From assembly GCA_965261395.1 (NCBI GenBank), contig OZ253462.1, positions 2,752,001 to 2,816,000 of the forward strand: DNA of 64,000 nucleotides, written 5' to 3'. This document shows, one piece after another, positions 1-64,000 of the stretch (position 1 is the first letter of the stretch; each line of letters starts with the position of its first letter). Made by a program: the position numbers and the translations under genes. The notes beneath the pieces are model-generated. The model had not been told where the DNA came from and searched no databases. It saw nothing but the letters and a program-made list of their open reading frames with translations. Origin of the DNA: Candidatus Latescibacterota bacterium. GTDB taxonomy: Bacteria; Latescibacterota; UBA2968; UBA8231.

Positions 1-10388: not shown

Positions 10389-10469
10389 AACCTATATCCC
10401 GTCTCCATAAAAGGTTCGTGTCTATGGGTTATCGGACGCGCAGAGCGTTAAAACGGCAATGCGAGATTC

Positions 10470-11261
10470 CTATTGCAGAAGTTCGCCGGGTATGCGCGAG
10501 CCGGGGTATTCCTTCTCCGGGTCGCGCTCGGCAATGATGGCCGGCACTTCGTCGGTCCAATAGGCGGGAACGGTATCTGGACGCCGGTGCCAAGCCAATA
10601 CCAACGTGCGGCGTTCGTCGGTCTGATTGCGATACGCCGAGTGCAGCACGCGGGCATCGGCTAGCACTAAATCGCCAGCCTTGACGCAGATATCGACTTG
10701 GGCTGGGTGGTCGCTGAACATGGTCGGGTGGTCTTCTTCGATGAAACGCGCCCCTTGCTCGTGGGCTGGCACCATTTCGTCGTGCAAGGAGATGCGCTTG
10801 TGGTGCGTGCCGGGGATGACTTTGAGGCAGCCGTTTTCCGGCGCGGTATCGCTCAAGTAGTAGGACACAAAAATGATCTGCGGCCACGGCGAACAGCTCA
10901 AGGGATCGTTCCACTGCATCCAATCTTGGTGCCAATACAGGGCCGGTTCGTCGGGGTCTTTGGTCAAGAGGATGATGCCGCCCGTGCTGGCAAAGTCGCC
11001 CAAGCCCATCTGTTCGAGGGCGCGGCGCGTGGGAGGCCAGTCGAGCAATTTCTGGATGGTCGGGTTGTCCTCCCCGCGCGCGGTGACGTGCTGGCCTTGG
11101 TACTTGAAGTCGGGCGGCGGCACCCAGTCCTCCATCATGCGCTCGGTCTCGTCGCGCAATTCCTGTAAGAATTCGTCGCTGAGAATATTATCGACCGCGC
11201 AGAATCCGTCGCGCAGTAGCTGTTGGCGTTTTTCTATGGCTTGTTCGGGAGTCATCGGCAA
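10470..11261 (-). CDS. Phytanoyl-CoA dioxygenase (PhyH) family
   Basis: WHQD, ENGCLKVIPGTH, GDLVLADARVLHS, RR. Confidence 0.92.
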   Translation of the reverse strand: MPMTPEQAIEKRQQLLRDGFCAVDNILSDEFLQELRDETERMMEDWVPPPDFKYQGQHVTARGEDNPTIQKLLDWPPTRRALEQMGLGDFASTGGIILLTKDPDEPALYWHQDWMQWNDPLSCSPWPQIIFVSYYLSDTAPENGCLKVIPGTHHKRISLHDEMVPAHEQGARFIEEDHPTMFSDHPAQVDICVKAGDLVLADARVLHSAYRNQTDERRTLVLAWHRRPDTVPAYWTDEVPAIIAERDPEKEYPGSRIPGELLQ

Positions 11262-11289
11262 CCTCGTCGAAAGGTGTGGGATCTGTGTT

Positions 11290-12489
11290 TCAATTTTGAT
11301 AAGGCTCGGTGCGGCCTCCGGTCAAGTCGCGGTCAAAGCTGGGGCGCAGCAGTTCGGTTAAAACGGGGGGCAACTCGCCCCGCTGCGCTTTGAGTGCCCA
11401 TAGCGGCGGCACGGCGTGAGGCGGCTGCGCCAAGCCAGTGCGATCATCGGCTTTTTTGTACGCGTATAGGCTACACCAGCGGGTCTGCCGATCCTCCCCT
11501 TTGGGAGCTACGCCGTGTGCTCCGTGCGACAGGCAGCAGACGACCGAGCCGGGGGGCAGTTTGAGGTGTTCTATGGTCAGCGGTTTCCCGGTAATGGGAT
11601 GGACGCGCCCCTTCAGCCAACCAGCTTCGATCTCCTCGTCGGTATCCCCTCGGCAGTTGTCCGGGTCGCGGAACAGGTGGCTGCCGCGGATGAGCTTGAG
11701 GCCGCCGTCGGCGGCGGCGCTAAAGCCCTGGGGATAGCACAAGGTGAGGTTGGTATTGGGCTGGGCTTGGTATTCGGCCACATCGCGGACGGGGCTGCGG
11801 TCGTAGCCAGCACCTATCTTGTGGCTGTGCCAACTGCCGCCAGCATAATCCGGTGGCCGAGTGAGAAGCTGATTGTGATCGAAATACACGGCCTCCGTGC
11901 CCAAGCACAGCTTCTGTAAATGCAGCATTTGTGGATGGGTCATCACGTCCATGAGGAACGGGACATGACCAGCGGGGAAATACTCGGTAAAAACGCTGTG
12001 CCGCCGCAGAGTCGGCACACCGGCCTCGTCGGTTTTCTGCGGGGCTTTCTGGCTGCTGCCCAAGGCACCGGCAATGGCCTCGGCGCTCAGTTGGCACTCG
12101 GGCGGGCGGCGGCCCAAGGTGAGCCAATCTATTTGCCTCCAGTCCGCCTGCAAGAGGATGTCGTTGCGCTGTTGGCCGTACTGCAGCGCCTTGGTCCAAG
12201 TCTTAATGACGTACGGAGGCATGATGCCCCGTAGCACGGCGTACCCATCGCGCAGATAGGCGTCGTGGTCGAATTGGGCCTCCAGCTTGTCCAAGTCGAA
12301 AATATCGCGGCGCTCGGCCTCCAAGCGGTCCCAATCAGCAGCGGACCACTGCACAGGCGTCGGCTCGTCGCCTAGAAAATCCGGCCGACTCGCCCGAGCC
12401 AAATCGCTGGTGGGACTGTGTAGAAAGCGTTCCCACAGAGGATCGGCTAATTGGTCTTCGAGCAAGGGGTTGTGAGGCATTGACCTCAT
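11290..12489 (-). CDS. PhyH-family dioxygenase, long variant
   Basis: YLRDGYAVL, WHSH, DGGLKLIRGSH, PGSVVCCLSHGAHG. Confidence 0.75.
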   Translation of the reverse strand: MRSMPHNPLLEDQLADPLWERFLHSPTSDLARASRPDFLGDEPTPVQWSAADWDRLEAERRDIFDLDKLEAQFDHDAYLRDGYAVLRGIMPPYVIKTWTKALQYGQQRNDILLQADWRQIDWLTLGRRPPECQLSAEAIAGALGSSQKAPQKTDEAGVPTLRRHSVFTEYFPAGHVPFLMDVMTHPQMLHLQKLCLGTEAVYFDHNQLLTRPPDYAGGSWHSHKIGAGYDRSPVRDVAEYQAQPNTNLTLCYPQGFSAAADGGLKLIRGSHLFRDPDNCRGDTDEEIEAGWLKGRVHPITGKPLTIEHLKLPPGSVVCCLSHGAHGVAPKGEDRQTRWCSLYAYKKADDRTGLAQPPHAVPPLWALKAQRGELPPVLTELLRPSFDRDLTGGRTEPYQN

Positions 12490-13277
12490 GGGACGTCCTC
12501 TTCTTCAACGCCTTCAAAGAGCGAGGGGAAAAAGCGGTGCGGATCGGCCGGCTCGCCAAAGAGGATCTGCTGCCGTCGGGTCAGATCGGCCGGCGGTTGC
12601 ACGCGCCTGTTGGTCCAGGCCATTTGCGAGACGCAGTATTTGTAGAGCAAAGCGCGCCGCTGGTGGTGCCCGTGCCAAGCGGCTGTCCCGTGAGTCAGAG
12701 CTTCGGAGAATAACGTAACGGAGCCGGCCGGGGCCGAGGGGATGATCACGCAGGGGGCCTGTTCGGGTGCGTCAGCAATTGGTTGCGGCAGTTTGAAATT
12801 GCTCTTGTGGCTACCGGGAATGCAGCAGAAGCCGCCGTAGTCCGGACCGGCGTCGGTCAAGTTCCAAGTCGCCACGACAAAGCCGTTGAGGATCTGGTTA
12901 TCGCGCAGAGGATGGTACTGGCCCGGCTGCGCCCCGGAGGTAGGCGACGTGGGGCCGTAGTCACAGTGCAGGGCTCCTCTGGCCATGCCGTGGCGCAAAC
13001 ACAAGCCGTAGATCCGGTCGAGGCGGAAGCAATCTCCTAGGCGGAAGCGCAGCACGGGCATGATCTGGGGGTGGTCGAGCAGGTCGATGAAGGGCTGGCC
13101 CCAGTCCAAAAAGCCCGAGCCATCGGGAGCAGCACCAAAGCGGTTGCCCTTTGCCGGCGGCAGGTGCGCGTCGAGCAAGTGGTTGAGATCGGCCACTTGC
13201 TCGGGGCCGAGGACGCTTTCGAGCACCAAATAGCCCTGCACGTCGAATAGGTATTGCAGCGTTTCGAAATCGTTCAT
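12486..13277 (-). CDS. PhyH-family dioxygenase
   Basis: FDVQGYLVL, GGFCCIPGSHKSN, AGSVTLFSEALTHG, RRALLYKY. Confidence 0.9.
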   Translation of the reverse strand: MNDFETLQYLFDVQGYLVLESVLGPEQVADLNHLLDAHLPPAKGNRFGAAPDGSGFLDWGQPFIDLLDHPQIMPVLRFRLGDCFRLDRIYGLCLRHGMARGALHCDYGPTSPTSGAQPGQYHPLRDNQILNGFVVATWNLTDAGPDYGGFCCIPGSHKSNFKLPQPIADAPEQAPCVIIPSAPAGSVTLFSEALTHGTAAWHGHHQRRALLYKYCVSQMAWTNRRVQPPADLTRRQQILFGEPADPHRFFPSLFEGVEEEDVP

Positions 13278-13314
13278 GGCTTTGGATCCCTAAAAAACCT
13301 TTTCTCGCCGATCT

Positions 13315-13740
13315 TCATTCCGACCACGGGTTGAAGACCGGGACGGCGGCCCTGAGAAAGTCGCCCTCGTTGCGGGTACAGACGGTCAGGGAATGCACGT
13401 GCGCGGTGGCGGCTATAAAAAGATCTGGCTGGCTAAAAGTGATTGACTGTTCCCGGCCCCGTGCAACCATTCGGCGCCATTCCAAGATTGCTTCCTCGTC
13501 CACGGGTAGGATACGTCCTGCAAACCAGGGTCTCAGCCTGTGGTCAAGCCACGTTGCGAGTTCTTTGCGGAACTCAGGGTCCGACTGTTTTTCGATGCCG
13601 TACCGAATCTCGGCCAGCGTGACGTTGCTGAGGAACAGGCTGTCCGCTACTTGCACATCCGACCATGCTTTCACCCGACGATCGGGCCGCTTTTTCCGCA
13701 ACTCGGACACGACGTTGGTGTCGAGCAGCCATCCATTCAC
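13315..13740 (-). CDS. vapC: VapC PIN-domain toxin
   Basis: WLLDTNVVSE...LAEIRYG...DLFIAATA...TRNEGDF. Confidence 0.93.
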   Translation of the reverse strand: MNGWLLDTNVVSELRKKRPDRRVKAWSDVQVADSLFLSNVTLAEIRYGIEKQSDPEFRKELATWLDHRLRPWFAGRILPVDEEAILEWRRMVARGREQSITFSQPDLFIAATAHVHSLTVCTRNEGDFLRAAVPVFNPWSE

Positions 13741-14033
13741 AACTCGACCTCTCGAACCGGGCTCCGAATACTATCGTCGCCGAACTCGATGCGGTTCAGA
13801 GGGGATTGTGACAGGAGTTCGTGCAAACTGGCCGATTTTTCCCGCGCCTGGAGATTTTCAAATTCATCTACTGCGACGATGACCACGACGTCCTTACCGT
13901 GAACCGTTACCCGTTGTGGCTGGCCCGCAGCAGCAAGGCGGACCACCTCGCTAAACTTGGCTTTGGCCTCTCCCAACTTCCAGCCGGGAATCGACACCGG
14001 CCCAATCTGTTCGGCTCGACGAGACTTTCCCAC
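13737..14033 (-). CDS. Phd/YefM-family antitoxin
   Basis: WKLGEAKAKFSEVVRLA...PQRVTVHGKDVVVI; 4-nt overlap with vapC; RBS AAGGAGG. Confidence 0.9.
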   Translation of the reverse strand: MGKSRRAEQIGPVSIPGWKLGEAKAKFSEVVRLAAAGQPQRVTVHGKDVVVIVAVDEFENLQAREKSASLHELLSQSPLNRIEFGDDSIRSPVREVEL

Positions 14034-14048
14034 GGATTTTCCTCCTTA

Positions 14049-14063
14049 TGACTATGTTAGTCA
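14049..14063. promoter_or_regulatory. Putative antitoxin operator
   Basis: Inverted repeat TGACTA-TGT-TAGTCA directly upstream of the antitoxin RBS. Confidence 0.6.
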
Positions 14064-14085
14064 AATATATATGAAGTTGCGGTAA

Positions 14086-15456
14086 GCCTCAATGAAGACG
14101 GGGCGGGGCCTCCCCGGAAATATGAGAAATGGCGCTGTAGGGGCGACCGGCCGGTCGCCCCTACGGACTTCAATGAGGCCGGGGCGTTTCCACCCCGGAA
14201 ATCTTCGGCGACCCGCATCCTCTCCCAGCCGCGCATCTTACTTCAATGAGGCCGGGGCGTTTCCACCCCGGAAATGGAACAAAACCAAGCATACCTTGGC
14301 GAGATTATCGTCACTTCAATGAGGCCGGGGCGTTTCCACCCCGGAAATGTCGAGCTGAACCCCCTCGCGTCGATGGTCATAGGGTTGAACTTCAATGAGG
14401 CCGGGGCGTTTCCACCCCGGAAATCCAACGCTCCAGGATCGTCGCCTACGATTTCGATAAGGACTTCAATGAGGCCGGGGCGTTTCCACCCCGGAAATGC
14501 ATCAAAAGCAGATATATGAGCGCTCGGTAGGCCCGCTTCAATGAGGCCGGGGCGTTTCCACCCCGGAAATCATGCCCGCAGCTATCCTGGGCGTCCCGCT
14601 CCTGAATAAGCTTCAATGAGGCCGGGGCGTTGCCACCCCGGAAATCGCGACCGACGATCTTCTGTCCGAGCTCCTCGAACTTGCTTCAATGAGGCCGGGG
14701 CGTTTCCACCCCGGAAATCCTGCACCGGATGCCTGTCAAGGCCGCCCCTCGATATGTGCTTCAATGAGGCCGGGGCGTTTCCACCCCGGAAATCTCCTCG
14801 TGGTGAGTTCGTTGGGGCGTCATTGCCCTGCTTCAATGAGGCCGGGGCGTTGCCACCCCGGAAATGATCCTCGACGTTGACCTCTTTCTTGCCCAACAGG
14901 CCGCTTCAATGAGGCCGGGGCGTTGCCACCCCGGAAATAAGCGTCGGCAGCCTGCTTTAGCGCATCAGCCGATTGCTGCTTCAATGAGGCCGGGGCGTTG
15001 CCACCCCGGAAATGGTACGCCACAGCTTTTGCGGCTCGCCCGAGCCGTCGCAGCTTCAATGAGGCCGGGGCGTTGCCACCCCGGAAATGAAGTAAGGGAA
15101 GTATTAGGTCTCTCGGCTTCTATCGCTTCAATGAGGCCGGGGCGTTGCCACCCCGGAAATTCCTCGACGATCCGGAGTTTCTCCCAGCCACGCAGCTTGC
15201 TTCAATGAGGCCGGGGCGTTGCCACCCCGGAAATCGATACCCAGCAGACGGCGCTGGACTTGGTTCGTCCGATGCTTCAATGAGGCCGGGGCGTTGCCAC
15301 CCCGGAAATGGACCAAATTCATTCCGTCCAGACCGCAGCCATAAGTGCTTCAATGAGGCCGGGGCGTTGCCACCCCGGAAATGGCCTCATCAAGTCCAGC
15401 GCCGTCTGCTGGGTATCGTCGCTTCAATGAGGCCGGGGCGTTGCCACCCCGGAAAT
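14086..15456 (-). CRISPR. Type I-G CRISPR array, 19 repeats / 18 spacers
   Basis: 36-bp repeat ATTTCCGGGGTGGCAACGCCCCGGCCTCATTGAAGC (minus strand). Spacers are 36-40 bp, the terminal one 45 bp. Degenerate terminal repeat at 14086-14121. Confidence 0.98.
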
Positions 15457-15665
15457 AGTCCCTGCGGAACTCCTTGTGCGGCTTGGGTTTTCCACCCGTT
15501 TTGCGAGCGGTGGCCGCTTTGTCTTCTCGAACATGCAAATTGTTCGCCAAACGCATACCATGATACGGTCTATCTCCTTGTAATACAAATAGAAAGCACA
15601 TTGCGAGAGCTACCAGCCTTTTTCCTTCCACCAGAGCACTCGCAGGGGACACGGCAGATTCCCCG
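15457..15665 (-). promoter_or_regulatory. CRISPR leader
   Basis: Non-coding, AT-richer stretch between cas2 and the first repeat, with GCGAG/CTCGCA motifs, at the end opposite the degenerate repeat. Confidence 0.8.
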
Positions 15666-15959
15666 CTAAACAATTGTCGCCTGCCGACTCGGCGCTTCAT
15701 ACGTCTTGCCCAGACTTTCTACCAGAGGATCAACTTGGTCAGCAGGCCCCAAGTCCAAAATCAGGATGTGATCCTCTGCCAATTTGATCAAACCTTCCAA
15801 CCGCGCCGTCATCTCAGCCCGTCGCCGGGCCGTCAGCCGACACTGGAAAACCGACAACTGCAACCAGTGCCCATAGCCTTTCATCACCTTGAACACGCGT
15901 CGCCAACGCTTTGGCTCGGCAATGTCATAAGCAACGATGTAGAGGCGCTCGTTGGCCAT
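15666..15959 (-). CDS. cas2: CRISPR-associated endonuclease Cas2
   Basis: YIVAYDI...RWRRVFKVMKGYGHWLQLSVFQC. Confidence 0.97.
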   Translation of the reverse strand: MANERLYIVAYDIAEPKRWRRVFKVMKGYGHWLQLSVFQCRLTARRRAEMTARLEGLIKLAEDHILILDLGPADQVDPLVESLGKTYEAPSRQATIV

Positions 15960-15964
15960 ATTCG

Positions 15965-17677
15965 CTACCGGGGCAGATAATGCGGATAGGGGACAATTTC
16001 GCCCTGCAAATGCCGGGCAAACAACCGAGCCTGCACCTCAATCAGCCGCCGCATGGAGACGCGATAGCCAAAAAGCGGATGCGTGGTTTCCTGCTCCAGA
16101 CGACGCTCAAATGCGGCGATAAACGCCTTGCGCCCATTAGTCTTTAGCGAACACGCGGGACCGTTGAAAACGAAATCGCCCGGTTTGACCTCGCCGTTAT
16201 TGATAGCCTGAATTACGCAGGAGTCCGCGACAATAGGCCGGAACGGCTCCATCAAATCGAGAGCCAGCGCCGGGCGACCATGACGCGGGCGATGATAGAG
16301 GCCCATGTAAGGGTCCAAGCCAGTCGCCGAGATCGCGGTCGTGAAAACCCGCGTCAACAAGGCATAAGCCAGCGAGAGCATGGCATTTACCGGATCGGTG
16401 GGCGGACGCCGATTGCGCTTTGCAAAAGCGAACGCGGGCACAGCCTCTTTCACACTCTCGGCGAGCATGTTCTCAAAACAGGCGAAATAGATCGCCGCGG
16501 CCTCGCCCTCAATGCCCAGCAGTTGACGGTCGTCTTTAGCGCGGGGCACCCGCTGGACAATGCGCTGTAATCGCACCAAGACGTCGCTTTTCGCCTCCGC
16601 GTCTCCACTGACACGCCAGTTGCGCCGCAGCATCGTCCGCGCATTACGCACCTTAGCCGCTACCAAGTCACGCGCAAAGGCGAGGCGGCGAGGCTCGTCA
16701 AAAGCAGCTTGGTACTGGGCTTGGCGCACAGCCACATTGCCATTGCCAGTCCCCACGGTGTGGCCGAGAAACCAGCCGCCCGTAGAAAACCACGACACTG
16801 GAATCTCGGCGTTCATCAGCGCGTGTAGAGCCGGCGTAGTCACCGAGACCGGGCCGAACAGATCGACTTGGGAAACGTCAATCAGAGGCACTTCCACGGT
16901 CTCTTCTTTGGTCTCCACCACCAAGCGCTCGCCGCTTTTACGCAGCCGCGCCCCTGGCGTTTGCACGTAGAGCGGCAGCGCCGGATCGTCGGACGGGTTC
17001 AGCGGGCGCGGCGGATACCCCTTGCGAAACAGATTGGTCTCATCCGGCAGACAGATGCCAGCCAGCGAACAGCGCGGGCACTTGGGGCTATTTTCAAGCG
17101 GCGGTGGCCGACGACCACTGGCCGCTGCCCATCGCAGGCCGGCAATCGCCTCCAGAGTCTGGGCGCGGAGTTCTTCGTCGATAACGACCTGTACCCGCTC
17201 GCGTGAACCGGCGTACCAAAGCACGCCCTGCTCGACCTTATAGCCATTGTCTTCGAGGATCATGGCTTGGGTGCAGATTTGGACGCGTTCAGGCTCGTAG
17301 GCTCCGGCGGCGACGTGAGGCCGCTTTCCTTTCTTGAAGTCCACCGGCATTGCGATACCCTCGTCGGCCTCCACGACATCCATCTTGGCGATAACGCCGA
17401 GGCGCTCCGAGGCAAGAGTGACAGACCGGGCGCGAGCCATATCCTCGCCGAGTTCGTCGGGTGCAGGTAAGTGGCCCCCACCTTCATCAACCCTCCCGTG
17501 AGCACGCCGCCCCTCGGCTGTGTCCCCGCTCTCGGCCCACTCGCCTTCCACCCATTCCAAATAGGCCAGCCGGGGGCAATAGACCCATTCGTTGACCATG
17601 CGGGCCGGGACGAGCGGCGTGTTCGCATCGGCTGGCGGTGGGGGCAGGGCGAGGGTGAGTTGGCGGTCGTGGGTCAT
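15965..17677 (-). CDS. cas1: Cas4-Cas1 fusion (type I-G)
   Basis: Cas4: YCPR, D..E..PVDFKKG, CPRCSLAGIC. Cas1: LGIEGEAA, RNRRPPTDPVNAMLS, LALDLMEPFRP. Confidence 0.97.
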   Translation of the reverse strand: MTHDRQLTLALPPPPADANTPLVPARMVNEWVYCPRLAYLEWVEGEWAESGDTAEGRRAHGRVDEGGGHLPAPDELGEDMARARSVTLASERLGVIAKMDVVEADEGIAMPVDFKKGKRPHVAAGAYEPERVQICTQAMILEDNGYKVEQGVLWYAGSRERVQVVIDEELRAQTLEAIAGLRWAAASGRRPPPLENSPKCPRCSLAGICLPDETNLFRKGYPPRPLNPSDDPALPLYVQTPGARLRKSGERLVVETKEETVEVPLIDVSQVDLFGPVSVTTPALHALMNAEIPVSWFSTGGWFLGHTVGTGNGNVAVRQAQYQAAFDEPRRLAFARDLVAAKVRNARTMLRRNWRVSGDAEAKSDVLVRLQRIVQRVPRAKDDRQLLGIEGEAAAIYFACFENMLAESVKEAVPAFAFAKRNRRPPTDPVNAMLSLAYALLTRVFTTAISATGLDPYMGLYHRPRHGRPALALDLMEPFRPIVADSCVIQAINNGEVKPGDFVFNGPACSLKTNGRKAFIAAFERRLEQETTHPLFGYRVSMRRLIEVQARLFARHLQGEIVPYPHYLPR

Positions 17678-17721
17678 GCGGTGAGAGCTAAGGGCCGTTT
17701 GCTATACGGTTAAAGGCAGCT

Positions 17722-17925
17722 TCATCTGCCCTTCACAGCACGTCCGGTCTGTACGGAATCCTCAAGGCCAGCGCCCAAAATACCGTCCGTGGGCTCGTCG
17801 CGGAGGTGCTGCCGAATGTAGGTTTGCTCTTCCTCGAACGTCATGCCGCTGATCTGCTCGCTAAGTTTGTCCCGGATCGAGCGCATCATCTGCACGGCGT
17901 CGAACGGCTTGTTATTCGTCTTCAT
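17722..17925 (-). CDS. Small protein, likely orphan partner/antitoxin of a PIN toxin
   Basis: MKTNNKPFDAVQMMRSIRDKLSEQISGMTFEE resembles short helical partners found after PIN genes; preceded by a PIN-like remnant. Confidence 0.55.
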   Translation of the reverse strand: MKTNNKPFDAVQMMRSIRDKLSEQISGMTFEEEQTYIRQHLRDEPTDGILGAGLEDSVQTGRAVKGR

Positions 17926-17960
17926 AGTCAATATAGCGATGTGCGAATTCGGCGGTTTCT

Positions 17961-19511
17961 TCAGTCAATATTTACGGTTTTCTCTAAACCAATGACAGGG
18001 ACGCAAAGGCCAAGCCCAAAATGTGATGAGTGGCCGACAGCAATGGGACCGCGAATAGGTGTGTCGAAAGTAAGGGATACGTAATAGCCCCGCTTTTCGA
18101 TATTGGTTGGATCGTCTTGACTTCGCCGAGACCTATGCACCCGAATCCACTCGGACACTCCATAATCGACTTCAATCATCAGCCTGCTTATATCGAATCC
18201 CATTCTTTTTAACTCTAGCTGAAGTTGCTCTTCGGGTGTCTCCCCTGGCTTGATGCGGCCTCGACGATCGTACACATGGCGTGGCGGAACATATGGAGTC
18301 GCTGTTTCCCATCGCTCATAGGATTGCGCGTCAAAGCCGCGAGGCGGCGGCACTTGTGAATCCAATGGCACGAGCCGAACGGCCCAAGGATCATTCCGTC
18401 GTGCTTTGCCGAACGCGATCTGAAGTTCTCGCTCAGCCGCGTTCAGAATCGCCCGCTGTTCAGCGTCGGTAAACGGTTGATCGCGCCAGACGATCAATCT
18501 TGTCGCTTTGTTCGTCTCTTTGTCGAAAAGGATGCCAAAGCGTGCATGAGGATGCTGGTGATCTTGCAGCGGCTTTCCATCGGCTTCCTTCCCCGTAAGC
18601 AGACGCGCCGCTTCCCTTTGCTCCATGCTCGCCCGTTTCCAATCTACTCCAAGAAACTCGCGGATGACACGACCTCTAAATCGTTGGGTAAGGACGACAA
18701 TAGATTTGCGCGGTGGGCTGACTCGGGTTCCAATTGCAAACTGGAGGAATCGCATCGGCTTCTTCGATCTCCGCTTCGGCGACGGCAGCTTGACCGGAGG
18801 TATAGCAGGACGCTTGGCGTAAAGCCATTGAGTGCCCGGCGGAACCGTGGAATTCGCCACCAGCGGATCATCAGTAAGCAACTGCACCTGTTCCAGCGTA
18901 GCGTCGGGTGTTGGCACCAGCACGGGCACTGAGCCGGACGAAGGCATGCCTTCCAGCACGCAGTTGATGTCAGCGTTCGGCGGTACGTTCTCGACGCGCC
19001 GGATTTCAGTGAGTGACTCCGCACGACCGAAGTAGGTCATTCGCGCCAAGCTCGCGTCGAGCCAGTCAAAAAGGTCTCGCGACCATTCCGTACCTTCCAC
19101 TGACCACCAAATGACGTCACTGCCAGAGTCGCTCCTAGGGTCGCCAATGATCCAGAAATTATCGCGAGTCAATGTACTCTGGTACTTTTTTTCGCGTGGC
19201 TTTTTTTTACCTGGCGGGACAAAAGTAAACACGGCTGGCTGGTACTGGCGAAGCCCCGGGCCCCGCCAACTGAACGGCGGTAGGCTCCAACTGATATTGC
19301 TGGCACAAAACGCCCTTACGGTCTGTTCGCGCCACGCTGTGCCCTCGACGCCGCACTCCCGTTCATACTGGTGGGACCGTGCCAAGATTGCACGGAGCAA
19401 TCGCCAAGGGCTCGGCGGCCACTCCCCGTGGGGGTCCTCGAAGGGGAACGCCCGCCATGGGTTGGCGTGGAATCGTCCAAGTGGAAATGTCTGTCGCAAA
19501 ATGACTTTCAT
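17961..19511 (-). CDS. csb2: Csb2 (Cas5/Cas6 fusion), type I-G
   Basis: GRFHANPW...GEWPPSPWRLLRA, YFGRAES, W.TATPY, C-terminal GPIAVGHSSHFGLGL; start at MKVIL (19511). Confidence 0.93.
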   Translation of the reverse strand: MKVILRQTFPLGRFHANPWRAFPFEDPHGEWPPSPWRLLRAILARSHQYERECGVEGTAWREQTVRAFCASNISWSLPPFSWRGPGLRQYQPAVFTFVPPGKKKPREKKYQSTLTRDNFWIIGDPRSDSGSDVIWWSVEGTEWSRDLFDWLDASLARMTYFGRAESLTEIRRVENVPPNADINCVLEGMPSSGSVPVLVPTPDATLEQVQLLTDDPLVANSTVPPGTQWLYAKRPAIPPVKLPSPKRRSKKPMRFLQFAIGTRVSPPRKSIVVLTQRFRGRVIREFLGVDWKRASMEQREAARLLTGKEADGKPLQDHQHPHARFGILFDKETNKATRLIVWRDQPFTDAEQRAILNAAERELQIAFGKARRNDPWAVRLVPLDSQVPPPRGFDAQSYERWETATPYVPPRHVYDRRGRIKPGETPEEQLQLELKRMGFDISRLMIEVDYGVSEWIRVHRSRRSQDDPTNIEKRGYYVSLTFDTPIRGPIAVGHSSHFGLGLCVPVIGLEKTVNID

Positions 19512-19524
19512 GGCATGCCCCCTG

Positions 19525-20616
19525 TTAGTTCTCGGTATCCTCGTCTTCCTCCGAGTCGGACTCTTCCTGCTCATCGTCCGCACCGGCCTGAAACAGTTTC
19601 TTGGCGGGCCAGTAAACCTGCGTCACGGCCGGATCAGGGAATTCCGCCTGCCTGATGGCCTCTTCGATGTCGATGGAAGGAGCGTCGACAGCTTCGTCGT
19701 GCCCGTAAATCCGTAGTTCGTGAAGCTCAAGATCACAATTGGTTCGATACCTGAACGGCGCTCGGAGGATACGTTCGATCTTCCACAACGCTAGAGACAG
19801 GAGGAATTTCTTCTGTGCGTCGTTCAGACCGCGATCCCCCCTTCCGAAAGAGCGCAGCAGTGCCATGTCGACGACGAATGTAGCAGCGATTTCGCCTGCC
19901 ACCTCTTCGTCGACCGCGAAGATCGGTTGTCCAGAAGTCGTCTTGCCGAGTTTGTCGAACTTGATTCCAGAGCTGCGGACTCGGGATGCGTCAAACGCCT
20001 CAAGATGCGCCGTCAGCATTCGGGGTAGCTTGATCCCTAGCGCGAGGAAAAGCACCCCGTGAACAAGCGAATTGGGGTCGTAGCGAAAGATTGTTGTAAA
20101 AACATCCCACCATTGCTCCGGAAGTGGATGAGACGATTTGCCGAGATCGGTGATCCCGAATTCCTGACGAAGCACATCTTCGAACTTCCGCTGACTTGCC
20201 TCACCGTTCTCTACCAGCAGGCCATTTAGAAAGTACGTCGAGGCCAAGCGATGCCCTTCCGAAAGCGTTGTCACGACAAGTCTCCTCGGCCCACACGTCG
20301 TGACTTCCGGCCACCCTTCATCGGTGCGGCACTCTACATACGGCATACCTGCAAGTTCATCCGCCAACTCGAGCGAATGTTCGCTTGCCAAACATATCGT
20401 CTCCAGGTGATTGGCCATGCTCGCCGCGCTGTCAACAATGCAGACTTTCTGCGTGCTGTCGTCGGAGCGTGGTGCATCGTAGATGACGTGACCGATCTCC
20501 GGGAAACCAGCCGGTTGAAATCGGTCAAGCCCGGATGTCGGCGTAAGGCTCGCCCGGAGCGTCAAGCGGGTCTCGCTTCCCTGAAGCAGTGCCGCAGGGT
20601 CAAGTGTATTGGACAT
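19525..20616 (-). CDS. csb1: Cas7 (Csb1), type I-G
   Basis: RFQPAGFP, IVDSAASMANHLE, HR, FRYDPNSLVHGV, RYRTNCDL; acidic tail. Confidence 0.9.
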   Translation of the reverse strand: MSNTLDPAALLQGSETRLTLRASLTPTSGLDRFQPAGFPEIGHVIYDAPRSDDSTQKVCIVDSAASMANHLETICLASEHSLELADELAGMPYVECRTDEGWPEVTTCGPRRLVVTTLSEGHRLASTYFLNGLLVENGEASQRKFEDVLRQEFGITDLGKSSHPLPEQWWDVFTTIFRYDPNSLVHGVLFLALGIKLPRMLTAHLEAFDASRVRSSGIKFDKLGKTTSGQPIFAVDEEVAGEIAATFVVDMALLRSFGRGDRGLNDAQKKFLLSLALWKIERILRAPFRYRTNCDLELHELRIYGHDEAVDAPSIDIEEAIRQAEFPDPAVTQVYWPAKKLFQAGADDEQEESDSEEDEDTEN

Positions 20617-20633
20617 GATAAGTCTCCTTATGC

Positions 20634-22727
20634 TTATGTTAGATCCGAAGATCGGGTTGGCGTCTGCCACCGCTGGAAGACCGAGATAACGTCCTCGGCG
20701 CGGGATGGAATGACCAAGGCCGCCAGCAGCCGCTCCGTGTCAGATACGGCTATTGATGTGTCGAAGTCGGCCAGGTTTACACCAGCGGAACGATATGCCG
20801 CTCGCGCCGCGTCCGCCGCGGTATTCAGGTCACCACGCCGAAGCAGCGCGATGATTCGGGCGAGATGCGTGCAACTCGCGCCCTTCTTGGAGCGAACGCC
20901 GTTTTCGCTGACAACTCGGCTAAACAACCTGTCACTCACCAAGGGGCGGAACAGTCCGTAAAGTGCCAGTGCGCCGTCAACAGTCGGGTTTTCGCGTTTC
21001 CCAAGGTCGCGCTGCAGCGGTCTCGCCGCCTCTCTGTTTTCCTTCCTGCTCCAGTCGAAAAGACAGAGGCGATCCAGCCAGAGGCGCATTCGACCTTCGT
21101 CCACTTCGCCGGACAACCAGGCATGCACGTCTTTCAGCCCCGCGGGCACTGTCGCGCCGAACGGCGGCGATGCACTTGCCTTTGCTTGGGATGCCTCCAC
21201 AACGCGCCGTTCGCCCGTCGCGCATAGGTTCGCTGCAAGCTCGGCATCGCTCCATACACGACGGGCCGGCACGGACTCGGGGAATTCCCAGAGTCCTCCC
21301 GCTTCGCAGACGCCGATGCGATACGCGATGAACTGCGGACACGCAGGCGTTCTTGTTAGGGAAGACATCGCCAGCGCTAGGCGGGCCTCACGATCAGGCG
21401 GGCTTTCCCCAAACAAGCTCGCCGCCCATTCGCCCGGCAACAATCGGAATCGAACGTCGTGGCTGCGAAACGCACTATTTCGGCCTACTCTGACGAGGAC
21501 TTCGAACATTTCGTCAACCAGCGCCCAGGCTTTTTCGACGCGTCCGGTGCCAGGTTCCGAGGCGGCCAAGTCCACAAGCGCCTGCTCGAGAGGGCCTCGC
21601 AGCCCGATGAACCTCCACCGCTGGCCGACCTTTCGATCCGGTGGTAGCGTATCGCGAAGCGCGATAACGGTCTGGGTCGCCCGTGTCGTCGCCCCGTCTT
21701 CGGCTTCCTTCGGCGTTGGTACTACGTTGGCCAACCGCGATTCAAACGTCTGGCTGCTGGTTGTATGAAGAAGCAGAAAGCGCCGAAATTCGGTAATGCC
21801 ACTATCGACGCCGCGCGCCAGGATCGCGACGGAGAACGCCGAGGACGTCGTGGCCCCCCTTCCTCTGACTTCCGACCGACCACGCATAAACAGCAATGAC
21901 AGTTCGGGTTTAGTCATTGGCCGGTTCCATAGCGGTAGCCAGACTTCAGCTTCTACGCCGCCCGCTTCGTCCGCGTTCTTGGGCGCCATTGCCGCCGTGA
22001 CGAACGGGAATGCCCCCTTCGGTTGCCTGCGGCTGCCTAGTTGACGGGATGTCTCTCCTGCAAAGAAGGTCAAACCTTCACAGGCCAACGCCATCGCCCA
22101 TGGCGTCACCTCCCCTTCGCGGAACGGTCCTTTCATTCCGGTGCCGTGGTTGTATATCTTGTTGGCAGCGCCGAACCATGATCCCGCTTGGAAGGGTTTA
22201 AGATACGTGCATGGGCCGCCTCCGATAAAGGCTTTGAGATCTCTGTTGAGGGTTTCCCGGTTCTGTCTTCGGGGCGGATTTCTAATCACTTGCACGGCGG
22301 TTTTCCAGCCCTTTGCGAAGTCACGTTTCCCAGCGTTTCCTCCGGTGCCGAGCAAAGGATTCATCCTGACACGTCCGTCAAGCGCCAAGTGCGCTCCGAA
22401 CAAAGGCAGCAATTTTTCATCCGCTTCCGAGGCGCGCCAACGGGCCGTGCGCATGGATGTCTTCGCCTTCACATCATTCTTCTTGTCCTGATCCCATGGT
22501 TTTTGGTACTCAGTCCAATCGCTCTCTTCTCCAACCTCGCCCACAAAATTGACGACATCTTCCAGGGCGGTTGGTCCACCAACGAGACAGAATCGCCCGT
22601 TACGCCAAGAAGCCCGAACGCCCGGCCACTTCCTTGCCGCGAGCGAGAACAACCCCAACGATGCGAGGTAGGTTCCGAGCGAATCCGCGCTCAGGCCGAT
22701 GAACGTCACGACAGGCAGCCCGTTCAT
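20634..22727 (-). CDS. csx17: Cas8g (Csx17) large subunit
   Basis: LGTYLASLGL, NPLLGTGGNAG, TPW..ALACEG, PF...EVWLPLW, RGVDSGITEF.R. Confidence 0.9.
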   Translation of the reverse strand: MNGLPVVTFIGLSADSLGTYLASLGLFSLAARKWPGVRASWRNGRFCLVGGPTALEDVVNFVGEVGEESDWTEYQKPWDQDKKNDVKAKTSMRTARWRASEADEKLLPLFGAHLALDGRVRMNPLLGTGGNAGKRDFAKGWKTAVQVIRNPPRRQNRETLNRDLKAFIGGGPCTYLKPFQAGSWFGAANKIYNHGTGMKGPFREGEVTPWAMALACEGLTFFAGETSRQLGSRRQPKGAFPFVTAAMAPKNADEAGGVEAEVWLPLWNRPMTKPELSLLFMRGRSEVRGRGATTSSAFSVAILARGVDSGITEFRRFLLLHTTSSQTFESRLANVVPTPKEAEDGATTRATQTVIALRDTLPPDRKVGQRWRFIGLRGPLEQALVDLAASEPGTGRVEKAWALVDEMFEVLVRVGRNSAFRSHDVRFRLLPGEWAASLFGESPPDREARLALAMSSLTRTPACPQFIAYRIGVCEAGGLWEFPESVPARRVWSDAELAANLCATGERRVVEASQAKASASPPFGATVPAGLKDVHAWLSGEVDEGRMRLWLDRLCLFDWSRKENREAARPLQRDLGKRENPTVDGALALYGLFRPLVSDRLFSRVVSENGVRSKKGASCTHLARIIALLRRGDLNTAADAARAAYRSAGVNLADFDTSIAVSDTERLLAALVIPSRAEDVISVFQRWQTPTRSSDLT

Positions 22728-25546
22728 GAGTCTACATCCTTCTTGGTGTTAGGGTCTTTACTGGCCTGTTCGTCGGCGCACCGAACCAAGGCCTCAAGGT
22801 ATGCCAACCCAAAAGGCCCGATATTTCGCGGTTCACTGTCGGGAACGGCACTGCTGATAGCCTGTGGGGCACCGTCTTCCCACCCGCCAAGCAGATCGGT
22901 GACAAGCCCTGTCCAGCCCGGTGCTTCAAAGATGAACTCCGAGCCGTCTTCGGAGAAGTGACCTGACGCTCCATCAACAGCGCACTCGAAATCCAGCGGC
23001 ATATCGTTCCACGGCAACGGATTTGTGGTTTTTTCTATGCCGCATACGTCCTGACTCGCTGGTGTTCGAGCCGTAAGGACCGTACGCACTTTCCCGTGGT
23101 GCGCCGCTGCGAGATAGATCGATAGTGCGGTGAAATCCCTATTCCGTTGCCGATAGTAGCTGTGCCAGAGCGCCAGTGCTGTCGCTGCTTCATGACGGAG
23201 CCCCGGACGAAATGGAACGTTCCACGCACGGAGGATCCCTTGCGTCGCTCGGATTTGTTCGATGTTATTGCGAGAGACCTTTGAATCTGCGTGCCATTCA
23301 TACCTCGTTTCGCCCCGTACACTCTCTTTAGCCCACAACTCAGCCCGGCGAATACGTACGCCGTTCCGCTGTAGGATGGTCTCAGTCGCTTCCGCTGCAT
23401 CGGCTACTTTTGCGATGACTGCGAACTGGTACGGTGCTTTCGCCCACACCTCACCGCTTTGAGGGGGTGGCTTAGGTAACTCCCCCTGCCATTGGGACAG
23501 CGCCTTGCCAATGTCGTGCTCTGCCGAGGCGTGAATGACCGCCGCGCCGATGTTCTTGTTCAGTTCGATTGCCTCGACAATACGCGTCGCCTCGTCCTTG
23601 GCATCCCGAAGATGGTCCCCCAGCTTGACCCAAAACCCGCTCTCGCTGAATCGGTCATCCTCGAATCGCTCGTGCGGTCCACCGGGCGGCGGCACATTAT
23701 GCAGCTTGTCGCTCTTGCACCCTGTCCATCCCATTTCGTCGGAGTATCCACCGTCAGGTCGACGAAGCATCACCAACATGCCGGGGCAAATGTCCAAAGC
23801 ACGGGTGGCCTGCCATGCTTCAGCTTTGTCATCCCAAACCCAAGCTCTTCCCGACGTATCCAGAAACTCTCGAAGTCTGCCGAGGGCTACCGGGCAGCCC
23901 TCGGCGCGACAAAACGCCGGTCCGATCATTTCTGCCGAACGTCGTAGCTGAGCCTCCGAACTCCACTCGCGCCAGAAGACGGTCACATCAGGATTCTCGT
24001 CCTGGCTTCGGACAAACGGACTCACGTCGGTGAAGCCGCCGAAGACGTCCGGCTCCGTCGAGAACAGTCCATGTACGTCGATGGCGCGCGGAAAGGGCTC
24101 GGGTGTCGGAGTAAGTGCCTGCTTCAACTTGTCCGCGTTTTCGTTCTGTGCCCTAAGCGTTTCCAAAGCCTCTCTCGCGGACAACTCTTCGTCGCTTCGG
24201 TACAATATGGCCAACTCACGGAGCAGTTGCGTACCGAGGTTGACCGCTTCGGCCTCATAAGGTCCGATCAACCGCGCCCCTCTTTTCGGTTTCTCCGATC
24301 CCTCCCAAAAATACGCACGCGCATCTCCGTTTAGTCGGCCATCCCGGTTCAGCCTTCCGAGGCGTTGGATGATCGATGGCCAAGGAGCGACCTCGGACCA
24401 CAGCCGCCGGGCCGACACATCCACACCTGCCTCTATGACTTGTGTGGAGACGCATATCAGCCCCGGTACAGTGACCGAGCTATCACTCCCCGCACGTTTG
24501 CGCACCGCTTCAAAGTTAAGGAGCTTGAGTTGGTTCCTTTCGCGGTCCTTGGGGCGAAAGCGAGACGTTAGCAGGACGACTTCATCGTCTCCTTTGTACG
24601 TACTTTTGACCGCAGCGTATATTTTTTGCGCTTCCGCGACGGTGTTGCAGACGACGAGGCTTAGACTCGCTGCACGGTGTTCATCAACCACGGCGTTAGC
24701 TAGTGCTTGCGCGAATGCCGCTTGACGATCGTCGGCGGATGCCTGCTTGCGTTTCATTCTTGTCGGCGGTGCCTTCCATATCTCGCACGGACGGCGAGCT
24801 TGAAGGATCGCGTGTATCTGGTCGTGGGTGCTCAATCGTAGCGGTGTTGGTTTTGGTAACTTTGCGTTTTTGCGATCCCGCGTATCAAGAAACTCTGGGC
24901 GAATCGTTGCGCTCATCCACCATGTCGCGCAAGGCTTCAAGCTCTTGAACCGGTCGCTTCTCATCCAGTCCAGTTGAGCAGATGTCCAGAGTCCCGGCCC
25001 CATCAACTGCACCTCGTCCATGACCCACAGGCAGTCGTTGTTCAATAGCCCGAAGTGCATCGGCCAGCGATAGCGGCTCATTCCGTAGCCTCGGTTGAGG
25101 GCACGGGAAAGAAGCATGTCTTGAGTGCCCACAAGTACGGCATCGCGTTCCGGGTGGATGTCCCAGTCAGCAGCGTCTTCGCCTCCCATGAGTACATGAA
25201 CGCCGACTCTACCCGCGAGGTCGAGATTTTCCAGCCACCCGTTGACGCTCTGTTGCGTCTGTTCGACTAGTGTGCGCATAGGTAGGCAGTAGACGAGGCG
25301 ACGTGGCCAATCGTCTCGCTGTTTGAACACCCGGTTCCAGAGCCATGCTAGCACGACTGCGCCGGTCTTTCCAAACCCCGTTGGGATGTCAATAAGCATG
25401 GATTCGCATTCACTGCTGCCGCTTAGCCACTCGTCTTCGCTACACTTAAAGCGTTCGCCGCATGCGAGACGCACTTGGTATTCGTGGCGTCGGAACCCTG
25501 TAGCCGCCGCAAAAAAACAATCAAATCTTGTTATTGGTCGATTCAC
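22724..25546 (-). CDS. cas3: Cas3 helicase-nuclease with C-terminal HD domain (type I-G)
   Basis: PTGFGKT, RRLVYCLPMRTLVEQ, GTQDMLLSRALNRGY, MDEVQL, STQVIEAGVD, QRLGRLNR; C-terminal H...HDIGK...RHE...HHG. Confidence 0.96.
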   Translation of the reverse strand: MNRPITRFDCFFAAATGFRRHEYQVRLACGERFKCSEDEWLSGSSECESMLIDIPTGFGKTGAVVLAWLWNRVFKQRDDWPRRLVYCLPMRTLVEQTQQSVNGWLENLDLAGRVGVHVLMGGEDAADWDIHPERDAVLVGTQDMLLSRALNRGYGMSRYRWPMHFGLLNNDCLWVMDEVQLMGPGLWTSAQLDWMRSDRFKSLKPCATWWMSATIRPEFLDTRDRKNAKLPKPTPLRLSTHDQIHAILQARRPCEIWKAPPTRMKRKQASADDRQAAFAQALANAVVDEHRAASLSLVVCNTVAEAQKIYAAVKSTYKGDDEVVLLTSRFRPKDRERNQLKLLNFEAVRKRAGSDSSVTVPGLICVSTQVIEAGVDVSARRLWSEVAPWPSIIQRLGRLNRDGRLNGDARAYFWEGSEKPKRGARLIGPYEAEAVNLGTQLLRELAILYRSDEELSAREALETLRAQNENADKLKQALTPTPEPFPRAIDVHGLFSTEPDVFGGFTDVSPFVRSQDENPDVTVFWREWSSEAQLRRSAEMIGPAFCRAEGCPVALGRLREFLDTSGRAWVWDDKAEAWQATRALDICPGMLVMLRRPDGGYSDEMGWTGCKSDKLHNVPPPGGPHERFEDDRFSESGFWVKLGDHLRDAKDEATRIVEAIELNKNIGAAVIHASAEHDIGKALSQWQGELPKPPPQSGEVWAKAPYQFAVIAKVADAAEATETILQRNGVRIRRAELWAKESVRGETRYEWHADSKVSRNNIEQIRATQGILRAWNVPFRPGLRHEAATALALWHSYYRQRNRDFTALSIYLAAAHHGKVRTVLTARTPASQDVCGIEKTTNPLPWNDMPLDFECAVDGASGHFSEDGSEFIFEAPGWTGLVTDLLGGWEDGAPQAISSAVPDSEPRNIGPFGLAYLEALVRCADEQASKDPNTKKDVDS

Positions 25547-25570
25547 CTGATGCCTCGATTTCTGATGATG

Positions 25571-25795
25571 TCAGTACTCAACAGTAAAATCGTCATTGAC
25601 TGTTTTCCCCGCGAGGACTTCGCCCACGACTTGAGCAATCTCCCGTTTGCTTTTTCTCAGCAACTCAATTTCTTCCGGCGTCAGCATTCGGCAAGCGGGC
25701 GAGGTGCCTATTAGCTGCTTGAGTTTGACCGCCGAAGGGATAGTTCGAGTGTTCTCACTCTCTGAAGGCTGCTCTGTATCGTTGCCCTTAGCCAT
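25571..25795 (-). CDS. Small hypothetical protein upstream of cas3
   Basis: 74-aa ORF whose start overlaps the glyoxalase stop; helical RMLTPEEIELLRKSKREIA. Confidence 0.45.
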   Translation of the reverse strand: MAKGNDTEQPSESENTRTIPSAVKLKQLIGTSPACRMLTPEEIELLRKSKREIAQVVGEVLAGKTVNDDFTVEY

Positions 25796-26303
25796 CTTCT
25801 TTCGTCTCATCGCCCCCTTCCTCCTCCTCACCGCCCTCTCCCTTGCTAGGAGGCCCGCCAATCCGCAGAACATGCCCATCCAAGTCCTCAACTAGCATTT
25901 CCCGCGCCCCCCAAGGCTCATCAACAGGCACCTTCTTTATGTTCGCCCCCGCCGCCGCGTACTCCTCGTGCAGCTTGTCAACATCGCCGACGTTGTAGTA
26001 GATCCACACAGGCCGGGCACCCTGCGAATTCTCGGCGAGAAAGACGTGTACTTCGCCATTGGATAGGGAGGCAAAGGTTTTGTCCTCCTCCTCGGCTGGC
26101 CAGTCCCAATCCTTGTTGAAACCGAGAACCGAAGTGTAGTGCTCGAGGCTCGCCTCGACGCTTGCGACGTTCAGAATCGGCGTCATTGCGGTGAACGCCG
26201 TGGGTGCGGAAGCCTTGTCGTGGTCCTCGTGGGCGACGGCGATTGAGCTAATGCCGATGGCGATTCCTGCAACTACTGCTGCGGCAATTCTGCGACCTCT
26301 CAT
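25788..26303 (-). CDS. VOC/glyoxalase-bleomycin resistance family protein with signal peptide
   Basis: PILNVASVEASLEHY..VLGF, DVDKLHEE, PVDEPWGAREMLVEDLDGHVLRIG. Confidence 0.88.
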   Translation of the reverse strand: MRGRRIAAAVVAGIAIGISSIAVAHEDHDKASAPTAFTAMTPILNVASVEASLEHYTSVLGFNKDWDWPAEEEDKTFASLSNGEVHVFLAENSQGARPVWIYYNVGDVDKLHEEYAAAGANIKKVPVDEPWGAREMLVEDLDGHVLRIGGPPSKGEGGEEEEGGDETKEDG

Positions 26304-26345
26304 ATTTTCCTCCCGTGGATGAGTTTAAGTCGATAGAATTCGATT

Positions 26346-26388
26346 GTACCGGGTGCGTTGAACCCGGTCAATTTTGACAGCCGCCCCC
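26346..26388 (+). repeat. 43-bp direct repeat, copy 1
   Basis: GTACCGGGTGCGTTGAACCCGGTCAATTTTGACAGCCGCCCCC; 3 mismatches to 27997-28039. Confidence 0.9.
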
Positions 26389-26393
26389 GACGC

Positions 26394-27941
26394 TCACGCC
26401 CGCTCCACCGCAAACGCCGCCACATTGCGTGTATCCTTACTAAATTCCACGCCAATCAGGTATATCGGCTGCCCCAAAGCGCGATACTTATCCGCGTAGC
26501 ACCGCTCCTGCAACTGCGCCATCGCCGCGCCACTGGACGCCAACTCGACCACCTTGAATTCAAATAGATAGATATTGCCGTTGAACAGAACCGCCATGTC
26601 CAATCGTCCGTGGCTACTGCTGTCCTCTACCTTGATGTCCAGCCCTAGCCCGGCGAAATAGGAGTAGAACACGCTGGCGTAATAGCCTTCGTACCGGGCG
26701 ATGTCGTTGTTGGTGTACCACTCATAGGGAATGCTGGCGAAAAAGGCGTGGAATAGCGTCTCCAGCCCGGCGAAGTCGTTGGCCTCCAATAGCCGGTAGA
26801 GTCGGACGCTATTGGCCATCTGCCGCGTGGCATCCTGCACCAAGTAGCGCAGCAGGCTGCGGTTCAGGCTCTGCCGTACCTCGCGGTTGGGATAGCCTAG
26901 CCGATAGACGGGCTCACCGCCGAGGTCTTCCTCGTCTTGGATGGTGAGGTAGCCGGTCTGGAACAGCAGGGCCTCGGTCGCTATGTCGTCCACGTCGAAG
27001 GTGGACAACAGGGCGCTGCCGCCCTCCATGCTGCCCAACTCCAAGGAACTGACGTGGCGCTTGCACAGGGTTTCGATTAAGAACGTCGGCGTGCCGGTCT
27101 CAAACCAATAGGCACCGAACTTGCGGCTGTCGAACAGCAGCAGAATGTCGAAGGGGTTGTACACCTTCTCGTCGCCGAGCCAACTGTAGCCGTTGTACCA
27201 GTCGCGGATCTGATCCCGGTCCAAGCCTGGTAGTTCCGGTGCGAATACCGTGGCGAGGTCTGCCTCGGTGTAGCCACAAATAGCGGAGTAGCGCGGATCA
27301 ATGGTGATGTCCTTGAGGTTGTTGAGTCCCGAAAACAAGCTAACCTTGGAAAACTTGCTCACCCCCGTAATGAAGGCGAAGCGGATGTGTGCATCGCTGG
27401 ATTTGATCATCGCGTACAGGTCGCGCAGAAAGTCGCGGTTAGACCGCGCGATGTCCGGCACCTCCAGCGCATCCAAAATCGGCTTGTCATACTCATCTAC
27501 CAGCACGACAACGCGCTGCCCAGCCTGCCGACTCAGCGCCCCAAGCAGATGGCGAAAGCACGCCGAGGCGCTCTCGTAACGGGTCGTAACCCCGGCCTCT
27601 TCTGCCAAATCTTGTAGTTGCGCCATCGCGTCTTCGTGCAGACCGCCCCGCTCGTAGTAACTGCCGCCGCTGAAGTCCAGCCGCACAACCGGATACCGCC
27701 GTGACCAATCCCAGTGGTCGTGGATGTCCAACCCCTCAAACAGCGGCTCGTTGCCCTCGAACACCTCCTTGAGCGTGTCCAACAACAGGCTTTTGCCAAA
27801 GCGGCGCGGACGCGACAGAAAGTAGTGCTTGCCCTCGTCGAGCAGCCGGCAGATGTAGCCGGTCTTATCGACGTAGTAGCAGTCTTCCTCGCGGATCTCG
27901 CGGAAGGTTTGAATGCCGATGGGCAGTCTGCGTTTGGTCAT
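26394..27941 (-). CDS. AAA-ATPase-like + PD-(D/E)XK nuclease (PDDEXK_9) protein
   Basis: LPIGIQTF, YYVDKT, LSRPRRFGKSL, LVDEYDKP, WYNGY, YWFETGT, PNREV; C-terminal GRLDM...FEFK. Confidence 0.95.
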   Translation of the reverse strand: MTKRRLPIGIQTFREIREEDCYYVDKTGYICRLLDEGKHYFLSRPRRFGKSLLLDTLKEVFEGNEPLFEGLDIHDHWDWSRRYPVVRLDFSGGSYYERGGLHEDAMAQLQDLAEEAGVTTRYESASACFRHLLGALSRQAGQRVVVLVDEYDKPILDALEVPDIARSNRDFLRDLYAMIKSSDAHIRFAFITGVSKFSKVSLFSGLNNLKDITIDPRYSAICGYTEADLATVFAPELPGLDRDQIRDWYNGYSWLGDEKVYNPFDILLLFDSRKFGAYWFETGTPTFLIETLCKRHVSSLELGSMEGGSALLSTFDVDDIATEALLFQTGYLTIQDEEDLGGEPVYRLGYPNREVRQSLNRSLLRYLVQDATRQMANSVRLYRLLEANDFAGLETLFHAFFASIPYEWYTNNDIARYEGYYASVFYSYFAGLGLDIKVEDSSSHGRLDMAVLFNGNIYLFEFKVVELASSGAAMAQLQERCYADKYRALGQPIYLIGVEFSKDTRNVAAFAVERA

Positions 27942-27996
27942 GGCGTACGTTACTCCAGACAGAGGATCCGACTTCTATTCCTTCAGACCGGCCAAA

Positions 27997-28039
27997 GTAC
28001 CGAGTGCGTCGAACCCGGTCAATGTTGACAGCCGCCCCC
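27997..28039 (+). repeat. 43-bp direct repeat, copy 2 (contains TTGACA)
   Basis: GTACCGAGTGCGTCGAACCCGGTCAATGTTGACAGCCGCCCCC. Confidence 0.9.
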
Positions 28040-28086
28040 CAGTGCGAAGATATTGGGGCTGTTCATTCCAACGCAGGAGACGCGCA

Positions 28087-29433
28087 GTGCCCAACAAACC
28101 GCCGAATGTCGTTCTCGTCTTCGCCGACCAATGGCGTGCCCAAGCCTGCGGATACGCCGGCGACCCCAACGTGCAAACCCCCAACCTGGACTCACTAGCG
28201 AGCCGCAGCGTCAACTGCACCCACGCGGTGTCTGGCTGCTCGGTGTGCTCACCGGCGCGAGCCTCGATCCTGACTGGTCAATACCCCCTCACACACGGCG
28301 TCTTCGTCAATGACGTAGAGCTGGGCCAAGACGCCACGAGCCTCGCGCAGGCTTTCAGCGCGGGCGGCTACGACACGGCCTATACCGGCAAATGGCACGT
28401 CAATGGCCGCGGCCGCTCCCGCTATATCCCGCCCGAGCGACGACAGGGCTTCGAGTACTGGAAGGTGCTCGAATGCACCCACGACTACAACCATTCCGCG
28501 TACTATGCCGGCGACTCGGACGAGCAGCTCATGTGGGAGGGCTACGACGCCTTGGCCCAGACCCGCGACGCCCAAGCGTACCTGCGCAACCGAGGCGACA
28601 ACAACCCCTTTTTGCTGGTCCTGTCATGGGGGCCGCCGCACGCCCCCTATCACACGGCCCCGGAAGCATACCAAGCTCTGTACGATCCAGGAGAGATCGT
28701 CCTGCACCCCAACGTACCACCCGACTGGGCCGAGCGCGCGCGGCAGTGGCTCGCTGGGTACTACGCCCATTGCACGGCCTTGGACGACTGCGTCGCCATG
28801 TTATTCCAGACCTTACAAGAGGAGGGATTGGAGCAAGAGACGGTCTTTCTGTTCTTCTCGGATCACGGCGACATGCTCGGCTCGCAGGGCATGGACAAAA
28901 AGCAAAAGCCCTATGAAGAGTCTATCCGCGTGCCGTTCCTGCTGCGCTATCCAGGAATGGGTGCCGACGGTCGCCAGCTCGATGCGCTGATTGACCTGCC
29001 GGACATCATGCCGACCCTGTTGGGCCTGTGCGGCCTACCGATTCCTTCCACTGTGGAGGGAATCGACTTTTCCGAGTACCTACAAGGCGGTTCAGACCCT
29101 TCGGACGGCACCGCGCTCTTGCAGTGCCCCCATCCCTTTGGGCAGTGGTGGCCCGGCGTCGGCGGTCGGTCCTACCGGGGCCTACGCTCCCGCCGCCACA
29201 CGTACGTGCGCGCCCTAGAGGGGCCGTGGCTGCTCTACGACAACGAGGCCGATCCTTTCCAACAGGATAACCTCGTCGGACAGCCCGGCCAACAGGACTT
29301 GCTCGACGAATTAGACGCGACCCTAACGCGCCGCCTCGCCGCCGCCGACGACCCCTTCCTCCCCGGCCCAGCCTATCTCGAACGCTGGGGGTACCAAGTA
29401 GATGCACGAGGCACTGTTCCCTACACTGGATGA
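28087..29433 (+). CDS. Sulfatase
   Basis: PNVVLVFADQWR, CSPARASILTG, GKWH, SDHGD; GTG start after AGGAGA. Confidence 0.93.
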   Translation: MPNKPPNVVLVFADQWRAQACGYAGDPNVQTPNLDSLASRSVNCTHAVSGCSVCSPARASILTGQYPLTHGVFVNDVELGQDATSLAQAFSAGGYDTAYTGKWHVNGRGRSRYIPPERRQGFEYWKVLECTHDYNHSAYYAGDSDEQLMWEGYDALAQTRDAQAYLRNRGDNNPFLLVLSWGPPHAPYHTAPEAYQALYDPGEIVLHPNVPPDWAERARQWLAGYYAHCTALDDCVAMLFQTLQEEGLEQETVFLFFSDHGDMLGSQGMDKKQKPYEESIRVPFLLRYPGMGADGRQLDALIDLPDIMPTLLGLCGLPIPSTVEGIDFSEYLQGGSDPSDGTALLQCPHPFGQWWPGVGGRSYRGLRSRRHTYVRALEGPWLLYDNEADPFQQDNLVGQPGQQDLLDELDATLTRRLAAADDPFLPGPAYLERWGYQVDARGTVPYTG

Positions 29434-29463
29434 GAAGTGAATCCCCAAACAAAGGAGCACGAC

Positions 29464-30453
29464 ATGTATAAAGCTGGAGTCATTGGCTGTCGCGGCATTG
29501 GCGTGGCCCACGCCACCGGGATTGTCGGGTCGGACCGCGCCAGCCTCACAGCGGCTTGCGACCTCGACGAAGCAACCCTCCGCGAGTTTGAGCAACGCTG
29601 GCCGGACGCAGACCTTACCCTGTACCGCGATCACCGCGAGATGCTCGCCCGCGAATCGCTGGACATCGTCACCGTCGCCACCTCGGACCACCGCCACGCC
29701 GACTTAGTCGTCGATGCGGCCAACGCCGGGGCCAAGGGCATCTTCTGCGAAAAACCGCTAGCTACCAACCTCGCAGACGCCGACCGCATGATCGCCGCTT
29801 GCGATGCCAACAACACCACCCTGTCGGTCGATCACACCCGGCGCTTCATGCCCCTGTGGCGGCACGCCAAAGAAGAGATCGTCGATCAAGGCGTCATCGG
29901 CCCGGTGCAATACGTCGTCGGCACGCTCTCCGGCCCCCGCGCCATGCTCTTCCGCAACGGCACCCACACTCTCGACGCTATATGCTACTACGCGGGCGCG
30001 CAGCCCCAGTGGGTAGTCGCCGAGCTGGAGGAGGGATACGAGGACTACGCCGAGTACCGCGGCGACGGCGGCCACGTGCCAGCCACCGAGCCAGGGGCCA
30101 ACGGATACATCCACTTTTCTGGGGGTGTGCGGGGCTTCTACATCGGCGGCTCTAAGACCACGCCGTCGCCCAAGCAGCAACTTGAAGTGGTCGGCACCAC
30201 CGGACGATTACTCCTCGGCAACGACGGCGGCACCCTACTTCGCGGCGAAGAGTCCGAATCCCTCGCGCCGCCGACTTGGCCGATCGAGGGCATTCCCGCC
30301 GGCATCCACGAGCTGATCTCAGCCATGGACCAAGGCGTCGAGTCGGTGTCGCCGGGCCGAGCCGGACGCACTGTAGTAGAGCTGATTATCGGGTTTTTAG
30401 AATCGCAAAAACAGGGCAACGTGCCGGTGTCCATCCCGGTGCCGAGAGCCTAG
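29464..30453 (+). CDS. Gfo/Idh/MocA oxidoreductase
   Basis: GVIGCRGIG, IFCEKP, NGTHTLD. Confidence 0.92.
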   Translation: MYKAGVIGCRGIGVAHATGIVGSDRASLTAACDLDEATLREFEQRWPDADLTLYRDHREMLARESLDIVTVATSDHRHADLVVDAANAGAKGIFCEKPLATNLADADRMIAACDANNTTLSVDHTRRFMPLWRHAKEEIVDQGVIGPVQYVVGTLSGPRAMLFRNGTHTLDAICYYAGAQPQWVVAELEEGYEDYAEYRGDGGHVPATEPGANGYIHFSGGVRGFYIGGSKTTPSPKQQLEVVGTTGRLLLGNDGGTLLRGEESESLAPPTWPIEGIPAGIHELISAMDQGVESVSPGRAGRTVVELIIGFLESQKQGNVPVSIPVPRA

Positions 30454-30815
30454 CCCAGTTCCACGAGCACCCGGCCATCCTCCACGCGAGCCGGATAGGT
30501 CCGCACCCGCACCTTCTCGGGCTCACAGAGCGAGCGGCCCGTGCGCACGTCGTATTCCCAGCCGTGCCACGGGCAGCTCAGAATTTCGCCCGCGCGTCCC
30601 AAGACAATCTCGTCCCCTGGATGACGCGCCAGCGCCGTGCCCCCAACCCGGCCGTCCGACAGACGCGCCCCTTGATGTGGGCAAATATCGCGGAGCGCGT
30701 ACCAAGCATTCCCCTGCCGCACGATAGCCAAGCCCCGCCCCTCGACCTCGACCCGGCGAACCTCGCCGCCGGCAAAGGCATCGACCGGCCCTACGTCAAC
30801 GCGCCGCGAACCCAT
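30450..30815 (-). CDS. Rieske [2Fe-2S] ferredoxin
   Basis: CPHQG...CPWHGWEYD. Confidence 0.92.
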
Positions 30816-31890
30816 AAAAAGCCTCGGCATTATCGACCCTGATCCTCTGGCGCAGCGCGTCGTCAATCACGGGCGGCAGAGCGCGGGCCGGCGAATCAAA
30901 GTCCCAATGCGGATAATCCGTGGCGAACATCAAGAATTCCTCGCTGCCAATCATGTCGATGATGTGCAACAAGTGCTGGGGATCGTCTGGCTCTTCCATA
31001 GGTTGGGTCGTGGCGCAGAAGTGCTCGCGGATGTATTCGCTGGGGCGCTTCTTCAGCCACGGCACCTCGCTGCGCAGGCCCCGGTAGTTTTTGTCCAGCC
31101 GCCACATCAGTCCGGGCAACCACGCGAATCCCCCCTCAATGAGTGCGACGCGCAGCTCTGGGAACTCGCAGAACACCCCTTCGCAAACAAGGCTGATGAC
31201 CTGGGCCTCAAAGGCTTGCGACATGGCCGTGTGATCTTCGATGTAATAGGAAGGCCAGCCGCAGGCCGTGATGGGCTGACCGCTGCCGCCGAAGTGGATA
31301 CCCACCGGCAGACCGACTTCGCAGGCTGCGGCAAAAATCGGCCGGAACTGCCGCTTGCCATACGGCGCGCTCGACCGCACTAAGAGCAGCACCTGCGCAA
31401 AGCGCGGATCAGCCGCTGCCCGTTTGATTTCCCCGACTGCCTCCGCCGGGTCGTTGGCATTGACCACAATCGAGCCGCGCCAGCGCGGATCGTGGTCGAG
31501 CCAAGTGTGCGCAGTCCACTCGTTGACCGCCCGCATTAGCGCGTTGGCAAAGTCGAGGTTGTGCAGGGACGTCATGCCGTAGAGCGGATTGAGCAAGGCC
31601 ACGTCAATGCCCCAAGCATCGAGCAATTGGGTGCGCGCAAAATCCGGGTCGCCGCCCGGCCGCAGGCCCGAAGGCGGCCAAGCATCGCGCCGCGCAGCTT
31701 GGGCAAATCCCTTGGGATAGGTTGGGCCGGGCGGGCCGCTAAACCCGGATTGCCGCACGTACGCCTGCCAGCGCGCCGACAAAAAGGGCATGAGGTCGTC
31801 GATGGAGTTCGGGTAGTTGTGGACATCGCAGTCGATCAGCGAAACGTCAGCCGAGGACGCGACTTCGACGGCGTATTCGGTTTGGGACAT
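30796..31890 (-). CDS. Amidohydrolase family (amidohydro_2)
   Basis: [28 protein letters not shown]. Confidence 0.92.
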
Positions 31891-32027
31891 GGTAGCAATT
31901 GGTTGGTGAAGGGTGAGGGGCGAGTGATTTTTAGAAGAATGGGTGCGAACATAGGCTGCGTCAACTCCTCGCGCCCGGGAGGAGCAGATTTGTTCACCAG
32001 CTTCATTTAGTAGTATAATATCCCCTT

Positions 32028-33353
32028 ATGCCTACGTCACTCGCCGACCTCGAAGCGCGCTATCGCCGCGCCAGCCCTCGTTCCCACGCCCTTTTTGAGC
32101 AGGGCCGCGCCTATACGGCCGGTGCGGCCAAAGGCGCGTATTACTACCCGCCCTACCCGCTCACCATGGCCCGTGGCAAGGACTGCTACCTGTGGGATGT
32201 CGATGGCCAGCGCTACGTCGATTGCGCCAACCACCACACGGCCCAAGTCCTCGGGCACGGGCACGAACGCGTGGAAGCGGCCGTGCGCGAGCAGATGCAA
32301 AAGGGCATTGCCTTGGGCGCACCCACCGGCATTGAGAGCGAAATCGCCCGTGTAATGTGCGACCGAGTGGATGCGCTGGAGCGGATTCGCTTTGTCAACT
32401 CCGGTACCGAGGCCACGCTGCACGCGATTCGCTTGGCGCGGGGCTACACCAAGCGCGGTAAAATCGCCAAGTTCGAAGGCGGCTACCACGGCAGCCACGA
32501 CGCCGTGGAAGTCAGCGTGGCCCCACCTCTAGACCAAGCCGGCCCCGCCGACGCACCCATCGCGCTGCCAACAGCCGGCGGCATATCTCCGTCGGCCGCG
32601 TCCGAAGCCGTCATCCTTCCCTACCATGACCCCGAAGCCGTCGAGCGGCTCGTCGCCGCACACGCCAGCGAACTCGCCTGCGTCCTCTTCGACCCCAAGG
32701 CCGGCATCCTAGACATCCAGCCGGATTTTGCCCGCGCCGTGCGCGACATCACTCGCCGCCACGGTGTCTTACTCATCTTCGACGAAATCGTTGGGTTCCG
32801 CACAGGCACCGGCGGCTTGCAGGGCCTGTACGGCATCGACCCGGACCTAAGCTGCTTTGGCAAGATCATCGGCGGCGGCTTTCCGGTGGGGGCCTTTGGC
32901 GGCCGAGCCGACCTGATGGACCTGTTCGACAACTCGCAGCAATCCACCGGCTTTTTCCAGAGCGGCACCTTTAGCGCACATCCCGTGGCCATGGCCGCCG
33001 GCCTAGCGACCCTGAACGAACTGACGCCGCAAACCATCGACCATTTGAACGCACTCGGAGCGCGCTTAAAGGACCAACTCAACGCGCTCTTTGCCGCGCA
33101 CGCGGTCACCGCCCAAGCGGTCTGCACGGGATCGGTCTTCAGCATCCACTTTGCCCGCGGCCCCATCGCCAACTACCGCGACCTCGCCGCCACCGACAAA
33201 ACCCTCATTCATCCGCTCTTTCTCTCGCTCATCGAGCAGGGGTACTTCCTCGGCTCAGGGCTGGGCATGTGCGCGCTTTCTACGCCCATGGACGCCGAGC
33301 ATATCGACGGCTTAGTCAGTGCTGTAGGGAACGCGCTAGCGGAGATAGCCTAA
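32028..33353 (+). CDS. Class III aminotransferase (GSA-aminomutase-like)
   Basis: FVNSGTEAT, KFEGGYHG, LIFDEIVGFR, FGKIIGGGFPVGAFGG, SGTF. Confidence 0.9.
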   Translation: MPTSLADLEARYRRASPRSHALFEQGRAYTAGAAKGAYYYPPYPLTMARGKDCYLWDVDGQRYVDCANHHTAQVLGHGHERVEAAVREQMQKGIALGAPTGIESEIARVMCDRVDALERIRFVNSGTEATLHAIRLARGYTKRGKIAKFEGGYHGSHDAVEVSVAPPLDQAGPADAPIALPTAGGISPSAASEAVILPYHDPEAVERLVAAHASELACVLFDPKAGILDIQPDFARAVRDITRRHGVLLIFDEIVGFRTGTGGLQGLYGIDPDLSCFGKIIGGGFPVGAFGGRADLMDLFDNSQQSTGFFQSGTFSAHPVAMAAGLATLNELTPQTIDHLNALGARLKDQLNALFAAHAVTAQAVCTGSVFSIHFARGPIANYRDLAATDKTLIHPLFLSLIEQGYFLGSGLGMCALSTPMDAEHIDGLVSAVGNALAEIA

Positions 33354-33367
33354 ATTTGGAGCAAACC

Positions 33368-34132
33368 ATGTCCGTACTCAGCCCCGAACAAATAGCCCAG
33401 TACCAGCAAGACGGGTACACCATCTTGCGCAACGCCCTTTCCGCAGAAGACTTGCACGCGCTCCGCACCCATATCGAGGGAATCGCCTCGGGTGCGCTGC
33501 CCTTCCCGGAGGCGAACATCGAGTTCGATCCCAACGCGCCCCAGCAACGCCACATCGATCACTTGCGCAAAATCAACGGCCCGTCCCAATGCGATGCCTT
33601 CTTCCGCGACCACGCCGCGCGGGATCCCCTCCTCACCGCCGCCGCCGACCTGCTCGGCCCAGACGTCAAGCTCTTCGCCGACCAAGTCTTTATCAAAGGA
33701 CCAGGCGGCATAGAAAAGACCTATCACCAAGACTCCGCGTACTTCCACATTGAGCCGATGGCCCTCGCCACCGCTTGGGTCGCCTTAGACGATGTAACCC
33801 TTGAAAACGGCTGCTTGTGGGTCGTGCGGGGCAGCCATCGCGAGGGGTTGGTTGACCACAGCGAGACGTGGATGGTCGGCTCGCGGCAAGACAAGACAGT
33901 TCCCGACGCAGCCATCGACCGCCGGCGCGAACAGCCCATTCTGCTGCAAGCGGGCGACTGCTCCTTCCACCACAGCCTGCTCCTGCATCGCTCCGGCCCC
34001 AACCAAACGACGACGCGCCGCCGCGGCATGGCCACTCACTACATGAGCGCGCACTCGCGCTGGACGGGTGCCCCCCAAGACAAGCCCGACTATCCCCTGC
34101 TGCGGGGACAAGAACACGTCGGCTGCGTCTGA
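33368..34132 (+). CDS. PhyH-family dioxygenase
   Basis: YHQD, WVALDDVTLENGCL, HHSLLLHRSGPN. Confidence 0.93.
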   Translation: MSVLSPEQIAQYQQDGYTILRNALSAEDLHALRTHIEGIASGALPFPEANIEFDPNAPQQRHIDHLRKINGPSQCDAFFRDHAARDPLLTAAADLLGPDVKLFADQVFIKGPGGIEKTYHQDSAYFHIEPMALATAWVALDDVTLENGCLWVVRGSHREGLVDHSETWMVGSRQDKTVPDAAIDRRREQPILLQAGDCSFHHSLLLHRSGPNQTTTRRRGMATHYMSAHSRWTGAPQDKPDYPLLRGQEHVGCV

Positions 34133-34161
34133 GCCACCTCCTCCAACCAAGAGAAATATCC

Positions 34162-34806
34162 ATGAGCCAATACTGGATTGAAGACGGACAAACGCTGCTG
34201 TTCATCGGCGACAGCATCACCGACTGCGGTCGGCGCGGTGCCGAGGCCCCGCTGGGTAACGGATACGTGCGCCTGTTCACCGAGTTGGCCACGGCTCGCT
34301 TCCCCGAGCGGCGGGTCCGCTACATCAACAAAGGCATCGGCGGCAACCGCGTCACCGACTTAGCCGCCCGCTGGCAGGACGACGTGCTCTATCACCGGCC
34401 AGACCGGCTGTCGGTCAAGATTGGCATCAACGACCTGCACAGCCATTTGCGCGGTGCCGAAGACGGCGTCGATCCAGCCCGCTTCGCCGCCGTCTATGAA
34501 CAGATTCTAGAGAGTACCCAAGACGAACTGGGCTGTCCTCTTGTATTGCTCACCCCGTTTTACATTTCCACCGACCACAGCGACCAAACCTTCCGTAGCC
34601 AAGTGCTCGAACTATTGCCTCGGTACATCGAAGTAGTGGAGCAGCTAGCCGAGCGCTTTGACGCCCGCCTAGTGCGCCTGCACGACATCTTCCAACGGCA
34701 GCTCCAGTACCGCGACGCCGACACCTTCTGCCCAGAACCGGTCCACCCCAACCAAGCCGGACATTTGGTGATCGCCCAAGCCCTGATGGACGCTCTGACC
34801 GCATAG
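34162..34806 (+). CDS. SGNH/GDSL hydrolase
   Basis: FIGDSITD, NKGIGGN, IGIND, EPVHPN. Confidence 0.92.
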   Translation: MSQYWIEDGQTLLFIGDSITDCGRRGAEAPLGNGYVRLFTELATARFPERRVRYINKGIGGNRVTDLAARWQDDVLYHRPDRLSVKIGINDLHSHLRGAEDGVDPARFAAVYEQILESTQDELGCPLVLLTPFYISTDHSDQTFRSQVLELLPRYIEVVEQLAERFDARLVRLHDIFQRQLQYRDADTFCPEPVHPNQAGHLVIAQALMDALTA

Positions 34807-35146
34807 CGGGGCCGCTCCACGAAGATACGCGGAGGAGATGTGGCGGGGACGAGCGCACGCTATCTTATACACTCTGAATACCCCCACCGACCAGCGGTAC
34901 GAACACGGTCTCGCCATCGTCGAATCTAAGCGGTGGAACTTGCCACTCGACCGCGACGTCAACCAAGCAGCGTCTTCTATCCAAACCTTTTACAAAAAGG
35001 AGGTTATGCGTACCTTTATAATCTCCCTCCTGATCCACACCCGCTACCCCCAAGCAGGACAGGATTTGGCCGACCATCTCTTGATGGAACAGGACAAGAT
35101 TGAACTGCACACACCGAGTACACTTTAATGTAGGAGAGCACGTATT

Positions 35147-37555
35147 ATGCCGATTCGTTTAGCCCTATTAGCCCTCGCCGTTGGTCTATGGAGTTGTGGA
35201 GACGACGACGATCCTGCACCAACGGCGGCTGCCGTCGATTCGATGATCGCCACCGCGGATTCCATGCTGGTCGCCGCCAATACCATGCTGGCCACCGCCG
35301 ATTCGATGATCACCGCTGCCAATACCATGATCGCCGCAGACGCGGATTCGATGATCGCCGCCGATGCCGATTCCATGCTGGCCGCTGCTAATGACATGCT
35401 GGCTACCGCGAACTCGATGATCGCCGCCGCCAATGCAATGGTCGCCGCGGACGCGGATTCGACGATAGCGGCCGATGCGGCTTCCATGCTAGCCGCCGCC
35501 AATACCATGATCGCCGCTGCTGATTCCATGCTGGCGGCTGCCGGTTCTATCCTGGCTCCAGAAGCGATTTTGCGGCCAACCGGAGAGTTAAAACCCTGGG
35601 ATCTTTCGCCCATTGTCTCGGCTGATGAGGTTCGTGCCATGCCCCTGGGCACGCCCGTATTCCTGCGCACTGAATTTGCCAACGGTGAACTGGCTGACCT
35701 CGAAATGACGTTCGTCCAAGTGGTCGATGATTTTCTGGCACCCATGCCGGTCTATATGGTCGAAGCCTCGGACCCTGTTTTGATCCAACTCGGGGGTATT
35801 GCTCAGGGGATGAGCGGTTCACCCATTTTTACGGAGCAGGGCACCTGGGGTGCTATTGCCTATGGATTTGGTGCCCAAGACAGCCCGCCGTACTACTTTT
35901 TTGCCACGCCCATAGAATGGGTCATCGGCACGCGGGGAATGATGCCAGCGGCCAAACCCACGGCCACGTGGGAAGGAAACAGCATTACTCCCCTAGAGAT
36001 CCCCTTGCTGAGCACGGGACTCAATGGGGTGCGTCCGCTGCCTGAAGGGCGTTCGTCCATCCTGAGTGGAGCCAGCGCCGCTGGTCTAACCCAAGAGCGC
36101 CAAGCCAGCTTTGAGGCCGGCAGGCCACTGACGGTTGGGTTGCTGCTCGGTGAGCTTACGCTGGGTTCGATGGGAACCATATCGTACGTCGATGGCAACC
36201 GGGTCTATGGGTTTGGGCATCCAATGAATAGTAGTGGTCCAGTAGAGCTTCCCATAATCGAAGCAAAGGTGCTCGGCGAAGTTTCCAACTTGTCCGCCCC
36301 GTTCAAGTTTGCAACGCTGAATCCAACGGTGCGCGGCACCCTGACTGAAGACCGCTTGCCTGCGGTTCGCGGCGTGCTCGATCAGGAGCCAGAATTAGTA
36401 CCTATTAAGAGCGCATATACGTTTCCTTCGGGGAGCACGGTCGAACTTGCGCACAGAATGGCCGTCGGTATCAGTCCATATACCTCGCTCGATCTCGTCT
36501 CCAGTGCATTCTTTTATCCCTTGGCCAACCGGGTTGACAACGATCCTGAGCACAGTGTCCGCGTTACGACGGATATTTCTTTTACTGGCTCCGATTCAAC
36601 ACTCACTCGTTCCCGGCTCTACTCCTCACCAGGCGGACGGCTCTTTGCCTCAATTTTTAATGCCTATGGCGACGTGTCATTCGCACTTTCGGAACTTATA
36701 ACGAGGTACGATTACGCCTTATATGTGCGCGAGGCCGAGGTGCATGTCGAAATGATTCCTGAGACTCGTTTTGCCACCTTGACGAAGGTTACTGCCGACA
36801 CGGTCGTCAGTCTTGGGAGTACGCTGAATATTACCACTTTACTGCGCGTGGGACGGACCAAGGACCGGGAAGTCGAGCTAGCCCTCAGCGTGCCGGACAC
36901 GCTTTTCCCTGGCTTTTACCAACTCGAAGTGGGATCCGCCGCACTATTAGGACCCGATGCGCTACTGTTCGGTCCACCACCGTTTGGCCCTCCTAGTGAG
37001 GAATCGCTCGATGATGTTTTTGCCCGACTGAATAAACCCGACGAGAATGTCCTCTTAAAAGCTCGCTTGACGTTTGTCGCACCACCGCCACCACCGCCGC
37101 CACCGCCTGAACCTGTAGATGGTGAGGGCGAACCTGAAGGTGAAGGCGAACCCGAAAGTGAAGGTGAAGGCGAAGACGGTGAAGAAGGCGAGGGTGAAGG
37201 CGAAGACGGTGAAGAAGGCGAGGGTGAAGGCGAAGACGGTGAAGAAGGCGAGGGTGAAGGCGAAGACGGTGAAGAAGGCGAGGGTGAAGGCGAAGACGGT
37301 GAAGAAGGCGAGGGTGAAGGCGAAGACGGTGGAGACGGTGAAGACGGCGAACCCGAAGGCGGCGAAGGCGAACCCGAAGGCGGCTTTGATGAGCTTCCGC
37401 CTCCCGGAGCTTTTCCTCCTGGCCCTCCTCCCCCGCCCCCTGGGCCTATTTCCACGCAGGAAGACGTCGATTTATTGCTCGAAGGTTTTAAGATCCTTCA
37501 TATAGAAGTAGTGGCAGGGGAAATAGTAGAAGAGGAAGTAGTAGAAGAGGAGTAG
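35147..37555 (+). CDS. Lipoprotein with SpoIVB peptidase (S55)-like domain and low-complexity repeats
   Basis: Lipobox LWSC, GGIAQGMSGSP, YGFGHPM; Ala/Met heptad repeats at the N-terminus, Pro/Gly-Glu repeats at the C-terminus. Confidence 0.75.
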   Translation: MPIRLALLALAVGLWSCGDDDDPAPTAAAVDSMIATADSMLVAANTMLATADSMITAANTMIAADADSMIAADADSMLAAANDMLATANSMIAAANAMVAADADSTIAADAASMLAAANTMIAAADSMLAAAGSILAPEAILRPTGELKPWDLSPIVSADEVRAMPLGTPVFLRTEFANGELADLEMTFVQVVDDFLAPMPVYMVEASDPVLIQLGGIAQGMSGSPIFTEQGTWGAIAYGFGAQDSPPYYFFATPIEWVIGTRGMMPAAKPTATWEGNSITPLEIPLLSTGLNGVRPLPEGRSSILSGASAAGLTQERQASFEAGRPLTVGLLLGELTLGSMGTISYVDGNRVYGFGHPMNSSGPVELPIIEAKVLGEVSNLSAPFKFATLNPTVRGTLTEDRLPAVRGVLDQEPELVPIKSAYTFPSGSTVELAHRMAVGISPYTSLDLVSSAFFYPLANRVDNDPEHSVRVTTDISFTGSDSTLTRSRLYSSPGGRLFASIFNAYGDVSFALSELITRYDYALYVREAEVHVEMIPETRFATLTKVTADTVVSLGSTLNITTLLRVGRTKDREVELALSVPDTLFPGFYQLEVGSAALLGPDALLFGPPPFGPPSEESLDDVFARLNKPDENVLLKARLTFVAPPPPPPPPPEPVDGEGEPEGEGEPESEGEGEDGEEGEGEGEDGEEGEGEGEDGEEGEGEGEDGEEGEGEGEDGEEGEGEGEDGGDGEDGEPEGGEGEPEGGFDELPPPGAFPPGPPPPPPGPISTQEDVDLLLEGFKILHIEVVAGEIVEEEVVEEE
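37163..37331 (+). repeat. 30-bp coding tandem repeat, about 5.6 copies
   Basis: GGTGAAGGCGAAGACGGTGAAGAAGGCGAG encoding GEGEDGEEGE. Confidence 0.95.
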
Positions 37556-37628
37556 CCGACAACTACTCATACACCCCATTAAAACGCGGGAATTCCAAAA
37601 CAGCTTCTCAATTCCCGCTATAAGTTGT

Positions 37629-37676
37629 GGAGCCTTTATCTGCATCAATCGCTTTTGCAGATAAAGGCTCCTTTTT
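37629..37676 (+). terminator. Rho-independent terminator between convergent genes
   Basis: GGAGCCTTTATCTGCA...TGCAGATAAAGGCTCC followed by TTTTT. Confidence 0.8.
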
Positions 37677-38769
37677 AATAGTCCGCCACTGACCCATCCC
37701 GCAGCCGATTATCCGGCCACTTAAACTGCCGCCCGCTCTCCTGTCCCACGGCAATGGCCTTTTCCTCGTCGATCTCCACTCCCAACCCCGGCCCCTCCGG
37801 CAGCGACGCATACCCCTCCGCGTCCAAAGTCCACGTCTTGTGCGCCACGCCTTCGGGCAATTGGTGATCGTAACCCTCGTGGATGAGGAAAAACGCCACC
37901 GATGCCGCCACGTGTAAGCTCGCCGTCAGGCCCAAAAACGACATGGTGCAATGCGGGGCAATCGGCACGTGATGCGCTTCGCACAGCGCGGCGACCTTCT
38001 GCATTTGGCTGATGCCGCCGCCGTGGCCGCAGTCGGGCTGCAGGATATCGACGACTTGGGCCTCCAAAATCTCGCGCACCTCCCAAATGGTGCGGTCGCG
38101 CTCGCCGGTAGCCAACGGCACGGGCACGGCCGCGCGCAGCTTGTGCATGGCCTCGATGTTGCCCGGCACCCACGCCTCTTCCAAAAAGAGCAAATCGTCC
38201 GGCTTGAGATAACCGGCAAATTGCTTGACCAGTGGCAGCGGCAACATGCTGTGTGCATCGAACATCACCGCCCCATCCGGCCCCACCTTGGCGCGGGCGT
38301 CGGCCACCCGCTGCACCAACTCTGCCACCTCAGCCGGCGTCCCCGCGTGATATTGCGCCCCCCCAGGGCCGACCTTGATTGCCTTGGGGCTAGGGTACAT
38401 CCACACCTTGTCGCGGCAGGGGCCGCCCAGCAGGCGATACACCGGCACCTGATAGAGCTTGCCGGCAATGTCCCACAGCGCCATGTCAATGGCCGCAATC
38501 ACGTGCAGCATCAGCCCGCCGCCGCGCAGGTTGCGATGGGCGCGGAACAGCCGCTGCCAGTGGTGCTCAATGCGCGTCGGGTTTTCGCCGACGATGAGCG
38601 AGCCCAGCGACTCGGCCAAGGCGCAGGCGACCTTGGTCTCCATATTGTTGATCTCGCCCCAGCCGACCACCCCCATGTTCGTCTCCACCTTCACGTAGCC
38701 CTTGGCCCCCACCGGAATGGCCGTCAGGCGCTCGACCCGAATGGCCGAGCCGCGATCTTCCACTGTCAT
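37675..38769 (-). CDS. Mandelate racemase/galactonate dehydratase-like enolase
   Basis: IDMALWDIAGK, MFDAH, FLEE, LATGER, QPD..H.GG, APH. Confidence 0.9.
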   Translation of the reverse strand: MTVEDRGSAIRVERLTAIPVGAKGYVKVETNMGVVGWGEINNMETKVACALAESLGSLIVGENPTRIEHHWQRLFRAHRNLRGGGLMLHVIAAIDMALWDIAGKLYQVPVYRLLGGPCRDKVWMYPSPKAIKVGPGGAQYHAGTPAEVAELVQRVADARAKVGPDGAVMFDAHSMLPLPLVKQFAGYLKPDDLLFLEEAWVPGNIEAMHKLRAAVPVPLATGERDRTIWEVREILEAQVVDILQPDCGHGGGISQMQKVAALCEAHHVPIAPHCTMSFLGLTASLHVAASVAFFLIHEGYDHQLPEGVAHKTWTLDAEGYASLPEGPGLGVEIDEEKAIAVGQESGRQFKWPDNRLRDGSVADY

Positions 38770-38857
38770 GAGCTTCCTCCTATTTTAAGATTTGCCTCTA
38801 ACGCCAAAGAACGTACAATTTGTCCCCAAATCACCCATTGACCAAACAGGAGATATC

Positions 38858-39598
38858 ATGGTCGAAACCAACGACATCCAACGCCCCCCCAAAGACCTCG
38901 TCGCCCAGCTCTCCGGCATTAGCAGCGCCACGGCCGCTGGCGAACTCGCCCGCTTGGGCATCCGCGACCCTCATATCCAGGGCCCGGTCGCCCGCACCAC
39001 GGGCAAGCACGTCGTCGGCCCAGCCCTGACCTTGCAGTTTATGCCCAAGCGCGAAGACCTGTATGCCGTCGATGAATACGCCGACCCGGAAAAACAACTT
39101 CACCGTCACGCCCTCTACCACACCCAACCTGGCGACATCATCGTCGTCGATGCGCGTGGCGACCTGCACAGCGGGGTCTTTGGCGAGATGATGCTCACCT
39201 TCTTCATGGGGCGCGGCGGCATCGGCGCGGTCATCGACGGCTGCATCCGCGACTTCCCCCAGGTGCTCAAAGACCTCGATATCGGGCTTTGGCTGCGCGG
39301 CACGACCCCCAATTTCCACACCCAGACCAACATCGTCCCCTTCGCGGTCAACGTGCCCATCGCCTGCGGCAACACCCTCGTCATGCCCGGCGACATCATC
39401 GTTGCCGACGACGACGGTGCCACCGTCGTCCCGGCCCAACTCGCCCCCGAACTGACCGCAAAGGCTCAAGCCCACGCCGAGTGGGAGGACTTCAGCCGCA
39501 TGAAGCTGGCCGAGGGCGGGCACCTGCGCAAGTACTACCCACTCAGCGAAGAAGGCCGCGCCGAATACGAAGCCTGGCGCGCCGAACAGGAACAATAG
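38858..39598 (+). CDS. RraA/HMG-aldolase family protein
   Basis: GPALTL, GDIIVVDARG, GVFGEM, DGCIRD, PGDIIVADDDG. Confidence 0.9.
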   Translation: MVETNDIQRPPKDLVAQLSGISSATAAGELARLGIRDPHIQGPVARTTGKHVVGPALTLQFMPKREDLYAVDEYADPEKQLHRHALYHTQPGDIIVVDARGDLHSGVFGEMMLTFFMGRGGIGAVIDGCIRDFPQVLKDLDIGLWLRGTTPNFHTQTNIVPFAVNVPIACGNTLVMPGDIIVADDDGATVVPAQLAPELTAKAQAHAEWEDFSRMKLAEGGHLRKYYPLSEEGRAEYEAWRAEQEQ

Positions 39599-39600
39599 CC

Positions 39601-41364
39601 ATGGCTCCGCGCCCCAACATCGTCTTCGTCCTCACCGACGACCAAGGCTACGGCGACTTGGGCTGCCACGGCAACAGCGCGATCCGCACGCCCTGCCTCG
39701 ACCGCTTCCACCAAGACGCCGTGCGCTTCACCGACTACCACGTCGGCTCCACCTGCGCCCCCACCCGCGCCGGCCTTCTCACCGGCCACTACTGCAATAG
39801 CGCCGGCGTCTGGCACACCATCGGCGGTCGGTCGCTGTTGCGCGCCGACGAGTGGACCCTCGCCGACGCGCTCACTGGCGCTGGCTACCGCACCGGGCAC
39901 TTCGGCAAGTGGCACCTCGGCGACAGCCCGCCCTACCGTCCGCACGAGCGCGGCTTTGCCGAATCCGTGTACCATGCCGGCGGCGGCATCGGCAACACGG
40001 GCGACGCCTGGGGCAACGACTACTTTGACGACACCTATTTCAAAAACGGCATCCCCACCCCGTACGAAGGCTACTGCACGGATGTATTCTTCCGCGAGGG
40101 TCGGCGCTTTATCGCAGAAAACGCCGACGCGCCCTTTTTCTGTTACATCGCCACCAACGCGCCGCACGGGCCGCTCAACATCGCGCCGCACTACGTCGAG
40201 CAATACCGCGACGCCACTCCGCACGAAGAGCGCGCCCGCTTCTACGGCATGATCACCAACATCGACGAGAACTTCGGCCAGTTGCAGGCCACGCTCAACG
40301 AGTTGGGCATTGCCGATAATACCATCCTCATCTTTATGACCGACAACGGCACGGCCACGGGCGTCGAATTAGACGCCGATCAGTTCCCCCGCGAAGGGCC
40401 GGGCAGCTACAACGCCGGAATGCGCGGCAAAAAAGGCTCTCAGTACGAAGGCGGCCACCGCGTGCCCTTCCTCATCCGCTACCCCAACGGGCACATCGCC
40501 GGCGGCCGCGACATCGACGCGCTGACCAGCTACGTGGATTTTATGCCAACCCTGCTCGACTTGTGCGGGGTCGAGGTCCCAGCCGGACGCACCTTCCACG
40601 GCCAGAGCCTAGCGCCGTTGCTGCGCGGCGCAGACGATGCAACTTGGGCCGACCGCGTCAACGTCTGCGACACCCAGCGCGTGGCCGATCCGGTCAAATG
40701 GCGCAAGAGCGCGGTGATGAAGGGCAAGTGGCGACTCATCGACGGTCGCGCGCTCTACGACCTCGGTGCGGATCCCGGGCAACAGCAGGACATCGCCGCC
40801 ACGCATCCCGACACCGTCGCCGAGCTGCGCGCTGCGTACGATGACTGGTGGGAGCTCGTATCCGAGCAGTTCGACCGCGACGAGCCGATGGCCCTCGGGG
40901 GAGATGACCAACCGGTCAAACTCACCACCCATGACATCCGCAATGAGGCGTGTAACGCAGTCTGGAATCAGCGCCAAGTTCGCGCCGGACAGGTCACGAG
41001 CGGTTTTTGGGCCGTTGATGTCAAAGAGGCGGGCCGCTACCAGATTGAACTGCGGCGCTGGCCCGAGGAAACCGGCTATGCGCTTGCTGCGGGGATTGAG
41101 GGCGATGACAGCGGCTGGTACCGCGATGGTATCCAGCCGAAAGATGCTCCGGCCTACGAAGGCGGGATCGCTCTCGCCCTCGGCTGGGCGCAGCTATCCA
41201 TCGGCGGCCAGAACCTCCAGCAAGAAGTCGATCCCTCCGCGACTAGCGCTTGCTTTGAGATCGACCTCGCCGCTGGCCTCGACCGACTCTACGCCTCGTT
41301 CTACGACCACGCCGAGCGGACCATCGCCCCTTATTATGTGTACGTGCGGAGGCTGTCGGTCTAG
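39601..41364 (+). CDS. Arylsulfatase
   Basis: PNIVFVLTDDQGYGD, CAPTRAGLLTG, GKWHLG, TDNG, YEGGHRVP. Confidence 0.95.
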   Translation: MAPRPNIVFVLTDDQGYGDLGCHGNSAIRTPCLDRFHQDAVRFTDYHVGSTCAPTRAGLLTGHYCNSAGVWHTIGGRSLLRADEWTLADALTGAGYRTGHFGKWHLGDSPPYRPHERGFAESVYHAGGGIGNTGDAWGNDYFDDTYFKNGIPTPYEGYCTDVFFREGRRFIAENADAPFFCYIATNAPHGPLNIAPHYVEQYRDATPHEERARFYGMITNIDENFGQLQATLNELGIADNTILIFMTDNGTATGVELDADQFPREGPGSYNAGMRGKKGSQYEGGHRVPFLIRYPNGHIAGGRDIDALTSYVDFMPTLLDLCGVEVPAGRTFHGQSLAPLLRGADDATWADRVNVCDTQRVADPVKWRKSAVMKGKWRLIDGRALYDLGADPGQQQDIAATHPDTVAELRAAYDDWWELVSEQFDRDEPMALGGDDQPVKLTTHDIRNEACNAVWNQRQVRAGQVTSGFWAVDVKEAGRYQIELRRWPEETGYALAAGIEGDDSGWYRDGIQPKDAPAYEGGIALALGWAQLSIGGQNLQQEVDPSATSACFEIDLAAGLDRLYASFYDHAERTIAPYYVYVRRLSV

Positions 41365-41496
41365 GGCGTATGTAGCAGATTTTTTAATAATGAAGACCGC
41401 GCTTCCCTTTTGGTCATTCATTCCCGGGATGGCCGTCACCAGCCGACAATGGCGGCACGTCCTTCCCGGTTAATTGGCCTACCCCTTCCAGCGCGG

Positions 41497-41676
41497 CTAC
41501 CCATCGGTTGGCGAGTCGGCGGGAACAGGTCTTGGCGACAACGAGACAATCTCATGGTCGCTTTTTTTTTCTGACTCGCGAGCAGCGCGGCAAATGGCCT
41601 TGATGTCGTAATGATACCGCGCCGCATACTCTTCGCGTACGCGCCGGACTTCTTCAACGATTGGATCGCGCCACAT
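41497..41676 (-). CDS. Small partner/antitoxin of PIN toxin
   Basis: MWRDPIVEEVRRVREEYAAR; RBS GGAGG at the end of the PIN gene. Confidence 0.7.
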   Translation of the reverse strand: MWRDPIVEEVRRVREEYAARYHYDIKAICRAARESEKKSDHEIVSLSPRPVPADSPTDG

Positions 41677-41680
41677 GGTG

Positions 41681-42154
41681 TTAGACCTCCATGAGTTCTT
41701 GGGGGGTACAGATAGTTGGTGGTTCGTACCCAAAGGATCGGCAAATGGCCTCAATTCGAGGACGAAGTACAGCATTGGCAATATGCGTACAATTCCAGGT
41801 TAGCAGGTATTCCATGTCGCAAACGGTCGCAATTGAGATGTGTAAGGCATCCACTTGGGCCTTCTCAGATAGAGGCACTTGGCGGACCAACGCATCGGCT
41901 AAAGTCTCAACTGATTCGGTGACAGCAAGTTGCCGGATAGCAGCGATCATATCCAAACGCGCTTTCGCGAGAACCGCGTCTCCCGCTATACACTCATTGA
42001 TGACAAATTGCGAAATGAAAAGGTCAAAATTTTCGCGGCGGTCGTTCCACCAATCGTGGGTCAATTGCTGGTTTGCCGCCGTGACCAAATCACGACTCGG
42101 TCTCGATGTGAGATAACTGATGAAGCTGGTTTCGATGTAAACTGTAGATTTCAT
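41681..42154 (-). CDS. PIN-domain (VapC-like) toxin
   Basis: VYIETSFISYL...DALHISIA...YLLTWNCTHIAN...ICTPQEL. Confidence 0.9.
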   Translation of the reverse strand: MKSTVYIETSFISYLTSRPSRDLVTAANQQLTHDWWNDRRENFDLFISQFVINECIAGDAVLAKARLDMIAAIRQLAVTESVETLADALVRQVPLSEKAQVDALHISIATVCDMEYLLTWNCTHIANAVLRPRIEAICRSFGYEPPTICTPQELMEV

Positions 42155-42164
42155 AATCTTGGAA

Positions 42165-45100
42165 TCACTTAGCCTCAACCGATTCGCCGTTATTTTCCAT
42201 ATCGGCATACGCTCTGTCAAGCTCTTGCTGAATTGCGAGCGTGATTCCTATAGCCGTCACCATTCGGCAGTAAGTGCGGATGTCGTCGAGGTCGAGGCGG
42301 CGGTCTCTGCGATCTTTCAACCACTTATCGCAGACTTGGTAGCCGCCAATCTGATATTCCTGAACTTCCAAGGCAACAGGACCGAAGTACTGCGTCTTGT
42401 TGACGTACATGCGTTGTTCTCCGGCGTCATAGCGAAAGCCCTGTGCCTTCGTCCGTGCAACGACCGCGTTGCCTTCGCCCTCAAACCGGCAGGTCGGCGG
42501 GTCGAGTTCCGGCGACTTGAGAAGATGCAGGTCGGCCAATCGAGTGCCGAGAGCGGCGAAGTTGGTAAACAACGCTCTGTCCTTTGTGAACGGAATGCGC
42601 GGGAAGTCGGTCCGCAGAAACTCGGCGTATTGCTCGCGGTAGGAAGGAGCATATAGAATGGCGTATATATAGTGGAAAATTTCCTCGGGTGAGGGTGCTC
42701 GGCCATGCGCCTCTGTTAGAGCTGCGATTAGTTTGGAGTTCAGGTTCGGTCGTCGGTCGTCGGCGGTGAGATAAAGAAGGTAGAGGGGGAAGTTGTAATC
42801 GATGGTCTTCAGCGAAACAGCGACATGTCCGGAGATGCCGGCTGAGACGAAAGCGTGTTGCCAAGTTCCCACATGCTCAACACGCTTCGGCACCATTAGT
42901 GCCAGATTCTCCCCGGCCAGCATGTGCCGCATGATTGTGCTTGGCCTGGAGATGAACCCGTTTGACCGACCGGTATAATAGGTGTGGCGCACGTCAAAGG
43001 GCCGATACAGGATTGGAACCACTTTTTCGCGTGTGGGGCCGGAAGCGAGCAAGTCTTTCTGTGCCATCGTCACTTTCCAGCCCTGTGCATCTTTGCCGAG
43101 TTGGAAAGTATGACGGGCCAGTTCCGGGTCCATCCCCGAAAAGAGGATGACGGTATCCCACGATCTTGCTCTGACCAGCAAATCGTCAGGCGGTCGCGCG
43201 CGGTCACGATGCCGACATTGTTGACTGGGAATACATCGGGAATGGAAACAAACCGGCGATACTTGGCTTCGAGCGCATCATCACGCGGCGCGAACAGATA
43301 GGACGGCGAGGCCGGGTTTATCTGTTGCCATTCGGTATTGCCTCGGTTATGGGCAGCCAGCCAGTCATACTTGCCCTCACGGGTTCCGTATAGCTCGGCG
43401 TGATGGACCCGAGTATCGCACTCTTTTTTGCTGTTGCGCTTGACGAAAAAGGCAATGGCCACACCCTGCCGAATATCAAAGACGTTCTGGTCCAAACTCC
43501 CACCGGGGCCAGTTTCCTTCTTCAGCGAATTGCCGTGCAGATCGAGAATATAGATGTCGTCGAAAGTGTGCATCAGGCTCTGGCGCATGCCGCGAAAGGT
43601 TGGGTTGTCGAGGTAGCTGTGGTTGGTGATCATGCCGACGACGACGCGTCCGGCTTGCTCAATTTTCCACTGGGCAAAACGGAGAAACTTGACGTAATCG
43701 TCCTGGAGCCATTTAGGCTGTTTTTCACCCAGCGGCTTTCCATCCACCTGCTTGTAATCCTCAATCAACTCCCGTATCCAGTCCCCCTTGTTACTCGAAT
43801 CGCCCGAATAGGGCGGATTGCCGAGGATGAGCAGGATCGGCGTCTGTCTCTTGACTTCGCCCGCCAAGCGGGATTCCGCGGCTAAGGCAGAAAGGCCGGG
43901 CAAACGGCTCTCTTCCAGTTCGTCTGTGTCGAGGGTATTGGTAAGATAGAAAGGAACGCGCTCGTCGTTGGCGAGACGGTGGCCGAGTTCCTCCAGAAAA
44001 AAGCTCATCTTGAGGTGGCCGACCGCGTAGGGTGCCATCATCAACTCAAGGGCATAGAAATTCTGGAGGATATGCCGACGGATAAAATCCTCTTTTCCGC
44101 CGCTGCCGTACTTGGCCTCAAACTCGGCGACAGCTTCTTGGGCGGCACGAGCGACAAAAGTCATGGTGCCCGCCGCTGGATCGAGCAACGTCACACCATC
44201 AGAGGCGAGACCGTCGCGCTTGTCGAATTCCGTCTTGAGTAGGCCGTGCAGGGAACGCACGATGTAGCCAACTACTGATTCGGGCGTGTAATACACCCCC
44301 CGCCGCTCACGCTCGTCGGGATCGTATTGCGCCAAGAAAGTCTCGTAGAAATGCACGATCGGATCGCTGCCCTTGCCCTCGCGGTAGTAGGCATTGAGAA
44401 TGCCGGGCGCGTCGGCCACGGCCAGGACTTCGGCGAGGTCGTCAACGCACCAAGCGAGCGGATCGGGCAAGTCGTCGAGCGAGATGAAGCGGAACAAATC
44501 GCGCAGGACGCCGATGGTGTGCGGGATGTTGTCGAACGCGGCGCGCCGATTGAAGCCATCGCCGGCGCGGGTGCGGGCGGCGAACAGGCCATAGGTAATG
44601 GTCTGGGCGAACAGATCAGCGAAATCTTCGGGCGTCAGCGAGCCAATGAGGTAGGTTTGGAAAGCCTCGAAGAAGCCGGCGAGCATACCGGGATTCGCCT
44701 GTTCCTGTTGGAACTGCTCGCCGATCACATCGCGGAGGAGGCGCGTGCGTTTGGCCAGTTCGACAGCGAGAGATTCGGCGGTAAACGTCTGGGGTAGCGC
44801 AAAGTCCAAGAAGCGGTCGAGCAAGGCGTAGAGTTCATCTGGGTTTTCGAGCGGGGGCGTGGTGTGCACTGCGTTGAGTATAAAGGGCCGACCTGCCAGG
44901 ACCGTCTGGACGAGATCGCCGTTCCGATACAGGCGGAATTCGAGAAAGTTGGTGAGGATAAGGTTCGGAAACGTAGCGCGATAGCGTTTGAGTTGTTCGG
45001 AATTTCCGATACTATCCAGCCGCTCTTCGGTCGGCTTCTTCGCCTCGACATAGCCGATGATCCGGTCCGTCCCATTCCAGAGACGGAAGTCTGGGTTGCC

Positions 45101-45277
45101 GCCCTCGGTGGGTCTGGGAAGTGTGGTGACGTGTACGTCCGTCTTCCCGGTGGCGCAGGCCATTTCCTTCAGCATATCTGCCAGCGCTGGGTAGAAGCTC
45201 TCCTCCCGTGCGTCGCCTTGGCGAGCTACGGCGGCGAGGGTTTTCAAATACGTTGAAAAGAGGGTTTTCTTGCTCAC
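42165..45277 (-). pseudogene. Type ISP/IIG-like restriction-modification enzyme (N6-adenine MTase), one frameshift near 43162
   Basis: N-terminal PD..EAK nuclease, GVYYTP, LLDPAAGT, GNPPY; C-terminal YRPFD...YQIGGYQV..KWLKDR in a second frame. Confidence 0.88.
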
Positions 45278-45319
45278 AAGATTATCCTGTTGCCGGGTAA
45301 CGATAAAGTTACCGACTTG

Positions 45320-46060
45320 TTAGGCAGCGAGTGTGTAACCAAGTGCATCCGATAGGCGCGCTACAAAAGACTTATCAGCAGAATCAACTGATGCATACCA
45401 TTCTGATAGGTAGCCCTCAAGTCTTGCCCGAGAAGACGGAAATCTGCCAATAGAATTCCATCCCATGGGATCACTCTCGAAGATGGGCAAAAGAGTGTAT
45501 GCCACCAATGTATTCTTATCTCTCTGATAAGGACACTTGCGTAACTCCTCCTCGTGAGACAATAGCCAAGTCGGAAGAGTGACGCCTGCAGGTAGCTGCA
45601 ACTCTTGACAGGAAAGATGTTCTTGCACGTAGCTCTTCAAAGATTCTGCGTAGTCTGCCCAACTAGGGTAAGGTGGATTGGTACGCCATCGCTCCGCCAT
45701 CCTTCGAAGAGTAAAAACGGAAGCAATTTCGCAGATTGTCTCGTGAAACCAATTGTTTGGATTGTCTCTCAGACACTCGTGGCGAGATAGGACATGACAA
45801 AACTCGTGCGAGAATTGGTATGCAAATTGGCACCATAATCGATTACGGGTGTTGAGCTGAATGACGAATGGCTCGTGTGGAGAGCAACGATAAAGAGCAC
45901 GAGGCGTTTCATCATTGGGTGGTGCAGCTTTGACATAAATCTCTCCAGCAAAAGGAATTCTGAGCAATTGATTCAGGTGAGATGCCGTGTCTTCCAGCAA
46001 TATCTTGATGTCGCAGAGTTGAGCATCACCCCAATCACTCGGTAAAACCGAGAGTTGCAT
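45320..46060 (-). CDS. Hypothetical protein with HExxH zinc-peptidase-like motif
   Basis: AYQFSHEFCH...WFHETICEIAS; lower GC than the backbone. Confidence 0.65.
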   Translation of the reverse strand: MQLSVLPSDWGDAQLCDIKILLEDTASHLNQLLRIPFAGEIYVKAAPPNDETPRALYRCSPHEPFVIQLNTRNRLWCQFAYQFSHEFCHVLSRHECLRDNPNNWFHETICEIASVFTLRRMAERWRTNPPYPSWADYAESLKSYVQEHLSCQELQLPAGVTLPTWLLSHEEELRKCPYQRDKNTLVAYTLLPIFESDPMGWNSIGRFPSSRARLEGYLSEWYASVDSADKSFVARLSDALGYTLAA

Positions 46061-46214
46061 ATGTGTCTCGCTTCCTGATGATCTGGCAGTCAGTGTACTC
46101 GATTAACGTGTCACTGACTGCCCGTGTTAGTTGTCGACTTTCGCCAACGTGCGTGGCTCGAATTGGCTCCAATTTATACCACTTCTATTGCAGTGCCTTC
46201 TAATACTCTTGGAT

Positions 46215-46357
46215 TCATTCCCGCTCCTTGCGTATCCATCCCCAGAACAGATTATCGCGCTGATGGCCCGCCGCCAAGTATTCGGCCTTGAGTTGTGAGC
46301 GCGCGTCGCCGGCGTAGTCGGTCACGGGTTGGCCCTGCGCGTCCAGCGCGAGGCCGT
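46215..46357 (-). pseudogene. 3' fragment paralogous to 48926..49261
   Basis: Encodes GLALDAQGQPVTDYAGDARSQLKAEYLAAGHQRDNLFWGWIRKERE; in-frame stop upstream. Confidence 0.8.
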
Positions 46358-46454
46358 GATGTTGTCCAGATACAGCACGTTCCTAGGCTGCCATAAGTTC
46401 ATCTTTGTGCAGTTCAATCCACTCTTGTAAAACCGGGACCGACCCCCACCCCGC

Positions 46455-48842
46455 CTAGCGCACCAGCAGCAACTTGCGCGTCTGCCTCTCGCTTCCAGCC
46501 CGTAGCTGGTACAAATACAATCCCGAAGCCAGCGGACGCCCCTGCCCATCGCGGCCATCCCAATGCAACACGTACCGGCCAGCGGCCCGGTGGCCACTGA
46601 CCAAGGTCGCCACGTGCTGACCTGTGAGAGTATAGATTTTCAACTCGACCTCTTGAGCGCGGTCGAGGGTATAGCGGATCGCGGTTTGGCTGTTGAACGG
46701 ATTGGGGAAATTCTGCTCTAGGCCAAAGTGCTGCGGAGTCGCGTCTTCGCGTGCCTCGCGGACGACAGTCGGCCCGGCAAACTCTGTGCGCACCAGCCGC
46801 AAATCGTCGATGTAAAAGCGCCCTTCTAGGTTGGTAGCAAAGCGCACGGTCTCTATCGGCTGGTCGAGAGTACCGAACGCGCTTAAGGGGACTTCAATCA
46901 CCTGCCACTCCTTGCGCCCCAAATCCAACTCGGAATCGCCTGCTCCTTCGCCCAAAAGCACGACCTGCTGGAAGCGACCGCTTTCCAACATCACCTCGAC
47001 CACATCGCCTTCGGCTGGCACCACATCGCCGGGATGGATCGCCAGTCGCAGCGCCCGATAGCCTATCGTCTCGATAGGTGCCGGCGGCTCCATGTCTAGC
47101 TGCCAAGGCAACAGCCGCGTCAGGGGATCGGCCGTCAGCACGCCAGCCGCGGTGCCAGTAAAAACCGGGCCGCTCCCATCGAACTCAAAGCTGTCCAAGC
47201 CCAAACCGGCATTTGCGGTCCAGCCCAGAGCCAACTCGTCATCGACGATCGCCAAGTCTTCGGCTGGCAGCACCACCAGCGTGCGCGAGAGCGCGATTTC
47301 AAACGGGCCTTCCGAGGTATTCTGCGCCACGCGCACCACGATTTGCTTGCGGCCGTTGGTCTCTGCTCCCGCCAATGCGGCCTCCAGCCGATAACGCCCG
47401 TCGCCTAAATCGGTAAGCGGCGTTTCGGCGCTGCCGCCCAAGTCACTCAGATCGGCTACCGCTACCGGCTCGGCAGCTTCCCGGTCAAAGCGCGTCAGCG
47501 CGATCGCGGCGGCCAAATCGAGCGGCTGACCGGCCAAGATCGTATCCGGCGGCTCAGCTTCCCACTGGCCCATCAGCGGCCCAACCCGCACCCGGAAAAC
47601 CGCTTGGGTCGTGTGATCGCTGGAGACGTAGAGCACCCCTTGGGCGTCGCTTTCCAGACCCACGGGCTTACCCCATACCCTGTTGCTACCCGGATTGGGG
47701 CGGAAGCCGGTGAGAAAGTCGCCTACCTGGGCATTTTGCCCGTCCGGGTCGCTGAACACCGCCATCACCTTATGGCCTAGGTCGTTGCCCCGCACACCGG
47801 CACGAAGCGCGACAAAGGCTTGGTTGTGATATTCGGAGGGAAATTGGTCCCCGGTGTAAAAGTGAATCGCCATCGGCACCGTGTGAGCCGCGACCGTGGC
47901 GACCGGCTGCGGCATGCGCTCCACATCGAGCGTGTCTTGGCGCGTAAAGGGCGCAATTGAGCGGAAGTATTCGTCGACCTCAAAGTCAATCCACGCTTGG
48001 TAGCCGTGCGCCAGCGGCCAGCCGTAGAACCCGCCCTCGCGCACGATGACAATGGTCTCAGGGGGCAAGTCCCGCCCGTTGGGAAAGCGGTCGCGGTCGT
48101 GGCCGTTGTTGGTCGCCCACAACGCGCCGGTGAGCGGATGCAGCGCCAAGCCTATGGCATTGCGCAAACCGCTGGCGAAAATCCGTCGTCTCGTGCCGTC
48201 GAGGTTAAAAGCCAGCACGGCAGCGCGCTCGGGATCGCTTTCGCGGCACAGATCGCAGGAGGACCCTTGATGCACGTATATCCGCTCGTTGGCCTCGTCG
48301 AAGACGATGGTGTGCGTAACGTGCTCGGCTCCACCCAAGCCGGGGATCCACGTCGCCAAATTGGCGATAAAGACTTCGCGCTCTTCGTAAAAGCCGTCGC
48401 CATCGCCGTCCCTGAAGCGCACGACCTCCTCGGTATCGGCCACGTACATAGCCCCTTGATAAAAGGCCACGCTATTGGGCCACAGCAGATCGTCGGCCAC
48501 CGTCCGCACCTCGTCGGCGCGGCCATCGCGGTCGCGGTCGGGCAGCGCCACAACGCGCCCGGTGCGGTTGGGGTCGGCACTCCACTCGCTGTTGCCTCGG
48601 GTGCCCATGACGGCCACGTGCAGCACGCTATCCGGACTCCACGCCATCAGCCGCGCCTTGCCGATATCCTCGGCGAACAGCTCGACGACAAAACCGGGAG
48701 GGACGTTCAAGGTCCGATCCTCCATCCCCGCAACGGCGACCGGCTGGAGTTGAAGGTCGATTTTGGGGGACAGATAGACCTCACCGGGCGCTTGGGCATA
48801 GACGCTGCTGACGAGGAGACAAAGGGCGATAAGCAAACGCAT
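46455..48842 (-). CDS. Secreted PQQ-dependent sugar/sorbosone dehydrogenase-like protein with FlgD/T9SS-like C-terminal domain
   Basis: Signal peptide, GSSCDLCRE, ASGLRN, YGWP, GKPVG; LEQNFPNPFN...WDGRD.QG..LASGLY tail. Confidence 0.85.
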   Translation of the reverse strand: MRLLIALCLLVSSVYAQAPGEVYLSPKIDLQLQPVAVAGMEDRTLNVPPGFVVELFAEDIGKARLMAWSPDSVLHVAVMGTRGNSEWSADPNRTGRVVALPDRDRDGRADEVRTVADDLLWPNSVAFYQGAMYVADTEEVVRFRDGDGDGFYEEREVFIANLATWIPGLGGAEHVTHTIVFDEANERIYVHQGSSCDLCRESDPERAAVLAFNLDGTRRRIFASGLRNAIGLALHPLTGALWATNNGHDRDRFPNGRDLPPETIVIVREGGFYGWPLAHGYQAWIDFEVDEYFRSIAPFTRQDTLDVERMPQPVATVAAHTVPMAIHFYTGDQFPSEYHNQAFVALRAGVRGNDLGHKVMAVFSDPDGQNAQVGDFLTGFRPNPGSNRVWGKPVGLESDAQGVLYVSSDHTTQAVFRVRVGPLMGQWEAEPPDTILAGQPLDLAAAIALTRFDREAAEPVAVADLSDLGGSAETPLTDLGDGRYRLEAALAGAETNGRKQIVVRVAQNTSEGPFEIALSRTLVVLPAEDLAIVDDELALGWTANAGLGLDSFEFDGSGPVFTGTAAGVLTADPLTRLLPWQLDMEPPAPIETIGYRALRLAIHPGDVVPAEGDVVEVMLESGRFQQVVLLGEGAGDSELDLGRKEWQVIEVPLSAFGTLDQPIETVRFATNLEGRFYIDDLRLVRTEFAGPTVVREAREDATPQHFGLEQNFPNPFNSQTAIRYTLDRAQEVELKIYTLTGQHVATLVSGHRAAGRYVLHWDGRDGQGRPLASGLYLYQLRAGSERQTRKLLLVR

Positions 48843-48880
48843 CGTTGGAAACCTTTCTACAAATAAGGTAACATTCAGAC

Positions 48881-48928
48881 GTAGGGGCAGGGTTGCCCAC
48901 CCTCAGACGCCACGTAGGGCGACCCCTA
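48881..48928. repeat. Degenerate GTAG-type REP-like element
   Basis: GTAGGGGC...GTAGGGCGACCCCTA, intergenic. Confidence 0.4.
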
Positions 48929-49261
48929 TTCCTTGTGGACCCACCCCCAGAACAGATTGTCGCGCTCATTGCCCGCCGCCAAGTATGCAGCCTTGAGCTG
49001 CGACAGTGCGTCGCCGGCGTAGTCGGTCACAGGTCGGCCCTGTGTGTCCAGCGCGAGGCCGTATTGCCCGGCGGCGTTGATGCCAAAGATCGCGTTTTTC
49101 ACCGGGCCGTCGGCCGGGCCGAGCGGTGCTAGCTCAAGTTTGTCCTGCAAGTCGGGCGGCAACTCAATCCGGCGAAACGCCTCAATCTGCCATTGCGGCG
49201 AGCCAAACCAAATCGAATCCTTTCTCGTGCCTGAATATACGCCACAATAGCCGTAGCGCAT
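48926..49261 (-). CDS. Hypothetical protein
   Basis: 111-aa ORF. Its C-terminus is conserved at protein level in the 46.2-kb fragment. Confidence 0.6.
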   Translation of the reverse strand: MRYGYCGVYSGTRKDSIWFGSPQWQIEAFRRIELPPDLQDKLELAPLGPADGPVKNAIFGINAAGQYGLALDTQGRPVTDYAGDALSQLKAAYLAAGNERDNLFWGWVHKE

Positions 49262-49312
49262 TCATCCGCCGCGTCTTATTTTCCCGCACACACCTCACTC
49301 GGAGGATTCATC

Positions 49313-50314
49313 ATGCGCATCGGCATCATGGGCGTCCACTACGGCCACATCAGCGGCATGATCCAATCCGCTTTGCAGGCATCAAACGGCCAAATCGTCG
49401 GCTTGGTTGAAGACGACGACGCGCTCTGCGCGCGCTATTCATCCATCCCCCGCTTCGCCACCTTGGACGACATGATCGCCCGCGCCCGGCCCGAGCTAAT
49501 CCTCGAAGGCTTGATCCACCACGAGAAAACCGCGCTCGTGGAAACCTGCGCCCGCGCCGGCATTCACCTGCTCCTCGACAAACCCCTGTGCCGCACGCTC
49601 GACGACTGGGAGCGCATGCGCCGCGCCGTAGCCGCCAGCCCAATCCACGTGTCTATGTGGTTCACCTCGCGTAGCTATCCGCCGTTTATCGCCCTGCGCC
49701 AAGCCATCCGCGAAGGCGCGCTCGGGACCATCGCCAGCCTCATCTCCACCCACCCGCACAAGATCCGCCGCGCCACTGCTCCGGCTTGGTATTTCGACCC
49801 GGAGCAGTACACGGGCGCGTTCCACGACCTAGCTTGCCACGGCGTTGATCAAATCCGCTGGCTCACCAATGCTGAATGCGTCGGCGTCCACGCCCTCACC
49901 ACCTGCAAGCGGTTTACGGCGGAGCCGCGCTTAGACGACCACGTGCAGGCTTCCTTCGAGCTATCCGACGGCGCGTTGGCAACCCTTACCGCCGACTGGC
50001 TCACGCCCCAAGCCGCGCCCTCGTTTGGCGACACCCGCTTCATCGTCATGGGCACGGCCGGCTCGGCGCATCTGCGCGCCTATGCCGAAGACCATCTGCT
50101 CATCGCCACCAACGAGCGCGGCCCGTACGCGCCCGATTTGCCTGGAGACCAAGGCGGTGCGTTCGTCGCCAACCTGATCGACGCCATTGAACGCGGCACC
50201 GATCTCTTCATCCCCACCCGCTCGGTGTTCGCCACCGCCCAAGCCTGCCTGCTGGCCCAAGAGTCCGCCCGGCAAGGGGGCACCTTTCTCCGCATTCCAC
50301 CCTTTGCGCTATGA
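49313..50314 (+). CDS. Gfo/Idh/MocA oxidoreductase
   Basis: MRIGIMG, LLDKP, DLACHGVD. Confidence 0.88.
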   Translation: MRIGIMGVHYGHISGMIQSALQASNGQIVGLVEDDDALCARYSSIPRFATLDDMIARARPELILEGLIHHEKTALVETCARAGIHLLLDKPLCRTLDDWERMRRAVAASPIHVSMWFTSRSYPPFIALRQAIREGALGTIASLISTHPHKIRRATAPAWYFDPEQYTGAFHDLACHGVDQIRWLTNAECVGVHALTTCKRFTAEPRLDDHVQASFELSDGALATLTADWLTPQAAPSFGDTRFIVMGTAGSAHLRAYAEDHLLIATNERGPYAPDLPGDQGGAFVANLIDAIERGTDLFIPTRSVFATAQACLLAQESARQGGTFLRIPPFAL

Positions 50315-50323
50315 GCGATAACC

Positions 50324-51772
50324 ATGTCTACTGACCTCATTGACCCCAAAAAGCACCGCCAGCTCTTCCTCGACAGCCGCGCCTTAGTCTCTGAGCAAGG
50401 CACCACCCGCACCCTGCATCCGCCCAAAAAGTGCGGCCCTCTCATCACTGGCGGCATCCAGAGCCGCAGCGCCCCCTTGTGGAATCCAGACGAAGAGCGC
50501 TACGAATGGTGGTACAACGGCCCGCAGGCCCGCTTTGCCATCTCCCGCGACGGCGAGCACTGGGAACAACCCTCCCTAGGGCTATATGAGTGGAACGGCA
50601 GCAAAGACAACAACATCGCCTGCGACCCCAACGGCCCGGGCCTGTACCACATCGTCCGCGACGAACGCGACCCAGACCCGAGCCGCCGCTACAAAGCCCT
50701 GTTCAACGGCCGCGGCCGCGGCGGTGCCATCTCGCCCGACGGCTTTGCCTGGACCCCGCTCACCAGTTCCTTTATCCCCAGTCAAGACGAGTCCCAGTTT
50801 GTGTACGACCCCTATACCGAGCAATTCCTCGCCTTGGTCAAGCAGCCCACCGAGTGGGGCCGCTCGGTCTGGCTGGCGACCAGCCGCGACTTCGACCACT
50901 TCACCGCGCCCGAACTCATCTTCCACGCCGACGAAACCGACTGGGAAAACTGCCGCCAGCGTGTCCGCACCATCATCGACGATCCCGCGTACATCACCCC
51001 GCCGATCATCGATGACGAAGACTACCACGCCGAGATCTACAACATGGCCGTCATGCCCTATCAGGGGCTGTACATCGGCTTCCCCACGGTTTTCAACCCC
51101 ATCGGCGCGATCCCGCCGCCAGCCACCAACTTCACCCGCATCAACCAGATCGAAATGGCGGTCTCGCGCGACCTGTACACCTATGATCGCGTGGCCGACC
51201 GCACGCCCTTTATCGGCATCGAACCTTGGGATGGGGAAAACTACGGCACCAGCCAGCTCCTTATGGCCGGTGCGCCGCTGGTGCGCGAAGATGGCGAGAT
51301 TTGGATTTACTACAACGCCCTCCGCATACCGAGCAGCGTGGAAATGTACCAACGCTTCAACCGCTGCAAGGAGCTGTTCCGACTCGGGGTGGGCGAGCGC
51401 CACTTCGCCGACCCGGGTGCGCTCTGCTTGGCCAAGCTGCCGCCCGACCGCTTCGTCTCCATCGACGGCGACGAAATCGCCACCCTCGTCACCCAGCCCT
51501 TCCACTGGCGCGGCGAAGACCTCTACCTCAACGCCAACGCCCGCTGGGGCGAAATCTACGCCGAGATCCAAGACGCCGAGACCGGCAGCCCCCTCCCCGG
51601 CTTCTGGGTGCCCGGAGAGGAGCCGCCGCCCTTCACCGGCGACAGCCTGCGGGCCAAATACGTCTGGAAGCACCCGCACGATTTGGTATTTGAAAAACCG
51701 GTGCGCCTGAAATTCTACCTGCACCAAGCCCGCCTCTACGCCTACTGGCTCGAAGACCGCGGCGTTGAATAG
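50324..51772 (+). CDS. Five-bladed beta-propeller glycoside-hydrolase-like protein (GH32/43 clan-like)
   Basis: A.SRDGEHW, DPSRRYKA, SPDGFAW, SRDFDHF Asp-box-like repeats; EIWIYY; LYLNA.A. Confidence 0.7.
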   Translation: MSTDLIDPKKHRQLFLDSRALVSEQGTTRTLHPPKKCGPLITGGIQSRSAPLWNPDEERYEWWYNGPQARFAISRDGEHWEQPSLGLYEWNGSKDNNIACDPNGPGLYHIVRDERDPDPSRRYKALFNGRGRGGAISPDGFAWTPLTSSFIPSQDESQFVYDPYTEQFLALVKQPTEWGRSVWLATSRDFDHFTAPELIFHADETDWENCRQRVRTIIDDPAYITPPIIDDEDYHAEIYNMAVMPYQGLYIGFPTVFNPIGAIPPPATNFTRINQIEMAVSRDLYTYDRVADRTPFIGIEPWDGENYGTSQLLMAGAPLVREDGEIWIYYNALRIPSSVEMYQRFNRCKELFRLGVGERHFADPGALCLAKLPPDRFVSIDGDEIATLVTQPFHWRGEDLYLNANARWGEIYAEIQDAETGSPLPGFWVPGEEPPPFTGDSLRAKYVWKHPHDLVFEKPVRLKFYLHQARLYAYWLEDRGVE

Positions 51773-51811
51773 GAGTCGGCGACCTCCGGCACATCGCCGC
51801 TAGTGAGCTTT

Positions 51812-53776
51812 TTAGCGCACCAACGTCATCTTCCCGGTCCGCACCCCACCCACAGCGGCCAAGCGATACAGGTACACGCCGCTGGCCACCGCCCGCCCCG
51901 CGTCGTCGCGCCCATCCCATCGCGCCAAGTGCCACCCTGGAGCTGCCACGCCCTGCACCAGCGTCCGCACCTGCTGGCCGTTCAGCGCATAGACCGCTAT
52001 GTGCACCGGTCCGGCGGCCGGTAGCGCGTAGCGGATCGCGGTCGTCGCATTGAACGGGTTGGGATAATTCGCGGCCAACGCCAGCACGGCTGGCTGCGAC
52101 GCGGCCTCGTGGAGCACAGCCGTCAGCACCGGTCCCACAATCCGCAATTCGTCAAACCAGAACTGGATCCCGTCTAAGGCGTGGTGCTCGGCCACGATGT
52201 CGAAGCGGTCGATGGCCTGCCAGTCGAACACGCCGATCGGATTGAACCACTCATTCTCCCAAGCCCCGTGCTCGGCGAAGTCGCCAAGCGGCACCCGCAC
52301 CTTATGCCACGCGCCGTCCCAAGCGGCCACCTGCCCATCTATCGTATAGCGCACGCGCCAAGGGTGGTCGTCCGGGTCGTCCGTATCCGTATCGACCAAG
52401 CGGATGTCAAACGACGACCCCGGAGTATCTCCCCGCACCCAGAACTCGACCGCATAGCCCGTCGCGGACAACGCGGACAAATCCTTGAAGGGCTTAAAAT
52501 CGAAGCCAATGAACCCGTAGAGCGGCACCCCAGTCCAGCGCATGCAGTAGCGGCCCACCGCTGGGTCTGCCTCGTCATAGTAATCGACCGTGCCTTCGCT
52601 GAGGTGGTTGGACTCGACCATGTCCGGGCCGAGGAAGTCTTCGTAGAGCACAAAATCCCGCTGGTCTGGCTCGGCCACAAAATCCCGTTGCGGCGGCACG
52701 TTCAGCCCCAACGCCTCCAACAGCGGCACATTCAGATCAAAATCGAACAACTCGTCCGACCCGCGCTCAAACAGCCCAAAACCGCCTCGGTAGTCCCAAG
52801 TGGTCCACGCGATGCCCCGCTCCTCCATGTGCTGCCGCACCACCTCGTACCACAAGACGCGGTCGCTGTTGTCGCTGTTGGGGCTGTACACCCCAAACTC
52901 CCCGCAAAACAGCGGCACGCCGCGATCCTTCTGAAAGGCCGAGGCCTCGTCGAGCAGTATGCGCACCTGCGCGATGGTGCCCTCTTGGCTGTAATTGCCC
53001 AGCGCCGTGCCGACCCACGTGCCCTGCAAGGACGAGGGCAACGCCGGCATGCGCGCCCGCTCGTAGGGAAAGGGCACGCCGCGCAGCGGCACCAAGGAAG
53101 GATTGGTCCAACTAGCGCCTTGGTGGGTAAAGACGAAAGGCTCGTAGAAGTGAAACGTGTACACGAGGTTGTCATCGGCAAAGACCGGCATCCGTTGCAG
53201 GTTGCGGAAGCTGTTCCAGTTGGCCGGGCCAACGACGATCGCGTGCTGCTGATCCACCTGCCGAATGGCGTCGATCACCTGCTGCTGGATCGCGTTCCAA
53301 GCCGCGTCGCTAATGCCGTGTGGCTCGTTGAGGATCTCGTAGTAGAGCTGGGCCGGATGCGCGGCAAAGTGCGCGGCGAGTTGGGTCCACACCGGCACCA
53401 GCACATCGCCAATATCCGGTGAGGTACTCACCGCCGGATCGAACGTATGGTTGTCCAAAATCAGATGCAGTCCCAACTCATCGGCCCAATCCGCGATTTG
53501 ATCGAGCAAGTCGTAGAGCAAGGGATCGATGCGATAGTCCGGCGGCCCGCTCGTCATGGCGTGCAGATTGATCGGCAGGCGCACCACGTCGCAGCCGAGC
53601 TGTTGGATCTGCGCGAAGTCGGCCCGGCCAAACTTGGCAAAGTGCACGTTCTGCGCACTGGGCGCTTGCAGCCAATTGGTCAGGTTGACGCCCCGGCTAA
53701 ACGGAGCCTCGGCACTCCACGCCGCGACCGTGCACAACAACAAGAGCCACAGGCTATTTGCTTTTGATTTTAACAT
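51812..53776 (-). CDS. GH5 glycoside hydrolase (cellulase family) with CBM-like and FlgD/T9SS-like domains
   Basis: RGVNL, VRLP, ILDNH, YEILNEPH, FHFY.P, CGEFG, WDY; ANYPNPFN tail. Confidence 0.92.
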   Translation of the reverse strand: MLKSKANSLWLLLLCTVAAWSAEAPFSRGVNLTNWLQAPSAQNVHFAKFGRADFAQIQQLGCDVVRLPINLHAMTSGPPDYRIDPLLYDLLDQIADWADELGLHLILDNHTFDPAVSTSPDIGDVLVPVWTQLAAHFAAHPAQLYYEILNEPHGISDAAWNAIQQQVIDAIRQVDQQHAIVVGPANWNSFRNLQRMPVFADDNLVYTFHFYEPFVFTHQGASWTNPSLVPLRGVPFPYERARMPALPSSLQGTWVGTALGNYSQEGTIAQVRILLDEASAFQKDRGVPLFCGEFGVYSPNSDNSDRVLWYEVVRQHMEERGIAWTTWDYRGGFGLFERGSDELFDFDLNVPLLEALGLNVPPQRDFVAEPDQRDFVLYEDFLGPDMVESNHLSEGTVDYYDEADPAVGRYCMRWTGVPLYGFIGFDFKPFKDLSALSATGYAVEFWVRGDTPGSSFDIRLVDTDTDDPDDHPWRVRYTIDGQVAAWDGAWHKVRVPLGDFAEHGAWENEWFNPIGVFDWQAIDRFDIVAEHHALDGIQFWFDELRIVGPVLTAVLHEAASQPAVLALAANYPNPFNATTAIRYALPAAGPVHIAVYALNGQQVRTLVQGVAAPGWHLARWDGRDDAGRAVASGVYLYRLAAVGGVRTGKMTLVR

Positions 53777-53937
53777 GGCGGGAAATTAGACGCACCGCGG
53801 CTTCCAAACAACGCGCACGGGCACTATCAAATGTCGTGGGTGGAATTAGAGTCTTTCATTCCTCGCCTGAATTGCCTATATCTCTGACCACAAAACCGCG
53901 TGCCGTATGCACCTCCATGCCCCACAGGAGCCACGCC

Positions 53938-55194
53938 ATGAAAATCACCACCATCGAAGTCATCCCCCTGCGCCTTCCCTACGAGGATCGCATCCGCAAG
54001 GCGTTCTATCACTTCGGCATGAACGAAGAGGTGACCGTGTACAAGTTCCACACCGATACCGGCTTGATAGGCTTGGGTGAAAACCCCGGCCCGCCCTTTG
54101 CGCAGAGCTTGCTCGACGCCTACCTCGGCACCAACCCTTTCGATCACGTCATGGGCACCGGGAGCTTCAACCTCGACATGGCCTGTTACGATCTGATGGG
54201 CAAACACCTCGGGCTGCCGGCCTGGAAGCTGATGGGCCAACAGGTGCGGGAGTGGGTAAGCATGGGGTGGTGGATGCCCTGCATGTCGCCCGAGGACTCG
54301 GCCGCCGAGGTGCAAGAAGCCGCCGCCCGCGGCTATCGCGGGCTAAAATGCAAGGCCCGCGCCTTCTATGATATAGTCGAGCAAGCCCAAGCCATGCAGG
54401 ACGCGGCCCCGCCCGACTTCCGCATTGAATTCGACTTCAACGGCGCGCTCATCAACGTCGAAAGAGCTTTGCCCATCCTGCGCCAGTTGGAGCAGATTCC
54501 AGTAGTCAAAGGGATCGAGGAGCCGATCTTTGCCTATGACATCGAGGGCTGGCGACGCCTGCACCAAGAAATCCGCATTCCCTTCTACCTCCACGGCGTC
54601 AGCACGATCTTCGACGGTCCCTCGCGCCAGCCTTCCGGCCCCTGGCTTGGGCTGCGCGCTGGAGATTTCGACGGCGCACTCTGTAGCCACGAGACCATCC
54701 GCAACGCGCTGGCCGCTTCTTGGGCCTTCGCCGCGGCCAATACGCCGATCCTCTTGCAGTACGTCGGCACGGGCATCACCGCGGCCTTCGCCTGCCACCT
54801 CGGCGCGGTCATGCACACGGCCACCCTACCGGGCGTAACCGCCCATCACATGTACGCAGACGACCTGATCGCCGAGCCGCACCTAGTCCAGCGCGGCTTT
54901 ATGCAGGTGCCCACCGGTCAAGGCTTAGGGGTGGAACTGGATGAGGACGCGGTCGCGCGCTACCGCGCCGTACCCGCGCCGCAATGGCCGCGTCACTTCT
55001 CAGTCATAACCCTACCCGGCGGCCTCGAACACTACTACCGCGACCTGCGACAGGCCGAACGCCTCATGAAACAAGGCGTTGACGAAGCCTTCGCTCCCGG
55101 CGTCCGCCTCACCGAGCGTGAAGACGACGGCAGCGCGGATTTCGATAGGCTCTGGTGCACGCTCCAAGAACGCGACTGGCCCGTCTGGGTCTAG
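53938..55194 (+). CDS. Mandelate racemase/muconate lactonizing enzyme family
   Basis: DMACYDLMGK, LKCK, FDFN, IEEP, P.G.GLGVELD. Confidence 0.85.
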   Translation: MKITTIEVIPLRLPYEDRIRKAFYHFGMNEEVTVYKFHTDTGLIGLGENPGPPFAQSLLDAYLGTNPFDHVMGTGSFNLDMACYDLMGKHLGLPAWKLMGQQVREWVSMGWWMPCMSPEDSAAEVQEAAARGYRGLKCKARAFYDIVEQAQAMQDAAPPDFRIEFDFNGALINVERALPILRQLEQIPVVKGIEEPIFAYDIEGWRRLHQEIRIPFYLHGVSTIFDGPSRQPSGPWLGLRAGDFDGALCSHETIRNALAASWAFAAANTPILLQYVGTGITAAFACHLGAVMHTATLPGVTAHHMYADDLIAEPHLVQRGFMQVPTGQGLGVELDEDAVARYRAVPAPQWPRHFSVITLPGGLEHYYRDLRQAERLMKQGVDEAFAPGVRLTEREDDGSADFDRLWCTLQERDWPVWV

Positions 55195-55205
55195 AGGAGA
55201 CTCCC

Positions 55206-56297
55206 GTGAAAATTACCCGCATCACCCTCCACATCGTCAACGTGCCCGAGCGCCGCTGGTGGTGGTCGGACGACGTGTACGGCCAGCCCCTGCACCAGCG
55301 CACCGAGCACGGCGTCGCCGAAGTCGAGACCGATCAAGGCTTGACGGGCCTGACGCTGATCGGGCGTTTTACCGCCTTGGACACCATGCGCCAGCAGTTT
55401 GCGACTTGGCTGGGTCAGGACGTCCTCCAAGTCAACTTGGCGCAAAGCAACGATCCCTTGCAGGGCGCTTTTGAACAGGCCGTGCTCGACTTGCGCGGCC
55501 AAGCACTGGGCGTACCTATCTGGCAATTATTGGGCGGTCGGTTGCGCGACCGCGTTCCGGTCACCCAATGCACGGGGTACAAAACGCCCAAACACACCGC
55601 GGAAGACGCCCAATGGGGATGGGAACAGGGCTTCCGCGCTTATAAGATGAAGTGCATCACTAGCCGCGAGAAAACCCCCGAGGAGCGCATCCGCTACGTC
55701 ACCGATCGGATAGAAGCCATCCACCGCGTGGTCCCCGACATGGTGGTGCGCCCGGATATCCGCTGGCGCTTAGAAGAAGTCTGGGTGGCCCAAGAGCTGG
55801 CCCGCCGCCTACAGGGCCATCGCCTAGACTCGCTCGAAAGCCCCATTGCCAAAGGCGCTCGCGGCGGCACGTTTTCCGAATGGCGTCGCCTGCGCCACAC
55901 CATCGAATTACCCATTGGCGACCACGTCGGCGACGCAGCCGATCTGTTGCGCCGCTTTCAGGCCGAGGCCCTCGACTACGTCATTGTCGGCGGAGCCAGC
56001 CACTTTGAAACTTTGCACCACTCGCACCTCGCGCACGCGCTGGGGCTAGGCGGCTGGTCGCAGACCGTAGCTTATGGGCCGGGGGCTGCTATGGGCCTGC
56101 ACGTGGCTGCTTGTATGCCCCATTTAACTCAACCCTACGACATGGTCGGCCCCATCGCCTGGGAGCACTCCTTGGTCAACGAGGAATTCGTCCTCGCAGA
56201 GGGCAGCTTCCTCGTCTCCGACCGACCGGGTTTGGGCTACACCCTCGACCGCGACGGCGTCGAGCGCTACTTAGTCGAACGCCACATTTTCCCTTAG
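55206..56297 (+). CDS. Mandelate racemase/muconate lactonizing enzyme family
   Basis: EQAVLDLRGQALGVPIWQLLGG, YKMK, LESP, PGLGYTLD. Confidence 0.85.
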   Translation: MKITRITLHIVNVPERRWWWSDDVYGQPLHQRTEHGVAEVETDQGLTGLTLIGRFTALDTMRQQFATWLGQDVLQVNLAQSNDPLQGAFEQAVLDLRGQALGVPIWQLLGGRLRDRVPVTQCTGYKTPKHTAEDAQWGWEQGFRAYKMKCITSREKTPEERIRYVTDRIEAIHRVVPDMVVRPDIRWRLEEVWVAQELARRLQGHRLDSLESPIAKGARGGTFSEWRRLRHTIELPIGDHVGDAADLLRRFQAEALDYVIVGGASHFETLHHSHLAHALGLGGWSQTVAYGPGAAMGLHVAACMPHLTQPYDMVGPIAWEHSLVNEEFVLAEGSFLVSDRPGLGYTLDRDGVERYLVERHIFP

Positions 56298-56313
56298 AAC
56301 TGCTAACCAACCC

Positions 56314-58002
56314 ATGTCCGAAGCCCCCGAATACCGCATCCGCTCCAACGCCCCCTTCGCACTTGACTGCACCCTCGACAAGACGCTGACGGTCGCCGCT
56401 TGGGTCGAAAGTCCCACGGCCCGCGCCGAAGCTATGCAGCCACTCGTCTCGCAATGGTGGCCCCGCGCCGCCTTCGCCGCCTTCGCCGCTTATGACGCTG
56501 GCCACACCGACGGCTTGGTGACCCAAGGCTACTTCGGCGCAGTATTCGATGGCCGCTACGCGTACTTCTGCCCCATCCGCGACCAGCAGGAGCGCACTTC
56601 CGTCCACGGCCGCGTCCTCCGCCTCGACACCCAAGCCGACTTCAAAGACCCACACGCTTGGGCCGCCTACGACGCCAGCTACACCGACGGCCTGCACACC
56701 GCGGGCTTCTACGGCGGGGCCTTTGACGGACGCTACGTGTACTTCAACCCCCGCGACGACGGCACCATCCACCACTCGCGGCTCTTGCGCTACGACACTC
56801 AAGCCGACTTCAAAGACCCAGACGCTTGGGCCGCCCACGACGCTCAGTTACCCCACTCGGGACAGGGCCTCGCCTTTGACGGGCGCTATCTCTACTTCTG
56901 CCCGGGTTACACCCGGTCGTCAATCGGCGGTTTGGACGACGAGCACAGCGGCCGCATCCTCCGCTACGACACCCGCGCCTCCCTAAAGGATCCTGCGAGC
57001 TATGCCGTCTTCAATGCCCAACAGCTCTGTCCGGAGGCAGCCTGTTTCGACGGTGCCGCGTTTGACGGGCACCATATCTACTTCGCGCCGCTCGACAGCG
57101 GCCATGTCCTCCGCTACGCGGTCACCGGGGATTTCGCCGACCCACAAAGCTGGGACCTCTACGACGCTCGTCCCGTGGGGATGCAGATGAACGTCGGTGC
57201 CGTGTTCGACGGGCGGCACATCTATTTTTGCGCTTATGGCAACAGCACGATGTTGCGCTACGACACCGCCGCGCCGTTCGACGACCCAGCCGCTTGGGAC
57301 ACCTACGTTCCCGTAGAGAACAGCGGCTTTGACGGCGGCTTCTTCGACGGACGCTACGTGTACTACGTGCCCTTCACCCGTGCCGCCGCACCCGGAGAGA
57401 GCGTCTTCCACGGCTCCTGGCTGCGCTACGACACGGCCGCGCCGTTCGACGATCCAGCCGCTTGGGACACCCACGACGCCAGCTATACCGACGGCCTGCA
57501 CACGACCGCGTACAACGCTGGAGCGTTCGACGGACGCTATTTCTACACCGCTCCTTGGCGCGGCGACCGCGACGGCAGCCACGCCCACGGCCGCGTACAA
57601 CGCTACGACACCCTCGGGGCAGACGGTGCGTTCTCCCTGCGCTACGACGACGTGGGCCACAACGGCGGGCTGTGCGCGGCCGTGCCCGGCCCCAGCTTCA
57701 TCGTCAATACCACCGGCGGCGCGGTCAGCATTGCCGCTCACCAAACCCTCGCGCCCGGCGTCCATCACCTCGTCGGAGTGTACGACGGCGCGCGCATCCA
57801 GCTCTATATCGACGGCGCGCTCGCAGCCTCGCGCTCAGCTTGTGGCCGTCCGTTGCAACAGACGGCCATCCCCGTGACCATCGGCCATATCGCCAACGGT
57901 AGCGCCCGCTTCCAAGGCACCATCACCGAAGTATATCTATCGCCCGTCGCCCACAGCGCCGCTTGGGTCGCAGCAACCTATCACGCGGGTGCGCCAACCT
58001 AA
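56314..58002 (+). CDS. LamG-like domain interrupted by FDGRY-repeat beta-propeller
   Basis: 7 repeats of (G/A)xFDGR(Y/H)xY...LRYDT; LamG motifs LTVAAWV and HHLVGVYDG..IQLYIDG...FQGTI.EV. Confidence 0.7.
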   Translation: MSEAPEYRIRSNAPFALDCTLDKTLTVAAWVESPTARAEAMQPLVSQWWPRAAFAAFAAYDAGHTDGLVTQGYFGAVFDGRYAYFCPIRDQQERTSVHGRVLRLDTQADFKDPHAWAAYDASYTDGLHTAGFYGGAFDGRYVYFNPRDDGTIHHSRLLRYDTQADFKDPDAWAAHDAQLPHSGQGLAFDGRYLYFCPGYTRSSIGGLDDEHSGRILRYDTRASLKDPASYAVFNAQQLCPEAACFDGAAFDGHHIYFAPLDSGHVLRYAVTGDFADPQSWDLYDARPVGMQMNVGAVFDGRHIYFCAYGNSTMLRYDTAAPFDDPAAWDTYVPVENSGFDGGFFDGRYVYYVPFTRAAAPGESVFHGSWLRYDTAAPFDDPAAWDTHDASYTDGLHTTAYNAGAFDGRYFYTAPWRGDRDGSHAHGRVQRYDTLGADGAFSLRYDDVGHNGGLCAAVPGPSFIVNTTGGAVSIAAHQTLAPGVHHLVGVYDGARIQLYIDGALAASRSACGRPLQQTAIPVTIGHIANGSARFQGTITEVYLSPVAHSAAWVAATYHAGAPT

Positions 58003-58013
58003 AGGAGCTTCTC

Positions 58014-59087
58014 ATGGACGAAAAATACACGGTCGCCATCATCGGCTGTGGCCGCCTCGGCCAACACTACGCCGAGGTCTATCAAACCCTGCCCAACACC
58101 GAGCTAGTCGCCATCGCCGAATACAACTCCGAGCGCCGCCAAGCCGTCGGCGAGCGCTTTGGCATCCGGGCGCTCTATCAGGACGCGCAAGACCTCTTCC
58201 GGCACATCGTCCCCGACATCGCGGTCGTTGTGCTGCCCGGCAAGTACATCAAGGAGGCTGTCATCGCCGCCGCCCAAGCTGGCGTCAAGGGCGTCTCCAC
58301 CGACAAGCCCATTGAGGCCCGCCTTTCGGATGTCGATGCCATGATCGAGGAATGCGAAGCGCGCGGCGTGGTCTTTGCCGGCGGCAACCTGCAACGGGCC
58401 ATAGGCGAGGTACAAGAAGCGGCCGGTTGGCTACATGCCGGCGAGTACGGCCCATTGCGCGGAGCCAGCGTCCACGGCTGGGGCGGCGAAATTTCCGGCG
58501 GAGGCTGCCAGCACATCGCCGTTCTGCGCCTCCTCACCCAAGCCGAGATAACCCAAGTCATCACCTGGGGCTCACCACCCGAGGCCCTCGCGCGCGACGA
58601 CGATGAGGGCCTGATCATCAACGGCCAATTCTTGCTCAGCAACGGTCTCGTCTGCCCGGTCTTTGGCCAACAGACGTCCAGCCGCGGTGTAGATGTGTGG
58701 ACCGACGATGCGCTCGTGCGCTGGGATTGGGGGCCGCCCGAAATTTTCCAAGGCCGCGACGCACAGGGTACTCGCATAAAAACCGACCGCCCCTATACCC
58801 CACTCGAATACCCCCGCTTCTCCTACATGGGCACTTCGGTGCTGTCGTTTTTGGATGTCGTGGAAAACGGCGGTGAGCTGTACATCTCCGGTCACGACCT
58901 GCGCCAATCACTCGAAGTAGCCATCGCCGCCAAGTACTCGGCGCTGTGGGGCAATGTGCCGCTCGACCTGCCGCTCGCCGACCGCTCACTCGCGCTCTAC
59001 CCCAGGGCCTATCGCTGGCTCGGCGGTGACCACTCCGGGCTACCACAAACCTACACAGAGGCGTTGGAAGGGACGCTTTTTCGTTAG
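58014..59087 (+). CDS. Gfo/Idh/MocA oxidoreductase
   Basis: AIIGCGRLG, STDKP. Confidence 0.88.
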   Translation: MDEKYTVAIIGCGRLGQHYAEVYQTLPNTELVAIAEYNSERRQAVGERFGIRALYQDAQDLFRHIVPDIAVVVLPGKYIKEAVIAAAQAGVKGVSTDKPIEARLSDVDAMIEECEARGVVFAGGNLQRAIGEVQEAAGWLHAGEYGPLRGASVHGWGGEISGGGCQHIAVLRLLTQAEITQVITWGSPPEALARDDDEGLIINGQFLLSNGLVCPVFGQQTSSRGVDVWTDDALVRWDWGPPEIFQGRDAQGTRIKTDRPYTPLEYPRFSYMGTSVLSFLDVVENGGELYISGHDLRQSLEVAIAAKYSALWGNVPLDLPLADRSLALYPRAYRWLGGDHSGLPQTYTEALEGTLFR

Positions 59088-59166
59088 CAGCGCCACCGCT
59101 CAGTGATTCACCAAATCGCACCGGTGCCCCTGGAGCAATTACCTTTAAGCAGGAGTAGAATCATTA

Positions 59167-60342
59167 GTGAATGATCATGTCGATTTCAGCCCCGAAGAAT
59201 ACCAACAGCGGCTGAGCAAGCTCAGGGTGTTAATGGCGGAGCGCGGTATCGACGCTGTGCTGGTCACCACCGAGGCCAATCACCGCTACTTTACGGGCCA
59301 TGTGACCCACCGCTGGATGCACCAGTACACGGCCATGTTCGCCCTGCTGCCGCTGGAGGGCGAACCGCTGCTTATTGTGCCCCCGCAAGAAGCCTGTATG
59401 TGCGAGGAAGATTCCTGGATGAAAAGCATCCGAACCTTCCCATCAGAACATATTCTCCAAGGTGTCGATGCCATTACCGACGCCGTGCACGAACTCGGGC
59501 TGGAAGAAGGCCGCATTGGCACCGAACTCGGCGGGATAGTCTCGCTCAGGATGCCTTGCGAAGATTTCGACCAGTTGCGGCAAAACCTGCCCAATGTTGA
59601 TTTTGTCGATGCGTCCGCCCTATGTTGGACGTTGCGCGCCCGGAAATCGAACGCCGAAGTGGAGCGCATCCGCGAGGCAGTGGCCATCACTGATGCAGCG
59701 TATCAGGCCCTCTTCGAGGAGGTCAAACCGGGGATGAGCGAGCGGGAGCTCTGTCGCCTGCTCGCGGTCGAACACCTCAGGCGCGGGGCCGAAATGCCGG
59801 GCTCGATCACCCTCGCTCCATATATACCCGACGACATCCGGGTCGCCAATAGCACCCTGCGGCGACCTATTGATCGCGTGCTGACCGCGGGCGAAATGAT
59901 CACCCAAGACGCCGGCGGCGTCTATCGGGGCTACTGGTCAGACTATACGCGGATGTTTGCGCTGGGGCGGGCTAGTGCTGCACACCAAGACGCCTATCGC
60001 GTCGTCTACGATTGTTTGCAGGCGGCGATAGAGGCCACCCGGCCCGGTGTCCCCATCGCCGATCTGGTCCACGCCGCGAAGGCGACGATGAGCGTCTCGG
60101 GCCATGCCGACTATGCCGCAAAGGTCAAGGGTATCGGCCATGCGATGGGGCTGGAGATTATCGAACCGCCCTTTATCGCCTTTGAAAATGAGGTGATTTT
60201 AGCAGAGGGGATGGTCTTCACCATCGAACCTGGACTCTTCACCGCTGACGCTTTCTGTATGCTCGAAGAAGACGTGCTCGTCACCGATCGCGGCTACGAG
60301 GTGCTATCCAAGCCCGCAAGCGCTGAGTTGCCGGTCCTTTGA
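59167..60342 (+). CDS. Xaa-Pro aminopeptidase/creatinase (M24) family
   Basis: RARKS.AE, DAGGVYRGYWSDYTR, GHAMGL..IE.P, TIEPG, EEDVLVT. Confidence 0.9.
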   Translation: MNDHVDFSPEEYQQRLSKLRVLMAERGIDAVLVTTEANHRYFTGHVTHRWMHQYTAMFALLPLEGEPLLIVPPQEACMCEEDSWMKSIRTFPSEHILQGVDAITDAVHELGLEEGRIGTELGGIVSLRMPCEDFDQLRQNLPNVDFVDASALCWTLRARKSNAEVERIREAVAITDAAYQALFEEVKPGMSERELCRLLAVEHLRRGAEMPGSITLAPYIPDDIRVANSTLRRPIDRVLTAGEMITQDAGGVYRGYWSDYTRMFALGRASAAHQDAYRVVYDCLQAAIEATRPGVPIADLVHAAKATMSVSGHADYAAKVKGIGHAMGLEIIEPPFIAFENEVILAEGMVFTIEPGLFTADAFCMLEEDVLVTDRGYEVLSKPASAELPVL

Positions 60343-60420
60343 GACCATGTGCCTCGTTAGGTATGGTCTCATACGCAGCGTTGATTTTGGGGCCGCGCTT
60401 GCCGGGGAAGAGTTGGATAA

Positions 60421-61857
60421 TTAGGGCAGTTCCACCTCGTCGCCGGTCTGCTCCTGCCAAGCGCGAATCCGCTCACTCAGTTCGCCAATCCGCGCTCGCT
60501 GCTCGGGCCGGTGGTATAAATTCTCCAACTCGTGAGGGTCCGCGTTCAAATCGTATAGCTCGCCTTGGCCCTGGCCATACAGGTTGAGTTTCCAGCCATC
60601 GGCTGCAACGATGGTGCGGAGGGGATGCACTAGGCTGCGGTTCGGCTCGGCTTCGCCGATCGAGGCCGGCGGATGGCCGTCGGCGCCGCTCCACTCGACA
60701 AACACGTCGTTGGCCGCCAAGTCGTCGCGGCCGCACAGCACCGGCACCCGGCTCTGCCCCTGCAAATGATCCGGCGCTTCTAACCCCAACAAGTCGAGCA
60801 GCGTGGGCACCAAGTCGATGTGGCTGAACTGGCCGCCGATCCGCTGTGGCTCTGCGTCTAGCATGGGGGCGCGCAGCAGCAACGGCACCTTGATCGACTC
60901 CTCGTACATCAGGGTCTTGCCCAAAATCCCGTGATCGCCCATAAGCTCGCCGTGATCCGACGTGAAAATCACAATGGTGTCGTCGGCCTTACCGCTCTCG
61001 TCCAAAGCTTGGAGGATCTTGGCCACTGAGCGATCCACCAGCGTCACATTGCCCCAATAGCGGGCCAGCAGCCCGCGCCAGCCAGCCTCGGTCTGCAAGT
61101 CCAACCCGTAGTTTTCCGAAGCCGAGTAAAAGGCCGCCATCAGCCGCACGATCAAGGGCGCGTCGTCCGGCGGGGGCTGTCTAAAGCTCGGCCCGGTCGG
61201 CAGGGTCTCCGGGTCGTAATACTCGTTGAGCGGCCCGGTGTGCGGCGGATGCGGCTCCAGATAGCTGACGCACAGCGCAAAGGGCGCGTCGCCGCGCTGG
61301 CGGATGTACTCTGCGGCTTGGTCGCCCAAAAACGCCGCCTTGGTATATTCCTCCGGCATGGAGGCCTCGGCGTGGCGCGAGAACACGCGCTGGCCGAGGT
61401 TGTCCGCGTCGGGCGCAAACCCCTGCTCGACCAAGAAGTGGTGATACGGGCTGAGCACATCCAGCCGCTCCGGCGCGGAATAGCCACGCCGGTACGAGTC
61501 TTCGCTGCCGACCCACGTTGCAAATCCGTGCTGGGGAAAAATCTCATCCCCCAAGTGCCATTTGCCCATAAAGGCCGTCTGATATTCCGGCGGCAGCATC
61601 TCGGCAAAGGTCGGCACCTCGGCGCGCAGCGGCACATTGCACGCGGGCACGCCGGCGGTGTGCGGCCACAGACCGGTCAACATGGTGGCCCGCGCCGGGC
61701 TGCACACCGGCTGGCTCACATAGGCATTTTCAAAGACAAAGCCGTCCGCAGCCAGCGCGTCGAGGGCTGGGGTCTCGATCTGCTCGTTGCCGTAGCAGCG
61801 CAGCGTATCCACGCGCTGCTGATCGGTGAAAATGTAGAGTAGGTTGGGACGTCCCAT
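60421..61857 (-). CDS. Sulfatase
   Basis: PNLLYIFTDQQR, CSPARATMLTG, GKWHLG, SDHGE. Confidence 0.94.
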   Translation of the reverse strand: MGRPNLLYIFTDQQRVDTLRCYGNEQIETPALDALAADGFVFENAYVSQPVCSPARATMLTGLWPHTAGVPACNVPLRAEVPTFAEMLPPEYQTAFMGKWHLGDEIFPQHGFATWVGSEDSYRRGYSAPERLDVLSPYHHFLVEQGFAPDADNLGQRVFSRHAEASMPEEYTKAAFLGDQAAEYIRQRGDAPFALCVSYLEPHPPHTGPLNEYYDPETLPTGPSFRQPPPDDAPLIVRLMAAFYSASENYGLDLQTEAGWRGLLARYWGNVTLVDRSVAKILQALDESGKADDTIVIFTSDHGELMGDHGILGKTLMYEESIKVPLLLRAPMLDAEPQRIGGQFSHIDLVPTLLDLLGLEAPDHLQGQSRVPVLCGRDDLAANDVFVEWSGADGHPPASIGEAEPNRSLVHPLRTIVAADGWKLNLYGQGQGELYDLNADPHELENLYHRPEQRARIGELSERIRAWQEQTGDEVELP

Positions 61858-61873
61858 AAAATTTCTCCATTCC

Positions 61874-62926
61874 CTATCCCGGCTGATCCCCGCGCCGATT
61901 TGCCTGCGAGCGCGGCGTCAGGTCAAAGTAGGTCTGGTGGCCCGAAAAAAAGCGCTCCAATTCATCGACCATGAGGCGGAAAAAATGCGGGTATTCGTCG
62001 CCCGTGCGTCCGGAAAAGTGCGGAGTCAAAAACACGTTGGGCAGATCGATAATCTCACTGTCGGCCGGGATTGGCTCCGGGTCGAAGACATCCAAGGCCG
62101 CGACAATGTCGCCGCGCTTGAGGCGTTCGATCAGGGCCGCAGAGTCGAAGATCGGCCCACGCGAGACGTTCACCAAAGCCGCGCCCGACGGAATGAGTTC
62201 CAACTCGCGTTGGCCAATCATGCCCTTGGTCTGCGGCGTCAGCGGCGCAACGCAGACAATCGCATCGCACTGCGACAGCACGTTGTCCAGCGACGTTAGC
62301 AAAAAGCCCAACGCCTCGGCCAGCTCCTGCGGCAGGTACGGATCGTGCACCCACAGCTCGACCTCAAAGGGCCGTAACAGCTTCATCAGCCGCCGCCCCA
62401 TGTGGCCGCCGCCAATCAACCCCACCCGCTTGCCCGTGAGCATCCCTGCCATCGGCTCAATGGTGGACCCGTTTGTATCCCTGGAGAGGATGCGGCGGAA
62501 TAGCGCGCCGGCATTGCGCATGGCAATCAGCGTCAGCGCCAAGGCCCACTCGGCCACCGGATAGGACGAGCCATTGGTCGTATCCACGGTGCGGATGCCC
62601 CGCGCCCAAGCCGCATCCAAGTCAATGCGCGTGGCAAAGCGGTCGCCTTCCAATTCGCCGATGAGGCGCAGCCGGGGGGCGGCTGCCAAAATGGATTCCC
62701 CAATCTTCGGCGCGCCATGACAGATGACGAGCGCATCCACCGCGTCTATTTCCTCTGCCAACTGCGCAATGGCCTCGGCGTCTTCGCTGGCGTGGTAAAT
62801 GTTGCCGCCCTCGCAGGCAAACCACGCCCAATCGGCAACCTGCTCTAGGCGCGTCAGCTCCTCTGGCGACAGGTAGCCATGGCGCACCCGCTCGCTACAG
62901 GCGATTAGTACTTGTGGACGATTCAT
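61874..62926 (-). CDS. D-isomer-specific 2-hydroxyacid dehydrogenase
   Basis: VAEWAL, GLIGGGHMG, PLTPQTKGMI, VNVSRG, ALDVFDPEP, TPHFSG. Confidence 0.92.
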   Translation of the reverse strand: MNRPQVLIACSERVRHGYLSPEELTRLEQVADWAWFACEGGNIYHASEDAEAIAQLAEEIDAVDALVICHGAPKIGESILAAAPRLRLIGELEGDRFATRIDLDAAWARGIRTVDTTNGSSYPVAEWALALTLIAMRNAGALFRRILSRDTNGSTIEPMAGMLTGKRVGLIGGGHMGRRLMKLLRPFEVELWVHDPYLPQELAEALGFLLTSLDNVLSQCDAIVCVAPLTPQTKGMIGQRELELIPSGAALVNVSRGPIFDSAALIERLKRGDIVAALDVFDPEPIPADSEIIDLPNVFLTPHFSGRTGDEYPHFFRLMVDELERFFSGHQTYFDLTPRSQANRRGDQPG

Positions 62927-63013
62927 TAATTCCTCCCTTGGTGGATGATGGCGGTTCGCAAAGCAGAAAGCTAAATAGCATATTTACGACCGCCCCACAA
63001 CACTGGAGATGCC

Positions 63014-63790
63014 ATGCTCGCCCTCGAACCCATTGCACCGGACGCCATTGACCGCGCCGCGGCCCTCTTTCACCGCGACGGTTTTGCCGTTGTCACCGAC
63101 GCGCTGACTGACGAACAATTTGCCTATCTCACGGAAGGTGCACACCGCGTCGTTGCCGAGCAGACCGCCGCCATTCCGTTAGAAAAAGCCAACCGGGGCT
63201 TTGCGCGCTATTCCTTTGGCTCGCAGATCCACCATCCCGAATGGGCCATGCTCGCGGACTTGCCGACCATTTTGCCCATTATCGAAGCCATTTTTGCCAG
63301 CGACCAGTTTATATGCAGTGGTGCCGGCGGCGATTATTCCCTGCCCGGCGCAAAAATCCAGCACCTGCACCGCGACATGTCCGACGTGATTGGCGACCCT
63401 GAGCAGCGCGTCACCATCCTGGACGTGCCCACGCCCTTTATCGTCGTCAACTTTCCCATGATCGATTTTAGTGCGGAAAACGGAGCCACGCGCTTCATTC
63501 GCGGCACCCACCGCTCGCGCCAACCCATTCCCAGCCTCGCAGACGAACCCGCCTGGATGCAGCACTCTATCGCCTGTGCGCCGGCCCGCTCGGCCCTCAT
63601 TCGGGATGTGCGCTGTTGGCACGGCGGCACAGCCAACACCTCTGAAGACGTGCGCATTATGACGAGCGTCGGCTATTATGCGCCCTGGTTTCGCCGACCC
63701 CAAGGAGATGGGGAAATGCCCCGCGCCCTGTACGATGATCTTTCAGAACGCGGCAAGACACTGTGCCGTTACATTGTTGCGTTAGACTGA
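63014..63790 (+). CDS. PhyH-family dioxygenase
   Basis: FHRDGF, QHLHRD, ENGATRFIRGTH, RDVRCWHGGTAN. Confidence 0.9.
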   Translation: MLALEPIAPDAIDRAAALFHRDGFAVVTDALTDEQFAYLTEGAHRVVAEQTAAIPLEKANRGFARYSFGSQIHHPEWAMLADLPTILPIIEAIFASDQFICSGAGGDYSLPGAKIQHLHRDMSDVIGDPEQRVTILDVPTPFIVVNFPMIDFSAENGATRFIRGTHRSRQPIPSLADEPAWMQHSIACAPARSALIRDVRCWHGGTANTSEDVRIMTSVGYYAPWFRRPQGDGEMPRALYDDLSERGKTLCRYIVALD

Positions 63791-64000
63791 GTTTTGGAGA
63801 ATCGTTTTCACGTCTAGCCGGTGAGTCTCCACAAACCGGATACTTGTCTCTTCTTCTCCCAACTTCAGCGGCACCTCAAGATCGTCCGAATCCTTCAAAG
63901 CATCATGCAGATTATTTTGGGCAATTGTAGTTTCTTGGTACTTTATAAATTCTTTGTACTTTGCGGTGCATACTGGACATAACGCCAAATATTGAGCTGC
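63782..64000 (-). CDS. C-terminus of a low-GC hypothetical protein (HNH-like LALCPxC), 5' off window
   Basis: AAQYLALCPVCTAKYKEF...IRFVETH; open to the window edge. Confidence 0.55.
   Translation of the reverse strand, partial: AAQYLALCPVCTAKYKEFIKYQETTIAQNNLHDALKDSDDLEVPLKLGEEETSIRFVETHRLDVKTILQNSV

What the first reader, a model, noticed from the sequence alone, without database searches (positions are those of the whole stretch)
23212..23432. ACT-like domain inserted inside the HD nuclease of a type I-G Cas3
Seen: between HD motifs HDIGK...WAKAP and FRPGLRHE...HHG there is a segment of about 75 aa: YQFAVIAKVADAAEATETILQRNGVRIRRAELWAKESVRGETRYEWHADSKVSRNNIEQIRATQGILRAWNV. Known: type I-G Cas3 has a C-terminal HD domain, and as I recall this linker is usually short. 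Inference: the pattern fits beta-alpha-beta-beta-alpha-beta ('ILQRNGVRI', 'IEQIRATQGILRA'), as in ACT ligand-binding domains. This would suggest a Cas3 nuclease gated by a small molecule or partner protein, which I do not know to be described.
Basis: partly seen in the sequence, partly recalled or inferred. Interest (0 to 1): 0.78.

Follow-up and report, generated by a model that had tools for sequence, protein, structure and literature searches.

The report
Metabolic-enzyme domain grafted into CRISPR nuclease
A rare but widely spread lineage of CRISPR Cas3 DNA-cutting enzymes carries an extra 72-residue domain, predicted to fold like and likely derived from the amino-acid-sensing ACT domain of metabolic enzymes, but the usual sensing residues are gone and it likely helps grip DNA rather than act as a metabolite switch.

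Summary
The gene is an intact type I-G Cas3 (TIGR02621, 618.7 bits) in a complete I-G locus. It carries a 72-residue segment (Y706-V777, window 23216-23431) between invariant K703 and the HD metal ligand H785, where most Cas3g have a ~15-residue loop. AlphaFold2 folds it as beta-alpha-beta-beta-alpha-beta (pLDDT 89). The nine best structural matches are ACT domains (best: phosphoglycerate dehydrogenase, Z 11.4). Its profile matches SerA ACT (hhalign 34; shuffles at most 15; Cas2 8; S6 17). The fold call is therefore right. The canonical ligand site is missing: D/N-x-P-G in 1 of 142 inserts and the serine-binding Asn motif in 0 of 142, against 30 of 30 for each in SerA. The insert marks one Cas3g clade (one gain, one loss), spread over seven or more phyla and found in 2 of 98 unbiased loci. 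It was found nowhere outside Cas3g. It is basic, like the short loop it replaced. Best reading: a repurposed ACT-derived domain that likely contacts single-stranded DNA at the nuclease mouth. Ligand gating is not excluded (about 0.12). I found no description in the papers searched, and this scan had not noted it before.

The parts
23216..23431 (-). ACT-like insert, Cas3 residues Y706-V777 (72 aa); predicted strands/helices 706-712, 717-727, 732-741, 747-753, 759-766, 771-777
22724..25546 (-). cas3g, 940 aa: N-terminal SF2 helicase, C-terminal HD nuclease
   Evidence: TIGR02621 618.7 bits, cut-off 400; PF00270 and PF22590
23432..23641 (-). HD domain, N-terminal half: H645, H677-D678, K681 and invariant W-A-K703 just before the insert
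22727..23215 (-). HD domain, C-terminal half: R784-H785-E786, H816-H817, D925
   Evidence: invariant columns; HD fold matches
20634..22727 (-). cas8g (Csx17), 697 aa
   Evidence: TIGR04113 344.7 bits
19525..20670 (-). cas7g (Csb1)
   Evidence: TIGR02570 and PF09617
17961..19583 (-). csb2 (Cas5/Cas6)
   Evidence: TIGR02165 109.9 bits
15965..17677 (-). cas4g/cas1g fusion
   Evidence: NF049935 777.8 bits
15666..15959 (-). cas2
   Evidence: PF09827 and TIGR01573
14086..15456 (.). CRISPR array: 18 repeats of 36 nt plus a degenerate terminal repeat; the 17 spacers between the 18 repeats are 36-40 nt

Best explanation
The segment is an inserted domain, predicted to have an ACT fold and likely captured once from a SerA-type ACT domain, that lacks the canonical amino-acid site and likely works as a positively charged lid or guide holding single-stranded DNA at the mouth of the Cas3 HD nuclease. 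Shown: it sits between invariant K703 and the metal-ligand His785, the catalytic residues are intact, and the ligand motif is absent. It is net basic, it replaced a short basic loop, and it has been kept across one deep Cas3g clade with one known loss. Inferred: the folded basic domain extends the DNA-contact role assumed for the ancestral loop. It would bind the displaced strand or R-loop fed by the helicase and so tune substrate capture, processivity or the resting state of Cascade-bound Cas3. It would be a modifier, not essential for cutting.
For: Fold: pLDDT 89.3 with beta-alpha-beta-beta-alpha-beta. The top 9 of 48,161 chains are ACT domains: 1ygy Z 11.4, rmsd 2.2 over 76 residues; next Z 9.7; S6 8.4. 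In the HD+insert model (pLDDT 92.8, pTM 0.90) the insert matches ACT domains over model residues ~82-156 and the rest matches Cas3 HD (8wth Z 10.8, 4qqw Z 9.2). Origin: hhalign of 142 inserts vs 30 SerA ACT gives probability 91.6, score 34.0 over 63 columns. Controls: 100 column shuffles 9.2+-1.9 (max 15.2), reversed profile 13.7, S6 17.1, Cas2 7.7, RelA ACT 20.2, AHAS ACT 7.7; true ACT-ACT pairs score 27-36. The SerA-ACT HMM ranks the Cas3 insert 5th of 44,844 genome ORFs, among real ACT proteins, though at E about 1. Ligand site lost: D/N-x-P-G in 1 of 142 and [IVL]-N-[IV] in 0 of 142, against D-x-P-G and [IV]-N-I in 30 of 30 SerA. No insert has both D/N at the D463-equivalent and N at the N481-equivalent column; these are serine ligands per PMC8238522. 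Charge: the AK-to-RHE loop in 114 insert-less Cas3g is median 15 aa with net +2.2 (background -0.2). In 34 insert-bearing loci it is +3.5, positive in 33 of 34; SerA ACT is -2.1. Eight insert columns are at least half K/R, against 2 in SerA ACT. Precedent: the RelA ACT/RRM domain contacts 23S rRNA (PMC7058999). Retention: one clade with one nested loss.
Against: No DNA binding was measured or modelled, and no coordinates were available to place the basic residues relative to the active site. The insert is the least conserved part of Cas3 (27% identity in distant members vs 46-60% for HD and 59% for helicase), and its net charge lies within one standard deviation of same-length background windows (-0.4+-4.5). 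The 142-sequence set is dominated by close relatives. The D463-equivalent column is still D/E in 53%. No Pfam ACT model hits any of 31 inserts, and the insert profile does not itself retrieve ACT proteins from the genome or from 1.84 billion representatives. SerA was compared with only two other ACT families, all from one phylum. The same loop takes unrelated insertions in other Cas3g (L066, L081, L296, L339), and L029 lacks the insert.
Confidence: 0.5

Rival explanations
1. The ACT-like domain is a protein-contact module. It docks on Cas8g, Csb2 or the Cas3 helicase to hold Cascade-bound Cas3 inactive until the R-loop forms, or it covers a surface that anti-CRISPR proteins would target.
For: Type I-G Cas3 is a stable Cascade subunit bound via Cas8g and is needed for target binding (PMC9638904 passages). 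A review describes it as autoinhibited in the complex (PMC11127173 passages). The insert clade has its own Cas8g/Cas7/Csb2 lineage. Non-basic residues are conserved too: E722, W751, W775.
Against: L029 keeps clade-type Cascade genes without the insert. The charge pattern matches the ancestral basic loop. No partner was modelled.
Confidence: 0.2
2. A near-neutral passenger. An ACT fragment landed in an insertion-tolerant surface loop, keeps its fold so as not to disturb the HD domain, and adds at most some stability.
For: It is the fastest-changing part of the protein. One clean loss is seen (L029). Other, unrelated inserts of 45-50 aa occur in the same loop.
Against: It is kept in 34 of 35 clade members in the tree, over paths of about 1 change per site and seven named phyla. 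Its length is held at spacing 102-116, its core residues are conserved, and its charge is shifted from acidic (SerA ACT) to basic.
Confidence: 0.15
3. One reading: the domain binds a small molecule (an amino acid, a nucleotide or a metal) at a remodelled site and allosterically gates the HD nuclease, tying CRISPR interference to metabolic state.
For: The fold and the closest sequence profile are those of a serine-sensing ACT domain. The domain sits 8 residues before metal ligand H785, so a movement could reach the active site (sequence). The D463-equivalent position is D in 61 of 142, E in 14 and N in 17. ACT-like domains bind varied ligands (established knowledge).
Against: D/N-x-P-G occurs in 1 of 142 and the Asn motif in 0 of 142. 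The beta1-alpha1 loop varies in length and sequence, and no conserved polar pocket is apparent from the columns. No enzyme or sensor gene is specific to insert-bearing loci (33 vs 36 loci).
Confidence: 0.12
4. On origin only: the domain is a generic ferredoxin-like fold from another source (RRM-like, S6-like, Cas2-like), and the likeness to ACT is convergent.
For: The fold is common: 336 chains reach Z 5 or more and S6 reaches 8.4. Foldseek gives no match at E <= 0.001, and no Pfam ACT model hits.
Against: Two independent measures, structure and sequence profile, both put the PGDH ACT first. The profile score equals true ACT-ACT pairs and is far above S6 and Cas2.
Confidence: 0.12

Closest known systems
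Type I-G Cas3 (Cas3g, TIGR02621; Thioalkalivibrio sulfidiphilus system, PMC9638904 and 10.1101/2023.04.24.538059)
   Same: Helicase-then-HD order, intact HD residues, and the operon cas3-cas8g-cas7g-csb2-cas4/1-cas2-array.
   Different: A 72-residue folded domain replaces the short loop before the RHE histidine. The family profile has about 6 positions there. I could not read the T. sulfidiphilus sequence itself.
C-terminal ACT domain of D-3-phosphoglycerate dehydrogenase (SerA; M. tuberculosis PDB 1ygy)
   Same: Predicted fold (Z 11.4, rmsd 2.2 over 76 residues, 17% identity) and profile similarity from helix 1 to strand 4.
   Different: It lacks D-x-P-G and the Asn ligand (D463/N481), is basic rather than acidic, and is inserted inside a nuclease loop rather than appended at the C-terminus of an oligomeric enzyme.
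RelA/Rel ACT (RRM) domain
   Same: ACT fold (6lxg Z 9.4; hhalign 20) in a protein with an HD-family domain; precedent for nucleic-acid contact (PMC7058999 passages).
   Different: That domain is C-terminal, binds rRNA and in some species branched-chain amino acids through a kept Asn; its sequence match to the insert is weaker than SerA's.
Type I-F Cas2-Cas3 fusion (recalled)
   Same: A ferredoxin-like domain joined to Cas3.
   Different: Cas2 is N-terminal there and serves adaptation. The insert shows no profile similarity to Cas2 (score 7.7, shuffle level), and the locus has its own cas2.

Membership tests
Type I-G Cas3 (Cas3g) | Match to TIGR02621 above its cut-off | tested here: met
   618.7 bits vs 400
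Type I-G Cas3 (Cas3g) | SF2 helicase N-terminal, HD nuclease C-terminal | tested here: met
   PF00270 at 48-216, PF22590 at 295-403, TIGR01596 at 644-697; HD fold matches
Type I-G Cas3 (Cas3g) | HD motif H..HD..K..H..HH..D | tested here: met
   H645, H677, D678, K681, H785, H816, H817 and D925 invariant in 66 and in 111 aligned sequences; motif as in PMC12700095
Type I-G Cas3 (Cas3g) | Linked cas8g, cas7g, csb2, cas4/1, cas2 and array | tested here: met
Type I-G Cas3 (Cas3g) | Target-dependent DNA degradation | not testable with these tools
   needs an interference or cleavage assay
ACT domain (canonical, ligand-binding) | beta-alpha-beta-beta-alpha-beta fold of 70-80 residues, closest to ACT domains | tested here: met
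   predicted model, pLDDT 89.3; top 9 matches ACT, best Z 11.4, rmsd 2.2, 76 aligned
ACT domain (canonical, ligand-binding) | Sequence-profile homology to an ACT family | tested here: met
   hhalign vs SerA ACT: probability 91.6, score 34; shuffles at most 15.2; pairwise test, not database-wide
ACT domain (canonical, ligand-binding) | Hit to a curated Pfam ACT model | tested here: not met
   0 of 31 inserts at E up to 1
ACT domain (canonical, ligand-binding) | beta1-alpha1 ligand loop D/N-x-P-G and the alpha1-beta2 Asn (Mtb D463, N481) | tested here: not met
   1 of 142 and 0 of 142, against 30 of 30 each in SerA; no insert has both ligand residues. Filed as ACT-like or ACT-derived, not as a canonical ACT
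ACT domain (canonical, ligand-binding) | Ligand bound at an ACT-ACT dimer interface, with allosteric control of the host enzyme | not testable with these tools
   needs SEC-MALS, ITC and activity assays
Cas2 | Sequence-profile similarity to Cas2 | tested here: not met
   hhalign 7.7 vs 25 Cas2 sequences, below the shuffle mean; no PF09827 hit
Ribosomal protein S6-like | Fold and profile closer to S6 than to ACT | tested here: not met
   S6 Z 8.4 (rmsd 2.2, 75 aligned) vs ACT 11.4; hhalign 17.1 over 23 columns vs 34.0 over 63

The most novel reading that the evidence does not exclude
A Cas3 whose nuclease is gated by a captured ACT domain with a remodelled ligand pocket, so that a metabolite or infection signal turns type I-G interference on or off. 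This would be, to my knowledge, the first small-molecule-regulated Cas3, and a natural site for building ligand-switchable Cas3 editors.
Probability: 0.12. Interest if true: 0.88.

Novelty: new variant of a known kind. Interest (0 to 1): 0.52.

Why it matters
It is an apparently undescribed Cas3 architecture: a domain likely taken from amino-acid metabolism, set beside the catalytic metal site of a CRISPR nuclease and kept across many phyla. No type I-G Cas3 structure turned up in the PDB sequence search, and Cas3 was not resolved in the I-G cryo-EM map, so how it is held inactive and then activated is open. This clade, with a natural deletion control (L029), makes the role of the K703-H785 loop directly testable. 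It also shows that the loop tolerates a whole folded domain, which matters for engineering type I-G editors. If the domain proved to sense a ligand, it would link CRISPR interference to metabolism.

Tried and rejected
Homodimer prediction of HD+insert (2 copies): no answer, score 0.00 against a mark of 0.42, controls not folded; it carries no weight either way. Pfam and NCBIfam scans of the insert: no family. ESM Atlas: nothing above 0.79, no usable lead. PDB sequence search with the insert profile: nothing under E 0.26; a DedD (SPOR) hit at E 2 was not pursued. Foldseek: ACT domains and S6 on top, none at E <= 0.001. Cas2 is not among the 50 listed structural matches, which does not exclude it; it was rejected on the profile test. 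Free-standing or non-Cas3 copies: of 18 hits among 1.84 billion representatives, 17 are Cas3g or fragments of it and 1 is a low-complexity repeat protein; no hit in plasmids or phages with the single insert sequence. The insert profile against the genome's own ORFs retrieved only Cas3. Accessory gene specific to insert loci: none among the 45 largest ORF clusters from 33 insert and 36 insert-less loci; the clade-specific clusters looked like shadow frames of the cas genes. Recent foreign origin: insert GC 54.8% vs cas3 57.4% vs genome 59.3%, uninformative. The first tree run timed out. The phylum sample repeated the first 250 genomes and was merged with it. Two papers on Cas3 activation (PMC9357151, PMC10857747) are not held, so I could not check whether the regulatory loops of type I-A or I-C Cas3 map to this loop. 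Earlier scan notes: none by sequence and one unrelated by words.
Full report
Observation. The ORF at 22724..25546 (- strand, 940 aa) is a type I-G Cas3 (TIGR02621, 618.7 bits against a cut-off of 400). It is followed by cas8g, cas7g, csb2, cas4/1, cas2 and an array of 18 repeats plus a degenerate one. It lies between the invariant W-A-K703 and F779-R-P-G-L-R-H785-E. The family profile stops at model position 737 and resumes at 744 across it, so it is an insertion. Residue numbers here follow; my scripts (column lists) and 95 printed them one lower.

How common. All 120 listed hits (of 528) of a search with the HD region carry the insert, with spacing 103-114, but that ranking favours it. Among 80 GTDB loci nearest to the query, 32 had HDxGK-to-RHE spacing 102-116, 35 had 37-64, 1 had 88 and 12 could not be scored in one frame. 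Four of the 12 carry the insert. For a less biased count I scanned phylum samples with TIGR02621 (251, 401 and 251 genomes; one search repeated part of 89) and fetched 101 loci. Three of these were the centre loci chosen for having the insert. The insert profile hit 2 of the other 98; 80 HD motif sets outside the centres could be measured, and some loci end before the HD domain. In the window's own class, 2 of 7 genomes with Cas3g over the cut-off have it, the window's included. It is a minority form, a few per cent of Cas3g.

History. Trees were built on sequence upstream of the insert. In a 60-row tree (21 near-duplicate or surplus loci left out), insert carriers form one side of a branch with support 100, and one insert-less row (L029) is nested inside; 2 changes are needed, against 19.6 for shuffled labels. 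In a 51-row tree with diverse Cas3g, that clade (support 98) sits deep among insert-less proteins (quick search, midpoint root). One gain and one loss is the simplest reading. Record titles of carriers span Acidobacteriota, Actinomycetota, Chloroflexota, Planctomycetota, Pseudomonadota, Rhodothermota and Verrucomicrobiota. A profile of 31 inserts run over 1.84 billion representatives gave 18 hits: 17 Cas3g or fragments of it and 1 repeat protein. No free-standing copy was found.

Fold. AlphaFold2 with 120 sequences gives beta-alpha-beta-beta-alpha-beta at pLDDT 89.3. Of 48,161 solved chains, the nine best are ACT domains. M. tuberculosis phosphoglycerate dehydrogenase leads (1ygy, Z 11.4, rmsd 2.2, 76 aligned), then AHAS regulatory subunits, Rel, TyrR and homoserine dehydrogenase (Z 9.7-8.5); S6 reaches 8.4. 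Foldseek ranks the same families first, none at E <= 0.001. HD plus insert folds at pLDDT 92.8, pTM 0.90; residues ~82-156 of that model match ACT domains and the rest matches Cas3 HD domains (8wth Z 10.8, 4qqw Z 9.2, 7tr8 Z 8.6). The insert is therefore a separate domain in an intact HD fold. The high pTM suggests a fixed orientation (inference; no coordinates were available).

Origin. A profile of 142 inserts aligns with 30 SerA ACT domains at probability 91.6, score 34.0, over 63 columns. Controls: 100 column shuffles 9.2+-1.9 (max 15.2), reversed profile 13.7, S6 17.1, Cas2 7.7, RelA ACT 20.2, AHAS ACT 7.7; true ACT-ACT pairs score 27-36. The SerA-ACT HMM ranks the Cas3 insert fifth of 44,844 six-frame ORFs of the genome, among real ACT proteins, at E about 1. 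Against this, no Pfam ACT model hits any of 31 inserts, the more distant subgroup aligns over only 27 columns (probability 62), and only three ACT families from one phylum were compared. ACT-derived is likely; SerA as the donor is the best lead, not proven.

Ligand site. In M. tuberculosis PGDH, serine is held by Y461, D463 and N481 (PMC8238522, one passage seen). The D-x-P-G and [IV]-N-I motifs are each in 30 of 30 SerA domains. The matching patterns are in 1 and 0 of 142 inserts. In register, the window has K713 for D463 and R731 for N481, and no insert has both ligand residues. The D463 column is still D, E or N in 92 of 142, which may be a helix cap or a remnant. The sequence match to SerA begins at the end of that loop. 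No accessory gene tracks with the insert in 33 vs 36 loci. The canonical gating model is thus not supported.

Mechanism. All HD residues are invariant in carriers, so the nuclease looks intact. In 114 insert-less Cas3g the same loop is about 15 residues and basic (net +2.2, 83% positive; background -0.2). In 34 carriers the region is +3.5 and positive in 33; SerA ACT is -2.1 and AHAS ACT -3.2. Eight insert columns are at least half K/R, against two in SerA ACT. An ACT fold that contacts nucleic acid has a precedent in RelA (PMC7058999, passages seen). Type I-G Cas3 is a stable Cascade subunit needed for target binding (PMC9638904, passages and a supplement search) and is described as autoinhibited there (PMC11127173, passages). 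I therefore favour a repurposed, basic DNA-contact lid at the active-site mouth (0.5). Rivals are protein docking or autoinhibition (0.2), a near-neutral passenger (0.15) and non-canonical ligand gating (0.12). Against the favoured reading: nothing was measured, the insert is the most variable region (27% identity in distant members vs 46-60% for HD), its net charge is within one standard deviation of background windows, L029 does without it, and other Cas3g carry unrelated inserts in the same loop.

Novelty. Searches for 'Cas3' with 'ACT domain' (3 papers, unrelated by title and abstract), for type I-G Cas3 with HD domain and insertion, for I-G structure, for Cas3 domain insertion (0 papers) and for 'ACT domain' with type I-G or I-U (no 'ACT domain' occurrence in the 8 listed of 9) found no description. 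Subscription journals and bioRxiv supplements were not searchable, and two relevant Mol Cell papers were not held. The I-G engineering preprint (passages seen) describes only helicase and HD domains. This scan's earlier notes held nothing similar. The Cas2-Cas3 fusion of type I-F is recalled, not taken from a call.

Verdict. A real, apparently undescribed variant of type I-G Cas3 with an ACT-derived domain inside the HD nuclease. New variant of a known kind; interest 0.52.

Noticed in passing
L029:7959-10784: Cas3g nested in the insert clade that lacks the insert (spacing 37) but keeps the HD motifs and cas8g, cas7 and csb2: a natural deletion control.
   Followed up: yes
L296, L339, L066, L081 (HD domain): Other Cas3g with unrelated extra sequence of about 45-50 aa between HDxGK and the RHE/THE histidine. 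L296 and L066 branch next to the insert clade.
   Followed up: partly
window 15234-15272 and 15382-15419: Two spacers at the cas2 end of the array overlap as reverse complements of the same target, which would fit primed acquisition. Spacers 14202-14238 and 15160-15197 resemble each other.
   Followed up: no
window 14086-15456: The array has two repeat variants (GCGTTTCC and GCGTTGCC), and the first base changes from A to G along the array.
   Followed up: no
window 22727-23100: The insert clade has its own HD C-terminal half (HHG to RxAD 105-116 residues vs 88-107) with a conserved predicted hairpin, kept in L029.
   Followed up: partly
L014: An insert-clade cas3g broken after about residue 571, with a second, insert-less cas3g HD motif about 4 kb downstream on the same strand.
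   Followed up: no
window 26346-28039: An AAA-ATPase/PD-(D/E)XK gene (26394-27941) flanked by 43-nt direct repeats, upstream of cas3; a glyoxalase-family gene (25788-26303) and a 106-aa ORF with no family (25571-25891) lie between.
   Followed up: no
window 13737-14033: A Phd/YefM-type antitoxin gene directly beyond the array.
   Followed up: no
window 5970-6269 and 8389-8688: Exact 300-nt duplication.
   Followed up: no
window 35213-35566, 37094-37395, 56527-57547: Coding-type tandem repeats: a 21-nt unit, a Gly/Glu-rich run and a repeat with spacings of roughly 144-340 nt.
   Followed up: no
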